The translations under genes were made by a program, and so were the position numbers. A stretch of DNA of 64,000 bases from a virus. Shown one piece after another: positions 1 through 64,000 of the stretch (positions are counted from its first letter, which is position 1; the number at the start of each line of letters is the position of its first letter). The notes beneath the pieces are model-generated. The model saw nothing but the letters and a program-made list of their open reading frames with translations. It had not been told where the DNA came from and ran no database searches. The DNA is taken from positions 32,001-96,000 of the IMG/VR virus record IMGVR_UViG_3300032516_000004; one strand, written 5' to 3'.

Positions 1-57
1 TGGGGTGACTATTAAGCACGTACAGGCGTTTATGCCTGTTTGATTGGGGATATTTAG

Positions 58-678
58 ATGGAACCCAAAACCCCAAAACTACGCCCCGTCAATAGGAAAG
101 AAATACATAAAGTTGTAGTAGATGATCCTTGGAAGACCGAGGCTGTGCGGACCATTATGGCGGCAAAGTCACCTCAATTTTCAGAACAAATGTGGGCTTT
201 ATTGTTAGCTGAAGCTATTAAATCATTTAATCAAGGTCTAGAAGATAGAATTGATTCAGAATCACGACGCGCTTCTAATTTACGATCACGAATTATTAAT
301 CTGGTAGGTGAGACAGCTCATAACATTATTGCATTTGTTGTAAATGCTCAACGTAGACCCATTGATGTCTACGCCCAGGCGTCTTCAATATACACTAGAG
401 CAATGGCTAATTTACGTGACCAAAAGGCATTGTTTGCTGCGTCCAAACAACTTTACGACATGTCCAAGGCTCAAGGATTAGACCCAAACACCGCAGCATC
501 CATTGCGGGTTTAGCAGCTGATTTACAAGAAAAATCAAGTAACGCTACTGCATATGCGGGCGGCACGGGTTCTGGTGGTATGTCGCAAGCTGGGATGCCA
601 ACAGGTGTAACAATTCAGGGTAAATATAATCGTAAAATTGCTGATAAGTGGGACGAAGAATTCTTCGCTAATAAATGA
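58..678 (+). CDS. Hypothetical protein, head-gene region (206 aa)
   Basis: Long ORF translationally coupled (ATGA overlap) to the next gene; helical, Ala-rich, Gly-rich tail ending RKIAD; no recognised family. Confidence 0.7.
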   Translation: MEPKTPKLRPVNRKEIHKVVVDDPWKTEAVRTIMAAKSPQFSEQMWALLLAEAIKSFNQGLEDRIDSESRRASNLRSRIINLVGETAHNIIAFVVNAQRRPIDVYAQASSIYTRAMANLRDQKALFAASKQLYDMSKAQGLDPNTAASIAGLAADLQEKSSNATAYAGGTGSGGMSQAGMPTGVTIQGKYNRKIADKWDEEFFANK

Positions 679-1949
679 GCACATTGGTATCTATATTGTG
701 TGATATCGTACAAGCTGAATATGCCCAATGGATGCGATATACATTTCTTTCTGCGCTTCGGTATGGTTTGCATACCGATACATTACAAGAGCATTTTGAA
801 GAACACGCCAACGATGAATTGGAACACGCCCAACTAATTTCTCGGTGGATTGTGGATCTTGGTGGCTTACCACCAACAACAATTCCATGCATAGAACAAA
901 TTCATACCAATACTCAAGAAGCCCTTGAATGGCTTCTAAACGCTGAAGTAGAAGGTATTAATAAATATCAAGCGGCCCATTGTGCTGCAGAAGGTATCTT
1001 TGGGTTACAGAACGATATTGGTGAATTACTTTCTATTGAGCATGAACATCTTTCTGACATTATGAAATTCCTCGAACCTATCTCAGAAGCTATTTCAGAG
1101 GATGATGAAGACACTATTATAATTCTAGCAAATTCTTATAGACAGCATAGGGATGTTCTTTATAAATTCGCATCTATTAAGAAATATGCTCAGAGCATGA
1201 CCGAATATCTTCGCGATCTTCTCCAGATGGCGTGGTATAAACATGAGTATGATTATACACCAGAGAAGGGTCTCGAGTACGTTCGTGACGATACCAAGAA
1301 AACATTAATGACCATTCATGAACGCCTTAGAGAAGGTGATCAGAGCGCCAGGCAGTCTGCTAAATTTTTCATTGATCTTTATCAGTGGCTTCAGCCCATG
1401 AATAAAGATGCGTGGTTACAACTTCATTATAAAATTTGGCCAGAATATCACACTGATCCGGCATGGGGTGGGTATGAGGGTGTAGAAGAGGCCATTGAAG
1501 AAAAAGTTGAAAAACCAACATTTGAGCAGGCGTTAGAAGAAACTAAAGAAGAAGTTAAGAAACCCACATCACTACCTCAACCAGCACCACAAGTTTCTAA
1601 ACCTCCCGCTAGGTCTCCTGAATTAATGGAAGCGATGGAGAAGCGAATAGAGGTTTATGATGCTGGTAAGAGTAATGATCCAAGTCCGGATGTGATGTTT
1701 ACGATCGGACCTGGTGATCGAATTAAGAATATGGATTTAGCGGGTGAAGGCATACCAGTGCCGGGTAGACCTGGTAGAAGTGCGTGGACTGAAGGAACTG
1801 TTAAGCATGTTACGCGTGGTGGTATACTAGTAGTTGACACTCCTAAAGGTGAACAGAGCTGGGACCCAGCAGAACATAGAATTGAGATTGATGCTCGTGA
1901 TCGTGCTAAATATTTAAGTCAAGGTAAACTAGTCAAACAAAGTGACTAA
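675..1949 (+). CDS. Ferritin/bacterioferritin-like di-iron domain protein with C-terminal extension (424 aa)
   Basis: Four-helix ferroxidase pattern AEY...EEHANDELEHA...LGG.P...AEVEG...EHEH in the first ~135 aa; SH3-like barrel at the C-terminus (IGPGDRI...EGTVKHV). Confidence 0.8.
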   Translation: MSTLVSILCDIVQAEYAQWMRYTFLSALRYGLHTDTLQEHFEEHANDELEHAQLISRWIVDLGGLPPTTIPCIEQIHTNTQEALEWLLNAEVEGINKYQAAHCAAEGIFGLQNDIGELLSIEHEHLSDIMKFLEPISEAISEDDEDTIIILANSYRQHRDVLYKFASIKKYAQSMTEYLRDLLQMAWYKHEYDYTPEKGLEYVRDDTKKTLMTIHERLREGDQSARQSAKFFIDLYQWLQPMNKDAWLQLHYKIWPEYHTDPAWGGYEGVEEAIEEKVEKPTFEQALEETKEEVKKPTSLPQPAPQVSKPPARSPELMEAMEKRIEVYDAGKSNDPSPDVMFTIGPGDRIKNMDLAGEGIPVPGRPGRSAWTEGTVKHVTRGGILVVDTPKGEQSWDPAEHRIEIDARDRAKYLSQGKLVKQSD

Positions 1950-1957
1950 TTAGAAGG

Positions 1958-2272
1958 ATGAGTGTTATGGAAAAGACAGCTGTTGATCAAGTTGCAAAAA
2001 ACTTCTGGATTTCTTATTTCAAGGATTACGGTCAAATTTGGGTAAAGGACGTGCCACGTCGTATCAAGCAGGCAATTCGTCGTGAATTGAAAGCTAATAC
2101 GATTGAAGGAAAGATTGCCCCACTTGCTAAAGATATTGGTAAAGATAATACCTTATCTATTGAGGCGGCATTTATTGGCAAGCTTGATGATCAAGATGCC
2201 AAGGTATTAGTTACCGCCACTTTTAGTGGTGAAGGTAAAATGCAAGATTTGGACATTACTAAGATTAACTAA
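1958..2272 (+). CDS. Hypothetical head-region protein with YFKDYG module (104 aa)
   Basis: GAAGGA upstream of ATG; N-terminal VDQVAKNFWISYFKDYG..VKDVPR motif recurs in the 5914-11127 protein. Confidence 0.7.
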   Translation: MSVMEKTAVDQVAKNFWISYFKDYGQIWVKDVPRRIKQAIRRELKANTIEGKIAPLAKDIGKDNTLSIEAAFIGKLDDQDAKVLVTATFSGEGKMQDLDITKIN

Positions 2273-2760
2273 TGAACCTATATGACGCATGTGCTATCTT
2301 GGATTTATGGTATGCTATTAAAGCACGTGCACAAATGTGGTCTATATCTAATTGTAGGCCAACATCATTAGACGAAGTTAGAATCTTAGTTAAAAATAGA
2401 TTCAAAGAACTTGCTCTTCAACACCATCCTGATAAAGGCGGAGATAATAGTAAATATTTAGAGATTCAAGAGGCATATGAATTAATCAAGTCTGCTTCTG
2501 TCCCTGACTTTATCCATGCGTTATCTATAGAGGCCGCTAATAATATTAAATATTATACTCCTGGTTCTCAGGATTGTGCTAATTGTAGTAAATGGAGTGA
2601 TGTGGTTTGTGTTTGTGTTACCACCACATGTACAGGTTTTAAACAGCATGAAAAATCGATATGTAATAAGTTTGGTCTTAAACAAGAAGTGTCTAAAGGA
2701 ATACAAGGTAGTAGCTTCCTCTCCGGAGGAAGCCAAGAACTGGGGAACGAAGCAAGCTGA
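2272..2760 (+). CDS. J-domain (DnaJ N-terminal-like) protein with Cys-rich tail
   Basis: RFKELALQHHPDKGGD...IQEAYELI is a canonical HPD J-domain; followed by CxxC...CxCxxxxC. Confidence 0.85.
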   Translation: MNLYDACAILDLWYAIKARAQMWSISNCRPTSLDEVRILVKNRFKELALQHHPDKGGDNSKYLEIQEAYELIKSASVPDFIHALSIEAANNIKYYTPGSQDCANCSKWSDVVCVCVTTTCTGFKQHEKSICNKFGLKQEVSKGIQGSSFLSGGSQELGNEAS

Positions 2761-2824
2761 TGTCTTGCAAATCAAGACTACTGATATAACAGTAGAGCAG
2801 ATGGAGAATGACGATGCAAACTAG
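2648..2824 (+). CDS. Small hypothetical protein (58 aa; ATG 2648 preferred over ORF-track start 2576)
   Basis: MKNRYVISL...YKVVASSPEEAK resembles a common small phage alpha/beta protein; fills the gap to the next gene. Confidence 0.5.
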   Translation: MKNRYVISLVLNKKCLKEYKVVASSPEEAKNWGTKQADVLQIKTTDITVEQMENDDAN

Positions 2825-5800
2825 AACAGCACTTAAAAAGCTCACGGGCGGTAAAATTGATGTTGATGCCGTATCTCCTAGTGGGCCACTAGCTCAAAAT
2901 GCCGACTGGCTGTTAAAACAGCATGAACAAAGAACATCTGGTATAAAAGTAGCACAACGTCGCCATGCGTCTATGGCCGCAATGCCAGTTTTAGCAGCCG
3001 CTCGTAAAGTGGCAGATGAATTGGTTAAAGAACGTGTATTGCCTGATGATACCCTTATTGTATCACGTTTTGATGCATTCTCAGTTGTTAAAGATGCGTC
3101 TCATAAATGTGCTAATGATATGGAATTGCGTAAATTTGCTCTTCATCTTGAAAGACTATGGCATACAGAGCCACTAGGTGCCCTGACAGCTGGTGCCCTG
3201 ACTCGTCTTCGTGATCATTATCAGGGCATGAATCCACGATCAGCGGTTGGTGAAGTAGTTGATACTTGTATTCCCAAGGTATCATTTAAAACATTGCCGG
3301 TTGCAAAATTAGTTCGTATTGCATCTCAAATCTCCAATCAAGAAGAGTATGACGCCGCGATTGAACGGAACGGTCTTTACACTGATGATCCTATTAGTGT
3401 ACGAGCACGTACTTTTATTAGAGAACTGGTTAATAGAGCGTCCAAAACGAACGTTAGTTCGGTTCAAGCGGCTGAGACTAAAGACACCACTGAAACTAAA
3501 GGAGTTAGCAAATCTACGAGTATTAAGAAATTACATGGTCGTGATATTGCAACCCGCATTGCAAGCAGATTATATCGTGACGCTGAACAATTTGTTGAAC
3601 CTAAAACCGATGAAGCGGTAGAAGTTAAGGAAGAAGATAAAGTTGCTGAAGATGTTGGTATTGATGGAACTGGTGTACTTACGCACGCTGCTGAACTACG
3701 CCACGCGGCTCTTAAGAACTTAGCAATGACCGGCGAGGCAATGCCTAAGGAAGCAGTGGCTCCAGAGGGTTGGGAAGGTACTGTTAAGAAAATGAAGAAA
3801 TCTAAGAATGTTGAAAATCCTTGGGCTCTTGCCCACCATATGAAAAGTAAGGGTGCAGAGCCCCACTATACTGAGAAGGGTAAGAAGAAAGAACAATTCA
3901 AGAAAGATTCAGCTGAGAAGTTGCCAGACGCAAATTTTGAACCTAAGATAAATGACCAGCAACCTGATCAAGTAGCGGTTCCCGAATGTGGTTGTGAGGC
4001 GTTGGAAAGCAATAAAGAGTTTAAACAGGTTCGTCATAAGGCGGCATTAACCGCTAGCCATCCACTGGTCGATGATGGGTGCGACCATTTCCCAATCGAT
4101 ACAGACGAGCTTATGGCGGTCTCTATTAAGTCTGCTGAGTCGATGACTAAAACACCTGCTTGGTGGTTGGGCTCACTTGATGAGCTTAAGAGTATGGTAA
4201 AAGCAGCAGCTCTTCCACCATCACTTGAAAAATTTAAGTTTAAGAAGAAGACCGATAAGAAGGATGAGAAGAAGGGAAATCCATTTAGCAAAGATAAGAA
4301 AGCGTCAATTACTAAGGACGTAATTGAACAAACCATCGTTGCTGGTAGAGAATTTACAGCTTCTGGATATTCAATTTCTGTTGGGCAAAACGATATCGTT
4401 CAAATTACTACTAAATCTGGTAGTAAGAAATATCCATTGGTTGATCTGGATGGGGCGGTTGCTGACTTTATGTATTTAGTTAGTACGGCTAAGCACCCGG
4501 CAGGTTCACCACCCCCACCAGTTTTCTTTATCCGTGAAGGAATTAGAATGACGTGTCCAGGCTGTTTAGAAGTAAATAGCTATGACATGCCTAAAATTGC
4601 CGCTGATTTAACTTGTAATAACTGTAATGTGGTTATTCCATCAAAAGTGATCACATCAGCATTTAAAAACGACATGATTAATGAAGAGGCAATCCTAACG
4701 GCAGTTACACCAAATGATCTACAAGATGAATTTGGTGATAAATTCGCCAAGGCAGCTGAGATGATGGGTGCTGATGGTGTTGGTGCGGACGGCTGCAAAG
4801 CGGAAGCATACTCATTGGACGTGCCGGTTGAGAAATTGGCTGAGGTTTGGGATTTCATGGTTGAGGCTGGTTTTAAACCAATTGCTCAATTTGAAAATAT
4901 GGACAAAGAGCCAATAGACGAATTTGATACAGTTGATGATTTGAGCCCAACCCATGAACAAGAAGAGGGTGAAGAGCTGGAAGCAGCTGAAGAGCTAGAA
5001 GAAATTGCTCAAGATATCGTAGAGATTGCTGATGGTCTCAAAGGCATGGAACACCATGGACAGGCTGGTCCAGTACCAGGAGCTGTTATGCCACCATCTG
5101 GTGGGACGGTAGCTGAAGGTCTTGAACTTGATGGAACCCCTGGTTCGGGTCTTGGTGAACAGTGGGCAGATTGGCAAGTCATTCAAGCCGCCATGATGCA
5201 CTATCAACATCAGAACATGGGTGTTGCTGATGCTATTGGACAGTTTCAAAAAGATTATATGAAGGAACGAAAGGATAAGGAAGGTAATCTTATTGGTGGG
5301 CAACAATTTGATCAAAATGTGGTGGTACAGGTCGCAGCCGCTGTTTTTGGAACAGATGCGATGCAGCTTGGTGAACAGATGGCACTTGGTATGACTCCTC
5401 CTGGAATGGCGGGTCCAGAAGTTGAAGCGCCAGTAAGTGAGCCACCGGGACTAGGTGAGGCTGAAGTACCAGAAATGCCACCCAGCCGTCAACCTGGTAA
5501 ACCAAATAAGAATGTAGCGAAGAAGAAACGGGCTGACATTCCATCTACGGAAGTAAATGCACAACAACCAGATGCCGTTCAACCAGAAAAATTAGGACCA
5601 GATTCAGAACAGGCTGTTGAAATTCCTGGACCGGGTAAGGTTAAGACGCAGACTGGCAAACCACAAGGCAACGTAGCGCCAACAGATCTTGGTATCAGTT
5701 CAGACGCTAAGGATCCCGGAACATTCAAAGCTGAGAGCCCAAAAGACCAACACCCCGTAACGGATCAATCTGGTACGTCTTTGCCAGCCACCGATCTTGG

Positions 5801-5888
5801 AGAGGACAGCGATACAGGCGAAAACGCTACCACTAAGAGTATGGAGTCAAAGAGCAAAGCCGCACCCAGCGTTGTGCAGTCAAAGTAA
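2808..5888 (+). CDS. Large modular head-region protein, candidate inner-head/scaffold-like (1026 aa)
   Basis: Several short modules (PEGWEGTVKKMKK..NPWALA; DHFPI; CPGC/CNNC Zn ribbon), acidic and Pro/Gly-rich tracts, many K-x-A motifs. Confidence 0.6.
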   Translation: MTMQTRTALKKLTGGKIDVDAVSPSGPLAQNADWLLKQHEQRTSGIKVAQRRHASMAAMPVLAAARKVADELVKERVLPDDTLIVSRFDAFSVVKDASHKCANDMELRKFALHLERLWHTEPLGALTAGALTRLRDHYQGMNPRSAVGEVVDTCIPKVSFKTLPVAKLVRIASQISNQEEYDAAIERNGLYTDDPISVRARTFIRELVNRASKTNVSSVQAAETKDTTETKGVSKSTSIKKLHGRDIATRIASRLYRDAEQFVEPKTDEAVEVKEEDKVAEDVGIDGTGVLTHAAELRHAALKNLAMTGEAMPKEAVAPEGWEGTVKKMKKSKNVENPWALAHHMKSKGAEPHYTEKGKKKEQFKKDSAEKLPDANFEPKINDQQPDQVAVPECGCEALESNKEFKQVRHKAALTASHPLVDDGCDHFPIDTDELMAVSIKSAESMTKTPAWWLGSLDELKSMVKAAALPPSLEKFKFKKKTDKKDEKKGNPFSKDKKASITKDVIEQTIVAGREFTASGYSISVGQNDIVQITTKSGSKKYPLVDLDGAVADFMYLVSTAKHPAGSPPPPVFFIREGIRMTCPGCLEVNSYDMPKIAADLTCNNCNVVIPSKVITSAFKNDMINEEAILTAVTPNDLQDEFGDKFAKAAEMMGADGVGADGCKAEAYSLDVPVEKLAEVWDFMVEAGFKPIAQFENMDKEPIDEFDTVDDLSPTHEQEEGEELEAAEELEEIAQDIVEIADGLKGMEHHGQAGPVPGAVMPPSGGTVAEGLELDGTPGSGLGEQWADWQVIQAAMMHYQHQNMGVADAIGQFQKDYMKERKDKEGNLIGGQQFDQNVVVQVAAAVFGTDAMQLGEQMALGMTPPGMAGPEVEAPVSEPPGLGEAEVPEMPPSRQPGKPNKNVAKKKRADIPSTEVNAQQPDAVQPEKLGPDSEQAVEIPGPGKVKTQTGKPQGNVAPTDLGISSDAKDPGTFKAESPKDQHPVTDQSGTSLPATDLGEDSDTGENATTKSMESKSKAAPSVVQSK

Positions 5889-5893
5889 TCTTA

Positions 5894-5902
5894 TGCTATG
5901 AT
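5894..5902 (+). promoter_or_regulatory. Possible extended -10 element (TG-C-TATGAT)
   Basis: In the 25-nt gap before the 1737-aa gene; no clear -35. Confidence 0.3.
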
Positions 5903-5913
5903 AGGGGTGCATA

Positions 5914-8900
5914 ATGATTTCGGATCGTAAATTTATTTCACGACCATCAAACGGTAAGAAGTATAGTAAGAAGGATTTTCTTGGCGTTACGGATGGTGAA
6001 CAATGGAATCTTGAGCATGTAGCTGAACTTATTGGTGCTCGTCAGCCACCAGCGGAAGATGATCCTCTTCCAGCTGGAACAATGGTTGAATTTAATGCTC
6101 CAGATGGAACACCTTATAAAGGTAGAGTCGCATCTAAAAGTGGTGAAGATTATATTGTTGATGTAACACCCGGTGAATCGTATCTAGTACCACCAGGTAA
6201 GCTTGCTAAGATTACACCAGAATCAGAACAGATTCGTGATGCGGTTCGTCGTGAAATTGCCCCGACAATGGAAAAGGTGTCTGAACACGAAGAATCTAAC
6301 AAACTTATTGTTAAAATATCGTACAGAGATCATCGGCCCAATGATGGTCATATGATGAACTGGGCGGCGCTGCATTATCCGGAATTACGTCTTGTAGACG
6401 CATTACCACAGATTGGTAGAAATATTAATCTGGTGTTCGAGCTTCCAAAACAAGCGGCTGAGGATGTACGACCACAAGGATCTGCTCCTCATATGCCAGG
6501 TGAACGTGGTCGTGGTTTGTCTAGTGAAGAAATTGAAGGTACAGGTGTAATTGGGGATAAAATTCCAGGTGGTTTGTCTGAGCAACCACTCGAGCAAGGC
6601 ATTAAAATTGAAATGGAACACACAAATGATCCAGAAGTCGCAAAAGAGATTGCGATGGACCATTTGATTGAGGATTCTAAATACTACGATAAGTTGAAGA
6701 AAATTGAAGCTAAGACAATTGGTTTTGATGAGGTTATTAAAGAAGCTCAGTTAGGTCAACCGGGTTCAGCTGATCAATTTAATGACCTAAATGACGCAGC
6801 GCGTAAAACGCTACAAGCGTTTAATATCAGTAATCCAGAACATTATGCGTCTCCTCAGGAAACCGAAGCGTTTGGTGAAGCTGAAAATAGTGGGGTAAGA
6901 CTCTGGTTCGTTCTTCACAGTAAAGAAGGGGAGAAAACATCCCCAATGTATATTACTCGTCAGGGGTCCATCGTTCCCAGCGACGAGGGCGGATCAAAGC
7001 TTGCTAGAGGTTTTGTACAGGTATCAGTTAAGAATGGTACCCCTGATTTACCGATGATCATGATTCAAGGACCATCTGGTCCAGAGTCATTGCAAGAATA
7101 CGGCTTTAGTGTTTCAGCGGCTATTATAAAAGCGGCCAATTCCGAATTAGCCAATAAACTAGTGATAAAGAGTAAAACAGATCCTAAAGTAGCTGTGGAA
7201 CTTGAAAAATACGTTGATAAAAATTTGGAAGATAACGATAAGATTATTGAGTTAACTCGTGCTATGTTAGCGAATCCAGAGTTAACTAAACAGCTTTCTA
7301 AATTATTAGGCGAACGGAAAACACATCAGTCCATCCCAACCGATCCAACTACTACATTAATTAGTAACTGGCCTGGTCAACAGTCCACACAATATCAACA
7401 CATTAAACCCTACGGTGATCCTGCTGGCGGTGTGGTGGAAGGACCATATCAAAAATCTGGTAACTATGCTGCTGGTGTTTTAGCTGCTCAAGAAATACTC
7501 GATACACGTGGATATTCTGCTGAAGCCCAGGCTGAATATGAGTCACGTCTTACTAAACTTGGTGTAGATAAAACAACCAAAGACCTTCTTACCAAATATT
7601 TCAAAGATTATGGTAAGCAGATGGTGCGTGACATTCCGCGTAAAAAGCATGCACAAAAAGAAGTTGATCCTGCTACCGTTCAATATTGGGTTAATTATTT
7701 TGGTAGTAGCATATTTGATGATGGGTGGTATGGTCAACAGATGACCCGCACTATCCCCAAGAAAACATATAAAGGAGATGGAACTACTGAGAGTGTTGAC
7801 TCTGACGATGAAGAAGGTGTAATTGGCAACCCGGATAAAACATTTAGTAAGGAAGCACAGTGGCTCGGTAAAACCACCAAGGGTGGTCCTAAATATGTAC
7901 GACCTCCACGTCCGACCACAACCCCAGGATTTTTCTCACCAGGTGGCTTTTTACAAAAGAAAAAAGTTGATCCTATTAAGGGTACCATAGGACAGGCCGG
8001 TTCTGCTGCTGAGCAGCTTTTATCTCACGCCAGAATTAATCCGCAAGTCGCGCAACACATTGATAAATTGTTACACACATATCAGGCCAGTGACGCGTCT
8101 GCTAGACAAAAAGCAATTACAGATATTAGACTTAAGAATCCACAATATCAACCACCAGCAGGTTGGCAAGCATATGATGATACTCTTAGGGCTGCTTTGT
8201 TACCAAGAGCACTTGCAACTATATCAGGTGCCATAGAAGAAGCACTAAAAGTGGTGCAACAATCAGCTGCTAGTAGTACCCCAGCCAAGCAAACCACCTC
8301 AACTGGTACAGAAACCATCTATGGTTCTGAAGGTGAGATGATTAGCGCGTCTAAGATTGCAAGTAGTGATTACACAGCTTATATTAAGAAAACGAATAAA
8401 GGATATGAAGTAAAGAGTGAAAAGAACCCGAGTTGGAGTGGTGGTACATATAAGAGTAAAGGAGAAGCCGAGAAACGACTTCAACAAGTAGAAATGTTTA
8501 AACATATGTCGTTCGTGGCATATGGAGATATTGAATCAAATCATATGTTTGGTAAGATATCTGAATGTTTGTCAATTTGTGATAATACAGTTGGCATTCT
8601 TACTATGGTTAGTACTCTAATTGATGATGAATCGTTAAATAAGAGCGCTGAGATTCAAAAGCTAGCCAAAACGTTACGCGACATGGTGGTTGAGGCAATT
8701 CAAAAGGCTGAGACAGATCCATCATCTGAATTTTCACGTGATCTATCCGGTTTATATCATGGATATCTAGCTAAACATCCCGATCTTGAATGGAAAATGC
8801 TAGAGGGAAAAGGTAGACGACATCTTACACCAGAAGAAATATCAGAAATTTTGTATACAGCCGCCCATGAACGGACATTTTTCAAAGCCTTTCAAAAGTT

Positions 8901-11127
8901 GCTTGATAGGTATGAGCGTAAAGATAAAGAGAAAACATGGCAAGAATTAGGTGAAGAACGTAAGAAGTTATATAAAGAAAAGAGACAGAAAGAGCGTAAA
9001 CCCTGGTTACAATGGATCAAAGAAAAGGTGTCGCCAGAAACACCAGTTGCCAAGCCGTTGGAACCATCAAAACCCATAGAACAACGACCATGGGAAAAAG
9101 AAGAGCCAAAATGGGAAGATGTGCCCAGCGCTCAGGAATCAGTTCCACCAACACCAGAAAAGGCAGAAGAACCTGAGCCAACACCAGCTAAACCAGCTCC
9201 TGAAACACCCAAGATGTTTGGGCCTCCAACCGAACATGTACCTAAGGTACCACCAGGAAAATCACAACCACCTGTTAAGCAATCCCCAACATCTCAAGAA
9301 AGAAAGGTTATTGAAGATGTAGCAAAACAATTCGCTGGTCAAAAGGGACCAGTCATGGAATTTATGCAAAAATTAATGAAAACTATACCCTGGCCAAAAC
9401 CTGAAACACAGGAACAACTTAAGCAATATAGGGAAAAGGGATATCCATCTAAAATTGGAATGACAGTGTATGAAATTTGTGAATATCATCCAGATTTTGC
9501 ATATAAATTCTTAATTCCACACTATTCATCCCAAGGGGATGAAAAATCAGCAAACGCGATTAGGGTTTATTTACAGCAAAAAGGTGTGCTTGAGGGATTT
9601 GAAGCTCCTCCTGGTGTTAGACCACCAAAGAAAGAGAAGGAACGATTAGTAAAATGGAAAGGTGAAACACCAGAACCAGAATTATCAGAAGAACCCAAGC
9701 AGAAACCCAAGTTTATGGAATCTAAGTGGGACACATTTCAGGTTCCAGCATTTAGTAATGCAACTATTCCAGAGATCATGAATAATCTTTGGGACAAGAA
9801 AAAACAATTAAATACATTCTTAGATTACATGGCCGTTCATCATTATAATGAAATTACGGAATGGGGTAAAGAGGCACTTCCTGAAAAGATGTCTGATCGA
9901 TGGGTAGAAAATGTTGATCAACGTCGTAAACAGTACATACATACCGAGGAACAACGACGACCCATTGAAGAAGCAACAGAAACCGGCACACTTAGCAGTG
10001 TGTTAAAGTGGACTATTCCAGAAAATACAGACATTCCAGCATTTGCGGGTGATACCCTAGAACAGGCTCTTAAAAAGAATAAGAAGGCTGTTATTGATTT
10101 TATGTTAAAGGATGGCGATAGACGCACAATATTGCTATCATATATTAAACATAAGTTTCCAGATCAATATCAGTATTGGCTAGATAAAGTTTCTGATATG
10201 GAGAGTGGTGAAAAGCCACCAGAGAAGCCAAAGAGTCAAGTATTTGAACCATTACCTAGTGGAAGATACAAAGGTAAATCAATACCAGAAGTTTTATCGG
10301 TAATAAAGGGTACTGGTGGGTTATTAGAAGACCCCGCTAAAATTAATCCTCAAGCAATAGATTTTTTGGCGGAAGTGTATGAGGAAGCACCAGAACATTA
10401 TGAAATGTATATGAAAACTATGGACCCAAGTGTCCGAGAGGTGTATGATAAAAAAATTCTTAGCCGATTAAAGGAACAAGAGGAACCTATTGAAATTGAA
10501 GAATCGTTAGAAGAAGAGGAAGAGCTTCCATCTGAAATAGTTGAATATGCTGGTGAAGAAGAAGACGAAGAACCTGAGGAAGAAACGAGTGCGTGGGAGA
10601 AAGATAAAGCCCTTCGTAGTGCTATTTATGGGAAAGAAATGTCGATGAGAGGCCCACATCGGGGATCTATTGGAGAAAATGATATGAGAAAATGGAGTAA
10701 AGCCGGTCCTGGTCCATCTGCTTATAATGCACCTGGTAAGAATGATAAAGAAGATTATGACTATAAGGAGCGTAATAAACAACCATCTAAACTTCGTACT
10801 AGGTTTAACATTACACGAACGCATTCTACCAGCTCTACCAGAGATGGTGGATATGTAATAATGGAACTTGGTTGGGATCCAGAGACATTTAAGGGAATGA
10901 GCCCACAGAACATTCAGCATCAAGTAATTTCATATATTAAGGGTCTTGAGAGCGATAAATATTTTCATGATTTTGGTGTTATGGGTAAAGCTAAAATTAC
11001 CATGTTTGATGAAGAGGCTGGTGTAGCTGAAATAAAAGTACGATGTAGCGAAACTCGTGGTATTATGCCAGTTACCTATTGTACTGATGATCCTAGTGTT
11101 AGAGTTCCAACAACCGGCATTCGATAG
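5914..11127 (+). CDS. Giant multidomain head-region protein with DUF5661-like domain (1737 aa)
   Basis: GIKIEMEHTNDPEVAKEIAMDHLIEDSKYYDKL matches the DUF5661 pattern; N-terminal SH3-like barrel; two YFxxYG modules; Pro/Glu-rich linkers. Confidence 0.65.
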   Translation: MISDRKFISRPSNGKKYSKKDFLGVTDGEQWNLEHVAELIGARQPPAEDDPLPAGTMVEFNAPDGTPYKGRVASKSGEDYIVDVTPGESYLVPPGKLAKITPESEQIRDAVRREIAPTMEKVSEHEESNKLIVKISYRDHRPNDGHMMNWAALHYPELRLVDALPQIGRNINLVFELPKQAAEDVRPQGSAPHMPGERGRGLSSEEIEGTGVIGDKIPGGLSEQPLEQGIKIEMEHTNDPEVAKEIAMDHLIEDSKYYDKLKKIEAKTIGFDEVIKEAQLGQPGSADQFNDLNDAARKTLQAFNISNPEHYASPQETEAFGEAENSGVRLWFVLHSKEGEKTSPMYITRQGSIVPSDEGGSKLARGFVQVSVKNGTPDLPMIMIQGPSGPESLQEYGFSVSAAIIKAANSELANKLVIKSKTDPKVAVELEKYVDKNLEDNDKIIELTRAMLANPELTKQLSKLLGERKTHQSIPTDPTTTLISNWPGQQSTQYQHIKPYGDPAGGVVEGPYQKSGNYAAGVLAAQEILDTRGYSAEAQAEYESRLTKLGVDKTTKDLLTKYFKDYGKQMVRDIPRKKHAQKEVDPATVQYWVNYFGSSIFDDGWYGQQMTRTIPKKTYKGDGTTESVDSDDEEGVIGNPDKTFSKEAQWLGKTTKGGPKYVRPPRPTTTPGFFSPGGFLQKKKVDPIKGTIGQAGSAAEQLLSHARINPQVAQHIDKLLHTYQASDASARQKAITDIRLKNPQYQPPAGWQAYDDTLRAALLPRALATISGAIEEALKVVQQSAASSTPAKQTTSTGTETIYGSEGEMISASKIASSDYTAYIKKTNKGYEVKSEKNPSWSGGTYKSKGEAEKRLQQVEMFKHMSFVAYGDIESNHMFGKISECLSICDNTVGILTMVSTLIDDESLNKSAEIQKLAKTLRDMVVEAIQKAETDPSSEFSRDLSGLYHGYLAKHPDLEWKMLEGKGRRHLTPEEISEILYTAAHERTFFKAFQKLLDRYERKDKEKTWQELGEERKKLYKEKRQKERKPWLQWIKEKVSPETPVAKPLEPSKPIEQRPWEKEEPKWEDVPSAQESVPPTPEKAEEPEPTPAKPAPETPKMFGPPTEHVPKVPPGKSQPPVKQSPTSQERKVIEDVAKQFAGQKGPVMEFMQKLMKTIPWPKPETQEQLKQYREKGYPSKIGMTVYEICEYHPDFAYKFLIPHYSSQGDEKSANAIRVYLQQKGVLEGFEAPPGVRPPKKEKERLVKWKGETPEPELSEEPKQKPKFMESKWDTFQVPAFSNATIPEIMNNLWDKKKQLNTFLDYMAVHHYNEITEWGKEALPEKMSDRWVENVDQRRKQYIHTEEQRRPIEEATETGTLSSVLKWTIPENTDIPAFAGDTLEQALKKNKKAVIDFMLKDGDRRTILLSYIKHKFPDQYQYWLDKVSDMESGEKPPEKPKSQVFEPLPSGRYKGKSIPEVLSVIKGTGGLLEDPAKINPQAIDFLAEVYEEAPEHYEMYMKTMDPSVREVYDKKILSRLKEQEEPIEIEESLEEEEELPSEIVEYAGEEEDEEPEEETSAWEKDKALRSAIYGKEMSMRGPHRGSIGENDMRKWSKAGPGPSAYNAPGKNDKEDYDYKERNKQPSKLRTRFNITRTHSTSSTRDGGYVIMELGWDPETFKGMSPQNIQHQVISYIKGLESDKYFHDFGVMGKAKITMFDEEAGVAEIKVRCSETRGIMPVTYCTDDPSVRVPTTGIR

Positions 11128-11136
11128 GAGACTATT

Positions 11137-11706
11137 ATGCGATACATGTTGGTGAATGTTAGTGAGGGGAATTTACCTATAGACCTACATCACCCAGACG
11201 TGTCATATCAAAGAGCTAAGATGCGTCGGTTAGGCCCGGATGTTGCGGTAAGTATTCCACGTGGTGAGTCGATTGACATTCTTCCACATTTTAAAGGTTC
11301 TATTGAACGAGCACACGCAGCAATCAAGCATAGTCGTGATATTTTGAAGCTTCTAAATCCAAATCAGCTACACATTTATGTTTGTGATGATGCTGGAAAT
11401 CGTATTGATGTTGATAAGCTGTTAAGTTGTGAAGGAAGTGAAAAACCAGTTGATGTAACACATAAAGATGATACTACAAGACCGGACATCGAATTAGCAC
11501 AGACATTAGCTAGTCAGGATCAATTTGAAGCCAACAAACGTGGTGAGGCTAATACGCCTAAAACATATATACGATATAAAGTTGAAGATCTTGAAAAACT
11601 TACCAAAAATCAAATTGTAAAATTAGCTAAGAAGGAAATGAATCTTACAATTGACACCAGATTGTCTAAGGGTGATATGATTAAAATAGTTATTGGGTCA
11701 TATTAA
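11137..11706 (+). CDS. Virion-region protein with C-terminal Rho-N/HeH-like helical domain
   Basis: SD AGGAG; C-terminal DLEKLTKNQIVKLAKKEMNL..DTRLSKGDMIK; N-domain resembles the 32357-33109 product. Confidence 0.6.
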   Translation: MRYMLVNVSEGNLPIDLHHPDVSYQRAKMRRLGPDVAVSIPRGESIDILPHFKGSIERAHAAIKHSRDILKLLNPNQLHIYVCDDAGNRIDVDKLLSCEGSEKPVDVTHKDDTTRPDIELAQTLASQDQFEANKRGEANTPKTYIRYKVEDLEKLTKNQIVKLAKKEMNLTIDTRLSKGDMIKIVIGSY

Positions 11707-12749
11707 TGACAGCTAAAGTACCAGTTCTTACCCATGAAGAGGAAGAAATTGCTGAAGAGGTACTAGAATCTAGTGCCGAGGATGCAATCAAAACTAGTGC
11801 TGCCACGATATCTCCAGATGACGCACTAACCTCTACCAGGATAATTGAAGATAAGGAACAGCTATCCAAAGAATTAGAGAGCGTGTCGTCAGAACTAGAA
11901 AAAGTAATCAAACATAAGGAATCAACCAAGAAATTAGCTATATCAGCAAAATTAACTGAAATATTAAATGCCGCTGAATCAGACGGACCAAGCCCAATTA
12001 TCATTCCGAAAATGAGTACATTGTGCTCTGTCTGTAAATGGTCAATAACTAATACCGAATTATATAACTGGATGTCCCAACTAGCCCTTGGTGGGCTTTC
12101 GTATGGTAGAATCTGGCGGCTGTTAACTGACTACATTCCAAAAATGCACCCCAATGTTAAAGTTCCAACTAGGAAGACTGTTTGGGTGCATTTTGAAAAG
12201 CATGTTTTTCCTAAAGAGACAATGGAGATAATGGCGGCTAGAAAAGCTCGCTGCCCAACAGCCCAGGACGAACTTGTTGAGAGCCAAACACTTAAAGAAG
12301 TGTTGGCCGGTCATTTTGATGAGTACAAAGAATTATGTTCTCTTTACACTAAATTTAGAGAAGTAAATGATAAAATATATGCGACCGCTGGATCTTTAAT
12401 GATAAGTAGGGGTGGATTTAACGAGTGGTCACAAAATAAAATTCAAACTTATGTGTCGATGATTAATACACAAAAGTCTATTCTTGCAGAAATTGGCAAG
12501 ATGCGACAGGGCGATAAGTTAGTAAGCGTTGTAGCCAAATTTATTATCGAATTATTTACAAAGAGTATTGTTAATAAGTTATCCGAAGAATTTGACACGC
12601 TTGCTGGTATTATGCGTCGCCAAGGAGTTCCTAATGATGTACTAGACGCATTCGCGGCTGTAACTCATGAACGCCTTGGACATTTAATTATTGAAGAAGC
12701 TAGATCTGCCATGGATCAAACCAAAAAAGAATTTAAACTCCCTAATTAG
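11706..12749 (+). CDS. Candidate terminase small subunit / HTH-Zn DNA-binding protein
   Basis: CSVC...LSYGRIWRLL...TVWVHFEKHV (CxxC-HTH-HxxxH) followed by a helical oligomerisation-like region; 4 kb upstream of terL. Confidence 0.45.
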   Translation: MTAKVPVLTHEEEEIAEEVLESSAEDAIKTSAATISPDDALTSTRIIEDKEQLSKELESVSSELEKVIKHKESTKKLAISAKLTEILNAAESDGPSPIIIPKMSTLCSVCKWSITNTELYNWMSQLALGGLSYGRIWRLLTDYIPKMHPNVKVPTRKTVWVHFEKHVFPKETMEIMAARKARCPTAQDELVESQTLKEVLAGHFDEYKELCSLYTKFREVNDKIYATAGSLMISRGGFNEWSQNKIQTYVSMINTQKSILAEIGKMRQGDKLVSVVAKFIIELFTKSIVNKLSEEFDTLAGIMRRQGVPNDVLDAFAAVTHERLGHLIIEEARSAMDQTKKEFKLPN

Positions 12750-12751
12750 CC

Positions 12752-14437
12752 ATGCCACAAACAAAAACACCAACAAAATCACAAATAGGTACGACTGTTG
12801 GAGCTACTGTACCTGGTATGCGTGAAGCACAAACACAAAAGGCAGTTTCCGTTATTACGCCTTCTGTACCAGAAGTTGTTGGTGAAAGCCCTAAAGAAGT
12901 CATAGATAAATTGAAGAAAGTTCAAGAGCAACAAGTTCGTGATAAGCAACAAGAAATGCAAAATATGCAAAAGCAAATTACTATGATGCAAGCTGTTACA
13001 TCTATGCGTAAACAAGCACTTATAAGAAAAGCACAAACTACGCTGTCGACACCACCACAACAGCAAAAATTGGAAGAGAATCTAGAACAGCAAGAACAGG
13101 CTGAAGAGCAAGAAATTGATGAACAGCAGCAACTAAACCTACAGAATCAGGTAGCGCAGCAACAACAGCAACAGATGCAACAGATGAATGTTGGTCAGCA
13201 GCAAATGTTGCAAAAACAATCATTTACTCATCCTGAACGAGCTGATGTGGAAATTAAACTTGGTAATTCATTGGTTTTATGTGATGTTGCAGCAACCGCA
13301 AGACAACAAGTAACAGGTTTACAAGCCTATGAGTCATTGCCTCGAGATCGTGGATTATGGTTTCCAATGTATACTAGAAGAGCCGCGTCTTTTCACATGG
13401 GCGATGTTGGATTTCCTATTGATATTGTATTTGTGGATAACAATAAAATCGCTAAGATAGTGTCTAATATTCAGCCCAATCAGATGGGGTCATGGTCAGC
13501 ACAGTGTACGGATGTCGTAGAAGTAAATGGTGGCTGGTGTGGTGAAAATCATGTGCGTGTTGGATATAAAGTGCAAACCCCCACGTCTAATAAAACAGCC
13601 TCCCGTTCCACAATAGAGCGGGCCATTAACACCTCGTGGTCAGCTCCTCAAAAGGCACGAATCAAGAGTGATAAAGATTCTGGAACATCATATGACCAGC
13701 TTCGTACTATTACGGAGGCGGAAACCACGAAAGACCCATTACTCGAGCAGATTGAAGCTCTGATACCTGAACTTAAGAAAACTGCTCAAGAAGATTATAA
13801 GGTGAAACCAGTCACCTACCGAGAACAACCTGGCGAAATTGATCGACGAAATCCCGCCGAACGTTTTCGAGATCATGATCTTCCACCGGTAAGCAGTCCA
13901 ATGGGTGAAGACGCTCCTAGCTCAGCGATTGCTGATCCTCTGAATTCTGGGGTTAGTTCTTATGATCGATCGCATTGGAAGATGCAGTTGGGGTTTGACC
14001 CACTAACTCAACCAGATACTGGAAAGTCACAACTAGAAAAGATTCAGACCGGTCGTGGTCCAACTGAAGGTGAACAGGTCGTTAGACCAGCCTCTCGACA
14101 GGCTCAAATACCTGTTAATACATCTAATGAGCTGGCCGGTGTTAATACTGAGAAACTTGCCAAAAGCTCTCTTCAGCTATATACTAACAGCCCACCTGAT
14201 TGGGGAACGACTCAAGATCCAAGAGGATACGACAAGATGGCGATCATTAACGATCAGGTGATCTCAAATTGGATCTCAAAACTAGGATTTGATGAGAAGA
14301 ACGAGTCTAAACTAAGACAGACTATGTTTACTGAGACCTACAAGCGAATGCTGGGTGACAGTCTAGTGACTGCACGCCTAGTTTCTGACTTCGACATAAT
14401 GGGTAGTGATTTACTGCTCTATCGGAGAGACCAATGA
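12752..14437 (+). CDS. DUF192-domain protein with Gln-rich N-terminal region
   Basis: DVAATARQQVTGL..YESLPRDRGLWF...FHMGDVGFPIDIVFVD...VVEVNGG (about 13230-13580) is the DUF192 pattern. Confidence 0.75.
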   Translation: MPQTKTPTKSQIGTTVGATVPGMREAQTQKAVSVITPSVPEVVGESPKEVIDKLKKVQEQQVRDKQQEMQNMQKQITMMQAVTSMRKQALIRKAQTTLSTPPQQQKLEENLEQQEQAEEQEIDEQQQLNLQNQVAQQQQQQMQQMNVGQQQMLQKQSFTHPERADVEIKLGNSLVLCDVAATARQQVTGLQAYESLPRDRGLWFPMYTRRAASFHMGDVGFPIDIVFVDNNKIAKIVSNIQPNQMGSWSAQCTDVVEVNGGWCGENHVRVGYKVQTPTSNKTASRSTIERAINTSWSAPQKARIKSDKDSGTSYDQLRTITEAETTKDPLLEQIEALIPELKKTAQEDYKVKPVTYREQPGEIDRRNPAERFRDHDLPPVSSPMGEDAPSSAIADPLNSGVSSYDRSHWKMQLGFDPLTQPDTGKSQLEKIQTGRGPTEGEQVVRPASRQAQIPVNTSNELAGVNTEKLAKSSLQLYTNSPPDWGTTQDPRGYDKMAIINDQVISNWISKLGFDEKNESKLRQTMFTETYKRMLGDSLVTARLVSDFDIMGSDLLLYRRDQ

Positions 14438-16464
14438 ATACTTATAAGAAGGCCGTTGCTGTTCGTAGACAAAAACAGTCTAAAATTAATAGTAGGATAA
14501 AGGCCGCGATGAGTGGTCTACCTTCTCATACCGCTAAACTTAATTTTGATCTTACTGATCGAGACACTAATAAAAAAATTGATGTACCTCGAAACGCTAG
14601 AATCAAAGCAATCGCTATTGTATCTGATCTATTAGATAGCTTCGGTCTACCATCTAAGGCAAAACTTAACTATTTGGGCACAGTTAAGAAGGCTACCACT
14701 AAAGATGGTGATATAAAAGATGGTATTTTAAAGGTCGGGGCTGTTATTTCCACACTACTCGGCCATAAGATTGCTATTGATGTTCCAGTTATTGTTAGAG
14801 ATAAGAGTTTACTCGAACCAGCAGTATTCTTTTATGATGGGAGTCCGTTTGTTTTATGCAAACAGGCCATTGATCAATTGATTAAACGTGGTACTTTAGA
14901 CAAGGCTATTGCAGAGCGTAGGAATTTGTACTCTCCACCACTTATGGAAAAATGGTTGGGGATTGATCATGAACCAGCTCGTACGCCCATTATCAATAAA
15001 GATCATATGTTTAACCCCGGCTCACGTAATCCATGGAAGTTCCGTCGATACTCACAGAAAAATGTAATGGTAGACTGCCCAGAATGTACGGGGGCGGGCA
15101 GTAGTTCTGCGACTCATGGCGAAGGAACCTTTGAAATTCCATGTGAGAATTGTAAGGGATCTGGAAATATCGAAGTAAATCCAAGCGACATAATTGAGGG
15201 AAAAGATACGTGGACACGTTGTCCAGATTGTGGTGAGTACACTCAACACGATCAGTGCGTGTCGTGTCAGCAGTCAGGATCTAGTGATGTTGAGGGGGCA
15301 CGTTTAAGCCCACATGCTGAAGAACAATGTAAACAGTGTGGTTATTCGATGCCAGCCAATGAAGCGGGGTGTCGCCAGTGTGGAGCACCGCGTCAAGCAT
15401 GTATTCAGAAAAAACAGGCCAAAGATAAGAAACCGCGTGAACGTACCAACATTGACACGCCGACTGAATTTCCCGAGGTGTGGAAGGGTGATCTACCACA
15501 GCAAGTTCTTGATCCGGCAGAACGTAGCCGTGAAGATCTGTTTGGGGTTGGTCAAGCGGTGAAACTTAGTGAAGATTTTGAGGCCCGTGAACGAGGTGGT
15601 GGTCAGGTCGTGGTCCCAAGCGGTGAGCGTGGTAAAGTGGTTCGTGACATGAAGGGTGATGGCCTATGTCTAATGGTTAATTTTCCGGACATGGATATAT
15701 CAGCTATTGTTCCAAAACGGTTTTTGAAATTAGCTACCCAGGAGGGTAGTAATCACCCTTTTGATAAACAGGCTAGATTAACTCCTGGAGTATATTCGAT
15801 AGTTCTACCAGATTTTCCGGAAACAGGTTGGACACTGTTCGTTGATCCGTCTGGCAATGCGGTGCTTCAATATACTAGAAAAACCGGTGCTGAGATAATT
15901 GGAAGTATTTATCCAAATCCAGTACAATCGCATCCGGGAATTGAAGATGTTATTGCCGCCGCCATTGAAACTAATAAAGACGAAATGGTTGAGTCCGTAG
16001 CGGATATGCAGCAATATATTAATAGTGCTGGCATTAAATATGATTTAGAATCTGAGTTTAATGAACAAACTCAGCTGCGTGAGCAAGAGTATGGTGGTGA
16101 TAAAGAGGGCATCAGTGAACGAGAACTCGAAAATCCTTGGGTAACTTCCGGCGAGCCGTCGCACGAACCAGAAATTAAATCAAAGTGCCAGTGGTGTTTA
16201 TCAGAAATGGAAGAAACTGCTGGTACGGCCCAAGGTGAGGTTATCTGCCAGAAATGCGTTGAGTGGGCAAAAGCAAATCCAGGAGAGTGTACTCCTGAGC
16301 AATTAAAAGATCTTGGAGCTACCAGAACAGCCGCTACCACTGAACAGGTAAAGCACGAAATTCGTGAAATGCTCCGTGAGGGATATACCCCTGTAGACAT
16401 TATAGCTGCTGTAAAGGAAAAATATCCAGAGCACGCAGTAGAGGTTCTTAAGAATCTCAGTTAA
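14434..16464 (+). CDS. Multidomain protein with clustered Zn fingers and SH3-like domain (676 aa)
   Basis: CPECTGAG and CENCKGSG (DnaJ-type), CPDC/CVSC, CKQC/CRQC, CQWC/CQKC; FGVGQAVKL...GERGKV barrel. Confidence 0.6.
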   Translation: MNTYKKAVAVRRQKQSKINSRIKAAMSGLPSHTAKLNFDLTDRDTNKKIDVPRNARIKAIAIVSDLLDSFGLPSKAKLNYLGTVKKATTKDGDIKDGILKVGAVISTLLGHKIAIDVPVIVRDKSLLEPAVFFYDGSPFVLCKQAIDQLIKRGTLDKAIAERRNLYSPPLMEKWLGIDHEPARTPIINKDHMFNPGSRNPWKFRRYSQKNVMVDCPECTGAGSSSATHGEGTFEIPCENCKGSGNIEVNPSDIIEGKDTWTRCPDCGEYTQHDQCVSCQQSGSSDVEGARLSPHAEEQCKQCGYSMPANEAGCRQCGAPRQACIQKKQAKDKKPRERTNIDTPTEFPEVWKGDLPQQVLDPAERSREDLFGVGQAVKLSEDFEARERGGGQVVVPSGERGKVVRDMKGDGLCLMVNFPDMDISAIVPKRFLKLATQEGSNHPFDKQARLTPGVYSIVLPDFPETGWTLFVDPSGNAVLQYTRKTGAEIIGSIYPNPVQSHPGIEDVIAAAIETNKDEMVESVADMQQYINSAGIKYDLESEFNEQTQLREQEYGGDKEGISERELENPWVTSGEPSHEPEIKSKCQWCLSEMEETAGTAQGEVICQKCVEWAKANPGECTPEQLKDLGATRTAATTEQVKHEIREMLREGYTPVDIIAAVKEKYPEHAVEVLKNLS

Positions 16465-16498
16465 CCCCTCATTGAGGGAGGCTTATAAGGAGCTTACT

Positions 16499-16819
16499 AT
16501 GAAACTTTGGGTTATTGTAGATCACATTGGACGACAGTTCTTAGGTAAAGTAACTAACGAAAATGATGATATTCTAACTATAGAAGAACCAATATTAATA
16601 ATGGAGATCATTCAACCGCCGAAGGTTGATTTACAAGTGCAGCCAATCTGTCATACATTTGATGTTCCATCTATTGAGGTTCGTTGGGTTTCAAGATTTC
16701 CTGCAAATGAAAAATTAGCCACACTATATGAAAAATTCACAGAGCAGATGCGGGCTAAGCGTGCTGGTATAGAAATCGCCTCAACAATCCCCAAGGGATT
16801 GCAGCTGGTGAGACATTGA
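16499..16819 (+). CDS. Small beta-barrel protein, possibly Sm-like (ATG 16499)
   Basis: SD AAGGAG before ATG 16499; GRQFLGKV..E.DDILTIEEPILI fits an Sm1-like strand pattern. Confidence 0.5.
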   Translation: MKLWVIVDHIGRQFLGKVTNENDDILTIEEPILIMEIIQPPKVDLQVQPICHTFDVPSIEVRWVSRFPANEKLATLYEKFTEQMRAKRAGIEIASTIPKGLQLVRH

Positions 16820-18849
16820 GCCAAGTGATTGAGACCGATGACTTTATGTCATCCATTCAATCGATTGTTTCGCCATTAACAAGTAAGGTGAGGGCTCAGG
16901 TTTATGATTCTGAATTAGAATATCTTAAGATACCTGCTCCAAATATTATCGAGTTCGTCGCTGAGCCGCAATATCTTAATATACCATCTATTTGGAAGTA
17001 TACACGCCAATATCAGGTGCTTAGAGATTTTTTCCAAGTTAGATGTCCAATTTGTAATTCACAAAAACCAGAAACAATAGACTGTTGGGGTAAAGGCAAG
17101 GAATACCTACAATCAGAAACATTATTAGTATGGTCTATTAAAGACAATGATGATGTTTGTCCAAAGTGTGGCTTGACGCGACATGAATTATTAGAAGATA
17201 AAATAGTAGATAAATATAACCAGCTTCATGGTATTACTGGGATGCGAGCTGGTAAAACTGCTACTATTGCTATGATGGGAGCATATACTGAACACCGACT
17301 AATTACTCTTGGAATGAGTCAACCAGATGGTCGTTTAGCCACATATTTTGGTTTGTTGTCCAAACAACCATATGAGGTTACATATATTGCCTCCACGGAG
17401 GTACAGTCAAATGACACTATATGGGCATATTATCGTAGCATGCGTTTTGATTCTCCTTGGCTTAGACGTTATGTTGAATGGGTTAAAGGCAAGGAAAAAA
17501 CGCAAGATACTCCAATTGGCATGGAAGGATGGAAATATCAGGAAACAAACAAAGAAATTGAAAATGGACATTTGGGAGTAAAATTTAATTCCAAGAACTC
17601 TAACTCCTCTGGTCTCGCGGGTCGTACTCGTATTGGGTCTTTTATTGATGAGCTGTCTCGATTTAAACAGACCGAATCATCAATGAGTGCTGAAGAAGCA
17701 TACCGAGTTATGGAGAATTCACTTAGAACAGTACGATCTGCTGTTATGAATCGTGGTTTATTAAATTGGCTTGGAACAATGGTATCAATTTCATCGCCAA
17801 TGTCGGTTGATGATAAAGGAATGGAGTTATTATATCAATCTACACATATTAAAGGTATGTATGCATTCCACTACGCGACCTGGGATTTTAATCCGGACGA
17901 AAAACGTGAATATTATGACGAAGCATATGAGAAGGATCCAGTAGGCACGGAACGTGACTTTGGAGCTAAGCCACCACTATCTGCTAATCCACTAGTTATT
18001 GATCCCACCAAATTTAAGTCTCGGGCCATTGATGAAACTTTGGTTCCGACCGCTAAGATAGAAATTATTCCGTTTACTGATAAAACCGGGCAACGATATC
18101 ACCGGGCACAGATGACTGAATGTAAGTTGCTTCGTGACGTACCTCGCTATTTGGTATTTGATGCTGGACAAAACTTTGACTCGTTTGCGGGTGCCTGTGG
18201 CCATATTGAAATCAAAGAGCTGCCCGATGGTAATCAAGAATTTATCACGGTAGTAGACTGGGTATTGAAAATTCTTCCATCTAATGATATGGAAGTGTGG
18301 TTTGATTCAGCGGTTGATTTGGTTGACTTTCAAATAAAACATCAGAAGATTGCTGGGGTTGAATTTGATCGCTGGAATAGTGTTACCCTAATACAACAAA
18401 TTCGTAACCTTGGGGTTAGTGCAGAACAGAAATCTATTAAAGTTCCTGACTATGTGAAGTTTGTGGCTGATAGTATAATGGGCCGGGTTCGTATGTTACC
18501 TCCCTTAGAAGAAGATGAGGCTCTAGAACCACCCTTTAAATCACCCTCGGCAACTGCTATTTATGAGTTGACTAAGCTCGAGCGATCGATTGATGACCGA
18601 AAAGTGTATAATGCCGCTAAGGGAAAGCGTAGAGGTTATAATTCGGATGACGTAGCGGTTTGCATGGTACATCTTCATGCAATGGTTCAAGGATCGCAGA
18701 TTTTACCAAGTGGTATAAAAATACGCTCACGTGCAAATCGTCTTAAAAGTGAGACCGTTGGATCTCAAAGTTACCAAATGAATAATATGGGGACAATTTT
18801 TAGCCCGACTCGTTTAGGATTAAAAACTGTTTCCGGGAGAAGATGGTAA
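16816..18849 (+). CDS. terL: Terminase large subunit
   Basis: Walker A GMRAGKT, Walker B SFIDELS, coupling motif ISISS, nuclease acids LVFDAG..FDS and NSDDVA. Confidence 0.92.
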   Translation: MSQVIETDDFMSSIQSIVSPLTSKVRAQVYDSELEYLKIPAPNIIEFVAEPQYLNIPSIWKYTRQYQVLRDFFQVRCPICNSQKPETIDCWGKGKEYLQSETLLVWSIKDNDDVCPKCGLTRHELLEDKIVDKYNQLHGITGMRAGKTATIAMMGAYTEHRLITLGMSQPDGRLATYFGLLSKQPYEVTYIASTEVQSNDTIWAYYRSMRFDSPWLRRYVEWVKGKEKTQDTPIGMEGWKYQETNKEIENGHLGVKFNSKNSNSSGLAGRTRIGSFIDELSRFKQTESSMSAEEAYRVMENSLRTVRSAVMNRGLLNWLGTMVSISSPMSVDDKGMELLYQSTHIKGMYAFHYATWDFNPDEKREYYDEAYEKDPVGTERDFGAKPPLSANPLVIDPTKFKSRAIDETLVPTAKIEIIPFTDKTGQRYHRAQMTECKLLRDVPRYLVFDAGQNFDSFAGACGHIEIKELPDGNQEFITVVDWVLKILPSNDMEVWFDSAVDLVDFQIKHQKIAGVEFDRWNSVTLIQQIRNLGVSAEQKSIKVPDYVKFVADSIMGRVRMLPPLEEDEALEPPFKSPSATAIYELTKLERSIDDRKVYNAAKGKRRGYNSDDVAVCMVHLHAMVQGSQILPSGIKIRSRANRLKSETVGSQSYQMNNMGTIFSPTRLGLKTVSGRRW

Positions 18850-19874
18850 TGCTTGCTGAGCACCCAACTAAAAAATGTACAAAATGTGGTATTAGAAACC
18901 GTCAAATTGCCAGAAGTGGTAAAGTTAAGCTATTATGTGCTATGTGTCTTAGTATAAGAAATAAAGAGTATAAAATAAGTCATCCTGAATCAGTAGCTTT
19001 CTCACAAAAAAAGAGAACTGAAAAAAAACGAGTCGCTAGAGAAATTACAATTTGTATTAGATGTAAAATAAAGCCAAGGCGATACCAAGCTGGTAATTGT
19101 AAATATTGTGAAGAATGTCATAGGGAAGTTAATATAGAAAATAAAAGACGATCAAGTCAAAAACCGGCAACGAAGGCGCATAAAAAACATTATAGAGACG
19201 TACATCGCAAACCAAAAATAGAGCATAAACCTAATTCTATGTGTAGTAAATGTAGGGTACGACCACGAGCGTCCATTAAAAAGGTATGGTGTAAAGAATG
19301 TACACATGAATATAATCAAAATTATAATAAAACACATACTGTAGAAATTAAGCTTAAACGTGCTATATCAAGAAATAGTGATAAAGTTCGAGCACAAAAA
19401 CGCGCTTGGAGCTGTACACCTAAGGGACGAGCATACATTGAGAAACGTAAAACTTTGGGAAGAGCAGCTGAATCTGATCGTAATTATCGTCAACGCCATC
19501 CGGATAAGATTCGTGCTAAAAACCGACGTTTAGCACCAAGATATAGACAAAAACCTAAACAAAAACTACGAAGAAATTTACGAAATAGATTGTGGTATGT
19601 TCTTAAAGGTGGGTTAAAGGTTGGATCTGCAGTAAGAGATCTTGGATGTTCTATTGAATTTCTTAAGCATCATCTCGAGACTCAATTCCAACCAGGCATG
19701 ACATGGGATAATTATGGTGGAACCATTAATAACTGGTGTGTTGATCACATTATACCACTTTCCAGTTTTGATTTAACTGATCGAGAACAATTTCTCAAAG
19801 CCTGTCACTATAGTAACCTTCAACCGATGTGGTTTTCCGATAATTCTAGAAAGTGTAATCGTTTGGATTATTAA
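18843..19874 (+). CDS. Free-standing HNH homing endonuclease
   Basis: Basic Cys-repeat N-terminus; C-terminal GMTWDNYG...VDHIIPLSSFDL...CHYSNLQPMW..N..K. Confidence 0.85.
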   Translation: MVMLAEHPTKKCTKCGIRNRQIARSGKVKLLCAMCLSIRNKEYKISHPESVAFSQKKRTEKKRVAREITICIRCKIKPRRYQAGNCKYCEECHREVNIENKRRSSQKPATKAHKKHYRDVHRKPKIEHKPNSMCSKCRVRPRASIKKVWCKECTHEYNQNYNKTHTVEIKLKRAISRNSDKVRAQKRAWSCTPKGRAYIEKRKTLGRAAESDRNYRQRHPDKIRAKNRRLAPRYRQKPKQKLRRNLRNRLWYVLKGGLKVGSAVRDLGCSIEFLKHHLETQFQPGMTWDNYGGTINNWCVDHIIPLSSFDLTDREQFLKACHYSNLQPMWFSDNSRKCNRLDY

Positions 19875-19876
19875 GT

Positions 19877-22282
19877 ATGAAACGAAAGCGCATAAGCTGG
19901 ATTGGTAGTGATATTAGAAAGCGTAAAGCCTTAAGCAAAGCTCTTAAGGTAGTTCTCAATACCAGCGATAAGAATTCAGACGTAAACATCGTTGATATGC
20001 CTACAGACGGCCAGGCATCGGGCTGTCATCAGTTGTCGGTTCCCGCCAAATTCCCAGCTGGTGAGGAAGATAGTAATCCCGATACCGCAATTGAGACATC
20101 ATATCATATGCCTAGACAAGCATCCGAACCTCGTAATCGATGTGGATGCTGTGGTCGTGCTGCTATTGAACAAGTAGGTTCACACCATGTATGTAATGGG
20201 GGTAAATGTTGGATTTGGGCCAAAGCCCAGCTTAATAAGACTGCCGAATTTGGTCAGGGTCTTACCCAATTAACTACCGAGCAGGAGACTGGTAAGGTCA
20301 AACAAAAACTTACCGAACCAGCTCGATGGAATGAATCTTATCACGACGATAACCAATTTGAAGACAAAGACTTAAAGCTTGGGGAATCTGAACCCGACGA
20401 CACTGATCCCTTGTCTTCCTCTGTCTATCCCCCATATACGGATGGTATTGGGCAACCAAATCCTAGATATGAGGATGCTAGCCCTAAGCAACGGAATATT
20501 ATTTTACATGCAGCCGAAGACCAAGAAGCGATTGATCCTAACCAGGGACCCCGACAATTCTGGGTCGCAGTTGACCTCGACGGCACCATCCTCGAGCCCC
20601 CGACCAATGGGATATATCAAGATCCGAGTGGCCAGCATTGCTTTGGAAACCCACTTCCTGGAGCAAGAGAAGCGCTCCAAAAATTAGTGGATCAGGGGAT
20701 TAGGATATCAATATATACTGCCCGACAATATTTTACCCACAATGATGCGGAAGAGAATGTCTTGAGGGATGCCGTTAAAGAAGTTCTGGACCAACACCAA
20801 ATTCACTATTCTGATATATATATGGGCAAGAAATTACCAGCTCATTGCTATGTAGATGATCGCAATATATCGTTTGATGGTGACTGGGAAGATGCACTAG
20901 AAAATATCTTGAGTAGAATGGATAAGGTGGCGTCAGGTGAGATCACGATTGATGATATTGAACTAATCTATGAATATTATTACAAGATTTCTAGGTTAGA
21001 AGACAAGAAAGTAGAAGAAGGTCTTAGTGAAGAAGGTGCCGCTAACATCAGGGAAATATCCGTCGTATTGTCTAAACTTCTTAAATTAGCGATAGACTTC
21101 ATGAAGAACAAGGTATATATTCCTTGGATGAAGTCAACCTCAGCCCCTGATCAAACCGCGATTCCTGCGGTTAATGCGGCGCGTCATCAGGTCGCGGCAA
21201 CCCTTAGAGAGTTAACGCCAACTGGAAATGTACATCGAGACATGGCAATTTTTAGTCAGGCGTTAAACACCGCACATTCGAGTGGATCGATGATGGATTT
21301 TTTGAGTCACTGGTACAATATCAATCCCGAAATGTTATCAGCGCTCACCAGTGGTGAAGGATATACGGATCGATGGGATCGTGATATCAAAAGAATCGCT
21401 GGTGAAGATTTCGGAATTCACGATATTGAAATGATCTATGAGATGTTTTATAAAATATCTAAATTAGAGGATCAACAAACTGAAAAGGGTATATCAGAAC
21501 GTGGTGCCGCGACATTAACTGAAATGAAGTCAATACTGAGCCAACTATTACGTAAAGCCATTGTGTTTTTGCGAGACGGGGTTTATGGTCGATGGCTCGA
21601 GACCCGTGGTCGAGAAGCCACAGATCGTTTAGTGGTCGATAGAATCCAGACAGTAGCCAAAACGCTGGTTCCATCAGGCGATATTAATCGGGACATTATA
21701 TTATTTGGTAATGCCCTGAATGTAGTACACCAAACTGGCCCTATGGTAGAATTCGTGGAACGATGGTATAGAATTAGTGCCCTGGCACTTGAGGGCCTAT
21801 CACTTGGCCGTGGATACACTGATAGGTGGGATCGAGAAATTAAGCGTATAGCTGAAGACGACAAGGTTAAGGATCAGGTAAATTATCGGGGAATTAAGAT
21901 CGATATTGAGTGGCCCAAGGGTTCTATCCGGTCATATGAAGGCGACGACACTTATGTAACGCACATGCTAGCTTCATATGGTTACATCCGGAATGTACAA
22001 GGTGTTGATTCTGATAGCCTTGACGTATATCTTGGTGATAAAGATTCTGATAAGGTTTTTATTGTTGAACAGTTGGATGCTGATGGAAATTTTGATGAAC
22101 AAAAACTAATGATTGGATTTGATTCAGAAGAGGAAGCAGCAGGCATGTATTTAGAGCATCTTCCAGCTTACATGCTCGGGGACATAAGTGAAATTCCATT
22201 AGATAAATTAGTAAATGCTCTATATGGTGAACCAGAGGATCGTAGAGGAGATTTAGATCTGGTCCCATCGGAGGAGCAATGA
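19877..22282 (+). CDS. Polyvalent protein, part A: Zn ribbon, HAD phosphatase, two ~150-aa repeats, InPase (inorganic pyrophosphatase-like) domain
   Basis: AVDLDGT...YTAR...GKK..A..YVDD (HAD); IDIEWPKGSIR...YGYIR...GVDSDSLDVYLG...DEQKLMIGFDSEEEA (InPase). Confidence 0.8.
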   Translation: MKRKRISWIGSDIRKRKALSKALKVVLNTSDKNSDVNIVDMPTDGQASGCHQLSVPAKFPAGEEDSNPDTAIETSYHMPRQASEPRNRCGCCGRAAIEQVGSHHVCNGGKCWIWAKAQLNKTAEFGQGLTQLTTEQETGKVKQKLTEPARWNESYHDDNQFEDKDLKLGESEPDDTDPLSSSVYPPYTDGIGQPNPRYEDASPKQRNIILHAAEDQEAIDPNQGPRQFWVAVDLDGTILEPPTNGIYQDPSGQHCFGNPLPGAREALQKLVDQGIRISIYTARQYFTHNDAEENVLRDAVKEVLDQHQIHYSDIYMGKKLPAHCYVDDRNISFDGDWEDALENILSRMDKVASGEITIDDIELIYEYYYKISRLEDKKVEEGLSEEGAANIREISVVLSKLLKLAIDFMKNKVYIPWMKSTSAPDQTAIPAVNAARHQVAATLRELTPTGNVHRDMAIFSQALNTAHSSGSMMDFLSHWYNINPEMLSALTSGEGYTDRWDRDIKRIAGEDFGIHDIEMIYEMFYKISKLEDQQTEKGISERGAATLTEMKSILSQLLRKAIVFLRDGVYGRWLETRGREATDRLVVDRIQTVAKTLVPSGDINRDIILFGNALNVVHQTGPMVEFVERWYRISALALEGLSLGRGYTDRWDREIKRIAEDDKVKDQVNYRGIKIDIEWPKGSIRSYEGDDTYVTHMLASYGYIRNVQGVDSDSLDVYLGDKDSDKVFIVEQLDADGNFDEQKLMIGFDSEEEAAGMYLEHLPAYMLGDISEIPLDKLVNALYGEPEDRRGDLDLVPSEEQ
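20936..21853 (+). repeat. Tandem protein-level repeat, 155 aa + 151 aa
   Basis: Units 20936-21400 and 21401-21853 both begin near I.DIE.IYE..YKIS.LED and end GYTDRWDR(D/E)IKRIA. Confidence 0.9.
22220..22276 (+). repeat. Recoded direct repeat copy 1 (LYGEPEDRRGDLDLVPSEE)
   Basis: 16 of 19 aa identical to 23150-23206; same frame, 930 nt apart. Confidence 0.9.
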
Positions 22283-23079
22283 AACGCTATAAATGTACTA
22301 AATGCAATAAGTATAAAATAAGAAGCGCCTATGGTACCAGACGTGGTACTAGTAAATCCATGCGTAGGAAAGTATGTAAGGTTTGTATACAAAAACGTAA
22401 GAAAGAATTACTAAAGGACCCGATTCGACATCAGAAGCATTGTCAATCGCAACATAAGTACTATATAAGCCATAAGGAAAAGATAAACGCAAAACACAAT
22501 CAATACCACGAAGATCATGCTGAAGAGGTGTGCACTAGAACTAAAAGAAATTATAATAAAAATAAAGCTAGACGTAAAATTACGTCTGCTGCTAAATATT
22601 TACGCAACAAAAAACATATTTTATTAAAACAAAGAGAATGGGCTTTAAAAAATCCTGATAAGCGAAATGCGTCGTCCCGCAGATGGAGAGCTAAACATCC
22701 TGAAAAGGCTAAAGCCACACATGAAGCGTGGTTTAAAAAACACCTCGGTAAACGTCGTGAATATGATCGTAAGAAGCGTATTCAACGTTCAAGTATGAAA
22801 ATACATGTTAATGAAAATTTCACAGCTGAAGATGAGGCGGTTGTATTTAAAGTATTCAAATATCGTTGTTTCCATTGTGGGACTACTAAACATTTAACGT
22901 TAGATCATTTTTACCCGTTATCTAAAGGACACCCACTAGAATTGGGAAATGCCATAATTTTATGTCGATCTTGTAATGCGTCTAAACACAATAAAGATCC
23001 GGGAGAATTTTTTGCTAAATTTGAAATGAAATCGGTCCGTAAATTAATGACTAAAACATTGAGGTTAGCACATGCATAA
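22279..23079 (+). CDS. Free-standing HNH endonuclease inserted in the polyvalent gene
   Basis: CFHCGTTKHLTLDHFYPLSKG...NAIILCRSCNASKHNK; overlaps both neighbours (4 and 8 nt). Confidence 0.88.
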   Translation: MKRYKCTKCNKYKIRSAYGTRRGTSKSMRRKVCKVCIQKRKKELLKDPIRHQKHCQSQHKYYISHKEKINAKHNQYHEDHAEEVCTRTKRNYNKNKARRKITSAAKYLRNKKHILLKQREWALKNPDKRNASSRRWRAKHPEKAKATHEAWFKKHLGKRREYDRKKRIQRSSMKIHVNENFTAEDEAVVFKVFKYRCFHCGTTKHLTLDHFYPLSKGHPLELGNAIILCRSCNASKHNKDPGEFFAKFEMKSVRKLMTKTLRLAHA

Positions 23080-24865
23080 AATTATCATACCATGTGGGGG
23101 CATATATTATGTAGGAGGAGCACACATCAATAACCCTAAATTTAAAGTGCTACATGGAGAGCCCGAGGATCGACGGGGCGAAGAAGACTTAGTGCCGTCA
23201 GAAGAAATATCAAAACAAGCATTTAATCTTGATCGAGCAATCCATTGTCTACGAATCCGTAAATCAGAACCAGGTGAAGATATTGAACTTACTGATAAAG
23301 AATGGTTATACAAATCTGCTGGTCTGAGGTATATGGCCGGTAAAACCCCTGGTGAAAAGGTTGGATTATTTATCTTACTTCCTAAAGAATTGGCTAAGCA
23401 ATATCCACCAGAGGGTAAAGCTGGTGAAGACGATTCAGACCCACACGTTACATTATTATATGTAGGAGATGTTCCCAACAATAAATTTGACGATCTTGAA
23501 CAGATCGTTAGAGAAGAACTTACTAGAATGGGGCCTTTTGAAGTTGAATTGTTGCCACCCGACACATTTGTTAATGATGAAGATCAAACCATCTTACACA
23601 GTCCAGTAAAAGGTGACATTCTTGAACCACTTAGCGGCATTATTAAAGAACGATTAATAGATGAAGGATTTGAGTTTAAACATCCTGATAGACCATTTAA
23701 AGGCCATGTAACGATTGAATATGTTGATCCTGGCGAAGAGCCACAATTTTCAGATGTAATGCCCATGGGTTCATGGCTAGTAAATGAAATAGAAATTTGG
23801 GGGCTCGGTGATCCACGAATTATTAAACTAGATGATTCGGGCGACGAACAGCTAGAAAAGAAAGTTGCTGAACAATTTAATAAATGGTCGCAGATCCATA
23901 GACTACCAGATGGTTCGGGGTTTTTCACTGGTTTGGTGGGTGGTGACAAGAAGTCAGACGTTTTTGATCCTCGAATAAACCGGAAAACAAAATCAGATTA
24001 CGTGGGACCTCAGTCTCGACAGGTTGGTGATATTGGGGGTGTAGCGGCTGATACGTCAGATAATTATTATGAAGACGAAACTGGTAAGTATGAAGTATCT
24101 AAATTGATTGAATCATCAGATAATCTACCAATTGTATCAGTAAATGTCCAAAGTGTTGCTGAGCACCCAGACAATAAACAAGGTATCGATGAATTATTGT
24201 CAACACTCGTAAATGACCAACAAGAATTACAACGAACTCAAAATGTGGACTTGTCAGCTCCAATATTGATTAAATCAGATCATATCATCGTGGATGGGTT
24301 CCATCGTGTTGTGCGGGCTATTTTAGATAAGCAATTTACAATACCCGCCAAGATTGTTACACCAGAAATTTTAAGTCAATCCAAGATTGCTCAAAAGAAT
24401 CCTAATTATTTGTTTGTCTATGGTGCCTTGCGCCGAGGTGAGCCATACTATGAGAAATTTCTAGCCGACAGTAAATTTGTCAAGACAGTAAAAACCCAGC
24501 CTAAGTATCATTTGGTGATTACCCAAGCGGCTGGTATGGTACCGGGTGAGAGTGCCGTGGAAGGTGAATTATACGAGGTCCCGGATCACGTGATGGCAGA
24601 GATCGACCAATACGAACATCCCTACTATCGTCAAGAAATTGAATTGGACGACGGCACCAAAGCCAACGCTTACTTTGTCCCTGAAGAAGTCGCTGATATC
24701 GTGGAGGAGGCTCCTAGAATGTCTGAGGGTAGTGATGTCGAATCATCGGTGTTTCCTGGTGCTCAAGATAATGAGAATCTACGGACCGATCCCGTGGAAA
24801 CAGATCAAAACCGAGACATCTTGAGAGAGCATGACACAGAACGTGCCAAATACCGAAATGTGTAG
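23072..24865 (+). CDS. Polyvalent protein, part B: 2H phosphoesterase, ParB/Srx-like, gamma-glutamylcyclotransferase (AIG2-like) domains
   Basis: PHVTLLY and GHVTIEY (2H); PILI...IVDGFHRV (ParB); LFVYGALRRG...VEGELYEV...IDQYE (GGCT). Confidence 0.85.
   Translation: MHKIIIPCGGIYYVGGAHINNPKFKVLHGEPEDRRGEEDLVPSEEISKQAFNLDRAIHCLRIRKSEPGEDIELTDKEWLYKSAGLRYMAGKTPGEKVGLFILLPKELAKQYPPEGKAGEDDSDPHVTLLYVGDVPNNKFDDLEQIVREELTRMGPFEVELLPPDTFVNDEDQTILHSPVKGDILEPLSGIIKERLIDEGFEFKHPDRPFKGHVTIEYVDPGEEPQFSDVMPMGSWLVNEIEIWGLGDPRIIKLDDSGDEQLEKKVAEQFNKWSQIHRLPDGSGFFTGLVGGDKKSDVFDPRINRKTKSDYVGPQSRQVGDIGGVAADTSDNYYEDETGKYEVSKLIESSDNLPIVSVNVQSVAEHPDNKQGIDELLSTLVNDQQELQRTQNVDLSAPILIKSDHIIVDGFHRVVRAILDKQFTIPAKIVTPEILSQSKIAQKNPNYLFVYGALRRGEPYYEKFLADSKFVKTVKTQPKYHLVITQAAGMVPGESAVEGELYEVPDHVMAEIDQYEHPYYRQEIELDDGTKANAYFVPEEVADIVEEAPRMSEGSDVESSVFPGAQDNENLRTDPVETDQNRDILREHDTERAKYRNV
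23150..23206 (+). repeat. Recoded direct repeat copy 2 (LHGEPEDRRGEEDLVPSEE)
   Basis: Matches 22220-22276 at protein level; 13 of 16 identical residues use different codons. Confidence 0.9.
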
Positions 24866-24882
24866 CGTTGTCCCGGTATCTG

Positions 24883-24891
24883 TGGTATAAT
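24883..24891 (+). promoter_or_regulatory. Extended -10 promoter (TG-G-TATAAT) upstream of the portal gene
   Basis: Perfect TGnTATAAT in a 54-nt intergenic gap. Confidence 0.55.
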
Positions 24892-24919
24892 GCCTAATGA
24901 TTATTAACGAGGTAATATA

Positions 24920-27900
24920 ATGACAAGTTTAATCCGGGGTAGTATGTATGGGGATCCTAGAGTCCAGGCATCTCGCGAACTACCCCATGGTATGACTCCT
25001 GATTCTATCGAACAACTAGCCTCGAGATTCGAAAATTTCGTGCCCGGTATTTCCAGCTCACAAGGCACAGCATCAAAACAATTCTTTGAAGGTTTGCTGC
25101 CTGAGGGCGCAGAACTGTCACCCAGAACACATCGGCAGGCACAATTCAATATACCGGGTGGCGGCGCATTGAGTAACTTTATTGGTGGAGGGGTTGGGGG
25201 TGGTGGTGGTACCATGGTGACCCCACAACAACCCTACCAGCCAGAGTTCAGCGATCCCTCGAGACAAGCCTATCCCATCCATCGAATTTTGGCTAATCGT
25301 TACTGGCGTTTATTCTATAAGTTAGATCCAACTATTGGCAATTGTGTCGATCTCATGGCCACAATGCCATGGTCAGATTGCCAATTAACAGGTGAAGGGG
25401 TTACCGGTGAAATTAAAGAAGCCTACGAGGAAATGTGGAAAGAGTGTGAGATACTAAAAATTCTTGAATATATGGTTAAGGAATTCTTAGTGGTCGGTGA
25501 AGTGTGTAACCATTGCTTCTTCGATGATTCAAAGGGCATCTGGACCTATGTGGCGCTTCATAATCCTGATCAGCTAGAAGTAATCGATGCCCCATTCATA
25601 AAAATGCAACCGGTAATCGAGTTTATTCCTGACGATCGATTACGAGCAGTTCTTACCTCCAATAATCATCTGTTGCGTCGTATTAGAGAGCAAATGCCTG
25701 CCGAGCTGATCGCTCGTCTAATTGCACGACAAAATATACCGCTTAGCCCTATTAATGCTACTTTTATTCCTCGTCGTTTACATCCCTATGATACTCGTGG
25801 CACCAGCATTATCAGTAGAATGTGGCGGATACTGATGTATGAGGATAGCCAACCACCTGGAACCCCAATTACCAGACCAGATGGCACAAATACACCAATT
25901 GAACAAATATCTATTAATGATCTAATTGTTGGTAAAAACGGTGACATACAAAAAATAACTCATATCTCTGAAAAATACTCAGAAGAACTTATGGAAATTA
26001 AAATTCATGGTGGTTGGACAATTAACTGTACCAAGAGCCATAAATGGCCAATATTCAAAAAGGATAGCTATCGTAGTGGTTCTATAAAAACGCTTGCTTC
26101 AAATATACAGATTGGTGACTATTTATCAATACCTCGACAATTTGTTAAATCTAAGTTAGATAAAAATTCTACTAGTTCCATGGCCAGATTATTGGGTTAT
26201 TATGTGGCCGAGGGATCTAGAACTAATATATCTAGTCAATATAAAGGAAAGACCTATAAATATCACCATGGATTATCCTGGGCTCTATCATTAGATGAAA
26301 AGAACACCTTAGCTAAAGATATTCTTGAAATATGCACTAAAATAAATTGTAGTCCAAAATTTTATGTTGGGAAGTCAAATTTAAGTAGAAATGGCTGTGC
26401 AATACACACTCACAAAAAAGCAGACATCTGGTTAGCTGATTGGATGTTTAGTAATGGAGGTGAACACGCGGCTACAAAACAGCTCTCTCAAATGGTAATG
26501 GGGTGGCCTCTAAAACTTAAACAAGAATTTATTCGTGGTTATTTTAGAGGCGATGGATCATATAATCTATTGTGTAAGCCTAAAACAAAAATAACACAAA
26601 GACGTACAGTTCAAAGCACTGTAAAAGCAGCAACCGTATCATCTGCTCTGGCGTATCAAATACAACTAATCCTTGCCCAATTGGGAATTTTTGCTAAGAT
26701 TAGGGTCTATCAACCACCCAACAATGATGGAAGAAATAGACGAAAAATTAATTATATAGAATGTACTGGTCGTCATGGTGATAAGCTAGCGTCGGTTGTT
26801 TGGGGTAAAGTTAGAGAACGATCTGTTATGGATCACAGATCGCAATCACGTGTTGTTGTAACTAAGACACACATATTGTTACCAATCACCAAGGTGGCCA
26901 TCGAAAAATATGATGGATTAGTCTATAGTCTTGAAACATCTGGTGATCACTCATATTTAAATGCAAATGTCGCAACATATAATTCGATTTATAATGCATC
27001 TATTCAAACGGCTAGAAGACAGAGTAGTCCCTTGAAGATCGCTAAACTAGGAAATCCGCAAACAGGCTGGATTCCCAGCCCTGAACATGAACAACGTCTA
27101 CTACGTTTGTTAGCTCAGGCTGAAATGGATCCTGCGGCATGGATCACGTACCATTACGGGATCCAATTTGAGTTGGTTGGTGTTCAAGAACGAGTAATGA
27201 ACATCAGCCAACACAATGAAGTGATTGAACGGATTAAGTTAGTTGCACTCGGAATTAGTAAAGCGTTCCTATCGGGCGAGGTCACGTATAGCTCGGCCTA
27301 CACGGGTCTTTCAGTTTTCTTGCAACGCATGAAGGCGATGCGTAATTTCTTTGTTAATAGTTGGGTGATCCCCAAGTTCTTTACTCCAATTGCGAAGATG
27401 AACGGTTGGGTGAAGAGTGACAAGGGTGAACTGAACCATCGGTACCGAATTAAGAGATCCCAGCGAGAGATTGAACAACAAAATCGGTACATAATCCCAC
27501 ATATTGAATGGGAAAAACAACTTGACCAGACCATTAATAGTGATTTGGTAAATGCCATGACCTCACTCGAGGGTCTAGGGATCAAGTTCTCCAAGACCAC
27601 CAAGTATGCGGCGGTGAATAAGAAGTTTGAGGAAGAGGTTCGGAAGATCAAGGAAGAGCAAAAATTCGAAATGGAGCTAGCCCCATATATTGCGCCTAGT
27701 CAAGTGGCGGGTGGACCTGGTGCACCCGGTGGTGCTCCACCAATGCCTACTGGAGGAGGGCCACCGGCCCCAATGGGTGGTGAGCCTGAACCAGGCGCTG
27801 GGGCATTACCTCCAGGAGCCATGGGTCCAGGTGCTGAAGCGTCGTCTGATAAAGCGGGGGCAGGTGGTGGTACGGGTCCTTCAGGTAAGAAGGATCCAGC

Positions 27901-28402
27901 AGTTCGTGATATGGAATCCAGTATCTGGGATCGTAAAGGTAGGTCCGGGAATTGGTCGGCGTCAGAAATTCATGAGCTTGATCAGTTGATCCGCGAGGGA
28001 CATACTGACTCACCATTGTGGGGTGATATGGATGGTCCAGCATTTAGAAAGGCTGTGAATTCCCAGGACGCTTGGCAAGTCCTTGAGGTTATTGAAGATC
28101 ACTTGACTGACCATGGATATCCGGCAGATGACATCCGACAACTACGTAGAATTCTCGATGAAGAGGGGGTTCTAAAGGACATATCGACTGGTGATGTAGA
28201 AGTATTAAAGTCTGTTGAACGGAAAATGGATGATAGTGGTACATTAAACGATCAAGATGCCATGGAACGACTATCAGCACAAATAGATGGTGAAAAGACT
28301 GGCACAGTAGAAATGGGAAATCCAGAGTTACTCTACGTTGGTCATGGAAATCAAGATATTGGGTCCTGGAGCGGGGATATTAGTGATAAGATTCCTAGAT
28401 AA
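24920..28402 (+). CDS. Portal protein precursor containing an intein
   Basis: Downstream of terL; extein motifs RYWRLFYKLDPTIGNCVDL, GEV..H, YDTRGTSIISRMWR, AETRR-like ASIQTARR..PLKIAKLG, P.IEWEK typical of large-phage portals; Gly/Pro-rich C-terminal tail. Confidence 0.8.
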   Translation: MTSLIRGSMYGDPRVQASRELPHGMTPDSIEQLASRFENFVPGISSSQGTASKQFFEGLLPEGAELSPRTHRQAQFNIPGGGALSNFIGGGVGGGGGTMVTPQQPYQPEFSDPSRQAYPIHRILANRYWRLFYKLDPTIGNCVDLMATMPWSDCQLTGEGVTGEIKEAYEEMWKECEILKILEYMVKEFLVVGEVCNHCFFDDSKGIWTYVALHNPDQLEVIDAPFIKMQPVIEFIPDDRLRAVLTSNNHLLRRIREQMPAELIARLIARQNIPLSPINATFIPRRLHPYDTRGTSIISRMWRILMYEDSQPPGTPITRPDGTNTPIEQISINDLIVGKNGDIQKITHISEKYSEELMEIKIHGGWTINCTKSHKWPIFKKDSYRSGSIKTLASNIQIGDYLSIPRQFVKSKLDKNSTSSMARLLGYYVAEGSRTNISSQYKGKTYKYHHGLSWALSLDEKNTLAKDILEICTKINCSPKFYVGKSNLSRNGCAIHTHKKADIWLADWMFSNGGEHAATKQLSQMVMGWPLKLKQEFIRGYFRGDGSYNLLCKPKTKITQRRTVQSTVKAATVSSALAYQIQLILAQLGIFAKIRVYQPPNNDGRNRRKINYIECTGRHGDKLASVVWGKVRERSVMDHRSQSRVVVTKTHILLPITKVAIEKYDGLVYSLETSGDHSYLNANVATYNSIYNASIQTARRQSSPLKIAKLGNPQTGWIPSPEHEQRLLRLLAQAEMDPAAWITYHYGIQFELVGVQERVMNISQHNEVIERIKLVALGISKAFLSGEVTYSSAYTGLSVFLQRMKAMRNFFVNSWVIPKFFTPIAKMNGWVKSDKGELNHRYRIKRSQREIEQQNRYIIPHIEWEKQLDQTINSDLVNAMTSLEGLGIKFSKTTKYAAVNKKFEEEVRKIKEEQKFEMELAPYIAPSQVAGGPGAPGGAPPMPTGGGPPAPMGGEPEPGAGALPPGAMGPGAEASSDKAGAGGGTGPSGKKDPAVRDMESSIWDRKGRSGNWSASEIHELDQLIREGHTDSPLWGDMDGPAFRKAVNSQDAWQVLEVIEDHLTDHGYPADDIRQLRRILDEEGVLKDISTGDVEVLKSVERKMDDSGTLNDQDAMERLSAQIDGEKTGTVEMGNPELLYVGHGNQDIGSWSGDISDKIPR
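25847..26983 (+). mobile_element. Intein with LAGLIDADG homing endonuclease (379 aa)
   Basis: Block A SQPPGTPITRPDG...IEQI..NDLIV, block B CTKSHKW, blocks C/E LLGYYVAEGS and FIRGYFRGDGS, block F/G VYSLETSGDHSY...ATYN|S. Confidence 0.9.
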
Positions 28403-28603
28403 TTACTTCTTACGAACATATTCCACAACTCTATACGGGGCATCGTGGCCCATCTTAAATTCTTTAATTTCTTTCATGGCACTTCGTTTTGTGTGATGAA
28501 TCTCATACCCACATTGGTACCACAGTCCCCTACGTTCTCCAGTAATATGGTTAGATTCTTCTCGTGTTTCTACTAAATAAATTTTCATTTTAACATTTAC
28601 CAT
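28403..28603 (-). CDS. Small hypothetical protein
   Basis: Last gene of the minus-strand island; stop codon abuts the portal stop. Confidence 0.55.
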   Translation of the reverse strand: MVNVKMKIYLVETREESNHITGERRGLWYQCGYEIHHTKRSAMKEIKEFKMGHDAPYRVVEYVRKK

Positions 28604-28845
28604 GTTGGATCCTTTACCACAGTCATTGATCTTTTATTACATTCTGGGCATTTATATTCGTATGTTCCCGGTATTTTGGGTGCTGGGGGTGGGTGGTGAT
28701 ATTGATGCCTACATTGTTGCTTGTCGGCGGTGTACGATCCCGCAAACTTAGCTCTTGCTCTGTCTAATAAGATTTTAACCCTATATGGTGGAAGGCTATG
28801 TACCATATTGTGGTTCATATATTCTATTATAGTCGGTAGCATCAT
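28597..28845 (-). CDS. Small Cys/His-rich hypothetical protein (start may be a later Met)
   Basis: CRH.YH.PP...YEYKCPECNK Zn-ribbon-like motif; chained overlaps with neighbours. Confidence 0.55.
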   Translation of the reverse strand: MMLPTIIEYMNHNMVHSLPPYRVKILLDRARAKFAGSYTADKQQCRHQYHHPPPAPKIPGTYEYKCPECNKRSMTVVKDPTW

Positions 28846-29323
28846 TTATGTTTTGGTCTAACATAAATGCCCGATCCCAAGTAAAACTAAATTTGTTGAT
28901 AATGTCGGTAATTAATTTTTTGTCAGTTATTACAATAGAACAGTCAAACATTGTGCTGGGGGACCAATTTCTTCCACCAAGAATTGCTACCGGTTTTGTC
29001 CCATAAATTATTACACATTTAAAATGACTTTTAGGTAATACTCGACAAGTCATTTGATGCCCGATGTGTTTCGAAATGCTCCTTGCTTTCTCAACGCATT
29101 TATCAAATGAAGTATTGGTTTTTAATTTTAGGAAACCATTTTTAGGTGGAGCGCCAATTAACAGTCTACATGGAATATTGCGACCCTTAATCATATTTAA
29201 CATGTTAGACGCTTGTTTATATAGAATAACACCATACGATGCTATGTCCACACGCTTAGCATCTAAAAGCTTATTTTGAATGAATCGCCAATATTCCTGT
29301 TCATCCCAAATAAGTTCAGTCAT
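28796..29323 (-). CDS. Single-domain phospholipase D-fold nuclease-like protein
   Basis: VDIASYG...RLLIG...SHFKCVII......ILGGRNWS is a degenerate HxK(x4)D(x6)GSxN motif. Confidence 0.6.
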   Translation of the reverse strand: MTELIWDEQEYWRFIQNKLLDAKRVDIASYGVILYKQASNMLNMIKGRNIPCRLLIGAPPKNGFLKLKTNTSFDKCVEKARSISKHIGHQMTCRVLPKSHFKCVIIYGTKPVAILGGRNWSPSTMFDCSIVITDKKLITDIINKFSFTWDRAFMLDQNINDATDYNRIYEPQYGT

Positions 29324-29514
29324 TTTGGTTTTTGTAGTTTTTTAATTCCTGTTAAAATCATGTCGTCAGCATCATTTGTTAATAACATATCACCATCTTC
29401 TAACCATGGATTTCTTATCAAAATAGTAATTTTAGTTTCATATGGTCGATCAAACATTTGAGCAATTTTATTTAAATAACCGCTAATCTCTCGATGCGCG
29501 TCTTGTATATTCAT
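29320..29514 (-). CDS. Small hypothetical protein
   Basis: 4-nt overlap with the next gene; ITILIRNP..DGD motif. Confidence 0.6.
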   Translation of the reverse strand: MNIQDAHREISGYLNKIAQMFDRPYETKITILIRNPWLEDGDMLLTNDADDMILTGIKKLQKPK

Positions 29515-29515
29515 T

Positions 29516-29899
29516 CTATTTGTCTTCCGGTATGGTGTGAGTTATAGTGTATTTAGCTTCTGTTAGCGGGTCAGGTTTTAAACCATTATAATTACAGATG
29601 AGACATGGTGTGCTATTCATGATTACACCAATTGGTTTCATAGGGTGTTGATGACGAATCCACCCACCGTCACATTTACATGTTACGTTTCCAGCTCCGA
29701 TTTTATCAATATACTGGGTAACTAATTCTCGATTATTTTCAATCGCCCAACGAAGATCAATGCGTTCTCCCTCAAGGACACCATCAACTATTCCAACCAC
29801 GGCATTAAATAGTTGACTGTCGATTTTAATGGGATCAATACCACGATTAACTAAACCGTTAGTTACGATGTCGATTGCAGCTTGAATGTTTATTGACAT
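29516..29899 (-). CDS. Hypothetical protein with C-terminal Zn finger
   Basis: CKCDGGW...PCLICN; tightly packed in the operon. Confidence 0.6.
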   Translation of the reverse strand: MSINIQAAIDIVTNGLVNRGIDPIKIDSQLFNAVVGIVDGVLEGERIDLRWAIENNRELVTQYIDKIGAGNVTCKCDGGWIRHQHPMKPIGVIMNSTPCLICNYNGLKPDPLTEAKYTITHTIPEDK

Positions 29900-30394
29900 T
29901 TACCACCACGGCCATCTATCGTTAGGTCCGTCAATCCATTGTTCTCTTGGAACGTTCACCAATTGCCCCGCTCGTTTTCTAGCCATTCGTTCAGCCCAAC
30001 AATCCAAATATGGGTGCCGATTCTTTTGGAATAAGTATATAACGATCATATGACCCATATAGGTAACATAAAACAGTAGACCTAACCACAACCATTGCCA
30101 ACAATGTGTGCCCTCGTGAACCACTATTCTAGCAACCGATGCATCATCTTCTGGTCCAACTTCATCACGATAAACCATAAATAAGAATAATCCAACTCCC
30201 GCCCAATCCTTCCAGAGTTTATCATGCCACTTCTTCATCCGATAAGATAAACGAAATTTTACAAACGCACCACATCTACCAGTGTGAATGAAATCACCAG
30301 ACCAATACCCACATAGGGCATAGATCCAACATATCACGAGCGGAGCCACCCAATTAAATGATATGATAAAAAGAGTTGTTTGCCACCAATTCAT
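29900..30394 (-). CDS. Membrane-associated HExxH (zincin-like) protein
   Basis: VVHEGTHCWQ..LG..FY..Y...Y...AE..A; hydrophobic segments. Confidence 0.65.
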   Translation of the reverse strand: MNWWQTTLFIISFNWVAPLVICWIYALCGYWSGDFIHTGRCGAFVKFRLSYRMKKWHDKLWKDWAGVGLFLFMVYRDEVGPEDDASVARIVVHEGTHCWQWLWLGLLFYVTYMGHMIVIYLFQKNRHPYLDCWAERMARKRAGQLVNVPREQWIDGPNDRWPWW

Positions 30395-30396
30395 TG

Positions 30397-30927
30397 TTAT
30401 ACCTCATTACCCCAGTGATCCCAGTTTGAGCGTATTTCCCTTGCGAACATCTCAAGTCTAGGACTTGGACTTATACTTTCAAAATAAGCAAATGCCTCAT
30501 CGGGTTTCTTGCTATGTCGAGTTCTTGTGGCAAATACCACTGATGGCTTTCTATTTATTGGTTTTGGCACCATCGCGGCACCACGTGTACCCAATAGACA
30601 CAGTTCGTGAGATCCCATGATGTATCGACCAAGACCTTTTTGCAATTTCCCATTAGCGCCCATCTTGACCCACGCGATATGAGTTACATACCTAAACCCA
30701 ATGTCTTTCATCACTACCAAGGCATCAGGAAGATGATTTAAGGTCACCCACATCCACAGATGGGCGTCCACATCAACGAAGTCCCAACACGGCGAATTTA
30801 GAATGACACGTACAACGTCTGGGGTACGTAGAAGGTTGTAGTGCTTGTCAGAACCACGTTTTATTTTACCACCACCTGGTTCCCACCACGGTGGATCAAC
30901 TACAACACATTTATACATAATTATCAT
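30397..30927 (-). CDS. MT-A70 family N6-adenine methyltransferase
   Basis: VVVDPPW, HLWMWVT, ELCLLGTRG, HSKKPDE, RLEMFARE. Confidence 0.9.
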   Translation of the reverse strand: MIIMYKCVVVDPPWWEPGGGKIKRGSDKHYNLLRTPDVVRVILNSPCWDFVDVDAHLWMWVTLNHLPDALVVMKDIGFRYVTHIAWVKMGANGKLQKGLGRYIMGSHELCLLGTRGAAMVPKPINRKPSVVFATRTRHSKKPDEAFAYFESISPSPRLEMFAREIRSNWDHWGNEV

Positions 30928-31199
30928 CCACGTTTAAGCTCATCTATTGCTGGATAAGCTTTACCACGTCCTGGTTTTCTAAACCATCCTTTCAAACCAT
31001 CTCTTGGTATATAAGTACCAAAACATCCTTGACCACATATGTCTTCAACATTACGTAATTTACGTGCGGCGTCTATTGTGATTTTACCACAAGCATTACA
31101 AAGCGAAGCCATTACCACCTTATTTTTAATGTGGACATGACCAGATTCATATTCGACGATAGATGACCCACATACCACACAATTTACTGTACTAGCCAT
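30924..31199 (-). CDS. Cys-rich hypothetical protein (ATG 31199 preferred)
   Basis: CVVCG...CNACG...CGQGC; short overlap with the upstream gene. Confidence 0.55.
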   Translation of the reverse strand: MASTVNCVVCGSSIVEYESGHVHIKNKVVMASLCNACGKITIDAARKLRNVEDICGQGCFGTYIPRDGLKGWFRKPGRGKAYPAIDELKRG

Positions 31200-31686
31200 T
31201 TTGCATCCCCGCTCTCTCACCAAGTTCCTTCCTCCACCAATATTGCCCTTCACCTTCTTGGCGAGCCCTAAAATTGGTATATCCTAGAGCCCAACGAATT
31301 GCATTCTTGAGCTGTTTGATTTGTTTCTTATATTCTTTAAGCCTTTTGGTTAAATACAAGTTATCAAATGGTTTTCCTTTGCCATAGAATACTTTGAAGA
31401 ATTCCTGGGCCGACAATTTACCATTATTATCAAATGTGAGGAATGGGACATCAATAAAATAGTCTGATTTTATGGTTGGCAAAATGTCATAGACACACCG
31501 CCATGAACATAGATGTAAATGCTTACATGCGTGATCCTGGGTAAACACTTTGATCTCTAAGTATTCTCGATCATCCTTATTGAAGTCAATTAGTTGCTTA
31601 CACCAATCGCAACCATATGTGGCCTCAGACATGATTTTACGACTTCCACACTTACATGTTTTATATTTTGCCTCTTTTATAAGCAT
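31192..31686 (-). CDS. Cys-rich hypothetical protein (ATG 31686 preferred)
   Basis: GGAGG SD before ATG; CKC, CDWC, HLCSWRC motifs. Confidence 0.6.
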   Translation of the reverse strand: MLIKEAKYKTCKCGSRKIMSEATYGCDWCKQLIDFNKDDREYLEIKVFTQDHACKHLHLCSWRCVYDILPTIKSDYFIDVPFLTFDNNGKLSAQEFFKVFYGKGKPFDNLYLTKRLKEYKKQIKQLKNAIRWALGYTNFRARQEGEGQYWWRKELGERAGMQNG

Positions 31687-31722
31687 ATGACCTCCAAATA
31701 TAGGGAATTGCAAATTTTGTGC

Positions 31723-31935
31723 CTATGTCTCCCTATCATATTTCTTACAAGTATGGATTCGACCGTTTTGGTTAGCTAATCTCCAACCTCGTTCAGTTAC
31801 CACCCACTTTAAATATTTATGACCACAATATCTACATGTAAATGACCGTGGATATTGATCTTCTTGTTCACATTCCCATTCATTGTCCCAATTGTCCAGG
31901 GCATCATTGATAGCGTCGTCTGCCATATCGCCCAT
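31723..31935 (-). CDS. Small hypothetical protein, first gene of the inverted island
   Basis: MGDMADD...TCRYCG...W...W.L, a common small phage protein pattern. Confidence 0.6.
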   Translation of the reverse strand: MGDMADDAINDALDNWDNEWECEQEDQYPRSFTCRYCGHKYLKWVVTERGWRLANQNGRIHTCKKYDRET

Positions 31936-31968
31936 ATCCAGATATAGTTCTCCAGTAATTCTAATATA

Positions 31969-31996
31969 TTGCTAGCATGCCTGTAAGCTCTACTAT
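31969..31996 (+). promoter_or_regulatory. Sigma70-like promoter TTGCTA-N16-TACTAT
   Basis: In the divergent intergenic region; similar element at 40209-40236; predicts a transcript start near 32003. Confidence 0.5.
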
Positions 31997-32002
31997 TTTA
32001 TG

Positions 32003-32176
32003 CTTGATGGTTTAGTGCCACCGCTAGACTATTTAGTTTCACCCCCACTTGGTGGGGCGGCTGCTTCGGCAGTATATAAACTGTTCCCAGCCCGCAATTT
32101 CGCGAGCTGTAGAACAAGGTGGGATAACACCCGTACCCTTGGCATAGGGTACAAACGATCGAGGGGCTGCTCGTGT
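32003..32176 (+). ncRNA. Highly structured RNA/leader, omegaRNA(HEARO)-like candidate
   Basis: At least six hairpins in ~150 nt including a cUUCGg tetraloop; 79/140 G+C in 32041-32180 by hand count in an AT-rich genome; directly precedes a PLMP-like domain. Confidence 0.6.
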
Positions 32177-33109
32177 ATGGGCCGGTCTCAGGAAATTATC
32201 GTCCTCGATTCGGAGCGACGATTTCTCGAGTATACGCGACCTGGGACTGCGAGATTGTTGCTAAAAGAAGGCAAAGCACGTGTTTTCTCTAGGCAACCAT
32301 TCGCAATAATGCTCTTACGCACGGTGTCAGCTGCCGAGATTAGAAGGAGAATAGTCATGCCAGCACCCCGTAATTTTACTGAGTATTTCCGTAACGAGAA
32401 GGATGTGTACGTTCAGAATCTTGCGAACGCACAGGTATCCTGTGAATTCCCTATTGGGCCTAATAGGGTCGAGGGATTCACGTTCCCACACAATCGGGAC
32501 CCCATCAATCTGACTCAACATATTCCATTTCATGCTATTAAAGATTCCATGGACTTTCGTAAAATGTTGAGCCGTAGACCCCCAGCCCTTCAACTTTTGA
32601 ATGAAGAAGAATATAATGCTTATTTTGAGAAAAGAGCATCACAACAGGGATTAAAAGATAGATCTGGGAAATTAGATATTGATGCGGCTATTGACTCGAG
32701 TGAGGAAAAGCGTCGTCGAACCGCAGATAAAAATCTTCGTGAGAATGTAACTGATAAAGACCCAGAACCCATACATGAAGTTATTGAAAGCGGTACCGGT
32801 CCCAAGGGTGCTACTCATTTTGGGGAACGTAACCGCGTAATGCCAAAAGAAGTTGTAGCAGAAGACGATATTATTAACCCTCGAGTTCTTCATCTTTGCA
32901 ATCAGGTAAAGAATGAGATTCCTGAAGAAGAAAGAATGCCTGCCAAAGACCTGCTTGATGAACTCCAGGGACTTCCAGATTTGAAACTTGATGATCTTGA
33001 GCATATTCGTGCTCATGGATTTTACAAAAGCGTGAAAAAATGGAGTAAACAGAAAATGTCTGAAATATCAGACAGTGAAGAAGCTGAAAACACTTCAGCT
33101 GACGAGTAA
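32177..33109 (+). CDS. PLMP/RRXRR-like N-terminal domain fused to a virion-region protein (internal start at 32357)
   Basis: IIVLD...TRPGTARLLLKEGKARVFSRQPFAIML fits the IscB/RRXRR N-terminus; second SD AAGGAGA plus ATG at 32357 starts the MPAPRNF domain. Confidence 0.7.
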   Translation: MGRSQEIIVLDSERRFLEYTRPGTARLLLKEGKARVFSRQPFAIMLLRTVSAAEIRRRIVMPAPRNFTEYFRNEKDVYVQNLANAQVSCEFPIGPNRVEGFTFPHNRDPINLTQHIPFHAIKDSMDFRKMLSRRPPALQLLNEEEYNAYFEKRASQQGLKDRSGKLDIDAAIDSSEEKRRRTADKNLRENVTDKDPEPIHEVIESGTGPKGATHFGERNRVMPKEVVAEDDIINPRVLHLCNQVKNEIPEEERMPAKDLLDELQGLPDLKLDDLEHIRAHGFYKSVKKWSKQKMSEISDSEEAENTSADE

Positions 33110-33113
33110 TACC

Positions 33114-33476
33114 ATGAATGAATTTACATGTCTTAGTAAAAAGTTAACTATTGCAGCGGCTGGTATTGAAACCATCGGATTAGAAACTGGATATCCATAT
33201 AGGAACTATACCGCTTGGGTATCTATTCCTACACTTGGTATTCTCAATGTGTCGGTTCAGCCAATGTTTGGTGGTTTTACTGATGGTGCCGCCACAACAT
33301 TTACGGCTGCAGGTGTAAAGAAGGCAAAACAAGCGACAACCGATGAGTTGCGACCATCTACTAGAGGCTATCAGTCAACTGATGGCGTTTTACCATTAAA
33401 GAGTGAAATAGTAATTACTAATAGTGGTGGAAGTCCAATCGAAGCCAATATATATTTATTGGCGTCACAAGGATAA
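33114..33476 (+). CDS. Hypothetical beta-rich protein, possible virion decoration (ATG 33114)
   Basis: Follows the previous stop by 4 nt; beta-sandwich-like composition. Confidence 0.55.
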   Translation: MNEFTCLSKKLTIAAAGIETIGLETGYPYRNYTAWVSIPTLGILNVSVQPMFGGFTDGAATTFTAAGVKKAKQATTDELRPSTRGYQSTDGVLPLKSEIVITNSGGSPIEANIYLLASQG

Positions 33477-33486
33477 GGAGATTGTT

Positions 33487-33837
33487 ATGACCGAGGAAAC
33501 TAAGAAGTCCACATTTAAGGAAATTGTTCAATTTGTTTATGGGTGGTTGAAGAAGATTAGTTTGCAAATATTTGGCGGCTTATTCATGGAACAGAAAAAC
33601 GGCGAGAAGCTGTGGGTTGCGTCCATGGGTAAGGTATCATTCTGGATTGTATTTGGACACTGTTTGTATATTTGGAATACTACCACCGAAGCCGTAATTG
33701 AAGGCGTAAATACTATTATGCGTGGTAATGTTAGTGACGGTGAACTTTATATTTTGATGACCCTAGTTGGATATCAGGGCGCTAAGCTTGGTAAAGCCAC
33801 TATCGTAGAAGGTATTGCAGCATTTAAAGGTAAGTAG
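33487..33837 (+). CDS. Membrane protein, holin-like candidate (ATG 33487)
   Basis: SD AAGGAG; SMGKVSFWIVFG..LYIW and LYILMTLVGY..AK hydrophobic segments. Confidence 0.5.
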   Translation: MTEETKKSTFKEIVQFVYGWLKKISLQIFGGLFMEQKNGEKLWVASMGKVSFWIVFGHCLYIWNTTTEAVIEGVNTIMRGNVSDGELYILMTLVGYQGAKLGKATIVEGIAAFKGK

Positions 33838-33839
33838 TC

Positions 33840-34178
33840 TTGAAAAACTACGGTCGCTGGATTGTTTTCGGTCTAGTAGCGGTGGGGATCATTACCCTAC
33901 TGCTACTAGTTGGGGTTAACAAGGACCTTAGACAACGCTTGATAGCATTGTTACTCGAACGTAAAGTTAAAACAGCAATTCAAGGCCTTCAAGAACAGGC
34001 CACAACTGCTAAAGCAAAGGCACAAGCTAATCAGATGAGTGCTGAAGAAGCCGAACGAGCTGCTAGAGTTACTGCGGACGCGATTGCTGAACAAAAGCTG
34101 GCCCTTCAATCAGAGTATAAGCAACAAGGATTAACTGCCAATGAGATTGCTGAGCGTTTTCGCGGTCTTGGTATTTAG
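33840..34178 (+). CDS. N-terminally anchored coiled-coil membrane protein (i-spanin-like candidate)
   Basis: TTG start; one TM (WIVFGLVAVGIITLLLLVG) followed by an Ala/Glu/Gln coiled coil. Confidence 0.5.
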   Translation: MKNYGRWIVFGLVAVGIITLLLLVGVNKDLRQRLIALLLERKVKTAIQGLQEQATTAKAKAQANQMSAEEAERAARVTADAIAEQKLALQSEYKQQGLTANEIAERFRGLGI

Positions 34179-34608
34179 TTCTTCTGTTTATGCGCAGAAG
34201 ATCGATCGTGCTGAGATCACAAAGGCTGTTAAGGACCTAAAACCCGTTGTTGTTAAGAACCAGGGTGCTGATGGTATTTGGTTCTCTACTGGAGATGCTG
34301 AAAAATTGCTAAATCTAGTAGAGAAGAAATTACCACTAGCTTTAGACATTATTGACGCACAAGACCAGCAAATAACATCTTTAAATACTGCTATTAACCT
34401 TTATAAGCTTACCATCCAATCGTATAATGAATACGCAAATTATAATAAAGATATGTTAAATACTGCTCTTAAATACTTCCCGGAGCTTAGACCCCCAGAA
34501 CCACCATTTTATAAACAACCAGTAGTGGTGTATATTGGTGGTGTTCTTACAGGCGCTGCTATCATTGTGGTTTCTGCATACGTGTTAGACAAAACACACG
34601 TAAAATAA
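34141..34608 (+). CDS. Exported protein with signal peptide and C-terminal TM segment
   Basis: MRLLSVFAVLVFSSSVYA signal; coiled coil; VVVYIGGVLTGAAIIVVSAYVL; 38-nt overlap with the upstream gene. Confidence 0.6.
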   Translation: MRLLSVFAVLVFSSSVYAQKIDRAEITKAVKDLKPVVVKNQGADGIWFSTGDAEKLLNLVEKKLPLALDIIDAQDQQITSLNTAINLYKLTIQSYNEYANYNKDMLNTALKYFPELRPPEPPFYKQPVVVYIGGVLTGAAIIVVSAYVLDKTHVK

Positions 34609-34621
34609 TATAGCAAAAGTA

Positions 34622-34651
34622 TTTAAAGATATGATTATTTTGTGGTATTAT
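34622..34651 (+). promoter_or_regulatory. Possible promoter TTTAAA-N18-TATTAT with TG extension
   Basis: TGTGGTATTAT nearly identical to TGTGGTATAAT at 24881; intergenic. Confidence 0.4.
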
Positions 34652-34668
34652 TTGCCTAAGGACTGTCC

Positions 34669-35895
34669 ATGACTATCATAGGAGATATTGCGCAGGGTGA
34701 TACTGAGTTGGTATTAGAAAATACAGTCCAGAACATTAATGCAACATTTCAAACAGACAGTGATCCACCAACGCCAATAACTCCTCAAGCACTTTCTTTA
34801 CAGGTTACGGATCTTGGTGGTAATACACTGGTTGATGATATCTATTTACCACTTGCTCAAAGAGATCCAAGTCCACCACGAATTCTTAATCCATCATCGG
34901 GAAAATTCGCGTTTCCATTTGGTCTAGATAATGGTTCAACAGATCCACTAAAATATAATAAAACAGACCAGCATCTTGAATATTTATTTACTTGGCGGGC
35001 CGCTGTGATAGCGACTGTAAGAGCTACTGCAACTATACTACCATTAGATTGGGCTGCGGTACCTATTGGAACACCGGGTAATTTCATAACTATTGAATAT
35101 GTCAATCCTGGATTACCAAATCAGTCTTTAACACTAGTACGTGTTGGCTCAGCAATTCAGGTAAAATTGGCAACAAATGGTGTTGGGGCAATAACAACCA
35201 CTGCAAGTGATGTCATAACTGCAGTTCCGCTTGATGCATCAATTGCAGAAATAGTTACTGTAACACTCAATTCAGGACATTTACCACCGGATCCAGTTCC
35301 AGTTGCGGGGGCAACACCTTTAACTGGTGGTGTTGACGAAGATGGAAGTAGCACTGTCTGTGTGAGTGTTAAAGTTATTCCGCATCGACTATGTGCCCTC
35401 CTTAATAAATTCCGATTGATGATTGATAAGACACATAAATTTGTTGACAGTAATCCAAATGATCCTTGTTATTTGGGATATTCAAATGGACAATTGTGGC
35501 AATATTTATCAGGCGGCATGCAAATTATAAATTCATATCAACCATATGTATCATTTTCATTTAGTACATTCCCATATGGAACGTATGATTTTATATTATT
35601 AGAAACATCACTACTTGCTGGTTTACTCTCACAACAATTATTTGCCGTGGATACCGATATACCCCAATGGAACGACTCTGGGAATGCTTTCGTCTTATCA
35701 CATAGTCCCCAAATAGCTCAATATGTTAATTTCTTGTCTCAAAGGCTAGACAAATTAATACCTCAATTTAAGCTACATTTTGTAAACTCTGGTAGCATAC
35801 ACGTGCAAATGGGTCCCAACTATCGTCTTCAACAACTTATTGACGCCGCTCCTGGAGGCGCACTATTTAGGAATTTATACGCTAAGGTAATATGA
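34669..35895 (+). CDS. Putative head-tail adaptor/neck protein
   Basis: First gene of the structural block; C-terminal LRLMIDK..GYS..QL...L..G...IN pattern seen in neck proteins; positional inference. Confidence 0.5.
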   Translation: MTIIGDIAQGDTELVLENTVQNINATFQTDSDPPTPITPQALSLQVTDLGGNTLVDDIYLPLAQRDPSPPRILNPSSGKFAFPFGLDNGSTDPLKYNKTDQHLEYLFTWRAAVIATVRATATILPLDWAAVPIGTPGNFITIEYVNPGLPNQSLTLVRVGSAIQVKLATNGVGAITTTASDVITAVPLDASIAEIVTVTLNSGHLPPDPVPVAGATPLTGGVDEDGSSTVCVSVKVIPHRLCALLNKFRLMIDKTHKFVDSNPNDPCYLGYSNGQLWQYLSGGMQIINSYQPYVSFSFSTFPYGTYDFILLETSLLAGLLSQQLFAVDTDIPQWNDSGNAFVLSHSPQIAQYVNFLSQRLDKLIPQFKLHFVNSGSIHVQMGPNYRLQQLIDAAPGGALFRNLYAKVI

Positions 35896-35961
35896 GCCTA
35901 CAAACTAAAAAGTGTGTATTGTATGATAAACGTAAACCATGGTTAAAGAAGGCGGCGTAGC

Positions 35962-37698
35962 ATGCCTGTTATTAAGTTAATAAATAACACTCTTTATCAA
36001 ATATCAACCACCATTGGTACTGTGGCTCCTGGTATAGGTCAAGAATTAATAGTCCAATATGATACGGTACCAATTCCCATCCAATTATACATTGAATTAG
36101 AAGCTCTAAGACTATATAACCGTATTGAGTATTATGTTAATGAAGATCCAGGGATGCGAGACGAGATTGAGTTAGCACCATATATCCTTGGTTTAATACA
36201 ATATTTCAACAAAATTGGCGAACCAACAGACGGAAGTTTTGCCGATGGATTTTTCAATTACTGGACACAAAACACTTTAATAGCGGATTCAGTAGACCAG
36301 ATATCAGAGCTTTTACTCCAGATCGCACCAACAAGTCCAGGAACCTTAACTGGACTGCAACTAGGCATATCTGGTGTTATCCAGTATTCTGCTAAGATAC
36401 CAAACGGTAATGTTGGTGCTTGGCCAACGCCAGGAACCACCATTTCAAATTTAATAGTAACTAATTTATATAATATATACTCTCCAGATCCACTTACCAG
36501 ATTTAAAGCTGGTAAAGCTAGTGATCCATCTACGGCTGGTTTATTGGAACATTTAGTTAATGGATCTGTAACAGAGAGCTACGACATTGGTGTACATGGT
36601 GTTGGCACTATTGGTAATATAACAATAAATTCTTTGATAGTATATAATGTAATCTGGTTAAAAGCAAACGCAACCATTGCCGTTATACAGCTTACACCAG
36701 GTAGACAGATTCATGTATTAAGACACTCTGAGTCGGGTCAATCGGCAAATACAGAGCTTGTGTATGACGACGTAAATACCATTCAATTATTTTCTGGTGT
36801 ACCAACCGCTGTGTTAAACACTAAAGTATCAAAATGGCTGTCCGGTATTGAGGCCTGGGGGCTAAACACAACCATTGATATTGCCTATATTGCTGCTGCT
36901 GGTATTTTCACTAAGACTTATCACCCCACAGCCGTGGGACTAGTTGAGTGTCCTGGCCATTCGTCTACTGATAATCCAGTTGGTGTGCCGAATGTTAGTG
37001 ACACACTACCGGTATCAAGAACTGTAACATTAGACATTAGTGATGAATCATCTATTGCACCATCTATGAAGTATACGCTTCAAAAGCCAGCTAGAACACC
37101 AGTTATTAATAACGTTGCACTACCACAGCCAATTAATACATACGGTGTTGTTTCAACACCTAAAACCGACGTATTTTTTGATGAGGCTCGACGTGTTGTA
37201 TTGGGAAGCGGCACATTTTCTGGAAATGCAACACCATTTGATTCTACGGTGCCGCTTGTAAATGGTAATGCACAACAAAGACACAACGGTGTTTTACAAT
37301 ATCCAAATCCAACAGATTATCCAGGATTTGTTGGGGCACAACAATATGAAAGATTTATCACTAAGATTGCGGCATCTACTGGACAGCTTACACTCGCAAA
37401 TCTTACTAATCTAACACAGGTATCACCGTATGGTACCGGTGATTTAAATATTTTGATTCATTTAAGCACTACTGGTAAATATTTTGATTTAGGTAAACCG
37501 GTTGGTGCCTTTAATGGCACTGGGTCTGGGAATAGTATGGCGAACTCCATTGGTGCTAGAAATCAAACTTTAAGTCATAATAATGTGTTTGCCTGGAGTG
37601 TTGGAACACACACCACAGCGCTTAACAATAGTGAATATCGACTAATTGTTATTTTTAGAAGTGGCTCCTTAACACTTACTGGCATCACAGAGATATAA
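35962..37698 (+). CDS. Virion structural protein (beta-rich)
   Basis: Thr/Gly/Asn-rich 578-aa ORF within the neck block. Confidence 0.55.
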   Translation: MPVIKLINNTLYQISTTIGTVAPGIGQELIVQYDTVPIPIQLYIELEALRLYNRIEYYVNEDPGMRDEIELAPYILGLIQYFNKIGEPTDGSFADGFFNYWTQNTLIADSVDQISELLLQIAPTSPGTLTGLQLGISGVIQYSAKIPNGNVGAWPTPGTTISNLIVTNLYNIYSPDPLTRFKAGKASDPSTAGLLEHLVNGSVTESYDIGVHGVGTIGNITINSLIVYNVIWLKANATIAVIQLTPGRQIHVLRHSESGQSANTELVYDDVNTIQLFSGVPTAVLNTKVSKWLSGIEAWGLNTTIDIAYIAAAGIFTKTYHPTAVGLVECPGHSSTDNPVGVPNVSDTLPVSRTVTLDISDESSIAPSMKYTLQKPARTPVINNVALPQPINTYGVVSTPKTDVFFDEARRVVLGSGTFSGNATPFDSTVPLVNGNAQQRHNGVLQYPNPTDYPGFVGAQQYERFITKIAASTGQLTLANLTNLTQVSPYGTGDLNILIHLSTTGKYFDLGKPVGAFNGTGSGNSMANSIGARNQTLSHNNVFAWSVGTHTTALNNSEYRLIVIFRSGSLTLTGITEI

Positions 37699-38685
37699 AT
37701 GCCCTGTAAGAAAAATTACCCCAGTGGTGGTCAAAGTCCCGGTTGGTGGGGCAGGAATATTCATCAACGGATAGTAGCAGAGAATCTTACTAATAAAATA
37801 GAAACACTACTTATCGATAAATTGGAATCACTAGGTAAATGCGTATTTTTATGGCAACAGGTATATCCTAATACACCAAATGCTTTACAGTGTTCGTGTG
37901 TTAAAGATACCACAAAACGGCCAGACATTACTTGTAATAGTTGCTATGGCACGAATTTTATTCCAGGTTATATTAAGTTCTTACACAGTACGTTGTCATT
38001 TCCGTCTATAATAGCAGGCATAACGCTTACTAACATTCATCTTGACTCAAATATTAAACCACATAGATTATTATTAGATAATACGTTTCTTACTGGAACG
38101 ATTGACTTTGCATTAACGGCATTTACTAATTCTGGATACAACTGGGAATATAAACTTGACGCTCCAGTCATTAAAAGTACAAATAGTGTAACTGTTACAT
38201 TTTCTACAAATGGTGTTACATATAACCCGATTGCAAATATTAACAACGTGGGTATTAAACCAACCGGTATAGGTAATATTTATATTAGAGTTGTTCTTAC
38301 TAGAATTAGCGCAAACGATCGAAGCCCTGAATTTGAAGTTTTCCGATTAAGACACGCCAAAGTAGACGAGCCGTATATTAAAATTTTACGACCCCAGATT
38401 ACGGAAATTCCTACATGGCTACAATATGGTAAGAGAACAGAACAAATCGGAGAAACATACTGGACTGTTCCATTAGATTATTTTGATCCAAGCATACAGG
38501 CCGACACACCTGACGCGAGGATTTTAGAAAACTCAATCTATAGTAGAATTGATGGTATTGATGCTGGTAATCGATATGTAACTACAAAACTTTCGTATGA
38601 CGAACAGTTTGGCCAGATGACACAACAGTCATTTGTTCCACGACGTGTACAACCAGAAGAGGTATACACAAGGTTAATGTTTTAA
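37699..38685 (+). CDS. Putative head closure/neck protein
   Basis: QCSC...RPDITCNSCYGTNFIPGY Zn-knuckle N-terminus typical of large-myophage neck proteins. Confidence 0.55.
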   Translation: MPCKKNYPSGGQSPGWWGRNIHQRIVAENLTNKIETLLIDKLESLGKCVFLWQQVYPNTPNALQCSCVKDTTKRPDITCNSCYGTNFIPGYIKFLHSTLSFPSIIAGITLTNIHLDSNIKPHRLLLDNTFLTGTIDFALTAFTNSGYNWEYKLDAPVIKSTNSVTVTFSTNGVTYNPIANINNVGIKPTGIGNIYIRVVLTRISANDRSPEFEVFRLRHAKVDEPYIKILRPQITEIPTWLQYGKRTEQIGETYWTVPLDYFDPSIQADTPDARILENSIYSRIDGIDAGNRYVTTKLSYDEQFGQMTQQSFVPRRVQPEEVYTRLMF

Positions 38686-39110
38686 TGTCAGATATAACTA
38701 TTAGTATTAAGGGTCCACTACTTAAGCCAGCGCATCAAGCTGCTAATAGTGTTGAAGAAGTAACTAATGATATTCTGCGTACTATTATCGACTCAACTAC
38801 TGATAAAATGGTAAAATATTTTAAGGATTTAATTATAACTAGGATCGAGAGATCTGTGGAGATAGCGGCTTTTGTTGGTCAGAATTCTGACCCAGAAGTT
38901 ATTAGGTCCATTATAAATGGTATTAAAGTAGAAAAGACGCCGACTCAACCACCATCCATATCAATAGAGTTTAAGAATGAATTTGGTGCATGGTATGGTG
39001 AGCCACCCAAAGAACTATTAGAAATGATTAAAGGGGTAATTGATTCGGCGCTCGGGCAGATGTCTGATATTGATATGAACAAAATGTGTGAAGAATTGGT
39101 GAAAGAATGA
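38685..39110 (+). CDS. Hypothetical neck-region protein
   Basis: Coupled to both neighbours. Confidence 0.55.
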   Translation: MSDITISIKGPLLKPAHQAANSVEEVTNDILRTIIDSTTDKMVKYFKDLIITRIERSVEIAAFVGQNSDPEVIRSIINGIKVEKTPTQPPSISIEFKNEFGAWYGEPPKELLEMIKGVIDSALGQMSDIDMNKMCEELVKE

Positions 39111-40204
39111 TTCGCGATAGTCTGTCAAGACGACCAATACCTACGGTCCCCGATGATTTGACGGATCCAGTTCGTTTCGGACAGCCCATGGAAACTACCA
39201 AAGATGTGTTTATTATTGAGTTTCGTAAATTTTTCAATAGATCCAACCAAACCGCCAGTATGCTCGAGGAACTACCTACTATTAGAAAATTCGATATATC
39301 ATTTAATCCCACGGAATCATCTCAAGAGACTGCTGTAAATTTAATCCAGAAATACCCAGACATTACAGAACACCTACCGTTGATCGCGGTATTGGGGGCT
39401 ACAGGTCGTAACTATCCCATGAGTATGGGTTTGGGTGGATCATTTGTTGATCGTGTAATGGATCCCCCCACCATAATTTCTACTAATGCTGAACCATATG
39501 CGTTGATAGATGGACAAACTATAATATATAAAACAACATCATTTAAAGGCGTTATTAACCAAAGCACCATTATATTGCGTGCTTCTCGATTTGCTAATAT
39601 TGCACAGGCAACAGCCGAGGAAGTAATCGAAGAAGTAAATTTTCAAGCACTATATGCGTCTGGGGCCGCATCGAATGGTAAGGTTGCCCTATCGTACGGT
39701 GGTCCTTCTACATCTGGTGTTAAAGGTAATATAGAAATAGTTGGTGGAACCGCTCTAACAGCTTTAGGATTTACTGTTGGACAAAAGGCAGAATACAAAA
39801 ACTTTACATCATATAATCGATATATTCAATCTACTTCAGTCGATGTGGCGTTAGAAGTAGTATCTGAAGATCATAATATTAGAACAGAACTTACAGATTT
39901 ACTTTGGAATTTCTTCACATATCAAATGAATGATAGAAGTTATATGTTTCTTGGTAGAAGCACGTTCGATACAAATATCAAGAACGAAACATATCAAATA
40001 GTTCTTAAACCAGATCCATCAATGTCGGGCGAGCAAGAAATACCTAGGCCAGGAGATGAAAGCGATAAGTTATATGTAAATAGGGTTAACGTGTCTGTAA
40101 CCACCATGCAGTTTATAGATAAAGCCGTCCTGAAACCAGGCACAACTACCCCTATGTATCTAGGTATTGTAGAGCCCGATGATGGGATTCCTCAAAAGAA
40201 TTGA
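39107..40204 (+). CDS. Putative tail terminator/completion protein
   Basis: EHLPLIAV...DVALEVVSEDH..RTELTDLL pattern; last structural gene before the sheath. Confidence 0.5.
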   Translation: MIRDSLSRRPIPTVPDDLTDPVRFGQPMETTKDVFIIEFRKFFNRSNQTASMLEELPTIRKFDISFNPTESSQETAVNLIQKYPDITEHLPLIAVLGATGRNYPMSMGLGGSFVDRVMDPPTIISTNAEPYALIDGQTIIYKTTSFKGVINQSTIILRASRFANIAQATAEEVIEEVNFQALYASGAASNGKVALSYGGPSTSGVKGNIEIVGGTALTALGFTVGQKAEYKNFTSYNRYIQSTSVDVALEVVSEDHNIRTELTDLLWNFFTYQMNDRSYMFLGRSTFDTNIKNETYQIVLKPDPSMSGEQEIPRPGDESDKLYVNRVNVSVTTMQFIDKAVLKPGTTTPMYLGIVEPDDGIPQKN

Positions 40205-40208
40205 ATAA

Positions 40209-40236
40209 TTTCTAAAGATACCTTAAACACTACTAT
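40209..40236 (+). promoter_or_regulatory. Promoter-like TTTCTA-N16-TACTAT
   Basis: Same architecture and TACTATTTT core as 31969-31999. Confidence 0.4.
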
Positions 40237-40269
40237 TTTGAGTAATGGATAAAGCTGTCTGAGTAATAT

Positions 40270-41142
40270 ATGTTATTGGAAGATACCATCGTTATTGGAA
40301 AGACCTGTAGTAAATGTGGGATTTATAAACCATATTCGGAATTTCATAAAAATACTAGAACCAAAGATGGATGTGTAATTTATTGTAAAGAATGCAATAA
40401 AGAACATAGTAGAACATGGTACCACGCAAACCCAGAAAAACGTAATAACCGGGCTACACGGCTTGCTGGTAAATATGAAGGTATAACGAATAAAATTTGT
40501 GCCAAATGTAATAAGTTAAAGCCATTTTCAGAATTCTATAAATCATCTAATAATGCTAGTGGACATAAGCCAACATGTAAGGCGTGTGTTTGTGTGGAAG
40601 AAACTAAAAGAGCTAGCAATCGCACGTTGTCCATTACACATAAAATCTGTAGTACCTGCGGTATTGATAAACCGGTAACTGATTTTGTGAAGGACAAATA
40701 TAAGAGTGATGGATATCATCAAGAATGTAGAGCATGTAAAGCGATTTACAAAAAAGAGTACTATAAAAAGAATAGAGAATGGCTAATTAAACAAGGCGCA
40801 CAAAGATTACACACCAGCATTCAGTCACGATTATCACATTTATTGCGCACTAGAATTACCGGCCTTGTTAGAAGCGGTACAAAAGCAGGATCTGCGGTTC
40901 GTGATCTGGGTTGCTCAATTATTTTCTTGAAAGAATACCTTGAGCAAAAATTTTATAATCATCCAACGACTAATGAGCCAATGACTTGGAAGAACCGTGG
41001 GCAGTATGGTTGGCATGTTGATCATATTAAGCCATTGGTTCAATTTGATCTTACTAATCGTGAACAGTTTTTACAGGCTTGCCACTACACCAACTTGCAA
41101 CCTTTATGGTGCATGGATAATTTACGTAAAGGAGCGCTCTAA
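40270..41142 (+). CDS. Free-standing HNH homing endonuclease (paralog of 18843-19874)
   Basis: Three K.CxxC...KP.SEF...CKxC repeats; GSAVRDLGCSI.FLK...MTW.N.G...WHVDHIKPL...CHYTNLQPLW. Confidence 0.85.
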   Translation: MLLEDTIVIGKTCSKCGIYKPYSEFHKNTRTKDGCVIYCKECNKEHSRTWYHANPEKRNNRATRLAGKYEGITNKICAKCNKLKPFSEFYKSSNNASGHKPTCKACVCVEETKRASNRTLSITHKICSTCGIDKPVTDFVKDKYKSDGYHQECRACKAIYKKEYYKKNREWLIKQGAQRLHTSIQSRLSHLLRTRITGLVRSGTKAGSAVRDLGCSIIFLKEYLEQKFYNHPTTNEPMTWKNRGQYGWHVDHIKPLVQFDLTNREQFLQACHYTNLQPLWCMDNLRKGAL

Positions 41143-43625
41143 TGGCACTCGAACTATCGGGCTATCAAGACCCAGGCACATACATTGGCGAAGTAGTTAA
41201 CCCGGCTCAAATTTCATTAGCTACGGTCCCAGATGTTCTCGCCATTGTTGCTCATGGTAATCGTAGCAAGCGTTCGACTAATGAAGCGGTAAAGCGTGGT
41301 CAGGTATTTAGTGAAACTCTCACTGTTGCTGGTGTCGCGCCACATACGGCTACTTTAGGTAGCCGTGGTGATCGTAGAGTATCAAACACCACGGTTCGTA
41401 GAACATTGTCTGGTGAAACGATCGAGCTGCCTGATTCTGCGATTAGTTTTGGTTTTGCGGTGTTAACTGGCAGCGTCCTTACTACAGTTGACATTAGTAC
41501 GGCTAAAGCATTTGGTTTCAAGATGGATAATGGACAAGAAATTACTATCCAGCTTGAATATAATATGGCCGCAAGTACAACAATCTCAGGATCGTTGGTT
41601 ATTTCAAAACACCCATTTAGTGGGGTTGCTGGTGCTTCGGCAACACCAGCTGAGATTGCAACGGCTATTAATGCCGCGTTAGTTGCCGCGACTACGCTCG
41701 GATATGGTACAACATACGCAGCCGCCGTAACTGTTTCAACCAATAAATTGGTGTTTACCAGTATTCTTACTACCCCATATTCTGATGTATATATTGTTGC
41801 TCCATTTGCAAATAGCGGAACGGCTGTTTTAGGCTTTACAGTTCCAGCATATGCTTCAACAATTGTCACTATTGCCACCGTATATTACAATGTATCTGCT
41901 ACATATGAAATCGATTATGTGGCGGTGAATACATCTCTTGATCCGCTTACAAACACCGCAACCAAGATTACGCGAACTGGTTCATTTGCCAATGTGACAA
42001 GTTTTTACGAGAATACCGATTATTTACTAACTACTGGTGATATTGACTGGTCGCCAGATACAGCGGCTTCATTTACTGGCTCACCATCTGAAAATTTTGA
42101 TCTCAGCACCAATGATAATATTAGGGTGGCGTTTGATGGTAAAGCTGCAGTAACGATTGATCTTAATAATGGTGCGTTAGCTGGTGTAGTGCCGGGCTAT
42201 GCGGTTCCAGTTGCACCTGCAGCCACTACTGCTGAAGAAGTCGTTAATAATATTAATGCTGTAATAGCTATTGCAGCTAACTATGGACCAAAATACCGGG
42301 CATGTGCTGTAACAGCGGCTACTGGTACTAAGGTCAAGTTGGTGAGTCCGACCGAAGGTATTGCATCTAGCATTGAGCTTTCTGCTCCGACATCATTGAA
42401 TGCGACCGCTGCTATTTTTGGTTTAATTCCTTCACAACTTCCTTATACAGTGCTTGGTCTTGGTTCTAAGCCAGGAATTGGGGTCATTTATTTTATTACG
42501 TACGACTATGATAGACCAACAGCGGATTACAATAATCCTAAGAGATATTTCAGCGAAGATCAGATGACCGCTGATCTTACGCCAGTGTCTATGGCTAATA
42601 TACTGTCAACATATGGACAGATTACATTTGAAAATGGTGCTCCATCGGTAGTGTGTTGCCAAGTTAACGACCTAACACTCCCCGGATTCCCAACCGTCAA
42701 TGAGATTAAATCGGCAATTGATGCGCTGGCGATATCATCTGTCACCACTGATGTGGTGGTAGCTGATACTAGACTTAATGTTCAGACTTACCTAGTGAAC
42801 CATATTGAAGTTCAGAGCTCGCCTACGGAAAAGAATTATCGATCCGGTTGGTTTGGCATGCCGACCAGCACATTGGTTGGTGATAAAGATACCCCAGACA
42901 CATTCGTCTATCGAGCGGCTGTTACACTGCAGGTTGCTCCTGATAGTCCAGCTCGAGGCCGCATGATTCTTGTTGCCCCGTCTGGTGTTGATAGAACAAT
43001 TAGTCTTGAGGATGGTTCGCAGCTCACACTTACCATGAATTCAACAGCATTGTGCTGCGCTATCGCGGCTAGACACACAAGCTTTACATCACCGGCCATT
43101 TCATTAGCCAATAAGACTATCACGGGATTCGACGCCACGACATTCCCCATCTATTTAAAGGCTGAAAGAGCACAACTGGCATCGAACGGTGTTATGGTTG
43201 TGACGATGGATGGTGGAAACCTTCGAATTTTAGATCCAGTTACAACTGAAGCTGGTGGTGGCGCGGCATCCAAGTTTATGTATCGGGAGACCGCATCACA
43301 AAAAGATAATGTCAGCAGGTTAATGGATCAGATAATTTCTAATAATCTGCAGGGTGTTGTGCCTACAGATTTGTCAGATTTCGTGTTCGATATTAAGGTA
43401 TTTGTTGCGGCGGTGTTAACGTCACTTATTGAGACAGGTGCTATTGGTCCATTCAGAGATGCTAATGGCGTGTCACGGGATATTGATCTTTCTAAGGATG
43501 TTCAAGCAGAACAAAGCAAGAATGATCCTACGAAATTCAACTTCCGTTATTGGTTCTTCTTGAGATATCCAGCATTACGATTTATGGGTCAGTTCTCAAC
43601 GGACAACCCATTCTTCAACGCATAA
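41142..43625 (+). CDS. Contractile tail sheath protein
   Basis: N-terminal GYQDPGTYIGEV motif; 827 aa; C-terminal sheath-like domain ending FRYWFFLRYPALRF; directly upstream of tube genes. Confidence 0.85.
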   Translation: MALELSGYQDPGTYIGEVVNPAQISLATVPDVLAIVAHGNRSKRSTNEAVKRGQVFSETLTVAGVAPHTATLGSRGDRRVSNTTVRRTLSGETIELPDSAISFGFAVLTGSVLTTVDISTAKAFGFKMDNGQEITIQLEYNMAASTTISGSLVISKHPFSGVAGASATPAEIATAINAALVAATTLGYGTTYAAAVTVSTNKLVFTSILTTPYSDVYIVAPFANSGTAVLGFTVPAYASTIVTIATVYYNVSATYEIDYVAVNTSLDPLTNTATKITRTGSFANVTSFYENTDYLLTTGDIDWSPDTAASFTGSPSENFDLSTNDNIRVAFDGKAAVTIDLNNGALAGVVPGYAVPVAPAATTAEEVVNNINAVIAIAANYGPKYRACAVTAATGTKVKLVSPTEGIASSIELSAPTSLNATAAIFGLIPSQLPYTVLGLGSKPGIGVIYFITYDYDRPTADYNNPKRYFSEDQMTADLTPVSMANILSTYGQITFENGAPSVVCCQVNDLTLPGFPTVNEIKSAIDALAISSVTTDVVVADTRLNVQTYLVNHIEVQSSPTEKNYRSGWFGMPTSTLVGDKDTPDTFVYRAAVTLQVAPDSPARGRMILVAPSGVDRTISLEDGSQLTLTMNSTALCCAIAARHTSFTSPAISLANKTITGFDATTFPIYLKAERAQLASNGVMVVTMDGGNLRILDPVTTEAGGGAASKFMYRETASQKDNVSRLMDQIISNNLQGVVPTDLSDFVFDIKVFVAAVLTSLIETGAIGPFRDANGVSRDIDLSKDVQAEQSKNDPTKFNFRYWFFLRYPALRFMGQFSTDNPFFNA

Positions 43626-43670
43626 CCCGATGATTGTCGGAGACCTTAAGGTTTAACAGGAGTTTTAGTC

Positions 43671-44162
43671 ATGGCAGACCCTTCACCGCCAGGAACATTA
43701 GTTCGCACGTCTCATTCCCTAACGATTAGAGTTAAAGGTGTTACCATTGGTCTTATCAATGGTTGGAACCCAACTCAAAGTAGAACCATTACCCCAATCT
43801 ATCAAATTGCGACATATGATCGACAGACCAGAAGCGGTGAGCCAGTAGAGAAGGTACCTGGCAACGTTACAGGTCAAACGATCGGCGTTCAGAGATATGA
43901 TATTTACACACAACGAATGGAAACAGCGTTTGGAACTACAGACCTGTCAATGTTGTCCATACAGATCGATCCATTCGATGTTGTAGAAAAGTGGATGTTC
44001 CCACAGACTGAACGTAGACCACAAGGTGGTACTGAATACGTAACATACACGGGTTGCTGGTTCTCAAATATTGGCAGAAATTTTCGATCTGATGGTGATC
44101 GAATTGTCAATGTTAATGCCACCCTCGAGTATGTACGTCGTTCGTTGGGACAAGTCTCGTAA
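43671..44162 (+). CDS. Tail tube protein, paralog 1
   Basis: RTSHSLTI.V.G..IG.I.GWNP.Q.R.I..IY...E.VPGNVTG.TI...RYD..Y. Confidence 0.8.
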   Translation: MADPSPPGTLVRTSHSLTIRVKGVTIGLINGWNPTQSRTITPIYQIATYDRQTRSGEPVEKVPGNVTGQTIGVQRYDIYTQRMETAFGTTDLSMLSIQIDPFDVVEKWMFPQTERRPQGGTEYVTYTGCWFSNIGRNFRSDGDRIVNVNATLEYVRRSLGQVS

Positions 44163-44181
44163 TAACCCGTAGAGGTTATCT

Positions 44182-44676
44182 ATGAGTTACGTTCCTGGCA
44201 CGCAAGTACGCACTAGTCACGCGCTTACCATTAAAGTTAGTGGCGTAACGGTTGGCCTTATTAATGGCTGGAATCCAACACAAGCCAGAACTGTAACACC
44301 AGTTTATGAAGTTGGTGAAGATGACTCTGGAAATCCTGTAGAAAGTGTACCAGGAAACGTCACTGGTCTTACAATTGCTGTTGGTAGATTTGATACATAT
44401 AAAAAGAGAATGGAAGAAGCATTCGGAACACCTGATTTAGTAATGCTAACCCGCCAAAACCAACCGTTTGATGTTATGGAGATCTGGGCATCTAGAAACT
44501 TTCAGGTTGATGAACGATTTATCTATCAGAAATGCTGGTTTAGTAACCTTGGTAGAACGCTACGATCAGATGACAATAGAGTCGTAAATGTAAATGCAAC
44601 GTTAGTATACACCAAAAAATTAAAGGTAAGTGGCGTTATTGGGGACGTACTATCATTTAGTAGTTTTATACAATGA
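44182..44676 (+). CDS. Tail tube protein, paralog 2
   Basis: Clearly homologous to paralog 1 (GLINGWNPTQ, VPGNVTG, CWFSN.GR..RSD..R.VNVNATL). Confidence 0.8.
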   Translation: MSYVPGTQVRTSHALTIKVSGVTVGLINGWNPTQARTVTPVYEVGEDDSGNPVESVPGNVTGLTIAVGRFDTYKKRMEEAFGTPDLVMLTRQNQPFDVMEIWASRNFQVDERFIYQKCWFSNLGRTLRSDDNRVVNVNATLVYTKKLKVSGVIGDVLSFSSFIQ

Positions 44677-45206
44677 GTTTTCAATCATTCATACAGGGTG
44701 CAAGTGATTGGTTAAATGCCCAAGATACCGGTGGATTTGTAAAGGGGCCACCGATGACACAGACCGCACTATCCCATGCTATAACCATTAAATCACAACG
44801 CGGTCTTAGAATAGGTAGAATACAAGCTTGGTCACCAAATATGTCTAGAACTGTTGATACTGTGTTTGAAGTACAGGCGGCCAACACTGGTGAACCTCTT
44901 GAAAGAGTGCCACAAATACAAGGAACTAATAGTATATCGATAGATAGGTATGAATTGTATACCGCACATATGGGTGAGGCATTTAATGTTACTATACAAA
45001 ATGGATCGGATATGTTTTCACTAGTACAACAGATCAATCCAATCTACGTAAGAGAAGTATGGCGAGACCCATTTGGTGGCATGATAGCATATGTTTATGT
45101 TGGGTGCTGGTTTTCCTCTTTAGGTCACACTATAAGTGCAACAGATGATAGAATAGTCAAAGCTCGAGCAACATTAGAATTTACACGTAGGCTTAGATTA
45201 GCGTAG
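44673..45206 (+). CDS. Tail tube protein, paralog 3 (more diverged)
   Basis: SHAITI...IGRIQAWSP..SR...E.VP...RYELY...GCWFSSLG...DDRIV.A.ATL. Confidence 0.75.
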   Translation: MSFQSFIQGASDWLNAQDTGGFVKGPPMTQTALSHAITIKSQRGLRIGRIQAWSPNMSRTVDTVFEVQAANTGEPLERVPQIQGTNSISIDRYELYTAHMGEAFNVTIQNGSDMFSLVQQINPIYVREVWRDPFGGMIAYVYVGCWFSSLGHTISATDDRIVKARATLEFTRRLRLA

Positions 45207-45211
45207 GGGGA

Positions 45212-45240
45212 TTGAAATAAAACAGTTTTTGATGTAAAAT
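45212..45240 (+). promoter_or_regulatory. Sigma70-like promoter TTGAAA-N17-TAAAAT
   Basis: Near-consensus hexamers with 17-nt spacer; AGAGGAGG SD downstream. Confidence 0.6.
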
Positions 45241-45273
45241 GTAGTTTAACCACCCTCAACAGAGGAGGCCACC

Positions 45274-45831
45274 ATGGCTGACAACGAAGAAGTTAAGAAA
45301 ATCGGTATTTCAGTAGCAAATCGACATCAAATATTGGAAGATATTGCAACTCAGACAAGGGGGGCTGAGATTAGTACTGTTGCTACGGTAGCAGGACATA
45401 AATACCTACTTCATACACTAAGTGCTGATGAAGAGGTGTGGGCTGATGGTTATGTTAGTTCCAACAGTGCAATGGCAGCGATTACATCAATGAAACTACC
45501 AACCTTAGCCGCATCTATTAGAGCAATTGATGACATTACGGTAGATAAGCTATTTGATTTTTCAAACCAAAATTCAAACGAAGCATTCCACACGCAAAGT
45601 AGTTGGCATAGACATTATTGGGAAATGTCTCAAATGCTTTTGTGGCTCGGTGATAGACCCAATCCACTTATTATCGAGTTATGGAAAGAATATGTTGCTT
45701 TAACTGAACGTCGTGACAAGTCATGGGATGAATTAAAAAAATCGTGTGCGGGGACTCCTTATGGCGAATCAAAAGTTACGTGCTCGCCAGAAAAGGTGTC
45801 CTCGCCAGTAACCCAGACGTCCAACGTATGA
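45274..45831 (+). CDS. Tail assembly chaperone (gpG-like)
   Basis: Between tube and tape measure genes; overlaps a -1 frame ORF at a slippery site. Confidence 0.75.
   Translation: MADNEEVKKIGISVANRHQILEDIATQTRGAEISTVATVAGHKYLLHTLSADEEVWADGYVSSNSAMAAITSMKLPTLAASIRAIDDITVDKLFDFSNQNSNEAFHTQSSWHRHYWEMSQMLLWLGDRPNPLIIELWKEYVALTERRDKSWDELKKSCAGTPYGESKVTCSPEKVSSPVTQTSNV
45735..45741 (+). other. Programmed -1 frameshift site A AAA AAA
   Basis: X XXY YYZ heptamer in frame (TTA AAA AAA TCG); a -1 shift enters the 45744-46412 frame (ELKK-IVCGDSLW). Confidence 0.75.
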
Positions 45832-46412
45832 CAACGGCTCAATGGTTGTGGGAGTTTGAGGCATTAGTTCAAAAGGAAAAAAATGATGTAGAACGACAAC
45901 TTGAATTTTTTAAATTAATTAAGAGACAAGTGATTGGTATGCTAGGGCTTAATCTTATTTGTAAAAAAGAAGATTTAGAAAAAAATCCTGAAATATTTAT
46001 ACCATGGGCAATATTAGGTGGTAGAAGAGAAGTTGTACAAGAAATATTTGATCACATGGAAAAAGAAACAAATATAAAGAGCGTAACTCAGGATGAGGAA
46101 TTTGAAAAATTATCATCCGCCATAGCAAGTGGTGACATAGGTGACATGGATCCTATCTTAGATATTTCTGATTTAAAGTTGGATGAAATCAAAAAATCAG
46201 CACAGGAAGAAGATTTAAAGAAAGCCGGTATAAAATTAGTTGATAAAATTGAACCATCTATACATATTTCATTTGATAAAAGTAAAACGTGGGAAAAAAC
46301 AAAAGAAGGAATAAAAGACATTCAAGCGGCAAGGCAACAGGTTGATAAAGAGTTAGAAAGTGAAAGGAAACAAGTACACGGATTATCGGTACTGTTTGAT
46401 GACGATGCCTGA
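45744..46412 (+). CDS. Tail assembly chaperone frameshift extension (gpT-like)
   Basis: No good own start; -1 frame relative to 45274; ends overlapping the tape measure start. Confidence 0.7.
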   Translation: MCGDSLWRIKSYVLARKGVLASNPDVQRMTTAQWLWEFEALVQKEKNDVERQLEFFKLIKRQVIGMLGLNLICKKEDLEKNPEIFIPWAILGGRREVVQEIFDHMEKETNIKSVTQDEEFEKLSSAIASGDIGDMDPILDISDLKLDEIKKSAQEEDLKKAGIKLVDKIEPSIHISFDKSKTWEKTKEGIKDIQAARQQVDKELESERKQVHGLSVLFDDDA

Positions 46413-48435
46413 ACTAAAATATGTCATATCTGTAGATTTTGATAAGGTTAAGCAGGAATTATCTACTGTTGTTAAGCATGCGGACGCTTTAAAGGAAAGC
46501 ATAACGTCTAATAAGGAGGAAACAGAAGACGCCTCAAAACGCGCACAAGACGAGATGAAAGGACTTGAAGCAAGTCTATCGGCACTACATAAAAATGCTG
46601 ACACAATGACACTTACGACAAAGGATAAGGTAGCTGGTTTATTAACATATTATATCGAATGGTCACAGATAACTAGAACCAGGTTAGTAGAAGCCCACGG
46701 CGAACTTGGTAGAGTGGTTGGTGAATTTATACCCAGGCAAATGTCAGGTGTGAGTTCTGCTGTTAGCCAATTAAGAGGCTCAATACTAGGAGAACTACCA
46801 TTTGGTGGGCTTATTGGTCTCATGTTATTGGGTGGGCAGCGATTTGAACAGATACGCTCACAGAGCGCAGAAGCCGTTCGAATGATGCAGCAGACAGGAC
46901 ACGTCGGTAAAGAAGCTATAGGTGAACTTGGCCATGAGGCATATAGACTAGGTATTTATTTGGGTAAAGGCCCTGGTGGGATGCAAAATGAATTAGCTGC
47001 CGCAGCGTCTGGTTTTGCACAATTTGGAGCCAAAGTAGATGAGTTACGACAAAAAAGTTTTATTACTCCCATGCAGTTGGTAGACCCAGAAATAGGCGAT
47101 AATCTTACTATAATTGATGAGTCTATTGCTAAAACCTCAATGCGTTTAGATTCATTATTTAAATTACCAGCTGGTGCAGCGGCCATGGCAGCTGGTCAAA
47201 TAATGAAAAATTTTGCAACAGGAATAGTTGAGTCACAAGACCTATTTACTAAATTGGGATCTGCTGCTCAAAACACATATCAAAATGTTCAAGTATTTAC
47301 ACAATCCGTAATGGCGTCTGGTGCTGTGTTAAGATTACAGCGGATTGATCTTAATGAAGTGGCTGAGTCACAGTTAAAATTACAACGCGCTATTGCTGGC
47401 ACTATTGCACCAGGAAAAACCGAAAAGGAACAGATGCGATGGGCTGGTGGATATGCCGAACAAGGAATGGCTCAAATTACGCAGGGTATTCAAGGAATGA
47501 GTCTTGGTTGGTCAGCCGTTATCGGTCAGATGATGAAACAACAAGGACAGTTGACCACAACTACTGCTGATCCTTTAGAAGTTATTTTTAGATTCAAGGA
47601 GGGATTACTTAAAGATACTAGAAAACCAGCAGATCAAGAGTATTTAACTAACGTTATTCTTAGGTCTGTTGAACTTGCACAAAAGAACGCGCCGGGGAAT
47701 GAATATGCGCAACGTATGATTTTAGGCGCTCAGATGGGAATGGACCCAACTGGACCTGGTACCAGGGCATTATTAGAAATAGCAAAACATCAAAAAGACC
47801 CAAAGGCCCTTGAACAAGCACTCAAAGAAAATCAAGAACATATAGCAAGTGCTTTCGTAGATAGGGGACAAGAAACATCTAATTTTCAACGCGCATTAAT
47901 GCTTGCACAAGACGGCATAGCACAATTAGGGAAAGGAATACTTGGTGCTGTGGTGTCTGCCGGGGCCGCGATAATACAAGCAATAAAATGGGTATATTAT
48001 TCATGGATTTCTAAAGACGACGCTAGGGCTAAAGTCGCTGAAATGGGAATGGAGCATTATCGTGGGGTAACTGATAAAGCATGGAAATCAGTTGATACAG
48101 CGTTTGATGAAATTCGCAGGGCAGCTAAATTAACAGGATCAACTTTAGCTGATGCTCCTGGTATGGGTGGAATGGCATGGGATGAAAAAGCAGCCTACGC
48201 TGATGTACTAAAAAGGGGGCATAGAAAGAAGAGTGGACCAGAAGGCATAGGAGACGTTGTTAAAGGGGTTGGTAAATTTGCTATGTACGCTCCAGAAGAA
48301 GCGCTGGGTGAAGTGATTGAGTTTGGGACACGTGCACTTGAATCAGCCGGTATAATTCGTAGAAGGACCAAAATCACGGAAGTAACAGAGGACTTTATAC
48401 CTGGGGACGTAGCGGCAGCAAAAGTAGGTGAATAA
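46405..48435 (+). CDS. Tape measure protein (676 aa; ATG 46405)
   Basis: Follows the chaperone pair; Ala/Gly/Gln-rich helical sequence. Confidence 0.75.
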   Translation: MPELKYVISVDFDKVKQELSTVVKHADALKESITSNKEETEDASKRAQDEMKGLEASLSALHKNADTMTLTTKDKVAGLLTYYIEWSQITRTRLVEAHGELGRVVGEFIPRQMSGVSSAVSQLRGSILGELPFGGLIGLMLLGGQRFEQIRSQSAEAVRMMQQTGHVGKEAIGELGHEAYRLGIYLGKGPGGMQNELAAAASGFAQFGAKVDELRQKSFITPMQLVDPEIGDNLTIIDESIAKTSMRLDSLFKLPAGAAAMAAGQIMKNFATGIVESQDLFTKLGSAAQNTYQNVQVFTQSVMASGAVLRLQRIDLNEVAESQLKLQRAIAGTIAPGKTEKEQMRWAGGYAEQGMAQITQGIQGMSLGWSAVIGQMMKQQGQLTTTTADPLEVIFRFKEGLLKDTRKPADQEYLTNVILRSVELAQKNAPGNEYAQRMILGAQMGMDPTGPGTRALLEIAKHQKDPKALEQALKENQEHIASAFVDRGQETSNFQRALMLAQDGIAQLGKGILGAVVSAGAAIIQAIKWVYYSWISKDDARAKVAEMGMEHYRGVTDKAWKSVDTAFDEIRRAAKLTGSTLADAPGMGGMAWDEKAAYADVLKRGHRKKSGPEGIGDVVKGVGKFAMYAPEEALGEVIEFGTRALESAGIIRRRTKITEVTEDFIPGDVAAAKVGE

Positions 48436-49211
48436 TGGGAATTTTATCTAGTGCTAACATAGCATCAGCTTTGTCACAAACAATATTTGGTGGCACACCA
48501 TACGCTAATACCACTAGAGTTCCGATGCTATTTACATCAACTCGTAGGTTAAGATTGGCTGATCCGGGCTTCAAAAGCATTTCTACGTTTTTATCCCCAA
48601 CCGAGTCATCACAAAAAGCCACAGCTAATTTAGAATTTGCTTTTAATGCCACAAATTATACTTTTACTGGTGGCACTGGTGAGTTTCCTGTAATTGAAAT
48701 GGCCGTTAATCCAAATAGTATAAGTTGGAAGCAACCAAAGCGTTTTACTAAGAGAGATACACAAGAAGGTAGTATATTTTTCCATTTTACCAATAGTAAG
48801 GGGCAAAATAACGATATTCTAACGATGGATTTTAGAGGAAATACCGGCAATATTAACTTAGTAAGTAGCATGCTTACTGGTTCCAATAAACAAGCTGGTG
48901 ATACAGGGGCCGCTAAAAAGTCATTAATATGGCATAATCTTTGGAGCCTAACAAGAGAGCCAATACTGCTGAACGACAACACTATCAACGAGTTTATGGT
49001 CATATACAGTTCAATAATTATTCCAGAAGAAATAATGTTGGTTGGTTTCTTCAGTAGTGTACTTGAATGGACAGACTCGGCAGATAAACCATTTTCAAAA
49101 GATTACTCAATGTCATTTACGGTACAACAAGTAGTGCCACCCTTGGAAGATTTAATGACAACCATAAGTAATGTTGTGTTTAATCCAGATGAAGCCGGAA
49201 ATTTAATATGA
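48435..49211 (+). CDS. Baseplate-proximal tube initiator-like protein
   Basis: MAVNP.SISW.Q.KR..K.DT..G....HF...F.GNTG...F..S.YSMSF pattern; position after the TMP. Confidence 0.6.
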   Translation: MGILSSANIASALSQTIFGGTPYANTTRVPMLFTSTRRLRLADPGFKSISTFLSPTESSQKATANLEFAFNATNYTFTGGTGEFPVIEMAVNPNSISWKQPKRFTKRDTQEGSIFFHFTNSKGQNNDILTMDFRGNTGNINLVSSMLTGSNKQAGDTGAAKKSLIWHNLWSLTREPILLNDNTINEFMVIYSSIIIPEEIMLVGFFSSVLEWTDSADKPFSKDYSMSFTVQQVVPPLEDLMTTISNVVFNPDEAGNLI

Positions 49212-51442
49212 CAACGACCGGTCAAGTCAGACACGCGTTCCCAGCATTTAAAGTTTATATATTCGGTGTAGATGTAACAGAAGATGTATTAAATGTTGAA
49301 ATTAAATATCATACTGGTAAATCACCAAATATTTGTACAGTAACTCTTGCTAATGATTTAGATAAATATATACTAACTACAAAAGAAATGGTTTTGTTCT
49401 TTGGTTCAAAGGTTAGAGAAGCCATTGAAAATAAATATATGAAATTAATAGAACAAACCCGTGGACAACTTAATGATGAACAAACAATGGAGCAAATAAC
49501 TGAAAGTGAAATATTGCAACAATTAGATCATATTCAATTTCCTAATAAACGTTTAGTATTATTATCTAAACTTTTAGAAAAATTAGACGATATTGAGGCC
49601 CCCGACATAAATGATAAAACAGATGGGTCTCATGTAAGACAATTAACTGGCCATGTGTTTAGATATCCATTCCATGCTGAAGATCCAATTTTTCATGCCA
49701 ATGATCCAATAAGAGTATTTCTTAGGGACCCATTTAACCCGTCACGATGGTATCATGGGTTTACTGGGTTCTTGAGTGATTTTGATGATCATGTTGATGA
49801 AAATAATCAAAAAATATTAACAATAGTGGCAGAAGGGCCAACTAAAATTCTTAGATACGCAAGAATGGCTACTAATCCTGGCATCGTTGACATGGGTGCT
49901 ATTCAAGTTGCGAAATTGGACGCTATTGATCGTAGTTTCTGGGAAGAGGGCTTTTATGATATTACACTTCCAGAATATATGTTTGCTCTTATATTTGGTA
50001 ATGATCCAAATGGTGACATAGCGCAACCAACAGGTGAAAGTAGCGGCAAATTTAGCATACGAAGTAAAGACGCGGCTGGTAATGCTCGTGCTAGTCAAAT
50101 AAGATTTGCTGCCGCTGGGAGATTCAATTATGGTAGATCTACGGTAATTGAATATGGACCAAAAACAACAACAAAAATTAATGAAGATCAACTTGATATG
50201 GGTGCTACACCATATTGTAGTGTGTCTACTCTAGAAGAATACCAATCAATTATTGACCATGAATTAAAAGAGAGTGATCTATATGATTTGTTAGACGAAA
50301 ATGTGGGCTGGACAGCAACTAAAACATCTGGTACACGCACACAAGTATTAAATGAAGTTAATGATTATATGAAAAATTTACCACGAAAGGCTGATGGTAC
50401 ACCTGACCCACATGGTCTAATGGATTTTCTTGGTAAAAGAACGGATTTGTACCCACCAGATAGTGGTGCTCTTATTATTCTTATTCCAGCGTCATTTCAT
50501 CCAGAAACAAATAGAAATATATTAATGAAAGACTTAATACAATCTCCAGGAATGACGACAACATTTAGAAGTAGATTGTCAATGATATATGAAACTATCG
50601 AGCGTATAGAATTTGTATTTTATGAGTCTCCTAAAGGTGATTTGATTTGCGAATTTCCGTTGTATGATTTTGATCCAGATGACTGGGGATTTAATGAAGT
50701 TAAAAAGAATATCGTTAATGGTCTACCTGGGGCTACTGATCGTAGTGTGATACCAATTAGCTATAAATCAGAATTTGAATCTAAAGATATTAAATGTGGT
50801 CCATTTGCTCCTAGGTGGATAATAGAAAAACGAGACACTATAAATTTTAGTAAAGGCATTACAGATGAAAAAGTTAGAACTGAACTAGCGTGTGATTGGA
50901 ATCTTGTAACCGGTTGGCGGAAAGCGGTGGGGTTATCTACTGGAATACTTCCACCAGCAGTTGTGCAATTAAAACATCTAATTCCATTATATTGGGCTCG
51001 TTTAGAGCAAGCTGATCCAAAGGGTCATATATCAAGTGCCGAGGCAGCACACGCCTATGCCCATATCACATTAAATAAAATGAATGCAGACGCCAAAAAT
51101 TTAGGTATAAACACAGTACCAAATTTGGGTACATGGTTAAATAGGCCGATGTATTTTTTACCACGTAATTGTATTGGAACTCTTACTAGTATCACTCATT
51201 CGGTTAAATGGGGAATGGGTGGTAGTATGGACACTAGATTAAACATAAATTACATAAGAGGATGGGATGGTTTATTAGACATACACAATAACCCGGTATA
51301 TACCACCATAGGTGGTCTTCCAAGCAGACCACTTAATTATAAGTTGTTATTTAACTTATTAGAAGATGTTACTAGTGGCAATGCCTCACCGTCTGGTGAA
51401 TCAGAGGCATCACGTCCAACAATAACAGAGGCAGAAGCATGA
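49208..51442 (+). CDS. Baseplate hub protein (gp27/gpD-like)
   Basis: KVYIFGVDVT.DV..V.I...F.GF...FYESPKGDL...P.YD...PNLG.WLNRP.Y pattern. Confidence 0.65.
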   Translation: MTTTGQVRHAFPAFKVYIFGVDVTEDVLNVEIKYHTGKSPNICTVTLANDLDKYILTTKEMVLFFGSKVREAIENKYMKLIEQTRGQLNDEQTMEQITESEILQQLDHIQFPNKRLVLLSKLLEKLDDIEAPDINDKTDGSHVRQLTGHVFRYPFHAEDPIFHANDPIRVFLRDPFNPSRWYHGFTGFLSDFDDHVDENNQKILTIVAEGPTKILRYARMATNPGIVDMGAIQVAKLDAIDRSFWEEGFYDITLPEYMFALIFGNDPNGDIAQPTGESSGKFSIRSKDAAGNARASQIRFAAAGRFNYGRSTVIEYGPKTTTKINEDQLDMGATPYCSVSTLEEYQSIIDHELKESDLYDLLDENVGWTATKTSGTRTQVLNEVNDYMKNLPRKADGTPDPHGLMDFLGKRTDLYPPDSGALIILIPASFHPETNRNILMKDLIQSPGMTTTFRSRLSMIYETIERIEFVFYESPKGDLICEFPLYDFDPDDWGFNEVKKNIVNGLPGATDRSVIPISYKSEFESKDIKCGPFAPRWIIEKRDTINFSKGITDEKVRTELACDWNLVTGWRKAVGLSTGILPPAVVQLKHLIPLYWARLEQADPKGHISSAEAAHAYAHITLNKMNADAKNLGINTVPNLGTWLNRPMYFLPRNCIGTLTSITHSVKWGMGGSMDTRLNINYIRGWDGLLDIHNNPVYTTIGGLPSRPLNYKLLFNLLEDVTSGNASPSGESEASRPTITEAEA

Positions 51443-52632
51443 GGATTGGTAGGGATAAAAATCCTGGTGAGCGTGGGTCCCACGGTGATTTAAGAGATCA
51501 TGAACAGTATCTTAATAGGCCTGAGCGTGGTATCATATCTTCTGTAAATACAGAAGAGGGAAAATTACAAATATTTGGTGACACAATTATAGGTAAAAGG
51601 GACGTCACAGCACCAGTATTATGGTTATCAATCAATGGGCGTCAATCTGCGTGGGGACGATATATGCCGATGGGGAATGAGCGTGTCCACATGGCATATA
51701 GAAATGACAATACAGCAATATTTTATGGATATGACGCAACATTAACTAAAGATGACAGGCCGGGGTGGACTGAGTTATCACAAGCATATAAAGAAAAAAA
51801 TGTGCCTGGTTTCTCAACATTTAAAGTATTAAAACGTGGTGAGTTTGACTTCAAATCGAGTGGCAATGCCTATATATTTGGATCAAACGCCGGAACATTG
51901 CTTCTAGCTGGCGGTCAATCTTTTATTAAGTTAGACGGCCAAGCATACAGAATGGAATCAAAAGCCTCTGAGTTTCACCAGACATCTGATGCCTGTGAGA
52001 CTAGATGTGGAACGATATTTAGAAAACTTAAACCAACTGATTTTTCAGAAGGAGTAGTGAATCCTGGTGGTAAAGAGTTCTTAATTAATCTTAATGACGC
52101 AAACCCAGCCACAGGAGCACCACTAACAGGTCAACCAAAAGCTAAATTACACTTTGGTGATATAGTTAATGATACCACATTGGTAGCTGAAATCGGTGAG
52201 TTTGGTTCTAATTTGAGGGGACTTATTAGTCTAGGCGATTCCACAAGTACCACTGAAATATTTCGATTTGAAGTGGATCAACTTGGCAATGTATCTTGGA
52301 CACAAGGAAACACAGGTACCAGTGGATTCAAAATGCGAGCCCAGGCATTTGATATGGAAGCTACCCAAGACGCCCGATTTAATGGTAATACCATCACATT
52401 AGGTAAAGTCGGGGCTAATGAGCCGCTGGTATGTGGTAATCTGCTAAAGGATACATTCTCACAATTCATTCAACAGGTGTTCATCGCTAACGCTAATTTC
52501 TGGGGAGTGGGAAATTTAGGGAATGCTGTGCCTCTTAATCCAGCGGTTACAGCGTCAATTCAAGCCTGGCTGGCAGCATACGTGTCTAATAATTATTTTA
52601 ATTCTACCAAAGCCAACACTGAAAAGGCATAA
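51439..52632 (+). CDS. Central spike protein (gp5/gpV-like)
   Basis: RGIISSVNTEEG OB-fold start, beta-helical middle, TITLG....EPLVCG C-terminus. Confidence 0.65.
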   Translation: MRIGRDKNPGERGSHGDLRDHEQYLNRPERGIISSVNTEEGKLQIFGDTIIGKRDVTAPVLWLSINGRQSAWGRYMPMGNERVHMAYRNDNTAIFYGYDATLTKDDRPGWTELSQAYKEKNVPGFSTFKVLKRGEFDFKSSGNAYIFGSNAGTLLLAGGQSFIKLDGQAYRMESKASEFHQTSDACETRCGTIFRKLKPTDFSEGVVNPGGKEFLINLNDANPATGAPLTGQPKAKLHFGDIVNDTTLVAEIGEFGSNLRGLISLGDSTSTTEIFRFEVDQLGNVSWTQGNTGTSGFKMRAQAFDMEATQDARFNGNTITLGKVGANEPLVCGNLLKDTFSQFIQQVFIANANFWGVGNLGNAVPLNPAVTASIQAWLAAYVSNNYFNSTKANTEKA

Positions 52633-52634
52633 CT

Positions 52635-52928
52635 ATGGCAATGAATGGCATAGCGCTAAAGGCAACGGCTAAAACCACGATTTTTAGTAAATTACAAGCC
52701 GAATTTGAACCGGACATCCCCAGTGATTTAGATGTGGCGTCAAAAGCTAAAATACAAGATGCTTGGAATCGAATTGCTGAGGCGGTTTCAGACGCCATGA
52801 TTGATATAGTAACCCACATACAAACTAATGCTCAGGTTACTACCACTGACGTAGTAACTGTTACTACGGTCATGCCTGGTACGGGCACTGCCCCAGGAAC
52901 TGGCACTGGAACAGGAACGGTTGCGTAA
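52635..52928 (+). CDS. Small baseplate/spike-associated protein
   Basis: AEAVSDA.I..V..I...A.V...PGTGT.PGTGTGTG pattern; located after the spike. Confidence 0.55.
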   Translation: MAMNGIALKATAKTTIFSKLQAEFEPDIPSDLDVASKAKIQDAWNRIAEAVSDAMIDIVTHIQTNAQVTTTDVVTVTTVMPGTGTAPGTGTGTGTVA

Positions 52929-53377
52929 TGGCTGATCTTCACCCATGTGTACGTCAAATACTTTGCGGGCTTTCAGAAGCTATTCTGAATTCATTGCAGG
53001 CCATTATTGATGGACAGATTGCCTTATTACAGGCTCAAATTGTTGCTATTCAAACTCAGTTGCTTCAATATGATATTCTTGCTATTCCCATTGAAACAGC
53101 ACGGGCAGTAGCTCAAACCTATGTTGATAAGGTGCGCGGATCTGCGATGCTGGTTCCACTTAATTTAATATCCGAATGTGTTGATCTTGGTCAATTTAAT
53201 CTTAACTTACAACAGTCGATAGATGCTGCTCTTGCGGTTGCGGATGATCTTACATATGAAGCGACTAGACTATTGAGTTATAGAGATGATTTGAATGCCT
53301 TGGTAACTGAACTCAATGGGGCAATTTCACAATTTACTAATATTAAAAACGTAATTAGTGGGTGTACAGGAGCATAA
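52928..53377 (+). CDS. Hypothetical helical baseplate-region protein
   Basis: Coupled ORF in the baseplate operon. Confidence 0.55.
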   Translation: MADLHPCVRQILCGLSEAILNSLQAIIDGQIALLQAQIVAIQTQLLQYDILAIPIETARAVAQTYVDKVRGSAMLVPLNLISECVDLGQFNLNLQQSIDAALAVADDLTYEATRLLSYRDDLNALVTELNGAISQFTNIKNVISGCTGA

Positions 53378-53378
53378 T

Positions 53379-53822
53379 ATGGCCACAACATTCGAAATAC
53401 AAAATGGTGATGTGATGATTAGTAATATAACTGGTAGGCCAATAATGATCGGAAATGAGTTTGGTGAAAGTGATGTTGGTAAAGCACATGAAAAATGTGT
53501 CCAGGATCTACAAAGAAGTCTGTCAATAGTTAGATTAAGAGATGGGTCTGGAGCTGGAATAAGCGAATTGATTGGAACATTAGAAGGCAGTGGATTTGGA
53601 TCTGTTTCTATTCTTATCAAAAGTCGTGTTAGGAGCATGTTTACGGCGATACAGAATTTACAACGGAAAAGATTGTCAGCTAGACCGTTATTTGAACAGT
53701 TTGCTAATATTACTAATTTAATGGTTACACAAAATACAGATCGTACTTCGTATAGGTTTAGGGTAGATACTAAGACTACTGCTGGTAAGATTATTTCTCA
53801 ATCAGGTCAAATAACGCCTTAG
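53379..53822 (+). CDS. gp25-like baseplate wedge protein (ATG 53379)
   Basis: SD AGGAG; I.NGD.......QDL...L......GAG...LIG pattern directly before baseplate J. Confidence 0.6.
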   Translation: MATTFEIQNGDVMISNITGRPIMIGNEFGESDVGKAHEKCVQDLQRSLSIVRLRDGSGAGISELIGTLEGSGFGSVSILIKSRVRSMFTAIQNLQRKRLSARPLFEQFANITNLMVTQNTDRTSYRFRVDTKTTAGKIISQSGQITP

Positions 53823-53830
53823 GAAATACG

Positions 53831-55255
53831 ATGCCAATCCCAAAAATCACAGCAGATCAGTTTACTACAAACCTAAATTTAGGTATTCAAAATAGAGATG
53901 CTGGTGCCGATGTTGAAATTGGTCCCATTCCGGATATAGTTATTCAACCAACTGCCCAGGTGTTGGAAAACCAAAATGATAGAATTAGACAAGTATCACA
54001 GCTAATATTATTGGATCAATCAGCAACATTTACCGACACTGACGTTGATGATTTTGTGTTTAATGAAGATATGCTTAGAAATACCGGTGGTAGATCCACT
54101 AGTACAGTAACATTTTCTCGAGCAACTATTCCTACAATAGATATTCCTGTACAACGTGGTTTTCCAATCGCAACAATGCCAGATGAAGCTACTGGTCAAA
54201 CGGTTGTGTTTGTTACCACCGAACAAAAGACTATGGTAGCGGCACAAGCCGCGTCATATTTTAATATAACAACTGGACGATACGAACTTGAAGTAGCGGT
54301 TCAAGCCACAATCTCTGGTAAAATTGGAGAAGTTGGTCCAAATAGAATTAATAGACCTCTTAGACCTTTGGCCGGATTTGATACCGTTACAAATGTTGGT
54401 AGAACGTCTACTGTCGTAGACCGAGAAATTAATGATAGATTAATTGAACGATATAAGATTGCAATACAAGGAACACAGCTAGCCACCAACAAGGGATTAA
54501 GATTATTTATTGTAAGTCAATATATAGATGTTGGTGGCGTATTAATAATTAATTCTGGTGATCCACTGGTAACTAGAACTGGTACTAGTGGAAATGCAGT
54601 TGACGTATTTATTACTGGATCACAGGCGTCATCAAGAGTAGATAACCAGATATTTTTAGGTGTGGGACAACTAATAATTTTAGATCATCAACCTGTTACA
54701 CAAGTTGTTAGTGTTATTAACCCAATCGGACCAGTAACATATGTAGTGGGTACTGATTATGAGATTGTTTCAGACACCAGCGGTGTATCTGGAAGTAATC
54801 AGGCTCAAGATGCCATTAGATTTATTCCTGGCGGTACATTCCCAGCCGTTGGAGACACAATACAAATAACTTATACACAAAACAGTCTGGTGGACACAAT
54901 CCAAAATGATTTCACTGATCCAGATCGTATTGTTGGCGGTCAGGATATCTTAATTAGAACTGGCACACAAATAGACATCACTTTAGCTGCCAGGTTAATT
55001 GTCTTGGGTGGGTTCTCGTGGTCTACGGTCGCCACGGCAGTAACAAACGCTATTTTAAATTGGATTAATGCCCTATCTCTTGATGCGGACGTAGAACAAA
55101 GTGATATTCAAGGAGAGGTAAGAAATATATCTGGTGTTGATAATTTCATCTTTACAAAACTTGATGTAAAACCTGGCACAGGTAATGCCGATGTTGTGGT
55201 TGGCAAAAATGAATTTGCCAGAATAGATGTTACCGACATTGCATTAACAACATGA
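53831..55255 (+). CDS. Baseplate J-like wedge protein
   Basis: D..VTFSR...IP..RGF..AT...V.A..SG..G.VG...I...GFD.V.N...VDRE....L..RY. Confidence 0.85.
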   Translation: MPIPKITADQFTTNLNLGIQNRDAGADVEIGPIPDIVIQPTAQVLENQNDRIRQVSQLILLDQSATFTDTDVDDFVFNEDMLRNTGGRSTSTVTFSRATIPTIDIPVQRGFPIATMPDEATGQTVVFVTTEQKTMVAAQAASYFNITTGRYELEVAVQATISGKIGEVGPNRINRPLRPLAGFDTVTNVGRTSTVVDREINDRLIERYKIAIQGTQLATNKGLRLFIVSQYIDVGGVLIINSGDPLVTRTGTSGNAVDVFITGSQASSRVDNQIFLGVGQLIILDHQPVTQVVSVINPIGPVTYVVGTDYEIVSDTSGVSGSNQAQDAIRFIPGGTFPAVGDTIQITYTQNSLVDTIQNDFTDPDRIVGGQDILIRTGTQIDITLAARLIVLGGFSWSTVATAVTNAILNWINALSLDADVEQSDIQGEVRNISGVDNFIFTKLDVKPGTGNADVVVGKNEFARIDVTDIALTT

Positions 55256-58200
55256 CGATAAAACTAACATTAAATACACCAGAAGACGGTGACCGTTTCA
55301 ATCAACTAACTAGTCTGATTCCGGGTGGTACATTTTACGCGTCTAGTGGGTTAGTAATTCCATTTAGAAGTGCACCAACACCATTTACTCTTGAAACATC
55401 ATTTTCAAACACTAGATTTTTAGTATTGGTCAATGGTGCTCAGACAACATTTATTACAACAGATGGGTCTGGTAACGCGAGTTTTGGTATACAGCTACCA
55501 CTTGGTGACTGTACAATAGAAATTCAAAGGGAATTTAGTACCGACAACGTACTTGCGTATTGTACGACTCGAATATACGGCGATTGGTTGGCAGCGATTG
55601 GAGATCAATTAAAGGTAATCGACGACTACACAGAAGACACACTAGATGCATTTTATTTGGCCAAAGCAAAGTCTACTGACATAGATTTGGCACACGGGGT
55701 ACCACTTAATACCGCCAACGAATCTGGTGCTGAATTAGAGGCATATCGAAACATGCTTCAAATGATTCACCAGGCACTACGCCAATACGTTGGTATGGAA
55801 GCTGGGAAATTTGAAGCAATAGCGGCAATCACAGGTGTCGATCCGCTTATTTTTTATCGATATAAAGATGGTAAAAGATGGATCCTTGGGTATGATTATC
55901 TATATGGGTATGGTCGAAGAATTGTAGATTGTACTAGAATTCCGTCAGGAACATTACCAAATATTAATGTGAATGGCCAATTTATAACGCTAAAATCTGC
56001 TGACAATTTTACGCTACCTGGAACGGGCTCGTTATATTATTATCAAAAATTTAAACGATTAAAGTGGCAACCACCAGCCGGTACAGCATGGCCACTATTA
56101 ATGGAAATGGAACCATTATTAGCTGATGGCACATATTCATTGCAAACCGCTAGAACAATGGCTGTTCTTGAGTCATTACATTTTCCTAAAAACTGGGTAG
56201 CTGGCACATATGATCATCTCCATCTTAATATAGATGGTATTGGTGTCGTAGATATAAATTTTGATCTTACTACCGGAATCGCATACGATGTAGTTATTAA
56301 TTCATTTTTTAGTGCAAATACGGCCTATCACTATAAGCGCGTTGTTGAAGTTCAACCAGCCGGACAATTAGCTGGTTTACTTGAAATATATAATATTAGC
56401 GATGGTGATTATACTAACAATACAGGAAGTATTATAGTTGATGCGTCTGGTAATGTGGGATATAAAGATCCTCTAAATATCGTACCTGGCACATTTGTTT
56501 CTGTAACACCTGGAAGTACAGCCAGATTGGTATCAGCAACCAGTAAATATTGGGTGGATGTACTTATTAATTATGGTGGTCTGGGCATAAATAAGTCTGA
56601 CACATTTATTGCAAAACAACGATACTTTAGGGCTGCTAACTTTGGTGTTGCGACACTAGTGGCAAACGACCAAGTAAAACTTTGGTCAAATACTGAATGG
56701 CCAATCCAGGGATTAAGTAATATTAAGGTGATGGATGGGCCATGTAATTTTGCCAGCATATTGTATGGTTTTCCTAGAAATAAGGCTACGCTATCTGCTG
56801 TGGTTTCATCTGGACAAACATCCATACAAGTGCCTAATGGAACGTGGAATCAGTTCCACGACACACAGATACCATTTGATGTAATGGTCGGTTACGGACC
56901 AAAGGCATTAGTGGCTGGTACGTACGCAATAACAGTGGCCGTAGCGAATGCAGATCAAGCAACCATAACCACTAGCGTTCCATTCTTTGCTGTTGGTGAT
57001 ACACATGTGAATGTATATGGTTTAACACTTGGACAGACCCAATTAATGGGTGCTCATGAAATTGTTCAAATTATTAGTAACACGGTTGCAATAGTTAAGT
57101 ATAAGGGCTGTGGCGCGTCTGATTTTGTTGGTGGTTCATTAAATGGCGCTGTTATTGTGGTGGGGATAGATCCAAAATCATTGTATGGGATTGGAACAAT
57201 TGAACATCAATTAATTGCTGGTTTCGACTATCTAAGATTCAAGGGGGTAGGCGAAGCAGTATATGGAGCATCACAGTTAGTAAATGGTCTTGGTGATTCA
57301 TTCTATCGTTTATTTGCTAACTCTGGTGTGTATGTTGACGTTATATCACGCGGTCCATCACTTCCAGCTGTACCACTAACAGTAGACACATTCAATATTG
57401 GCAAATTTTATAATCGGGCCGGAATTAATTTAAATAATTTGGTTAAATGGTCCATGGGCGAGAAAGTAACAGTTACTAGTGTAACACCTGGAGCCCCCGA
57501 AATATTCAATTTAAATCGACAAATTACTGGAAATTATGAAACCACACAATCAGTATATCTTATTAATGATAAATGGCCATATATAACAGAGGGTGTTGAC
57601 ACATTTGGAAACCTAGATGTTGAGGCTGACATAAGCCTTGTTCCAGCGGCAGATAAAAATGATAGTGTTACAATCAATGGGTCAACACTGCCAGATGGCT
57701 GGCAGTATACCGGCTCTGGTTCACCGACCTATGGAATTAGTAACGACGCGATGCTGGCTGAGTCTTCATTATATAACGACACTAATAGTATAGATGCGTC
57801 ATTCGTAATCGACATACCACTTAAAGATTCAATGCTAGGATATCAGCATGAAATAGATGTTTGGGTTAGGAATCTAGCTTTAAGCGAGTTTAATACTCAA
57901 GAATTTAAGATAGGGTCAAATTTTGGTTTTGGGTGGACAGAAACTACTTATACATTGACTGTTCCTGATTCTAATAGATTTAAGCCTATGTTCATGTACC
58001 ATAGGCCAATCGTTCCTCATAATGCTACACAATTTCAAGTTAGGATTAGACGAACCACAAACGCCACACCCAATAAATTTATTATTGATTATGTATTGGT
58101 TAGGAAGAGATATTTTGATGGATTATTTCTTGGTGACGGCACGATACCACGTTCTCCCGGTAGGGAAACCTATAGCGAATTAATGTGTGTCTGGTCACCA

Positions 58201-59235
58201 GATGTCTTGACTAATACAGAGATGCAATTAATAGGTCTAAATGATACTATACGTCGTGCTGGTACACCGGCAGACGGTAAAATTTTAGATACCAGCAATG
58301 CTATGGAGTTAACTGACGCATTTGATGTTTCAGAAATAAGTGGCCCAAATGTTCTTAATGTTCTTGGTGCCATTAAAGGTGGCTGGTCTGGGGCTAGTTT
58401 AGTAAATATGCAGCTAATAACTAGGTCTCCAACTAGATTCAATCACGTTGTTCCAACGCTTCCTAATATGATTTATGGTGAAATATTAACATTTACTGGT
58501 TCTCCACCATACCAGGCCAATTTAGCTCATACTAGTGATAGTGACCAAACGGTCATGATCCTTTACGAAAATGGTGTGCCGGTTCCTCAAGATCAATGGC
58601 AAGTAAATTCGTCGACTCAAATTCAGGTAAATACCGGGTTTAACACATCAGCGGTATATACACTAGACTATCAACTATTAATAATGGCAACCTCCCCGGT
58701 AATAGATCTTGTTGGTGCTGGAAGTAGTTCAACATATTGGTTTGCTGATGTTGTTGTGTGGAATAGACATACAAGTGATATAACAACATACCGTGAAAAC
58801 ATATCGATTATATTTGGTGCTGATTTTACGGCCACATTATCACAAAGATCTGATCAAAACAAATTGTTATCAGTGCTGACTGAAGACACTGGGATAACAA
58901 AACGAACTATACCCACAATAAATTGGGATTATATCGACTCTAACAATATCCGTATTAACGGGTCAGAGTTTAATGCTAACGCAATTTATACATTTGAATA
59001 TAATGCAAGAATTCTTGATTTATTTAGGGCCGCAACCATAACGCGTGAAATTAGAAGTGGAGCCACAAATCCACCAGTAACAGCATATACCGCATTTGAT
59101 ATAAATGATATGATAGATAGTACGTTGCGATATCATCAAATTCGTGTTAAAATTACCAATATAAAGGATGTTAGAGACGTACGTATTCACAGCATGGTGC
59201 TCAAAGGATTGGTATTCCCGTCACCGGGATTTTAG
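55252..59235 (+). CDS. Large baseplate wedge/peripheral structural protein (1327 aa)
   Basis: Follows baseplate J; LEAYRNML...G...AIAAITGVDP (gpI/gp7-like segment) plus many beta domains. Confidence 0.65.
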   Translation: MTIKLTLNTPEDGDRFNQLTSLIPGGTFYASSGLVIPFRSAPTPFTLETSFSNTRFLVLVNGAQTTFITTDGSGNASFGIQLPLGDCTIEIQREFSTDNVLAYCTTRIYGDWLAAIGDQLKVIDDYTEDTLDAFYLAKAKSTDIDLAHGVPLNTANESGAELEAYRNMLQMIHQALRQYVGMEAGKFEAIAAITGVDPLIFYRYKDGKRWILGYDYLYGYGRRIVDCTRIPSGTLPNINVNGQFITLKSADNFTLPGTGSLYYYQKFKRLKWQPPAGTAWPLLMEMEPLLADGTYSLQTARTMAVLESLHFPKNWVAGTYDHLHLNIDGIGVVDINFDLTTGIAYDVVINSFFSANTAYHYKRVVEVQPAGQLAGLLEIYNISDGDYTNNTGSIIVDASGNVGYKDPLNIVPGTFVSVTPGSTARLVSATSKYWVDVLINYGGLGINKSDTFIAKQRYFRAANFGVATLVANDQVKLWSNTEWPIQGLSNIKVMDGPCNFASILYGFPRNKATLSAVVSSGQTSIQVPNGTWNQFHDTQIPFDVMVGYGPKALVAGTYAITVAVANADQATITTSVPFFAVGDTHVNVYGLTLGQTQLMGAHEIVQIISNTVAIVKYKGCGASDFVGGSLNGAVIVVGIDPKSLYGIGTIEHQLIAGFDYLRFKGVGEAVYGASQLVNGLGDSFYRLFANSGVYVDVISRGPSLPAVPLTVDTFNIGKFYNRAGINLNNLVKWSMGEKVTVTSVTPGAPEIFNLNRQITGNYETTQSVYLINDKWPYITEGVDTFGNLDVEADISLVPAADKNDSVTINGSTLPDGWQYTGSGSPTYGISNDAMLAESSLYNDTNSIDASFVIDIPLKDSMLGYQHEIDVWVRNLALSEFNTQEFKIGSNFGFGWTETTYTLTVPDSNRFKPMFMYHRPIVPHNATQFQVRIRRTTNATPNKFIIDYVLVRKRYFDGLFLGDGTIPRSPGRETYSELMCVWSPDVLTNTEMQLIGLNDTIRRAGTPADGKILDTSNAMELTDAFDVSEISGPNVLNVLGAIKGGWSGASLVNMQLITRSPTRFNHVVPTLPNMIYGEILTFTGSPPYQANLAHTSDSDQTVMILYENGVPVPQDQWQVNSSTQIQVNTGFNTSAVYTLDYQLLIMATSPVIDLVGAGSSSTYWFADVVVWNRHTSDITTYRENISIIFGADFTATLSQRSDQNKLLSVLTEDTGITKRTIPTINWDYIDSNNIRINGSEFNANAIYTFEYNARILDLFRAATITREIRSGATNPPVTAYTAFDINDMIDSTLRYHQIRVKITNIKDVRDVRIHSMVLKGLVFPSPGF

Positions 59236-59238
59236 AGG

Positions 59239-62200
59239 TTGATTATGGATCATAGCATTTATACTGATGGTGTGGTTGTTGGTCAGGTTGATCTTGAACG
59301 AACCGAGACCACCAAGAAATTTCATATAAATCAACGTCACGACGACGCATCTGTTTTAGGTGTCACCTCTGGACAGGTAACTGTAAACACACTTAATAAT
59401 ACTTTAATTGATATTAGTGCATTTACGGGATATACACCGAACGGTGAATATATTGAGTCAACCACTGCTGAAACCGCTAGACAGCTAGCTGACTATACAA
59501 ACGGCACCATTAATTATGTGTTGGGGATGTATACTGAAACCAATACGCTATTAAAACCACATGAAACTAATGGAAATAGTTACCCGACAGCCGCAGCTAG
59601 AAGTTATCGAATTGTAATTGTCACTGAAGCACAATACAACGCACTACCAACCACAGATGACAACTTAAACAATAACGCTAAAGATCGTGCACTTATTATT
59701 GGTAAAGTTACTGCTCGAGGAGTTGGTGTAGCGCTAACTAGTTCAGACATTACAAATGCTACTACGTTCGGAAGTGCGATCTCAGCAGTTAAAACGTCAA
59801 ACATTGCTGGTGTGCAAATTTACAATGTTGACAGAACCACCATGGCGGGTACGGGTTCTTTAAGTTATGCGGCTGGTGGTCAACAGCTCACCTGGAAATC
59901 ACCAGATCCGCTTGATACTTATGGAGCAGCAGTAACAGTTTCAACCAGTGGTATATATGAAGTTAAAAGTGGAACATTTCTTAAATCACTCTATGTTATT
60001 GTAACAAGCCCATCTTTGCCTGGAACTAATCAAACAGACACTGTTACTATCACAAACATTTATTCACAAAGTGTGTCTCGATATACCGCAGAAGATATTC
60101 ACCATAGGTCTCTAATTGGTAGTGGTATTCCAACTACTCTTAATCCCCACGGCTTAACCATAGAAGATCTTGGAGTCTCATCGGGCATTGTTGAAATACA
60201 CCAAGACTTATTTCATAGCAATGGTGTTCTTAGAACGTCTGCCACCAATTTATTTACACTATCAGTAAATACCACGGCACCACATTCATTAAATGTTGTG
60301 GCCCCCATTTCTGGAGACGCGTTCTATCTTAATGGTCGAGAACACAATCTATTGGCAAGCTCAAATATACAGTTTGGCGGGGCATTGCCCAATTATCAGT
60401 CACTATATGATATATATGTTCTTGAAGGATCTAACAAAATTGCGACATTGGAAAAGAAAGAGCGAGCAAGATATGCGACCACGCCACCACCCGCGATGGC
60501 AACATATGTTCAATTACGAAACATAGATAGAAGATTTGCTAGAACATCTGACGCCACGGTTAAAATTAAATTTGATACTGCGGTTGATAAGATCTATTTT
60601 GATTCCACGGGAACTGGTGGTAGTTATGGTATTGGTGTTGCGGTTCCTGGGGCCGGTAATTCAACGATTAGAGTATTCGATAGTACTGAAGAATACTATA
60701 TTGATCTACACGTAAATTCTACAATAGCCGCACAAGCTAACATGGAAGAAATTGTAACTGTATATAAAATAATTTCTTCCACAGAGACATACCATGTTTT
60801 CATGGAGCCAAGAATACATGCTGGTACCATTATGTATTCCGGTACTGCGTCTGCGTTCTTAGGTAATGGTTTTGCCCTTGGATACAATTCACCAAATAAC
60901 CCATATAACTACCGTAGAATTTTTGGTATTACAGGACCAGACGATATTAGAGATGACGGTGGAACATTTGAAGATACTGTTGACACTATACCAGAAACTA
61001 GTCCGGCACTCTATACTAATAAATGGGTTGGTATTGGACTTGGTGCTAGATACCCACTATCACAACTACATCTTAGTAATTTAAATGGGTCTGTGGCGTT
61101 TACCATAGTTAGTAAACCTGCAAGTCTTGCCTACATAAATTTTCGAGATGGACGTAATGGTGATTATTGGGCGGTTGGGAAAGGCACTGATAATCGTTTT
61201 TATGTTTGGGATACTGTTAGAAATACTAATGTAATTCGTATAACTTCTAATGGTAACATGAATTTAATGGAATCTATCGGATCTGGTGCCGCTGCTAATA
61301 TAGCAATCGGCACAACAGTTCATTCAGCCTCAGCCCTTACACTTCAAGATAACACAAACCCCACGTCTGATTATCAACGTGTAGTTCAAATATTCACACC
61401 CAACGTTGCTAATACCCACCATCAATTATTTCAATTTGGGAAAGCTGATAGTGCGGGTAATTGTGCCGAAATGATGTATTACCATGCCGCAGATGGTAGT
61501 ACTGCTAATAGTTTTATACTAGGAGTGCAAGGAAGTCAAATTGTTAACATTACTAAACGCGGCACGCTTTGTCTTTGTAGTATTGTTGATAACACAGCAT
61601 ATGGTGTTTTTGGGAGTAATAGTGGAACTGGATATGGAGTAATCGCAGAGGCACAATCAACCGTTAGATCATCATTGCGAATCGTACCACAAAGCTCGGC
61701 ACCTAATGGACAACGAGGCGATATTTGTATACTTAATAATAGTGGAAGAGAAATAATATATAATGGGGTTGAGTGGTGTGGTACTGTAGGTTGTCCATTT
61801 TCTCATTTGTCTATTTTAGATAGCGTTACTGTTAATAACTCTTCCAACATTTTCAGTCAATCTTATACCATCCCCGCAGCCACACTAAATACAGGATCAA
61901 CGATTAGAATAAAAGCATCATGCATTATCACGGCTGCTGCTGGCTCTCCGACGTGGTTTTGGATTTCTATTAATGTTGGTGGAAATGTATATGTGGTCGC
62001 CATTACACCACAAAAAGCAGCGGCAGTTAATGACATGGCTGATTTAACAGCATGTGTGGTGATAAAGACTATGACCGCAATTTCTGTTGGGGGTATTGGG
62101 GCTATTGGTGGCCCACCAGCAGGAGTACCATTAATATCACCAGCAGGTTCGATTGCTCCATATTCTAATACATTTAACCCGACCCTCAATTTAAACGTCA

Positions 62201-62298
62201 ATACTGTTATTATTAATGTTTGGATGGGAAGTGCTCCTGCGGGCGCTGGCGTGACTGGAAGATTAGACACATTAACAGTAGACATTAGTGAGTCTTAG
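59239..62298 (+). CDS. Tail fibre / receptor-binding protein candidate (1019 aa)
   Basis: Baseplate-anchoring-like N-terminus, NPHG motif, K..GIG.....P.S.LH beta repeats, variable-looking C-terminal domain. Confidence 0.65.
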   Translation: MIMDHSIYTDGVVVGQVDLERTETTKKFHINQRHDDASVLGVTSGQVTVNTLNNTLIDISAFTGYTPNGEYIESTTAETARQLADYTNGTINYVLGMYTETNTLLKPHETNGNSYPTAAARSYRIVIVTEAQYNALPTTDDNLNNNAKDRALIIGKVTARGVGVALTSSDITNATTFGSAISAVKTSNIAGVQIYNVDRTTMAGTGSLSYAAGGQQLTWKSPDPLDTYGAAVTVSTSGIYEVKSGTFLKSLYVIVTSPSLPGTNQTDTVTITNIYSQSVSRYTAEDIHHRSLIGSGIPTTLNPHGLTIEDLGVSSGIVEIHQDLFHSNGVLRTSATNLFTLSVNTTAPHSLNVVAPISGDAFYLNGREHNLLASSNIQFGGALPNYQSLYDIYVLEGSNKIATLEKKERARYATTPPPAMATYVQLRNIDRRFARTSDATVKIKFDTAVDKIYFDSTGTGGSYGIGVAVPGAGNSTIRVFDSTEEYYIDLHVNSTIAAQANMEEIVTVYKIISSTETYHVFMEPRIHAGTIMYSGTASAFLGNGFALGYNSPNNPYNYRRIFGITGPDDIRDDGGTFEDTVDTIPETSPALYTNKWVGIGLGARYPLSQLHLSNLNGSVAFTIVSKPASLAYINFRDGRNGDYWAVGKGTDNRFYVWDTVRNTNVIRITSNGNMNLMESIGSGAAANIAIGTTVHSASALTLQDNTNPTSDYQRVVQIFTPNVANTHHQLFQFGKADSAGNCAEMMYYHAADGSTANSFILGVQGSQIVNITKRGTLCLCSIVDNTAYGVFGSNSGTGYGVIAEAQSTVRSSLRIVPQSSAPNGQRGDICILNNSGREIIYNGVEWCGTVGCPFSHLSILDSVTVNNSSNIFSQSYTIPAATLNTGSTIRIKASCIITAAAGSPTWFWISINVGGNVYVVAITPQKAAAVNDMADLTACVVIKTMTAISVGGIGAIGGPPAGVPLISPAGSIAPYSNTFNPTLNLNVNTVIINVWMGSAPAGAGVTGRLDTLTVDISES

Positions 62299-62319
62299 CA
62301 AATATCTAAGGAGAACGAC

Positions 62320-62664
62320 ATGCCGATTCAATTAACGACAGCACTTCAAACAGGTGTAATTGATCCAAGTGGTCCATACACACAGGTAAAAATTATTACA
62401 TTTACACTTAATACTATTAGAAAATTCATTGAGGTTAATTGTCAGTATGGTAATACGGTAAATAATGAGTGGGTTCCCGGCATAGCTACTGGGTCAGCAT
62501 CAAACCAGACACTTATCATTCAAGACAGTGGTGAAGCAACAGATTATACTGATATGATAACCGCCGAGTCAGCCGCTGAAGGCGAAGTATACTACGATAA
62601 AGTTAAAGAAATACTTTATCAATGGTTAATAGATAATGAATATTACGACGGTACTATTGTATAA
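62320..62664 (+). CDS. Small protein downstream of the fibre (fibre chaperone/tip candidate)
   Basis: SD AAGGAG; position. Confidence 0.55.
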   Translation: MPIQLTTALQTGVIDPSGPYTQVKIITFTLNTIRKFIEVNCQYGNTVNNEWVPGIATGSASNQTLIIQDSGEATDYTDMITAESAAEGEVYYDKVKEILYQWLIDNEYYDGTIV

Positions 62665-62687
62665 GTATACTTTGATAGGAGTGTCTC

Positions 62688-62912
62688 ATGCAAGATGGTT
62701 CGTCACCAGACAAAGTTATGTTGAGCCCAGTTGAGCTTCTTGAACTAAAGAACATCCAATTACAAAAGAAAATATGTAATATGGAAATGGACAAGGTGAT
62801 GATACAGGAAAGAGTATTTACGGCCAAAGTAAATGAACGGGCACAAATTGACTTGAAAATGTACGCGATTGATATTGAAACCGGTGAGTGTGTACTAAGG
62901 AAAGCTGACTAA
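62688..62912 (+). CDS. Small coiled-coil protein (fibre assembly candidate)
   Basis: SD AGGAG; LELKNIQLQKKI..MEMDK heptads. Confidence 0.55.
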   Translation: MQDGSSPDKVMLSPVELLELKNIQLQKKICNMEMDKVMIQERVFTAKVNERAQIDLKMYAIDIETGECVLRKAD

Positions 62913-63526
62913 TGGATTGGATAGTTCCAGACTGTTATAAAAAATTAACGCCGAACAGGTATTTCTCAGAATACAAACCTGAGAAAATAGAGCCTATAGA
63001 GGCAATAGTCTACCATTACACGGCTTCACTAGGCACATCTGGAACATTAGGTTGGCTTACCGATTCGACCGCGAAAGTATCAGCACATTTTCTGATTTCT
63101 CGGGATGGAACCTGCTATCAACTAGCACCATTGTGTGATAGAACATGGCATGCTGGTGGTGCCACGTCTAATCTGTTCAACAGATCAAATGTGAATGGTC
63201 GCACACTTGGTATTGAAATTATGAACGTCGGTCCGTTGGTTGAGGTTGCTGGCAAGATATTTGCTACTATCGACATGGCTCGAGAATTCAAAGGCCCGAT
63301 TTACAAATATGGTGGTAGTGAATATAAATATTCACTTTGGGAAGAATATCCACAAACACAACTTGATGCTGTTTTAGACATCACGCGTCAGTTGGTAAAT
63401 GAATTTCCTATAATTAAAGAATCACCAATGACTCGTTTAATTGGACATGAAGACGTAGACCCGTCCCGCAAACTTGACCCCGGCCCAGCATATCCGTGGG
63501 ACATTGTTAGGGCGTTTGCTGCCTAA
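62912..63526 (+). CDS. N-acetylmuramoyl-L-alanine amidase (Amidase_2/AmpD-like), probable endolysin
   Basis: IVYHYTA, VSAHFLISRDG..YQL....RTWHAG, GIEI, GHED...RK.DPG. Confidence 0.92.
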   Translation: MDWIVPDCYKKLTPNRYFSEYKPEKIEPIEAIVYHYTASLGTSGTLGWLTDSTAKVSAHFLISRDGTCYQLAPLCDRTWHAGGATSNLFNRSNVNGRTLGIEIMNVGPLVEVAGKIFATIDMAREFKGPIYKYGGSEYKYSLWEEYPQTQLDAVLDITRQLVNEFPIIKESPMTRLIGHEDVDPSRKLDPGPAYPWDIVRAFAA

Positions 63527-63603
63527 TAATTACTAGAAGAAATTCGAATATTATTATTTATCTGTCAGCAGAAGATTGCGAGAACCATAATGGGCATGTT
63601 AAA

Positions 63604-64000
63604 ATGTCGTTCATAAATTTGCCGCCCGCGCATGCTCATATGGGTGCTTCTGCTGACAAAGAAGCGGTGCGGCAAACTACACATCAATACAACCCAGCGC
63701 ACTACAAATGCGCTGGTTCAATTATCTATTGGGCATTAGCCAACAAACTCCATGACGCATTTATGGTGTGGATGCTAGCACAAAAGTATGACCGCACAAA
63801 ACACCGTGGAAAAACCACGGGGCGTATAACGTCAATATATTTTATTGACTGGCTATCTAAAAATATGTCAGTAGACAAGAAAACAGCCAAGAAACGCCTC
63901 CAAAGGGCTCTAAGATATGGTTTCTTAGATTATTTGTCTACTGGATATACGATTACTAGTCATCGACGAATGGTCGAAGTAGCAATGGACGACCAATATA
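63604..64000 (+). CDS. Truncated ORF running off the window, possible winged-helix protein
   Basis: Read by hand: open from ATG 63604 to the end; FIDWLSKNMSVDKKTAKKRLQRALRYGFL resembles a wHTH. Confidence 0.55.
   Translation, partial: MSFINLPPAHAHMGASADKEAVRQTTHQYNPAHYKCAGSIIYWALANKLHDAFMVWMLAQKYDRTKHRGKTTGRITSIYFIDWLSKNMSVDKKTAKKRLQRALRYGFLDYLSTGYTITSHRRMVEVAMDDQY

Follow-up and report, generated by a model that had tools for sequence, protein, structure and literature searches.

Organisation of the locus

The window, by which we mean the whole 64,000-nucleotide stretch of viral DNA that was analysed, carries a gene for a phage "polyvalent" virion protein with HAD, InPase, 2H and GGACT domains between the genes for the large terminase and the portal protein. 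The polyvalent gene is present as two open reading frames, ORF A and ORF B, located on either side of an HNH endonuclease gene. The features of the locus are as follows.

16816..18849, + strand: large terminase gene, terL (phrog_17415, E=1e-56)
19877..22282, + strand: ORF A, N-terminal half of the polyvalent virion protein, 801 aa (translation, Pfam and PHROG matches)
21869..22216, + strand: InPase domain (type I pyrophosphatase-like, OB fold), residues 665-780 of ORF A (PF18823, E=3e-30)
22220..22276, + strand: copy A of the junction peptide, the acidic tail native to the InPase module, with a pI of about 4 (sequence)
22270..22282, + strand: 5′ junction, GGAGGAG (S-E-E codons TCG GAG GAG), then CAA TGA
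22279..23079, + strand: free-standing HNH endonuclease gene, 266 aa (PF01844, phrog_1035/2214)
23061..23079, + strand: 3′ junction, GAGG Shine-Dalgarno sequence 7 nt upstream of the ORF B ATG (23072)
23072..24865, + strand: ORF B, C-terminal half of the polyvalent protein, 597 aa (Pfam and PHROG matches)
23072..23149, + strand: restart leader, 26 aa, basic, pI 9.5 (kept in L038/P0007 and P0037)
23150..23206, + strand: copy B of the junction peptide (sequence)
23207-23311, + strand: helical segment of ORF B after copy B, resembling that of P0104
about 23384-23797, + strand: 2H phosphoesterase domain of ORF B
about 24410-24685, + strand: GGACT domain of ORF B
24785-24862, + strand: C-terminal tail of ORF B, conserved across the polyvalent family
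24920..28402, + strand: portal protein gene with a LAGLIDADG intein (phrog_16240, PF14528, PF14890)

ORF A codes for a HAD/NT5C-like phosphatase region, two internal repeats of ~150 aa each and the InPase domain, the fold of which ends in the AF2 model with the helix ..PLDKLVNAL. Its N-terminus and domain order agree with those of the unsplit (fused) relatives P0104, P0010 and P0004. Between the 2H and GGACT domains, ORF B contains a region matching phrog_17560. The gene order terL, polyvalent gene, portal is kept in all relatives, as judged by tblastn synteny. Portal genes that do not have the LAGLIDADG intein exist among the relatives.

Phage polyvalent proteins with InPase and 2H domains were described by Iyer, Burroughs, Anand, de Souza and Aravind in 2017 and were proposed to be packaged in virions and delivered with the DNA (PMC5512222). 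The protein encoded here resembles them in combining several unrelated enzyme domains (HAD-like and GGACT as well as InPase and 2H) and in being encoded among head genes. That publication makes no mention of homing, of endonuclease-split versions or of the ALYGEPEDRRG..D..P.EE tail discussed below.

At the 5′ junction, ORF A gains a one-residue tail (Q) and its stop codon overlaps the HNH start codon (22279) in the sequence ATGA, the GGAGGAG at the end of ORF A being a Shine-Dalgarno-like sequence for the HNH gene. At the 3′ junction, the start of ORF B overlaps the HNH stop codon (ATGCATAA). Since the HNH ORF overlaps both the stop of ORF A and the start of ORF B, no non-coding space is left at the split. 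Both halves are intact ORFs, each with its own Shine-Dalgarno sequence and start codon. Excising 930 nt yields 781 + 571 = 1352 aa with the same architecture as the fused relatives, in line with the first-pass annotation, according to which this removal would restore a protein of that length.

In the HNH protein, a CxxC zinc finger at the N-terminus is followed by basic repeats and, at the C-terminus, by an HNH domain with CxxC...CxxC. It matches PF01844 with 30.4 bits (cut-off 21.4), and the motif CFHC...DH...N...CRSC..KH is intact. HNH proteins that assist terminases are known, and the location of this gene within the terL-portal module would suit a nuclease that works with the terminase in packaging, as in HK97-like phages, and owes its place in the module to that task. 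Such a role appears highly improbable, given that relatives with the same terL, polyvalent and portal module have no HNH gene there and that three endonuclease ORFs of this kind, one of them at 40270-41142, are found at scattered sites in the window. The low GC content of the HNH gene (0.32-0.38 vs. 0.40-0.45 in the flanks) also speaks against it, as do the large size of the protein and the presence of a zinc finger and repeats of the kind typical of mobile endonucleases of the phrog_1035 type.

The polyvalent gene in relatives and in a second split phage

At least 15 relatives have a single, fused polyvalent gene in which the peptide occurs once, immediately behind the InPase domain: P0004, L003, L021, L028, L030, L034 and L036, together with P0005, P0010, P0044, P0104 and P0141, and P0006, P0155 and P0159. 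No endonuclease homologue was found near the polyvalent gene in the six fused relatives whose DNA was fetched. What is a single gene in these relatives is represented in the window by two intact ORFs around an endonuclease, which bears out the earlier claim that the HNH splits a gene; the first-pass annotation had set against that claim the case of relatives that lack the HNH and carry two peptide-bearing genes, and the opposite was found. Following the leader and copy B, ORF B resumes exactly where the fused proteins continue. The upstream half gains the Q only, and the leader of the downstream half (26-28 aa) has no counterpart in the unsplit homologues.

The metagenomic phage L038 shows the same split, with a "SEE-Q-stop" end of the upstream half (GAR GAR CAA TRA, the same as in the window), a 26-28 aa restart leader and a second peptide copy. 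Its 3′ junction is composed of AGGA, a 6-nt spacer and then ATGCGTAA.

The occurrence of the two peptide copies in the same frame in the window, the real intein in the adjoining portal gene and the existence of endonuclease-associated split inteins (PMC2677866) might suggest that the halves are rejoined after transcription or translation, whether through ribosomal bypass, a self-splicing intron or a split intein ("fractured gene"), and that the repeat of the peptide shows where the joint lies. We find this barely credible. The HNH ORF fills the gap, leaving, as had been pointed out earlier, no room for an intron core, and a permissive Rfam search for a group I/II intron with an endonuclease ORF returned nothing relevant. 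Neither ORF A nor ORF B nor the leader gave an intein or Hint match in Pfam, and the junction lacks Cys/Ser+1 and a terminal HN-C/S/T. The copies of L038 are separated by 853 nt, and its halves do not share a reading frame, which, together with the separate Shine-Dalgarno sequence and ATG of each half, also renders unlikely the rejoining at the level of RNA or the ribosome that the first-pass annotation had put forward. In fractured genes, split inteins flank a free-standing endonuclease gene (PMC2677866); the succession of gene half, endonuclease gene and gene half is the same here, but there are no intein halves, and a duplicated native peptide replaces the splicing domains.

The duplicated junction peptide and the restart leader

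Copy A reads LYGEPEDRRGDLDLVPSEE, followed by Q and the stop codon, and copy B reads LHGEPEDRRGEEDLVPSEE. The two lie in the same frame 930 nt apart and are identical at 16 of 19 residues and 38 of 57 nucleotides, 13 of the 16 shared residues being encoded by differing codons; on recheck, the coordinates, frame, spacing, residue count and codon count given previously were all exact. Local alignment of the tail of A with the head of B scored 85, compared with 25 +/- 4.6 for shuffled sequences, and no further occurrence of the peptide was detected in the six frames of the window. The motif ALYG.PEDRRG..D..P.EE shows no variation across eight aligned relatives. The ALYGEPEDRRG..D..P.EE tail is specific to the clade of the split gene; the InPase domains of phages RCIP0363 and JSF39 end without it.

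An active recoding of the copies, as proposed in the first-pass annotation, was not borne out. Random codon choice in this genome predicts 9.6 differing codons among the 16, with P(>=13)=0.056, and the codon divergence between copies A and B falls within the between-phage range (4-12 of 14-18 shared residues). The two copies of L038 share 9 of 15 codons, which is more than chance predicts. Pairwise nucleotide identities of the 57-mers are all 35-49/57 and, with the 57 nt saturated, give no signal that would mark one copy as native and the other as foreign. Copies within a genome are as diverged as those from different genomes. The DNA difference between copies A and B is ordinary saturation and not significantly above it. 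As a side effect, the repeat is unlikely to recombine the endonuclease out, because identical runs shared by copies A and B in the window reach at most 8 nt.

Selection was assessed from a single pairwise comparison, of the window with L038, since the known split forms amount to two loci with DNA and one protein. In this comparison dN was 0.24 for the leader, 0.12 for copy B, 0.15 for copy A, 0.21 for InPase and 0.33 for 2H, and pS was 0.57-0.96 across these regions (0.72 for the leader). Purifying selection acts on the protein sequence of the leader and of both peptide copies, whose synonymous sites are saturated, as the earlier claim of selected peptides encoded by diverged DNA had anticipated.

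The leader was absent from all fused relatives compared, its 26-28 aa version being confined to split forms; it has no Pfam or PHROG match and no significant similarity to InPase. A third ORF with the leader, P0037, carries a different cargo, and overall the module of leader plus peptide copy precedes three different downstream cargos. The leader is basic (pI 9.5-10.5) and the junction peptide acidic (pI about 4.1-4.4). Both copies and the leader are predicted to be disordered, with pLDDT below 50 beside confidently folded domains in AF2 models built on shallow alignments of 6-8 sequences.

Mobility of the junction patch

In both split loci the endonuclease sits exactly after ..SEE. That of L038 is EndoVII-like, as opposed to the canonical HNH of the window; the two are about 31% identical over the N-terminal region only, and the product of window ORF 40270-41142 resembles the L038 enzyme more than the split-site HNH does. 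Judged by these comparisons, the split-site endonucleases are not orthologous. It follows that the split junction is common to both phages and the endonuclease is not, and replacement must be invoked. Flanking duplications were present at 2 of 5 endonuclease sites examined, both at the polyvalent split site.

Phylogenies of the individual domains differ across the locus. On the InPase tree the window groups with L038 (98/95); a grouping of L038 with P0010 is rejected (p=0.006), and that of the window with P0104 is rejected at the borderline only (p=0.059). On the HAD tree the window pairs with P0104 and L038 with P0010, the window-L038 grouping being rejected (AU p=0.002). Likewise, the 2H tree joins the window to L003 (98/97) and L038 to P0010 (93/93), and rejects the window with L038 (p=0.001). 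Sliding-window identity agrees with these mosaic trees: the L038-like tract of the window gives way to a P0104-like segment immediately behind copy B. The two split phages are thus linked by a central patch alone (InPase end, copy, endonuclease, leader, copy), and the flanking domains group with unsplit genes. Since the patch is common to both phages while the flanks are nearest to unsplit genes, we conclude that it spread by recombination between lineages.

Such a local shift in phylogeny is what homing would be expected to leave behind when flanks are co-converted. Taken with the presence or absence of the endonuclease at one fixed site (at least 15 fused alleles are without it) and with its location in neither an intron nor an intein, it suggests that the HNH gene is a selfish free-standing homing endonuclease gene that cut the polyvalent gene in two.

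Conversely, the two-gene state could be ancestral, with the peptide present on two neighbouring genes, the endonuclease having landed between them and the fused genes having arisen by deletion. The family trees (InPase, HAD) are unrooted, and recombination between two copies would yield a fused single-copy gene. We nevertheless consider this order of events very unlikely, because the fused forms, at least 15, occur across the whole tree as opposed to one split clade on the InPase tree, none of the relatives found has two peptide-bearing genes and no endonuclease, the flanking domains of the split phages nest among fused genes and the leader is confined to split forms.

Origin and role of the second peptide copy

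Duplicated host sequence next to mobile endonucleases is known from fungal mitochondria (Allomyces atp6; Glomus atp6, atp9, cox2 and nad3), where endonuclease ORFs are accompanied by duplicated gene ends with conserved peptide and about 64-81% nucleotide identity, which is explained by the endonuclease having brought part of the donor's gene with it (PMC3630166). The present endonuclease resembles those ORFs in lying between two copies of a host segment that have kept the peptide and diverged in DNA. In the fungal cases, it is the C-terminus of the gene that is duplicated, one copy typically being a displaced relic, whereas here the gene is cut mid-way.

The duplication could accordingly be a by-product of the endonuclease's mobility, or serve that mobility at the level of DNA, and have no role as a signal in the protein. 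Copy B would then be a right-hand homology arm, or the leftover of hybrid-forming recombination as in fungal mitochondria: the cassette would carry a second copy of the sole conserved junction sequence because the downstream domains differ between alleles, and copy B would be translated only because a new start codon lies upstream of it. The fungal precedent itself supports such an origin, as do the three different cargos fronted by the leader-plus-copy module and the end of the L038-like tract right after copy B; the equal divergence of within-genome and between-genome copies would fit import from a distant donor. Set against this is the strength of the constraint, which, with dN of 0.12 for copy B and 0.24 for the leader at saturated pS, is as great as on the enzyme domains. 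Homology cannot explain the conservation of the leader, because the leader has no counterpart in target alleles. Furthermore, recombination is poorly served by a stretch of 57 bases that is 60-85% identical and has no identical run longer than 9 nt, and both copies belong to intact ORFs under purifying selection, unlike the usually unexpressed fungal relic. We therefore regard a by-product as possible, though unlikely.

We propose instead, as a probable account with appreciable room for doubt, that an HNH insertion split the polyvalent gene, that the patch was moved by homing and that each half needs its own copy of the peptide. The insertion would have turned one gene into two translationally coupled genes within the terL, polyvalent, portal module. 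The upstream half would retain its native acidic tail peptide and stop one codon later (Q-stop), its last codons probably serving the HNH gene as a Shine-Dalgarno-like sequence, and the downstream half would restart at the ATG overlapping the HNH stop codon, with the basic 26-aa leader followed by the second peptide copy. Based on conservation, predicted disorder and charge, the peptide may be a disordered short linear motif that serves as a signal for docking, or for processing during incorporation into the head or maturation; with the polypeptide divided, each half would require its own copy. This signal function on both halves, already raised as an alternative in the first-pass annotation, where the leader, the split of L038 and the signs of mobility had gone unnoticed, is the reading that we favour. 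The peptide of copy B could also be conserved through selection for a DNA match to target alleles at non-synonymous positions and not for a function in the protein. Alternatively, the basic leader and acidic tails may re-associate the halves, much as the NrdA of Aeh1, split by mobE, is rescued by its insertion-derived tails.

Gene fragmentation by free-standing endonucleases is established for Aeromonas phage Aeh1 (nrdA-a / mobE / nrdA-b) and for T4 (gp39 / mobA / gp60), and the junction tails of the split Aeh1 NrdA are oppositely charged, essential and insertion-derived (PMC3045599). The present locus is comparable in that a free-standing endonuclease gene of the HNH family has broken a phage gene into two that would be translated separately, and in that the fragments have insertion-derived junction tails absent from unsplit homologues. 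Here, too, the charges are opposite, with a basic leader and acidic peptide tails, all under purifying selection. It differs from Aeh1 nrdA in that the downstream tail includes a second native junction-peptide copy and the upstream half gains one residue, and in that the gene is divided at a disordered linker joining independent domains of a virion polyvalent protein and not within one enzyme fold. Phylogeny shows, in addition, that the junction patch has moved between backbones here; the arrangement also differs in recurring with different endonucleases.

What is new with respect to known endonuclease-fragmented genes such as Aeh1 nrdA is thus a restart in which a leader is followed by another copy of the junction peptide, conserved in its own right, in a junction patch that is mobile between phage lineages and a split arrangement that recurs in at least 2-3 of them.

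Results and discussion

The window derives from an IMG/VR phage record of 177,941 bp that CheckV rates complete, and the split locus lies there between the large terminase gene (terL) and the portal gene.

Features of the split locus and other endonuclease genes (window coordinates)
16816-18849, large terminase, 5' neighbour of the locus
18843-19874, second endonuclease ORF, 343 aa, phrog_1035 "endonuclease VII" type, GC about 0.32-0.39
19877-22282, + strand, ORF A, upstream gene half, 801 aa, abutting the HNH ORF
22220-22276, + strand, copy A of the junction peptide, 19 codons
22279-23079, + strand, HNH ORF, 266 aa, between A and B
23072-24865, + strand, ORF B, downstream gene half, 597 aa, abutting the HNH ORF
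23150-23206, + strand, copy B of the junction peptide, 19 codons, 930 nt from copy A and in the same frame
24920-28402, intein-bearing portal gene, 3' neighbour of the locus
40270-41142, third endonuclease ORF, 290 aa, phrog_1035 (E = 7e-39)

ORF A ends in ..KLVNA-LYGEPEDRRGDLDLVPSEE-Q-stop, and ORF B opens with a basic leader of 26 residues (MHKIIIP...NNPKFKV) followed by LHGEPEDRRGEEDLVPSEE. The two peptide copies are identical at 16 of 19 residues and 38 of 57 nucleotides, with different codons at 13 of the 16 shared residues. This duplication had been described in the first-pass annotation, and its coordinates, frame and counts were all reproduced; the peptide occurred nowhere else in a six-frame search of the window, and alignment of the A tail with the B head scored 85, compared with 25 +/- 4.6 for shuffled sequences. 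The split locus with its duplicated peptide is real, not an artefact, and is present in two independent assemblies. Translational coupling of A, HNH and B is indicated by the ATGA and ATGCATAA overlaps and by Shine-Dalgarno (SD) sequences. Promoter and terminator scans returned background level only.

Domain searches assigned a HAD/NT5C-like phosphatase region and an InPase domain (PF18823, E = 3e-30) to ORF A, an HNH endonuclease (PF01844) to the middle ORF, and a 2H phosphoesterase and a gamma-glutamyl cyclotransferase to ORF B. Iyer et al. 2017 listed InPase and 2H among phage-type domains and argued that polyvalent proteins are packaged in virions (PMC5512222). Judged by domain content, the A+B architecture and its context are those of these phage "polyvalent proteins". 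Between the HAD and InPase regions, ORF A also carries a tandem pair of repeats, each about 150 aa long (20942-21853), the first running from ..DIELIYEYYYKISRLED.. to YTDRWDRDIKRIA and the second from ..DIEMIYEMFYKISKLED.. to YTDRWDREIKRIA; one unit is found in the relatives L038, P0155 and P0104 and none in P0010 and P0004. Among the neighbours, the terL ORF has a TTG start, its PHROG profile was matched only over positions 401-801 of 940, and L003 aligned only from residue 138, L021 and L034 from residues 7-9; its true start and N-terminal region deserve a check. The portal gene contains a LAGLIDADG intein at about residues 310-688, which is present in L003 and absent from L028, L030 and L036; the L038 portal has a matching segment (37% identical) at a different insertion point, between residues 110 and 111.

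At least 15 relatives in the protein and contig collections carry instead one continuous ORF, in which InPase is followed by a single ALYG.PEDRRG..D..P.EE peptide, a lysine-rich linker and further domains (P0004; L003, L021, L028, L030, L034, L036; P0005, P0010, P0044, P0104, P0141; P0006, P0155, P0159). No endonuclease homologue was found near the gene at the six of these loci with DNA. Had the peptide been a simple repeated motif, as the first-pass annotation had allowed, HNH-less relatives would have borne it in two separate genes; no such relative was found, and the opposite state was seen. Relatives share the gene order terL - polyvalent gene - portal, and in the fused L003 and L034 the polyvalent gene directly abuts terL. 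These comparisons show that a free-standing endonuclease has split the gene in two at one fixed position in a linker.

The peptide belongs to the InPase module, since what follows it varies among relatives: a 2H domain, a DUF-like GGLADE or a Cys-rich module, or no more than the conserved KTKSDYVGPQ..GGIGG motif. In an alignment of eight sequences the peptide matches the catalytic core in invariance. It was absent from the InPase ends of more distant phage proteins. Searches with blastn and tblastn found no close relatives among cultured phages, only distant InPase and 2H domain matches, and all eight pattern matches in genome contigs, considered as possible prophage or bacterial copies, were attributed to chance. 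Two further family-wide motifs were noted, KTKSDYVGPQ.SQVG.IGG (23984-24040) and a C-terminal tail, D..ET..NRDI.R....E..KYRN (24785-24862), with which B and all the fused proteins terminate. Both are candidate processing or head-targeting signals, and once the gene is split they remain on B alone.

A pattern search with leader plus peptide revealed the same split arrangement in one metagenomic contig, L038 (SDBV01000812.1). Its upstream ORF ends in ..ALYGQPEDRRGQEDLIPSEE-Q-stop and is followed by an endonuclease ORF, whose stop overlaps the ATG of the downstream ORF, P0007 (ATGCGTAA, compared with ATGCATAA in the window), with an SD sequence upstream; P0007 begins with MRKIIIPSSGHYYSSGVHINNPKFVVLD, then LYGEPEDRRGQEDQVPEEE. 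P0037, a protein of 191 aa on a 2.4-kb JGI contig, has the same leader and peptide and then a different cargo like that of the fused P0104 and P0006. At the level of sequence, the restart leader and second peptide copy are shown to be conserved. L038 was the sole match to the pattern among the metagenomes searched, IMG/VR gave none, and viral contigs searched with HNH, B, P0004 and P0037 yielded no more split loci. The leader matched no Pfam or PHROG family. MAFFT aligned it with the InPase C-terminus, but descent by decay from that region was not supported, as InPase HMM scores were negative and profile scores against shuffled leaders gave p = 0.47, 0.07 and 0.43.

The overlap between the halves had also been taken as possible support for rejoining at the RNA or ribosome level. 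Rejoining by an intron, an intein or ribosomal bypass is unlikely: even a permissive search gave no Rfam match, no intein motifs or Pfam matches indicative of a split intein were present, and the two L038 halves are in different frames, with the copies 853 nt apart.

Comparison of the window phage with L038 showed saturation at synonymous sites throughout (pS 0.57-0.96), with dN values of 0.12 and 0.15 for copies B and A, 0.21 for InPase, 0.24 for the leader and 0.33 for 2H. On this basis the leader and both copies appear to be under protein-level constraint at least as strong as that on the enzyme domains, in line with the earlier proposal that both copies are under selection while their DNA has diverged. 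Given the saturation within the genome, the similarity of the copies cannot stem from recent gene conversion. The further suggestion that the copies had been actively recoded was not demonstrated, as 13 of 16 codons differ where 9.6 are expected (Poisson-binomial on window codon usage, P = 0.056), and L038's own two copies have 9 of 15 codons in common. Copies from different phages are as codon-diverged as copy A and copy B. Part of the difference is mundane, because the 3' end of copy A (TCG GAG GAG) supplies a Shine-Dalgarno-like GGAGGAG just upstream of the HNH start. Whatever caused the divergence, recombinational loss is unlikely, since the longest identical in-register run between the window copies is 8 nt.

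Phylogenies were then compared along the gene. In the InPase tree, built from the 130 residues upstream of the peptide with the peptide itself excluded, the window phage and L038 are sisters (support 98/95); L038 with P0010 was rejected (p = 0.006) and the window phage with P0104 was borderline (p = 0.059). In the HAD-region tree the window phage groups with the fused P0104 and L038 with the fused P0010, and in the 2H tree with the fused L003 (98/97) and P0010 (93/93), respectively; a pairing of the two split phages was rejected in both (AU p = 0.002 for HAD, p = 0.001 for 2H). By sliding-window identity, the tract that they share begins near residue 690 of A and ends with copy B, directly 3' of which the window becomes P0104-like. 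One central patch is thus common to two backbones that are each most closely related to unsplit genes, the signature expected of homing with co-conversion of flanks, and the trees show that the junction patch spread horizontally between gene backbones. Two independent exchanges of both flanks would produce the same pattern less parsimoniously.

The enzymes at the two split sites differ, the window having a canonical HNH and L038 an EndoVII-like enzyme of phrog_1035 type, only ~31% identical to the window HNH over the N-terminal region; the split junction is therefore the constant feature. The nuclease domain of the L038 enzyme is 49% identical to window ORF 18843-19874, which precedes ORF A and overlaps the stop codon of terL. 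The L038 enzyme as a whole is 37% identical over its full length to window ORF 40270-41142, which is located between two unannotated structural-region ORFs and has no duplicated peptide at its flanks. Endonucleases appear to have been exchanged within the same split junction. Five endonuclease genes of the two phages were examined, and a flanking duplication was present only at the two that occupy split sites. L038 additionally carries, at 3866-5371 and after its downstream half, a canonical HNH gene that is the closest relative of the window HNH (27% identical), followed by an FMN-reductase-like gene absent from the corresponding window position.

AF2 models from shallow alignments gave confident folds for the 2H domain and for InPase as far as the helix ..KLVNAL, while copy A had pLDDT below 50 and residues 1-81 of B, leader and copy B included, were unstructured. 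By these models the peptide resembles a conserved short linear motif embedded in a flexible linker. With a pI of about 4.1-4.4 it is acidic, whereas the leader is basic, at pI 9.5-10.5. Each severed half may require the peptide, for instance to dock or mature during head assembly; alternatively, the basic leader and acidic tails might re-associate the halves. A prohead protease, which would bear on cleavage, was sought, but the neighbouring ORFs had no PHROG matches. At the DNA level, it is possible that copy B is a portable homology arm or a by-product of hybrid formation, for which fungal mitochondrial endonuclease ORFs offer an analogy (PMC3630166), but this leaves the conserved leader unexplained.

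We consider the structural and evolutionary claims on the split locus well supported. A more speculative proposal, which we think rather improbable, is that the endonuclease moves as a self-contained split-and-restart cassette comprising a stop, an endonuclease gene, a new ribosome site and start, a basic leader and a spare peptide, the last acting both as right-hand homology arm and as docking, processing or packaging signal for the severed downstream half. Such an arm would serve alleles with differing downstream domains.

Conclusions

To our knowledge, homing-endonuclease-fragmented genes are limited to just a handful of phages, and the maintenance of their function is understood in one case, Aeh1 NrdA. 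Aeh1 nrdA/mobE is the closest experimental precedent for the split polyvalent gene: there, NrdA-a and NrdA-b bear tails of opposite charge that originated with the mobE insertion and are essential for activity, and similar tails were predicted on other fragmented genes (PMC3045599). The split locus is a variant of this class, new in peptide, leader, host gene and mobility. Unlike the known cases, it has a duplicated, independently constrained junction peptide and a conserved restart leader, it affects a virion polyvalent protein, and its phylogeny shows the junction moving as a unit.

If the cassette proposal were true, it would represent a third general route, beside introns and inteins, by which a homing endonuclease can reside inside a coding sequence without destroying it, and the peptide would be a portable tag with which cargo could be loaded into phage heads. 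Likewise, should the motif act in head targeting or processing, it could serve to bring foreign cargo into capsids. For annotation, two-ORF loci of this type should be read as one functional gene. For the phages themselves, the split junction, the new leader and the duplicated native peptide are inherited and exchanged together between otherwise different alleles, one junction can host different endonucleases, and the duplicated peptide is retained by selection on both products. The role of a strongly conserved, disordered 19-residue motif in virion-delivered multi-enzyme proteins, be it docking, proteolytic maturation or re-association of the halves, thereby becomes a testable question.

What the first reader, a model, noticed from the sequence alone, without database searches (positions are those of the whole stretch)
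32003..32176. Dense multi-hairpin RNA with a potential SD-sequestering switch, omegaRNA/HEARO-like
Seen: AGACT/AGTTT (32026-39), CCCCAC/GTGGGG (32043-57), GCTGC-TTCG-GCAGT (32060-73), a long interrupted stem TGTTC..CAGC.CGC/GCG.GCTG..GAACA (32082-116), GGTG/CACC (32118-31), GTACCCT/AGGGTAC (32133-52) and CGAG/CTCG (32160-73). The loop GGGCTG of the last hairpin is complementary to CAGCCC (32088-93) and overlaps the GAGGGG SD of ATG 32177. Known: IscB genes are preceded by a structured omegaRNA (HEARO) whose 3' part is contacted by the PLMP domain. Inference: a retained or repurposed omegaRNA scaffold. Fragments such as CTAGACT, TGTTCCCAGCCC and TCGAGGGG resemble my recollection of HEARO segments, which needs confirmation.
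Basis: partly seen in the sequence, partly recalled or inferred. Interest (0 to 1): 0.75.

Follow-up and report, generated by a model that had tools for sequence, protein, structure and literature searches.

The report
Folded leader RNA before nuclease-free PLMP gene
A large uncultured phage has a conserved, tightly folded ~185-base RNA leader in front of a gene whose first 60 residues are the RNA-gripping PLMP domain of the Cas9 ancestor IscB without any nuclease; one hairpin of the leader matches the hairpin that this domain holds in IscB guide RNAs, so the pair looks like a captured RNA-protein module now used for something else, probably control of the gene's own translation.

Summary
In 16-19 distinct relatives the fold is kept by compensatory changes: 87.8% of cells pair against 42-48% in slid controls. 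It is a real, conserved RNA.

It is not HEARO. Rfam gives no match even at E<=10, although the same model scores 87-105 bits upstream of genuine IscB genes fetched as controls. There is no nuclease, no guide and only one copy in the genome.

One part is shared. Hairpin P1 with its flanks (UUACC-stem-GAG) is the terminal hairpin that follows the HEARO core in IscB loci. According to published structures, the PLMP domain binds that hairpin. A model built only from IscB hairpins picks P1 as its top hits in the relatives. The window's own P1 is a degenerate copy and is not hit.

The ORF downstream (32177) starts with a PLMP domain (Z 9.1 to IscB). It runs in frame into a 250-aa protein that has its own conserved ribosome site and ATG (32357).

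Most likely this is an omegaRNA-derived PLMP-binding leader that tunes the long isoform. Binding is untested.

This scan has reported the same family in at least six other genomes.

The parts
31969..31996 (+). Inferred promoter: TTGCTA (31969-74), 16-nt spacer, TACTAT (31991-96). This places the transcript start near 32003.
   Evidence: Read from the sequence. The same TTGCTA(GC)-N15-17-TAYTAT(TT) motif precedes the gene in relatives that lack an upstream capsid gene, such as L044, L055, L063, L065 and L071. It falls below the threshold of the consensus scan (8 of 12 matches). Inference only.
32003..32036 (+). P0: 5' hairpin with the conserved loop (U)CCACC at 32018-32022. In relatives that have the capsid gene upstream, it is GC-rich, is followed by U3-4 and looks like a terminator.
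   Evidence: All 12 pairs show double-sided changes and 85% of cells pair. The loop is TCCACC in 13 of 15 sequences (window GCCACC, L044 CCCACC; L048 TCAACC, L056 TCTATC).
32037..32060 (+). P1 with flanks: UUUCAC-CCCCAC-UUG-GUGGGG-CGG. This is the family's counterpart of the omegaRNA terminal hairpin (UUACC-stem-GAG). The window's copy is degenerate, with C for U in the 5' flank and GCG for GAG.
   Evidence: 6 of 7 pairs have double-sided changes and 97.9% of cells pair. The strict motif occurs in 39 of 49 PLMP-X leaders and 41 of 61 IscB loci, against 0.03 and 0.016 expected. The IscB-only model R2 hits P1 of relatives but not the window's copy.
32060..32073 (+). P2: 5-bp hairpin with a UUCG loop.
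   Evidence: 3 of 5 pairs have double-sided changes. Only 74% of cells pair in the MAFFT alignment because of register slips, but the hairpin is clear by eye in every row.
32082..32116 (+). P3: long interrupted stem.
   Evidence: In the outer helix, 7 of 8 pairs have double-sided changes and 99.1% of cells pair. The inner helix has 3 of 4 with double-sided changes, and MAFFT aligns it poorly.
32118..32132 (+). GGUGGG (32118-23), complementary to the P0 loop (candidate pseudoknot), overlapping the short hairpin P4 (GGG 32121-23 / CCC 32130-32).
   Evidence: Pseudoknot: 98.9% of cells pair, with one double-sided change (L048, CAACC with GGUUGG, which breaks a P4 pair) and wobble changes in L056. 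P4 never varies in the close clade. The corresponding 4-bp GNRA hairpin of distant relatives does covary, with all 4 pairs changing on both sides.
32133..32152 (+). P5: 6-bp hairpin.
   Evidence: 5 of 6 pairs have double-sided changes and 93.5% of cells pair.
32161..32189 (+). Translation start region of the long isoform: SD GAGGGG (32161-66), invariant GUGYAUG, AUG at 32177, and a moderate hairpin (32163-72 with 32179-89) that holds the SD in its 5' strand and the AUG in its loop.
   Evidence: A hairpin of this topology appears in the MFE of about 14 of 18 relatives, with different partner sequences in the two subclades. Stability does not exceed shuffles (z from -2.3 to +1.3; window -0.99). 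Plausible, not established.
32177..32356 (+). PLMP domain (60 aa) with no nuclease, FLEY in place of PLMP.
   Evidence: PF14239 positions 1-48, E 2e-9. AF2 model compared with TbaIscB 9k30_A: Z 9.1, rmsd 1.3 A over 51 residues, 37% identity; DtIsrB 8dmb_P: Z 8.3. The same signature residues (HPA.AR.LLK.GKA.V...PF.I.L) are conserved as in IscB.
32344..32359 (+). Internal ribosome site AAGGAG (32344-49) and in-frame ATG (32357), encoded within the linker codons IRRR.
   Evidence: An SD-like motif 3-18 nt before the internal ATG occurs in 32 of 34 relatives. In L070, L073 and L089, PLMP and X are separate ORFs.
32357..33109 (+). Protein X (250 aa), function unknown, conserved next to the major head protein gene in most relatives.
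   Evidence: 110 homologues. No Pfam family and no convincing PDB fold. It resembles uncharacterised proteins of phages PaBG, Motura and BcepSaruman. The upstream gene in relatives is phrog_2522, major head protein.

Best explanation
The stretch 32003-32189 is the 5' leader of the mRNA for a two-isoform gene. The long isoform is PLMP-X, starting at AUG 32177. The short isoform is X, starting at AUG 32357.

The leader is a conserved multi-hairpin RNA made of P0 to P5 plus a hairpin over the start site. Its oldest part, P1 (probably together with the small hairpin P4), descends from the 3'-terminal hairpins of an IscB/IsrB omegaRNA. Those are the hairpins that the PLMP domain grips in the solved complexes. 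The HEARO core, the guide and the nuclease are gone.

I infer that the PLMP domain, made either as the N-terminus of X or in some relatives as a separate small protein, binds this leader in cis or on sister transcripts. Binding would limit or tune initiation at the first AUG, whose SD lies in a hairpin, and so set the ratio of long to short isoform. Hirano et al. suggested this kind of feedback for IsrB.

P0, P2, P3, P5 and the P0-loop/GGUGGG pairing are additions specific to this clade. They pack the RNA and bring P1 next to P4.

Shown here: the conserved structure, the shared hairpin motif, the PLMP fold and the conserved internal start. Inferred: binding, feedback and the transcript ends.
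For: Structure. The region folds with z -3.9. On a MAFFT alignment that was not fitted to the structure, 87.8% of cells pair against 42-48% for slid partners. 36 of 45 pairs show double-sided changes against 15-19 in the controls, and no shuffle out of 500 reaches the observed covariation score.

Linkage to the gene. The RNA stays with the PLMP-X gene whether the upstream neighbour is the capsid gene or a divergent promoter. In this genome the capsid gene lies 50 kb away and has no copy of the RNA after it. The genome holds a single copy.

Link to omegaRNA. The Rfam HEARO consensus ends in ...cauUAC, immediately before a hairpin of the form C-stem-GNRA-stem-G-AG. That motif occurs in 41 of 61 IscB loci and 39 of 49 PLMP-X leaders, about 25-40 times the background rate. 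Model R2, built from IscB hairpins alone, gives P1 as its three best hits in 275 kb of PLMP-X loci, and 7 of its 18 hits fall on P1.

PLMP domain. Pfam E 2e-9 and structural Z 9.1 to IscB. Published structures report that PLMP binds the terminal hairpins and contacts the SD, and suggest a role in regulating expression (PMC9581776 and PMC9640706).

Two isoforms. The internal SD and ATG are conserved in 32 of 34 relatives.
Against: No binding or expression data exist.

The window's own P1 departs from the motif at two flank positions, and R2 does not detect it.

In this clade P1 lies 120 nt from the AUG, so binding there would not by itself cover the SD.

The hairpin over the SD and AUG is no more stable than shuffled sequence, and its partner strand changes register between subclades.

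About ten relatives (L060, L063, L065, L070-L075, L089) keep the PLMP domain but have a short leader without a clear hairpin. One relative (L041/L081) keeps the RNA while its PLMP frame is broken. RNA and domain are therefore not strictly co-dependent.

The shared motif is short (about 8 fixed bases plus a hairpin) and contains an SD-like GAG, so convergence is possible.
Confidence: 0.5

Rival explanations
1. The leader is a structured 5' UTR that works without the PLMP domain. P0 acts as a leaky terminator, or as a 5' stabiliser after the capsid gene. The remaining hairpins act as a processing or decay barrier and as a passive brake on the first AUG, so that most ribosomes use the strong internal site. 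On this view the likeness of P1 to the omegaRNA hairpin is historical or convergent.
For: In capsid-adjacent relatives P0 is a GC-rich 12-bp stem followed by a short run of U. The internal SD and ATG are conserved. Some relatives have PLMP without a structured leader, and one has the leader with a broken PLMP. The P1 motif carries an SD-like GAGG.
Against: This view does not explain why exactly the flanks UUACC...GAG of the IscB terminal hairpin are kept across relatives with 33-80% protein identity. It does not explain why the PLMP fold and signature residues stay under selection. It does not explain why the P0 loop sequence is conserved and covaries with GGUGGG.
Confidence: 0.27
2. The RNA is a stable product in its own right. 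It forms a ribonucleoprotein with PLMP-X and acts in trans. One possibility is a translational regulator of several late genes that carry similar hairpins. Another is an RNA component of a head or neck assembly, held by the few X subunits that carry PLMP, comparable in principle to the phi29 packaging RNA with its loop-loop contacts.
For: Hairpins of the same kind, followed by a small palindromic hairpin and an SD, lie before ATG 16499, 43671 and 45274 of virion genes. The hairpin before the tube gene is kept in L176 with a different stem sequence. An earlier report of this scan made the same claim for another genome. The CCACC/GGUGG complementarity could be intermolecular. X sits in the head module.
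Against: Genome-wide, the strict motif is no more frequent before genes than other SD-bearing hairpins are (2 of 10 against 64 of 309). R2 gives no significant hit elsewhere in the genome. Four of six tube-gene relatives show no hairpin of this motif, and L178 has one without the ACC flank. There is no evidence for a discrete stable RNA, and none for X being in virions. Rfam finds no packaging-RNA match.
Confidence: 0.15
3. The RNA is a working omegaRNA (HEARO) that guides a nuclease encoded elsewhere.
For: Only its position upstream of a PLMP ORF and the dense structure.
Against: There is no HEARO match at E<=10, while control loci score 87-105 bits. The 5' end is a covarying hairpin, not a variable guide. 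The genome holds one copy. The ORF has no RuvC or HNH domain.
Confidence: 0.01

Closest known systems
Terminal hairpins (TH1/TH2 in OgeuIscB; SL7/SL8 in DtIsrB) of IscB/IsrB omegaRNA with the PLMP domain
   Same: Both have a hairpin flanked by UUACC and GAG, followed by a second small hairpin, upstream of an ORF that begins with a PLMP domain. The PLMP fold and signature residues are the same. In both, SD-like sequence lies at the 3' base of the hairpin.
   Different: No RuvC, HNH, TI or bridge helix follows the PLMP domain. The omegaRNA core (guide adaptor, nexus, pseudoknots) and the guide are absent. In this clade, P2 and P3 are inserted between the two hairpins and P0, P5 and a start-site hairpin are added. 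P1 is 120 nt from the AUG instead of 7-25 nt. The window's P1 flanks are degenerate.
HEARO RNA (Rfam RF02033)
   Same: Both are structured RNAs of about 200 nt immediately 5' of a PF14239-containing ORF. The 3' end of the HEARO consensus (UUAC) equals the 5' flank of P1.
   Different: The covariance model does not match at all, and the helices do not correspond. HEARO is multi-copy and mobile, whereas this RNA is a single copy fixed to one phage gene.
Autoregulatory mRNA leaders bound by their own product (ribosomal-protein operators, T4 RegA/gp32, MS2 coat-protein operator)
   Same: This is the proposed logic: a protein binds a hairpin in its own leader and limits its own translation.
   Different: Here the RNA-binding domain and its hairpin appear to have been captured together from a transposon-encoded RNA-guided nuclease. 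Binding has not been shown.
Domesticated OMEGA effectors such as TldR (nuclease-dead TnpB; bioRxiv 10.1101/2023.11.30.569447)
   Same: Both are exaptations of a transposon RNA-guided nuclease system by a host or phage for regulation.
   Different: TldR keeps the whole protein and a guide RNA. Here only a 55-aa domain and one or two hairpins survive, and nothing suggests guiding.

Membership tests
HEARO RNA (RF02033) | Covariance-model score at or above the gathering score of 83 bits | tested here: not met
   No match at gathering level over the whole window. No match at E<=10 over 31600-32600 or at E<=1 in relatives L002, L007, L015 and L010. Positive controls scored 105.4 bits (L084) and 87.5 bits (L085).
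HEARO RNA (RF02033) | Lies upstream of an IscB gene (PLMP + RuvC + bridge helix + HNH) | tested here: not met
   The ORF matches only positions 1-48 of the 174 positions of PF14239 and has no HNH domain. The structural match to IscB covers residues 5-56 only.
omegaRNA (OMEGA systems) | Variable 5' guide next to a transposon end; element present in several copies | tested here: not met
   The 5' end is hairpin P0, in which all 12 pairs covary, and it starts at the inferred promoter. The genome holds one copy.
omegaRNA (OMEGA systems) | 3'-terminal hairpin of the form UUACC-stem-loop-stem-GAG just before the PLMP ORF | tested here: met
   Met for the gene family: 39 of 49 leaders carry it, and the IscB-only model R2 hits P1 in L005, L080, L008, L029, L003, L051 and L004. 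In the window itself only a degenerate form is present (UUUCACC...GCGG at 32037-32060), which R2 does not hit.
PLMP domain (N-terminal part of PF14239 RRXRR) | Profile match above the Pfam cut-off, and the beta-sheet plus helix fold seen in IscB/IsrB | tested here: met
   37.9 bits against a cut-off of 25. Z 9.1, rmsd 1.3 A over 51 aligned residues and 37% identity to 9k30_A; Z 8.3 to 8dmb_P. Foldseek's top nine PDB hits are all IscB or IsrB complexes.
PLMP-hairpin RNA-protein complex | Physical binding of the domain to the hairpin | not testable with these tools
   Known only for IscB and IsrB from cryo-EM (PMC9581776, PMC9640706). Here it is inferred from the shared domain and shared motif.
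Intrinsic terminator (for P0) | GC-rich stem followed by a U-run of at least 5 | tested here: inconclusive
   The scan finds no terminator in 31700-32400. The window's P0 is AT-rich. In capsid-adjacent relatives the stem is GC-rich, but only 3-4 U follow it.
A different SD/AUG hairpin recurs, but its mean z is about -0.4.

The most novel reading that the evidence does not exclude
PLMP with its hairpin is a portable RNA-protein recognition pair that large phages captured from an IscB/IsrB element and turned into a trans-acting late-gene regulator or an assembly RNP. On this reading the ~185-nt RNA is a stable partner of PLMP-X and may self-associate through the CCACC/GGUGG contact. Similar hairpins before other virion genes (ATG 16499, 43671, 45274) would be further binding sites.
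Probability: 0.12. Interest if true: 0.9.

Novelty: new variant of a known kind. Interest (0 to 1): 0.7.

Why it matters
This would be the first case in which only the RNA-gripping front end of the Cas9 ancestor, together with the piece of guide RNA it holds, survives as a working unit without any nuclease.

It would give a natural minimal system, a 55-aa domain plus a hairpin of about 20 nt, for studying how PLMP recognises RNA. It bears on the published idea that IscB and IsrB regulate their own translation through the terminal hairpin. It adds a new structured RNA family, absent from Rfam, to the late-gene regulation of large uncultured phages. A small orthogonal RNA-protein pair of this kind could also be useful as a tool.

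The papers searched contain no description of such a module.

Tried and rejected
- **Rfam.** No match at gathering level or at permissive thresholds. The only weak hits, CRISPR-DR10 and Ysr251, have E of 0.6-1.7 and lie on the minus strand, so I take them as chance.
- **Nucleotide search of annotated phages.** No match. A protein search with X found one record, annotated only as hypothetical.
- **Coding reading of 32000-32176.** The frame from ATG 32000 is open in the window, and the public collection carries a 369-aa call for it. The closest relative has in-frame stops there. The region is therefore not coding.
- **Word-indexed search with the 60-aa PLMP domain for longer proteins.** This returned only the family itself. 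The exhaustive profile search was needed to reach IscB.
- **tRNA-like reading of P0.** The loop TTCCACCA recalls a tRNA 3' end, and L011 has a tRNA-Met gene upstream. ARAGORN finds no tRNA in the window's locus, L002, L007, L058 or L068. Dropped.
- **Function of X.** The ESM Atlas and PDB fold searches gave only uncharacterised viral clusters and generic helical matches.
- **A hairpin regulon.** The strict motif is not enriched before genes across the 178-kb genome. R2 has no significant second hit in the genome.
- **A reciprocal model built from the PLMP-X P1 hairpins.** Not built. MAFFT could not align stems of different length.
- **DNA for the two closest relatives (P0002, P0003).** It could not be fetched because the sample files were too large.

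Full report
**1. What is there**

The stretch 32003-32176 lies in a divergent intergenic region. The genes upstream are on the minus strand and end at 31935; the genes downstream are on the plus strand.

The 174 nt fold at -68.6 kcal/mol, against -53.9 +/- 3.8 for dinucleotide shuffles (z -3.9).

The frame is open from ATG 32000, and the public collection carries a 369-aa product for it. The closest relative has in-frame stops in this stretch, so it is not coding. The real start is ATG 32177, preceded by an invariant GUGYAUG.

**2. The gene behind it**

Residues 7-54 of the ORF 32177-33109 match positions 1-48 of Pfam PF14239 (RRXRR), which is the PLMP domain of IscB (E 2e-9). Nothing of RuvC or HNH follows.

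An AlphaFold model (pLDDT 82) superposes on the PLMP domain of TbaIscB with Z 9.1, rmsd 1.3 A over 51 residues and 37% identity. It superposes on DtIsrB with Z 8.3. Foldseek's best nine PDB hits are all IscB or IsrB-omegaRNA complexes.

The frame continues into a 250-aa protein, X, which has no Pfam family and no convincing solved fold. X resembles uncharacterised proteins of large phages such as PaBG, Motura and BcepSaruman.

Exactly at the junction lie AAGGAG (32344-49) and ATG 32357. An SD-like motif before this internal ATG is kept in 32 of 34 relatives. It is encoded within the linker codons. In L070, L073 and L089, PLMP and X are separate ORFs. X is therefore always translated on its own. 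PLMP is either an N-terminal extension of a minor long isoform or a separate small protein.

**3. Conservation of the RNA**

Protein searches gave 110 homologues. DNA was fetched for about 75 loci from viral and metagenome collections.

In most relatives the gene follows the major head protein gene (phrog_2522). In the window and several others it follows a promoter-like motif, TTGCTA-N16-TAYTAT, instead. In this genome the head protein gene is 50 kb away and no copy of the RNA follows it. The RNA therefore travels with the PLMP-X gene. It is single-copy in the 177,941-bp genome.

A MAFFT alignment of 16 distinct leaders from the close clade (62-82% protein identity) was not fitted to any structure. 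On it, RNAalifold finds 33 pairs, 26 of them with compensatory changes.

With the structure completed by hand to 45 pairs:
- 87.8% of cells pair, against 42-48% when the partners are slid by 1-3 columns.
- 36 pairs show double-sided changes, against 15-19 in the slid controls.
- No shuffle out of 500 reaches the observed covariation score.

The helices, in window coordinates, are:

| Helix | Coordinates |
|---|---|
| P0 | 32003-36 |
| P1 | 32043-57 |
| P2 | 32060-73 |
| P3 | 32082-116 |
| P4 | 32121-23 / 32130-32 |
| P5 | 32133-52 |

A covariance model of this leader (R1) scores 112-174 bits in 19 loci. It scores 14-30 bits in intermediate relatives (L029, L010, L027).

Relatives with 33-40% protein identity have a short leader of two hairpins. 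One is P1. The other is a 4-bp GNRA hairpin whose four pairs all covary. That second hairpin is nearly identical in sequence to the window's P4 in L024, although R1 aligns it with P2. I read P1 plus this second hairpin as the ancestral core.

**4. A long-range contact**

The P0 loop, (U)CCACC, is complementary to GGUGGG at the 5' side of P4. The six pairs hold in 98.9% of cells. L048 has CAACC together with GGUUGG, a double change that breaks a P4 pair but keeps this contact. L056 keeps the contact through wobble pairs.

That amounts to one independent compensatory event, so the pseudoknot is likely but not proven. It would enclose P1-P3 and bring P1 next to P4.

**5. The start site**

In about 14 of 18 relatives the minimum-energy fold of positions -22 to +24 puts the SD in the 5' strand of a hairpin, the AUG in its loop and codons 2-7 in the 3' strand. 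The two subclades use different sequences for this: CUGCUC...GAGCA plus GAGG...CCUC in one, and GAGGAA-GGCC...GGCCUUCC in the other.

The stability does not exceed that of shuffles (z from -2.3 to +1.3), and the register shifts between subclades.

The idea of a switch therefore remains open.

**6. Is it HEARO or an omegaRNA?**

Rfam gives nothing for the window or its relatives, even at permissive thresholds.

As a positive control I searched a profile of the family's PLMP domains against 1.8 billion representative proteins. That gave 2722 hits at E<=0.001, including genuine IscB proteins and many stand-alone PLMP ORFs of 52-130 aa. I then fetched IscB loci. RF02033 scores 105.4 bits in L084 and 87.5 bits in L085, while R1 finds nothing there. 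The leader is not a member of HEARO.

Immediately after the end of the HEARO model, whose consensus reads ...cauUAC, both control loci carry a hairpin of the form ACC-stem-loop-stem-GAG. That is the form of P1.

In 61 distinct IscB loci from bacterial genomes, a strict version of this motif lies within 70 nt of the start in 41 loci. The strict version requires ACC, a stem of at least 4 bp opening with C-G, then G-AG. Only 0.016 per locus is expected from the background rate in the same loci. It lies in 39 of 49 PLMP-X leaders, where 0.033 is expected.

A covariance model built only from 27 IscB hairpins (R2) was searched over 275 kb of PLMP-X loci. Its three best hits are P1 of L005 (E 0.006), L080 (0.009) and L008 (0.06). 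Seven of its 18 hits at E<=10 fall on P1.

[quoted passage not shown] They also say this could regulate IsrB expression (PMC9581776 and PMC9640706).

The family's leader therefore keeps the part of the omegaRNA that PLMP holds and has lost the rest.

One caveat applies to the window itself. Its own P1 (UUUCACC...GCGG) differs from the motif at two flank positions and is not hit by R2.

**7. Mechanism**

The best reading is an omegaRNA-derived PLMP-binding leader that tunes translation of the long isoform (confidence 0.5). Binding is inferred, not shown.

Against an obligatory cis pair, about ten relatives keep PLMP behind a short, unstructured leader. L041/L081 keeps the RNA while its PLMP frame is broken, although an assembly error is possible there.

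The rivals are:
- A PLMP-independent leader acting as a terminator, stabiliser or passive brake (0.27).
- A trans-acting or assembly RNP (0.15).
- A working guide RNA (0.01).

**8. A lead that was only partly followed**

Hairpins of the same kind, each followed by a small palindromic hairpin and an SD, lie before ATG 16499, 43671 (a tail-tube paralogue) and 45274.

The one before the tube gene is kept in L176 with a completely different stem sequence, but four of the five other relatives show no such hairpin and L178 has one without the ACC flank. Across the genome the motif is not enriched before genes, and R2 has no significant second hit. A regulon is possible but not shown here.

**9. Novelty**

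The searched papers contain no description of a nuclease-free PLMP domain or of this RNA.

This scan has already reported the same family in at least six other genomes, with similar conclusions. My tests were made independently of those reports, apart from the regulon lead, which I took from one of them and could only partly confirm.

Noticed in passing
window 16461-16501: UUAACC-CCCUC-AUU-GAGGG-AGG lies directly after the stop of the preceding gene. It is followed by the palindromic CUUAUAAG with AAGGAG, then ATG 16499 of a 106-aa ORF. The layout closely resembles the region between HEARO and the IscB start in L085.
   Followed up: partly
window 43621-43673; L176 about 140-250: CAUAACC-CCGAU-GAUU-GUCGG-AG, then the palindrome ACCUUAAGGU and AGGAG, lie before ATG 43671 (tail-tube paralogue). 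L176 (75% protein identity) has UACC-UAAC-AAUUA-GUUA-GAGG at the same place, so the hairpin is kept with a different stem. Of five other relatives, four show no such hairpin and L178 has one without the ACC flank.
   Followed up: partly
window 45244-45276: UUUAACCACC-CUC-AACA-GAG-GAGG lies 9 nt before ATG 45274. It is a small SD-bearing hairpin of the same type.
   Followed up: no
L085 1245-2775 (Ga0180301_10000756): A complete IscB (424 aa, RRXRR + HNH) with a HEARO RNA (87.5 bits) sits inside a phage head module, two genes before a Mu-like major capsid gene. This shows that OMEGA elements do land in the kind of place where the PLMP-X fusion is found.
   Followed up: partly
L081 (= L041) 110-262: In the closest relative for which DNA could be fetched (82% identity), the PLMP reading frame is interrupted by a deletion and frameshift in the helix region. 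The leader RNA and X are intact. This is either decay of PLMP or an assembly error.
   Followed up: no
proteins P0112-P0256; loci L088-L091: Many ORFs of 52-130 aa consist of little more than a PLMP domain. Some proteins carry two PLMP stretches (P0126, P0133), and one 1123-aa protein shows 11 matched stretches (P0123). Contexts include a 71-aa PLMP ORF followed by an X-like gene (L089) and a 65-aa one overlapping an HTH protein (L088).
   Followed up: partly
window 31969-31996 and the same place in L044, L055, L060, L063, L065, L071, L075: A recurring promoter-like motif, TTGCTA(GC)-N15-17-TAYTAT(TT), lies before the gene in all relatives that lack the capsid gene upstream. It may be a phage-specific promoter class.
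   Followed up: no
window 32000-32176: The frame is open from ATG 32000 across the whole RNA, so the public collection carries a 369-aa product (P0001). In other relatives gene callers start at the internal ATG, or in a wrong frame (a 59-aa ORF in L082/L083). About half of the family is therefore annotated without its PLMP domain.
   Followed up: yes
L003 2343-2386: A 19-nt tandem duplication of the 5' half of P1 (UUUACCUCUGUUUAACAGA, twice).
   Followed up: no
L077 2860-4254 (own genome 117200-118594): In this genome the major head protein gene is followed by a plain terminator hairpin and then an ORF of more than 465 aa, not by PLMP-X. The head module has been rearranged relative to most relatives.
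   Followed up: no

Follow-up and report, generated by a model that had tools for sequence, protein, structure and literature searches.

A PLMP domain without a nuclease between a structured leader RNA and protein X: a possible translational-control module of large uncultured phages

OMEGA systems, the ancestors of Cas9, are known for their RNA-guided nucleases carried by transposons, and the phage locus described here raises the question of what one of their protein domains may do where no nuclease accompanies it. The window (the whole stretch of 64,000 nucleotides that was analysed, from virus record IMGVR_UViG_3300032516_000004) had been described in a preliminary way as holding the 5' half of an IscB element, an RNA followed by a PLMP domain, grafted onto a gene for a virion protein. 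The reading that we prefer, and to which we give about an even chance, is that positions 32001-33109 form one old, family-wide late-gene module of large uncultured phages, composed of a leader RNA, a PLMP domain and a protein that we call X, and that the module is a nuclease-free RNA-protein pair for translational control, in which we infer that PLMP binds a hairpin. The parts of the locus are the following.

31920-31948, plus strand: weak sigma-70-like promoter candidate in the divergent intergenic region, from a consensus scan (9 of 12 positions)
32001-32184, plus strand: structured leader RNA of type I, 184 nt (about 185), with helices P1 to P8 and a pseudoknot, from a covariance model and covariation
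32177-32356, plus strand: PLMP segment of 60 codons (domain at 32195-32338), then a linker with codons that spell the internal Shine-Dalgarno (SD) sequence; from Pfam, fold and structural matches
32344-32359, plus strand: internal ribosome-binding site AAGGAG (32344-32349), a 7-nt spacer and ATG 32357, the predicted start of the short isoform, X; kept in relatives
32357-33109, plus strand: protein X, 250 aa, with a conserved N-domain, an acidic disordered middle and a helical C-domain, from homologue comparison

Inspection of the sequence places the 60-codon PLMP peptide at 32177-32356, in frame and free of stops, running into ATG 32357. The database gene call is longer (369 aa from ATG 32000) and passes straight through the structured RNA; in relatives, this frame is closed a few codons ahead of the conserved AUG, and 32177 is therefore the credible first start. 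Transcripts from the promoter candidate would begin with the structured RNA, but the candidate is weak because such sites are no commoner here than in shuffles; ATTGCTAGC, found upstream of the leader, shows no enrichment within the window (12 sites, with 14 expected). In most relatives the order is capsid gene, RNA and PLMP-X; in the phage studied here the capsid gene is 52 kb distant from the other two, which have therefore moved as a unit.

The identity of the segment at 32177 is settled by its family and its predicted fold. Residues 7-54 of the 60 aa match Pfam PF14239 (RRXRR) with an E-value of 2.2e-9 and 37.9 bits, where the curated cut-off is 25 bits, over profile positions 1-48 of 174. 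An AlphaFold2 model (pLDDT of about 90 at residues 7-46) finds its best structural matches in the solved PLMP domains of IscB and IsrB, with VIA-align Z scores of 9.2, 8.8, 8.3, 8.0 and 7.8, against 6.3 for the best unrelated match; the superposition on 9k30_A has an rmsd of 1.3 Å over 51 residues at 37% identity, and the IscB/IsrB PLMP domains overall give 1.3-2.6 Å over 49-53 residues at 28-37% identity. The top ten Foldseek matches are all IscB or IsrB, and the IF3 N-domain comes next. With a profile of the phage PLMP sequences, bona fide IscB/IsrB N-termini that run on into the RuvC-I motif are retrieved, along with many ORFs of 52-130 aa; many short database matches to this profile are truncated IscB genes. 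PHROG 2214 (HNH endonuclease) matches the segment through its own N-terminus only. The eponymous P-L-M-P motif of strand 2 is absent, its place being taken by F-L-E-Y here and by ILSY or FLLP in relatives; the IscB copy of the motif makes contact with RuvC and with RNA (PMC9640706), and PLMP in IscB and IsrB also packs against RuvC and TI (PMC9581776). After the PLMP segment we found no RuvC (motifs I-III, bridge helix), the Pfam match ending at profile position 48 of 174, nor is there an HNH or TI domain in the PLMP-X gene by Pfam; a profile search of the whole 177,941-bp phage record gives this one PF14239 match. Profile and predicted fold together thus confirm what had been proposed from the letters, that the segment is a true PLMP domain without a nuclease.

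A structured RNA directly upstream had likewise been proposed, and covariation bears it out. The elements of the leader are these.

32003-32036, plus strand: P1, a 13-bp hairpin with a near-invariant CCACC in its loop (32018-32022); 13 of 13 pairs covary
32043-32057, plus strand: P2, hairpin CCCCAC / GUGGGG with loop UUG and 5' flank UUUCACC; 5 of 6 pairs covary
32082-32116, plus strand: P4/P5, a long interrupted hairpin; 11 of 12 pairs changed on both sides
32118-32132, plus strand: GGUGGG...CCC element, the 3' strand of the pseudoknot, overlapping what may be a local hairpin, P6; no variation among type I leaders
32133-32152, plus strand: P7 hairpin; 6 of 7 pairs covary, with 99% of cells paired
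32169-32182, plus strand: P8, a 3-4-bp hairpin with the first AUG (32177-32179) inside its loop; GUGYAUG invariant

The leader is a real structured RNA: 92.7% of the cells in its alignment are paired, against 42-44% in slid controls, and 44 of its 52 pairs have changed on both sides. The covariance model R1 finds the leader at 32001-32184 (134.7 bits, E = 8e-42) as its sole match in the genome. The CCACC of the P1 loop pairs with GGUGG at 32118-32122 in all 16 sequences that have letters there, with one compensatory change, in L042. P1 is GC-rich and followed by U's, and looks terminator-like after the capsid gene. Distant members have a compact leader (type II), in which P2 and the next hairpin are kept with many compensatory changes and the local hairpin at the place of P6 covaries. 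Rfam yields nothing credible, either over the whole window at the gathering threshold or over 31850-32450 at E-values up to 10. The HEARO model (RF02033) matches neither the leader of the window (E up to 10) nor those of four relatives (E up to 5), but is positive in IscB control loci (85 and 105 bits); conversely, R1 has no matches beyond its 16 seed loci, a single partial copy and a weak match to the 5' half, and none in IscB loci. By these model searches, the leader is not a HEARO omega-RNA, and the description of the locus as half of an IscB element has to be narrowed to the terminal hairpin, the one part that is alike.

That hairpin is P2. A form that can be written UUAC/C-stem-loop-stem-G/AG(G) is found in the phage leaders and is present in IscB loci too; the P2 of the window departs from the strict motif at the 3' AG only, with GCG there instead of GAG. 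A 25-nt model built from the IscB hairpins alone (R2) was too short for reliable detection of the phage hairpins, only 2 of its 16 weak matches being leaders, and the motif was counted explicitly instead, against a background and controls. Counted without regard to kinship, the strict motif occurs in 32 of 59 leaders with PLMP, in 0 of 11 without PLMP, and in 39 of 78 IscB loci; its background is 18 matches in 843,732 nt. If the form is loosened to AC-stem-loop-stem-AG within 70 nt upstream of the start, 62 of 73 distinct IscB loci have it, and so do 10% of shuffles. Upstream of PLMP-less X genes there is just a plain hairpin and an SD. At about one third of PLMP-bearing loci the leader motif is unrecognisable, so that the leader is not obligatory for PLMP. 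The distance from P2 to the PLMP start is 35-130 nt (120 nt in the window), as against SD distance in IscB, while in Virus Rctr197k a hairpin of P2 form lies 11 nt ahead of the start.

In solved structures PLMP binds the terminal hairpins and touches the SD (PMC9581776, PMC9640706). P2 is formed like the terminal SD hairpin of IscB loci and would be its counterpart in this sense, a shared form being no proof of homology. By analogy, PLMP and P2 would then correspond to two parts of OMEGA (IscB/IsrB) that contact each other, the N-terminal PLMP and, in the omega-RNA, the hairpin at the 3' end that bears the SD, with all nuclease parts gone. The proposal that RNA and PLMP came jointly from an OMEGA element thus keeps the likeness of P2 in its favour and has the failure of the HEARO model against it.

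The arrangement is found across the family. PLMP stands in frame ahead of the same 250-aa X in about 50 distinct relatives and, counted by locus, in most of about 60 distinct loci, and the most distant PLMP-X protein, that of Virus Rctr197k, has 29% identity. R26 and P41 are invariant among the 46 homologues compared, and pooled pN/pS is 0.185 for PLMP and 0.153 for X; by this measure, PLMP is under purifying selection, which favours function over decay. In several lineages (L066, L074, L076 and L116/L117) PLMP is a separate small ORF before X, and therefore neither a covalent tether nor the fusion is required, common as the in-frame fusion is. Some lineages have X and no PLMP, and in one close relative, L002/L035, the PLMP core is deleted with X intact. 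Taken across these sequences, the PLMP-X arrangement is old and family-wide; there was no recent graft of the kind that had been suggested.

The frame has two starts, as had been noticed, and they differ in their signals. The only SD-like motif of the first AUG (32177) is GAGG, 12-14 nt upstream; ahead of the internal ATG, an SD-like motif at 3-12 nt is kept, with the start, in 50 of 54 distinct fused loci, which suggests that X is also made alone. The linker peptides that encode the internal SD vary (IRRRK or DPREA), a sign that selection acts on the nucleotides, and for about half of the database entries the internal start is the one that gene callers choose. As far as sequence conservation can tell, a conserved in-frame internal SD and start is the pattern of a nested gene pair. 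Mean folding energies (MFE) are lower around the upstream start than around the internal start (-14.6 against -9.6 kcal/mol), an effect that is weak once composition is allowed for; the z-score difference in structure around the first start is small, and gone outside type I leaders.

Hairpins of the same type also occur ahead of other genes, and two of them lie in the window.

16466-16478, plus strand: candidate IscB-type hairpin UUAAC/CCCUC-AUU-GAGGG/AGG, 20 nt before ATG 16499 of a 106-aa ORF with its own SD
43627-43640, plus strand: candidate IscB-type hairpin AUAAC/CCGAU-GAUU-GUCGG/AGA, 30 nt before ATG 43671 of the first tail-tube paralogue

The tail-tube hairpin recurs at the orthologous site of L202 with compensatory changes (CUAAC/GUUAG), and no clear copy is seen in L203, L204 and L205; in L005, L006, L008 and L009, a second hairpin copy with compensatory changes stands ahead of another gene. 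Three of the nine hairpin matches in the genome have a gene start 2-48 nt downstream, against an expectation of about 5% (an enrichment that ignores kinship), and the genome-wide count itself is not above shuffles (9, against 2-8). It is possible, but tentative, that PLMP and the IscB-type hairpins constitute a nuclease-free post-transcriptional regulon of the phage, derived from an OMEGA transposon, in which PLMP, either released or displayed on the long isoform of X, would read tags ahead of the SDs of late genes (its own, tail-tube and others) and so time or balance the synthesis of virion proteins. An even bolder version would make the 185-nt leader a stable RNP partner of X with a role in assembly.

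The mechanism that we propose for the module would run as follows. Initiation at AUG 32177, in a hairpin loop and with a poor SD, would give a minor long isoform, PLMP-X, and initiation at AUG 32357, with a strong SD, would give X alone. The PLMP domain would bind IscB-type hairpins within its own leader, and where a stop separates PLMP from X, a free PLMP of about 70 aa would do the same. Hairpins before a few other late genes are probably bound as well, which would make an autogenous or small-regulon translation switch. We infer the binding of PLMP to the hairpin, the use of both starts and the direction of regulation alike.

Several known systems share features with this module. IscB/IsrB OMEGA systems (PF14239; HEARO RF02033; 9K30, 8DMB, 7UTN, 7XHT) have the same N-terminal PLMP family and fold, their ORF too is immediately preceded by a structured RNA, and hairpins of a similar UUAC/C-stem-loop-stem-G/AG(G) form are seen on both sides; unlike them, the phage module lacks RuvC, bridge helix, HNH, TI and the HEARO core, and a guide-bearing scaffold is therefore not evident. 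It also has FLEY or ILSY in place of P-L-M-P, carries its hairpin 35-130 nt from the start instead of at SD distance, and lies here in a phage late operon instead of an IS200/IS605 element. IshB-like and stand-alone PLMP proteins resemble it in that PLMP is a separable module, as in the phages where split PLMP ORFs precede X, but the partner of the phage PLMP is a non-nuclease protein, whereas the IshB of the 2021 OMEGA study reportedly still carries HNH. In the T4 gene 32 leader pseudoknot, T4 RegA and the MS2 coat-replicase hairpin, as here, a structured leader surrounds a start codon and the product has an RNA-binding domain, and a gene set tagged by hairpins may form a regulon; unlike in those autogenous operators, the phage PLMP is of transposon-nuclease origin and is found on the long isoform or a separate upstream ORF only, and binding and repression are putative. 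Lambda C/Nu3 and T7 4A/4B likewise use one frame with two SD/start pairs for a long and a short protein with a common C-terminus, but the extra N-terminus of the phage protein is an RNA-binding module and not a protease or primase domain, and in some PLMP-X lineages the two parts are separate ORFs. The module would represent the protein-RNA interface of OMEGA kept alone and reused apart from DNA cutting. If the binding is true, a domain of about 50 aa and a hairpin of about 15 nt would be a natural compact pair usable as an RNA tag and reader; the same contact would suggest that IscB and IsrB regulate their own translation, and large phages would have a new kind of late-gene control.

Between an autoregulatory switch, widened to a small regulon, and an RNA tether for the virion, both of which had been raised before, we lean toward the switch. 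In the tether, PLMP-X would bind the leader and tie the RNA to X, bringing X to the site of capsid synthesis or loading RNA into or onto the particle like phi29 pRNA. The order of capsid gene, RNA and PLMP-X, kept in most relatives, would put the leader on the same transcript just after the capsid gene, the usual fusion joins PLMP physically to X, and the eight helices and pseudoknot of the leader go well beyond what would suffice for a simple operator; but PLMP is a separate ORF in several lineages, the module of this phage is 52 kb from the capsid gene, and the hairpin copies before other genes suit regulation better. Moreover, X matches no Pfam or PHROG family and has no known fold, so that its membership of the virion, and the label of structural gene that it had been given, are unsupported, and we consider the tether unlikely. 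We think it similarly doubtful that PLMP and the leader function independently, with PLMP docking a protein or contacting the ribosome like the IF3 N-domain, and the RNA serving as a terminator, processing or stability element after the capsid gene. That PLMP packs on RuvC and TI in IscB/IsrB (PMC9581776), that IF3 N-domains are among its fold matches, that P1 resembles a terminator, and that a third or so of PLMP loci lack the motif would fit such independence. Yet the RNA motif is beside none of the 11 PLMP-less X genes, the RNA travelled with PLMP-X away from the capsid gene here, a near-invariant P1 loop held in a pseudoknot with a compensatory change is unusual for a mere terminator, and P2 is shaped like the hairpin bound by PLMP in IscB, all of which speaks against independence.

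Two further explanations would leave the module without a function of its own or without a separate X. A neutral remnant of an old IscB insertion, read through by chance, could account for the loss of PLMP in some lineages and of its core in L002/L035 beside an intact X, and a harmless remnant of recent date had been offered before; for the family this is hardly credible and, as far as sequence comparison goes, already contradicted by the selection data, since PLMP has a pN/pS of 0.19, near that of X, the same residues are invariant across 46 homologues, the arrangement is kept down to 29% identity, and the adjoining RNA covaries. It is very improbable, too, that PLMP-X as a whole is an IsrB that has lost its nuclease activity and decayed heavily, the N-domain of X being what is left of a RuvC/RNase H fold. 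X does start at the point where RuvC-I starts in IscB, and its predicted order of elements (three strands, helices, strand, helices) may loosely recall the beginning of RNase H, but a fold search of the N-domain against 48,161 PDB representatives gave no RNase H or RuvC match (best Z 4.8), no Pfam nuclease family matches any of 51 X members, and X genes without PLMP exist. A weak ribbon-helix-helix likeness of X residues 137-188 (Z 4.2-4.7) is without Pfam backing, and neighbours of the Motura capsid gene were ruled out as X homologues by hhalign. X itself has 110 homologues, on contigs of up to 205 kb, and its structural relatives are uncharacterised proteins of the jumbo phages PaBG, Motura, BcepSaruman, JA11 and Y3.

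A single open frame spans 31976-33109, and within it a 60-aa peptide begins at ATG 32177 and continues stop-free up to ATG 32357, where a 250-aa protein (X) begins. The elements discussed here are as follows.

32001-32184: structured leader RNA (type I, about 185 nt; helices P1-P8 and a pseudoknot)
32043-32057: hairpin P2 of the leader
32177-32356: PLMP segment, 60 codons
32344-32349, + strand: internal Shine-Dalgarno (SD) motif AAGGAG, 7-nt spacer to ATG 32357
32357-33109, + strand: X, in frame after PLMP (PLMP-X, the long isoform)
16466 and 43627: candidate further hairpin copies near ORF starts

The 60-aa segment matches PF14239 (RRXRR) in Pfam with 37.9 bits (cut-off 25, E 2.2e-9), and the match is limited to profile positions 1-48 of 174, the part that corresponds to PLMP, the small N-terminal domain of the OMEGA nucleases IscB and IsrB. 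In an AlphaFold2 model built from 46 homologues, residues 7-46 form a confident strand-strand-helix-strand-strand fold. Compared with 48,161 PDB representatives, this fold comes closest to the PLMP domain in five solved IscB/IsrB complexes (Z 9.2 to 7.8; for 9k30_A, rmsd 1.3 A over 51 residues at 37% identity), with the next match well below them at Z 6.3. Foldseek concurs on IscB/IsrB and places IF3 N-domains lower in its list; a remote likeness of PLMP to IF3 has been reported by Hirano et al. (PMC9581776). Because the PF14239 match is also the only one in the whole virus record (177,941 bp, rated complete), the view of the preliminary description, a true PLMP domain with the nuclease absent, stands. 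A 369-aa database gene call from ATG 32000 (32000-33109) reads through the structured RNA and is probably an artefact, since in relatives the same frame is already closed a few codons short of the conserved AUG. A phage PLMP profile also matches the database proteins P0129, P0133, P0148, P0230 and P0177, some with two or three tandem PLMP repeats and one joining PLMP to a PP-loop ATPase-like segment, so that PLMP, as a mobile module, seems to extend beyond IscB and the X-bearing phage family.

A protein search identified 110 homologues, the longest of their contigs being 205 kb. The gene calls fall about equally into two classes, one of 290-330 aa that includes PF14239 and one of roughly 250 aa that lacks it; the short calls mostly reflect the gene caller's choice of start, and one relative (L003) has an intact PLMP in frame 5' of the called start. 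Scans of viral and metagenome contigs added 110 loci. Most distinct loci have PLMP and X in one frame, and Virus Rctr197k carries the same fusion at 29% identity. In L066, L074, L076 and L116/L117, PLMP is a separate small ORF just 5' of X: it either occupies a different frame or ends in a stop, after which come an SD and X. The 46 homologues share R26 and P41 without exception, and nine more PLMP positions reach 90% conservation or more. Nine pairs taken together give PLMP a pN/pS of 0.185, from 111 non-synonymous and 188 synonymous differences, and the X N-domain one of 0.153. The retention of the fusion down to 29% identity, the conserved residues and the low pN/pS exclude, for the family, both decay, with the recent harmless remnant that had been proposed, and recent grafting, and leave a neutral remnant very improbable. 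The earlier preference for function over decay thus holds for the family, but PLMP is absent in about ten loci, and L002/L035 (X 82-84% identical to that of the window) have lost both the PLMP core helix and the frame through a 32-nt deletion; PLMP is dispensable in some lineages.

The two SD/start pairs, and hence the two possible isoforms, noticed in the window recur among relatives: an SD-like motif lies 3-12 nt 5' of the conserved internal ATG in 50 of the 54 distinct fused loci. In the window's group it reads AGGAG, within the codons for an IRRRK linker, and in a distant group GGGAGG, within the codons for DPREA; the same SD within different encoded peptides argues that selection acts on the nucleotides, from which we infer two products, X translated alone and PLMP-X made from the upstream start. 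In the distant relatives L083 (near 1606) and L101 (near 1621), an IscB-type hairpin lies within the PLMP coding region, just 5' of X's internal SD.

The structured RNA that had been suspected upstream is supported by covariation. Compensatory changes are obvious when the upstream regions of the window's group are aligned. With a covariance model (186 positions, 50 pairs), 16 complete copies and a partial one are detected; that of the window scores 134.7 bits and is single in its genome. In the model-fitted alignment, 92.7% of paired cells are complementary versus 42-44% with slid partners (the fit to structure favours the figure, but the margin is large), both-side changes occur in 44 of 52 pairs, and the covariation score, again from an alignment fitted to structure, is 0.61 against 0.09-0.14 in slid controls. 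The pseudoknot joins the P1 loop, through its near-invariant CCACC, to GGUGG 100 nt downstream (G1, G2, U3 and G5 invariant), and one relative (L042) has the compensatory pair CAACC/GGUUG. The first AUG is located in the loop of P8, a hairpin of 3-4 bp. In distant members the leader is of a compact type II, in which P2 and the next hairpin are retained, both with many compensatory changes. An Rfam search of the window and leader returned no family.

In most relatives the module directly follows the major capsid gene (PHROG 2522). This order, capsid gene, RNA and PLMP-X, is broken in the window's phage, where the capsid gene (115835-117094 of the whole genome, outside the window; L121) lies 52 kb from PLMP-X and is followed by a plain hairpin and then an ORF whose N-terminus resembles a helix-turn-helix; it is therefore PLMP-X, and not the capsid gene, that the RNA accompanies. 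Upstream of X genes that lack PLMP there is only a simple hairpin and SD.

The suggestion that RNA and PLMP together form the 5' half of an IscB element is upheld only in part. HEARO (RF02033), the omega-RNA family, is detected in two IscB control loci (85 and 105 bits) and not in the window or four relatives, and the leader model has no match in IscB loci, so the whole leader is not an omega-RNA. P2, however, shares the form of an IscB hairpin. In the last 70-90 nt 5' of the start codons of 80 fetched IscB/IsrB loci, a permissive form (AC, stem, loop, stem, AG) occurs in 62 of 73 distinct loci, a form that 10% of shuffles pass too; most of the 62 read by eye as AAAC(A/U)UUAC, C-stem, GNRA-type loop, stem-G, AGG (36 shown aligned), the AGG being the SD. 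Phage P2 has the matching form UUUACC-stem-loop-stem-GAG, some copies being near-identical in pattern to those of IscB. A strict version of the motif, with T-N-A-C-C, a stem of 4 bp or more, 3-6 loop nucleotides and a following AG, is present in 39/78 IscB loci, 32/59 distinct PLMP leaders and 0/11 upstream regions of PLMP-less X, against 18 in 843,732 nt of the remaining phage loci (0.004 per 180-nt window; nominal binomial p 2e-61, shared ancestry uncorrected). The window's own P2 fails this strict version, with GCG on the 3' side, and about one third of PLMP loci have no recognisable leader motif. The SD borders the IscB hairpin, whereas P2 of type I leaders is far from the start codon. Solved structures show PLMP gripping these terminal hairpins and contacting the SD (PMC9581776, PMC9640706); given these contacts and the form of P2, the phage would appear to keep both interacting halves of the OMEGA interface, the common form alone being no proof of descent.

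We hypothesize that a nuclease-free PLMP-hairpin pair controls translation of its own gene, and perhaps of a few other late genes; this is the best-supported reading, and we give it an even chance. An RNA tether for assembly is unlikely, and independent roles for RNA and PLMP are equally so. That PLMP-X is a dead IsrB is highly improbable: a separate model of the X N-domain (pLDDT 83.5) reaches at most Z 4.8 in the PDB and matches nothing resembling RNase H, the structural relatives of this domain being uncharacterised proteins of jumbo phages. The 250-aa X likewise has no Pfam or PHROG family match, and its description as a virion protein is not borne out, being an assumption from gene position; a weak ribbon-helix-helix likeness in the model is a lead only. 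The literature searched contains no description of PLMP in such a setting.

Nine hairpin matches occur in the window's own genome, no more than in shuffles; three of them lie 2-48 nt 5' of an SD-led ORF, where about 5% are expected (roughly p 0.01), and two of these three are in the window, at 16466 and 43627. The copy at 43627 lies 5' of the tail-tube gene; one relative (L202) conserves it, with compensatory changes, and L203, L204 and L205 have no clear counterpart. L005, L006, L008 and L009 carry a second IscB-type hairpin, with compensatory changes, 5' of a conserved 87-121-aa gene 2.5-3.2 kb downstream. That hairpin copies also lie ahead of other late genes is therefore supported in part.

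Several minor features surround the module. A ATTGCTAGC-like word at 31968-31976 recurs just 5' of the gene in L049, L055, L058, L060, L074 and L076, relatives without the capsid gene upstream; with 12 sites in the window versus 14 expected it is not enriched, and is thus ruled out as a general promoter word. The stretch from the portal region to the leader contains a block of eight or nine small ORFs on the minus strand (28796-31935), several with zinc-ribbon-like CxxC pairs, that looks like an inserted cassette; a close relative has an MT-A70 methyltransferase at the matching place. Within X, 32765-32870 (residues ~197-231) encodes an acidic middle, predicted to be disordered and varying in length between subgroups, and the helical C-terminal domain closes with a basic helix and an acidic tail, recalling scaffolding proteins in resemblance only. 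After X and its 120-aa neighbour, three small ORFs (33424-34608) have hydrophobic segments and coiled-coil-like stretches, and L003 has conserved counterparts of two (42-53% identity).
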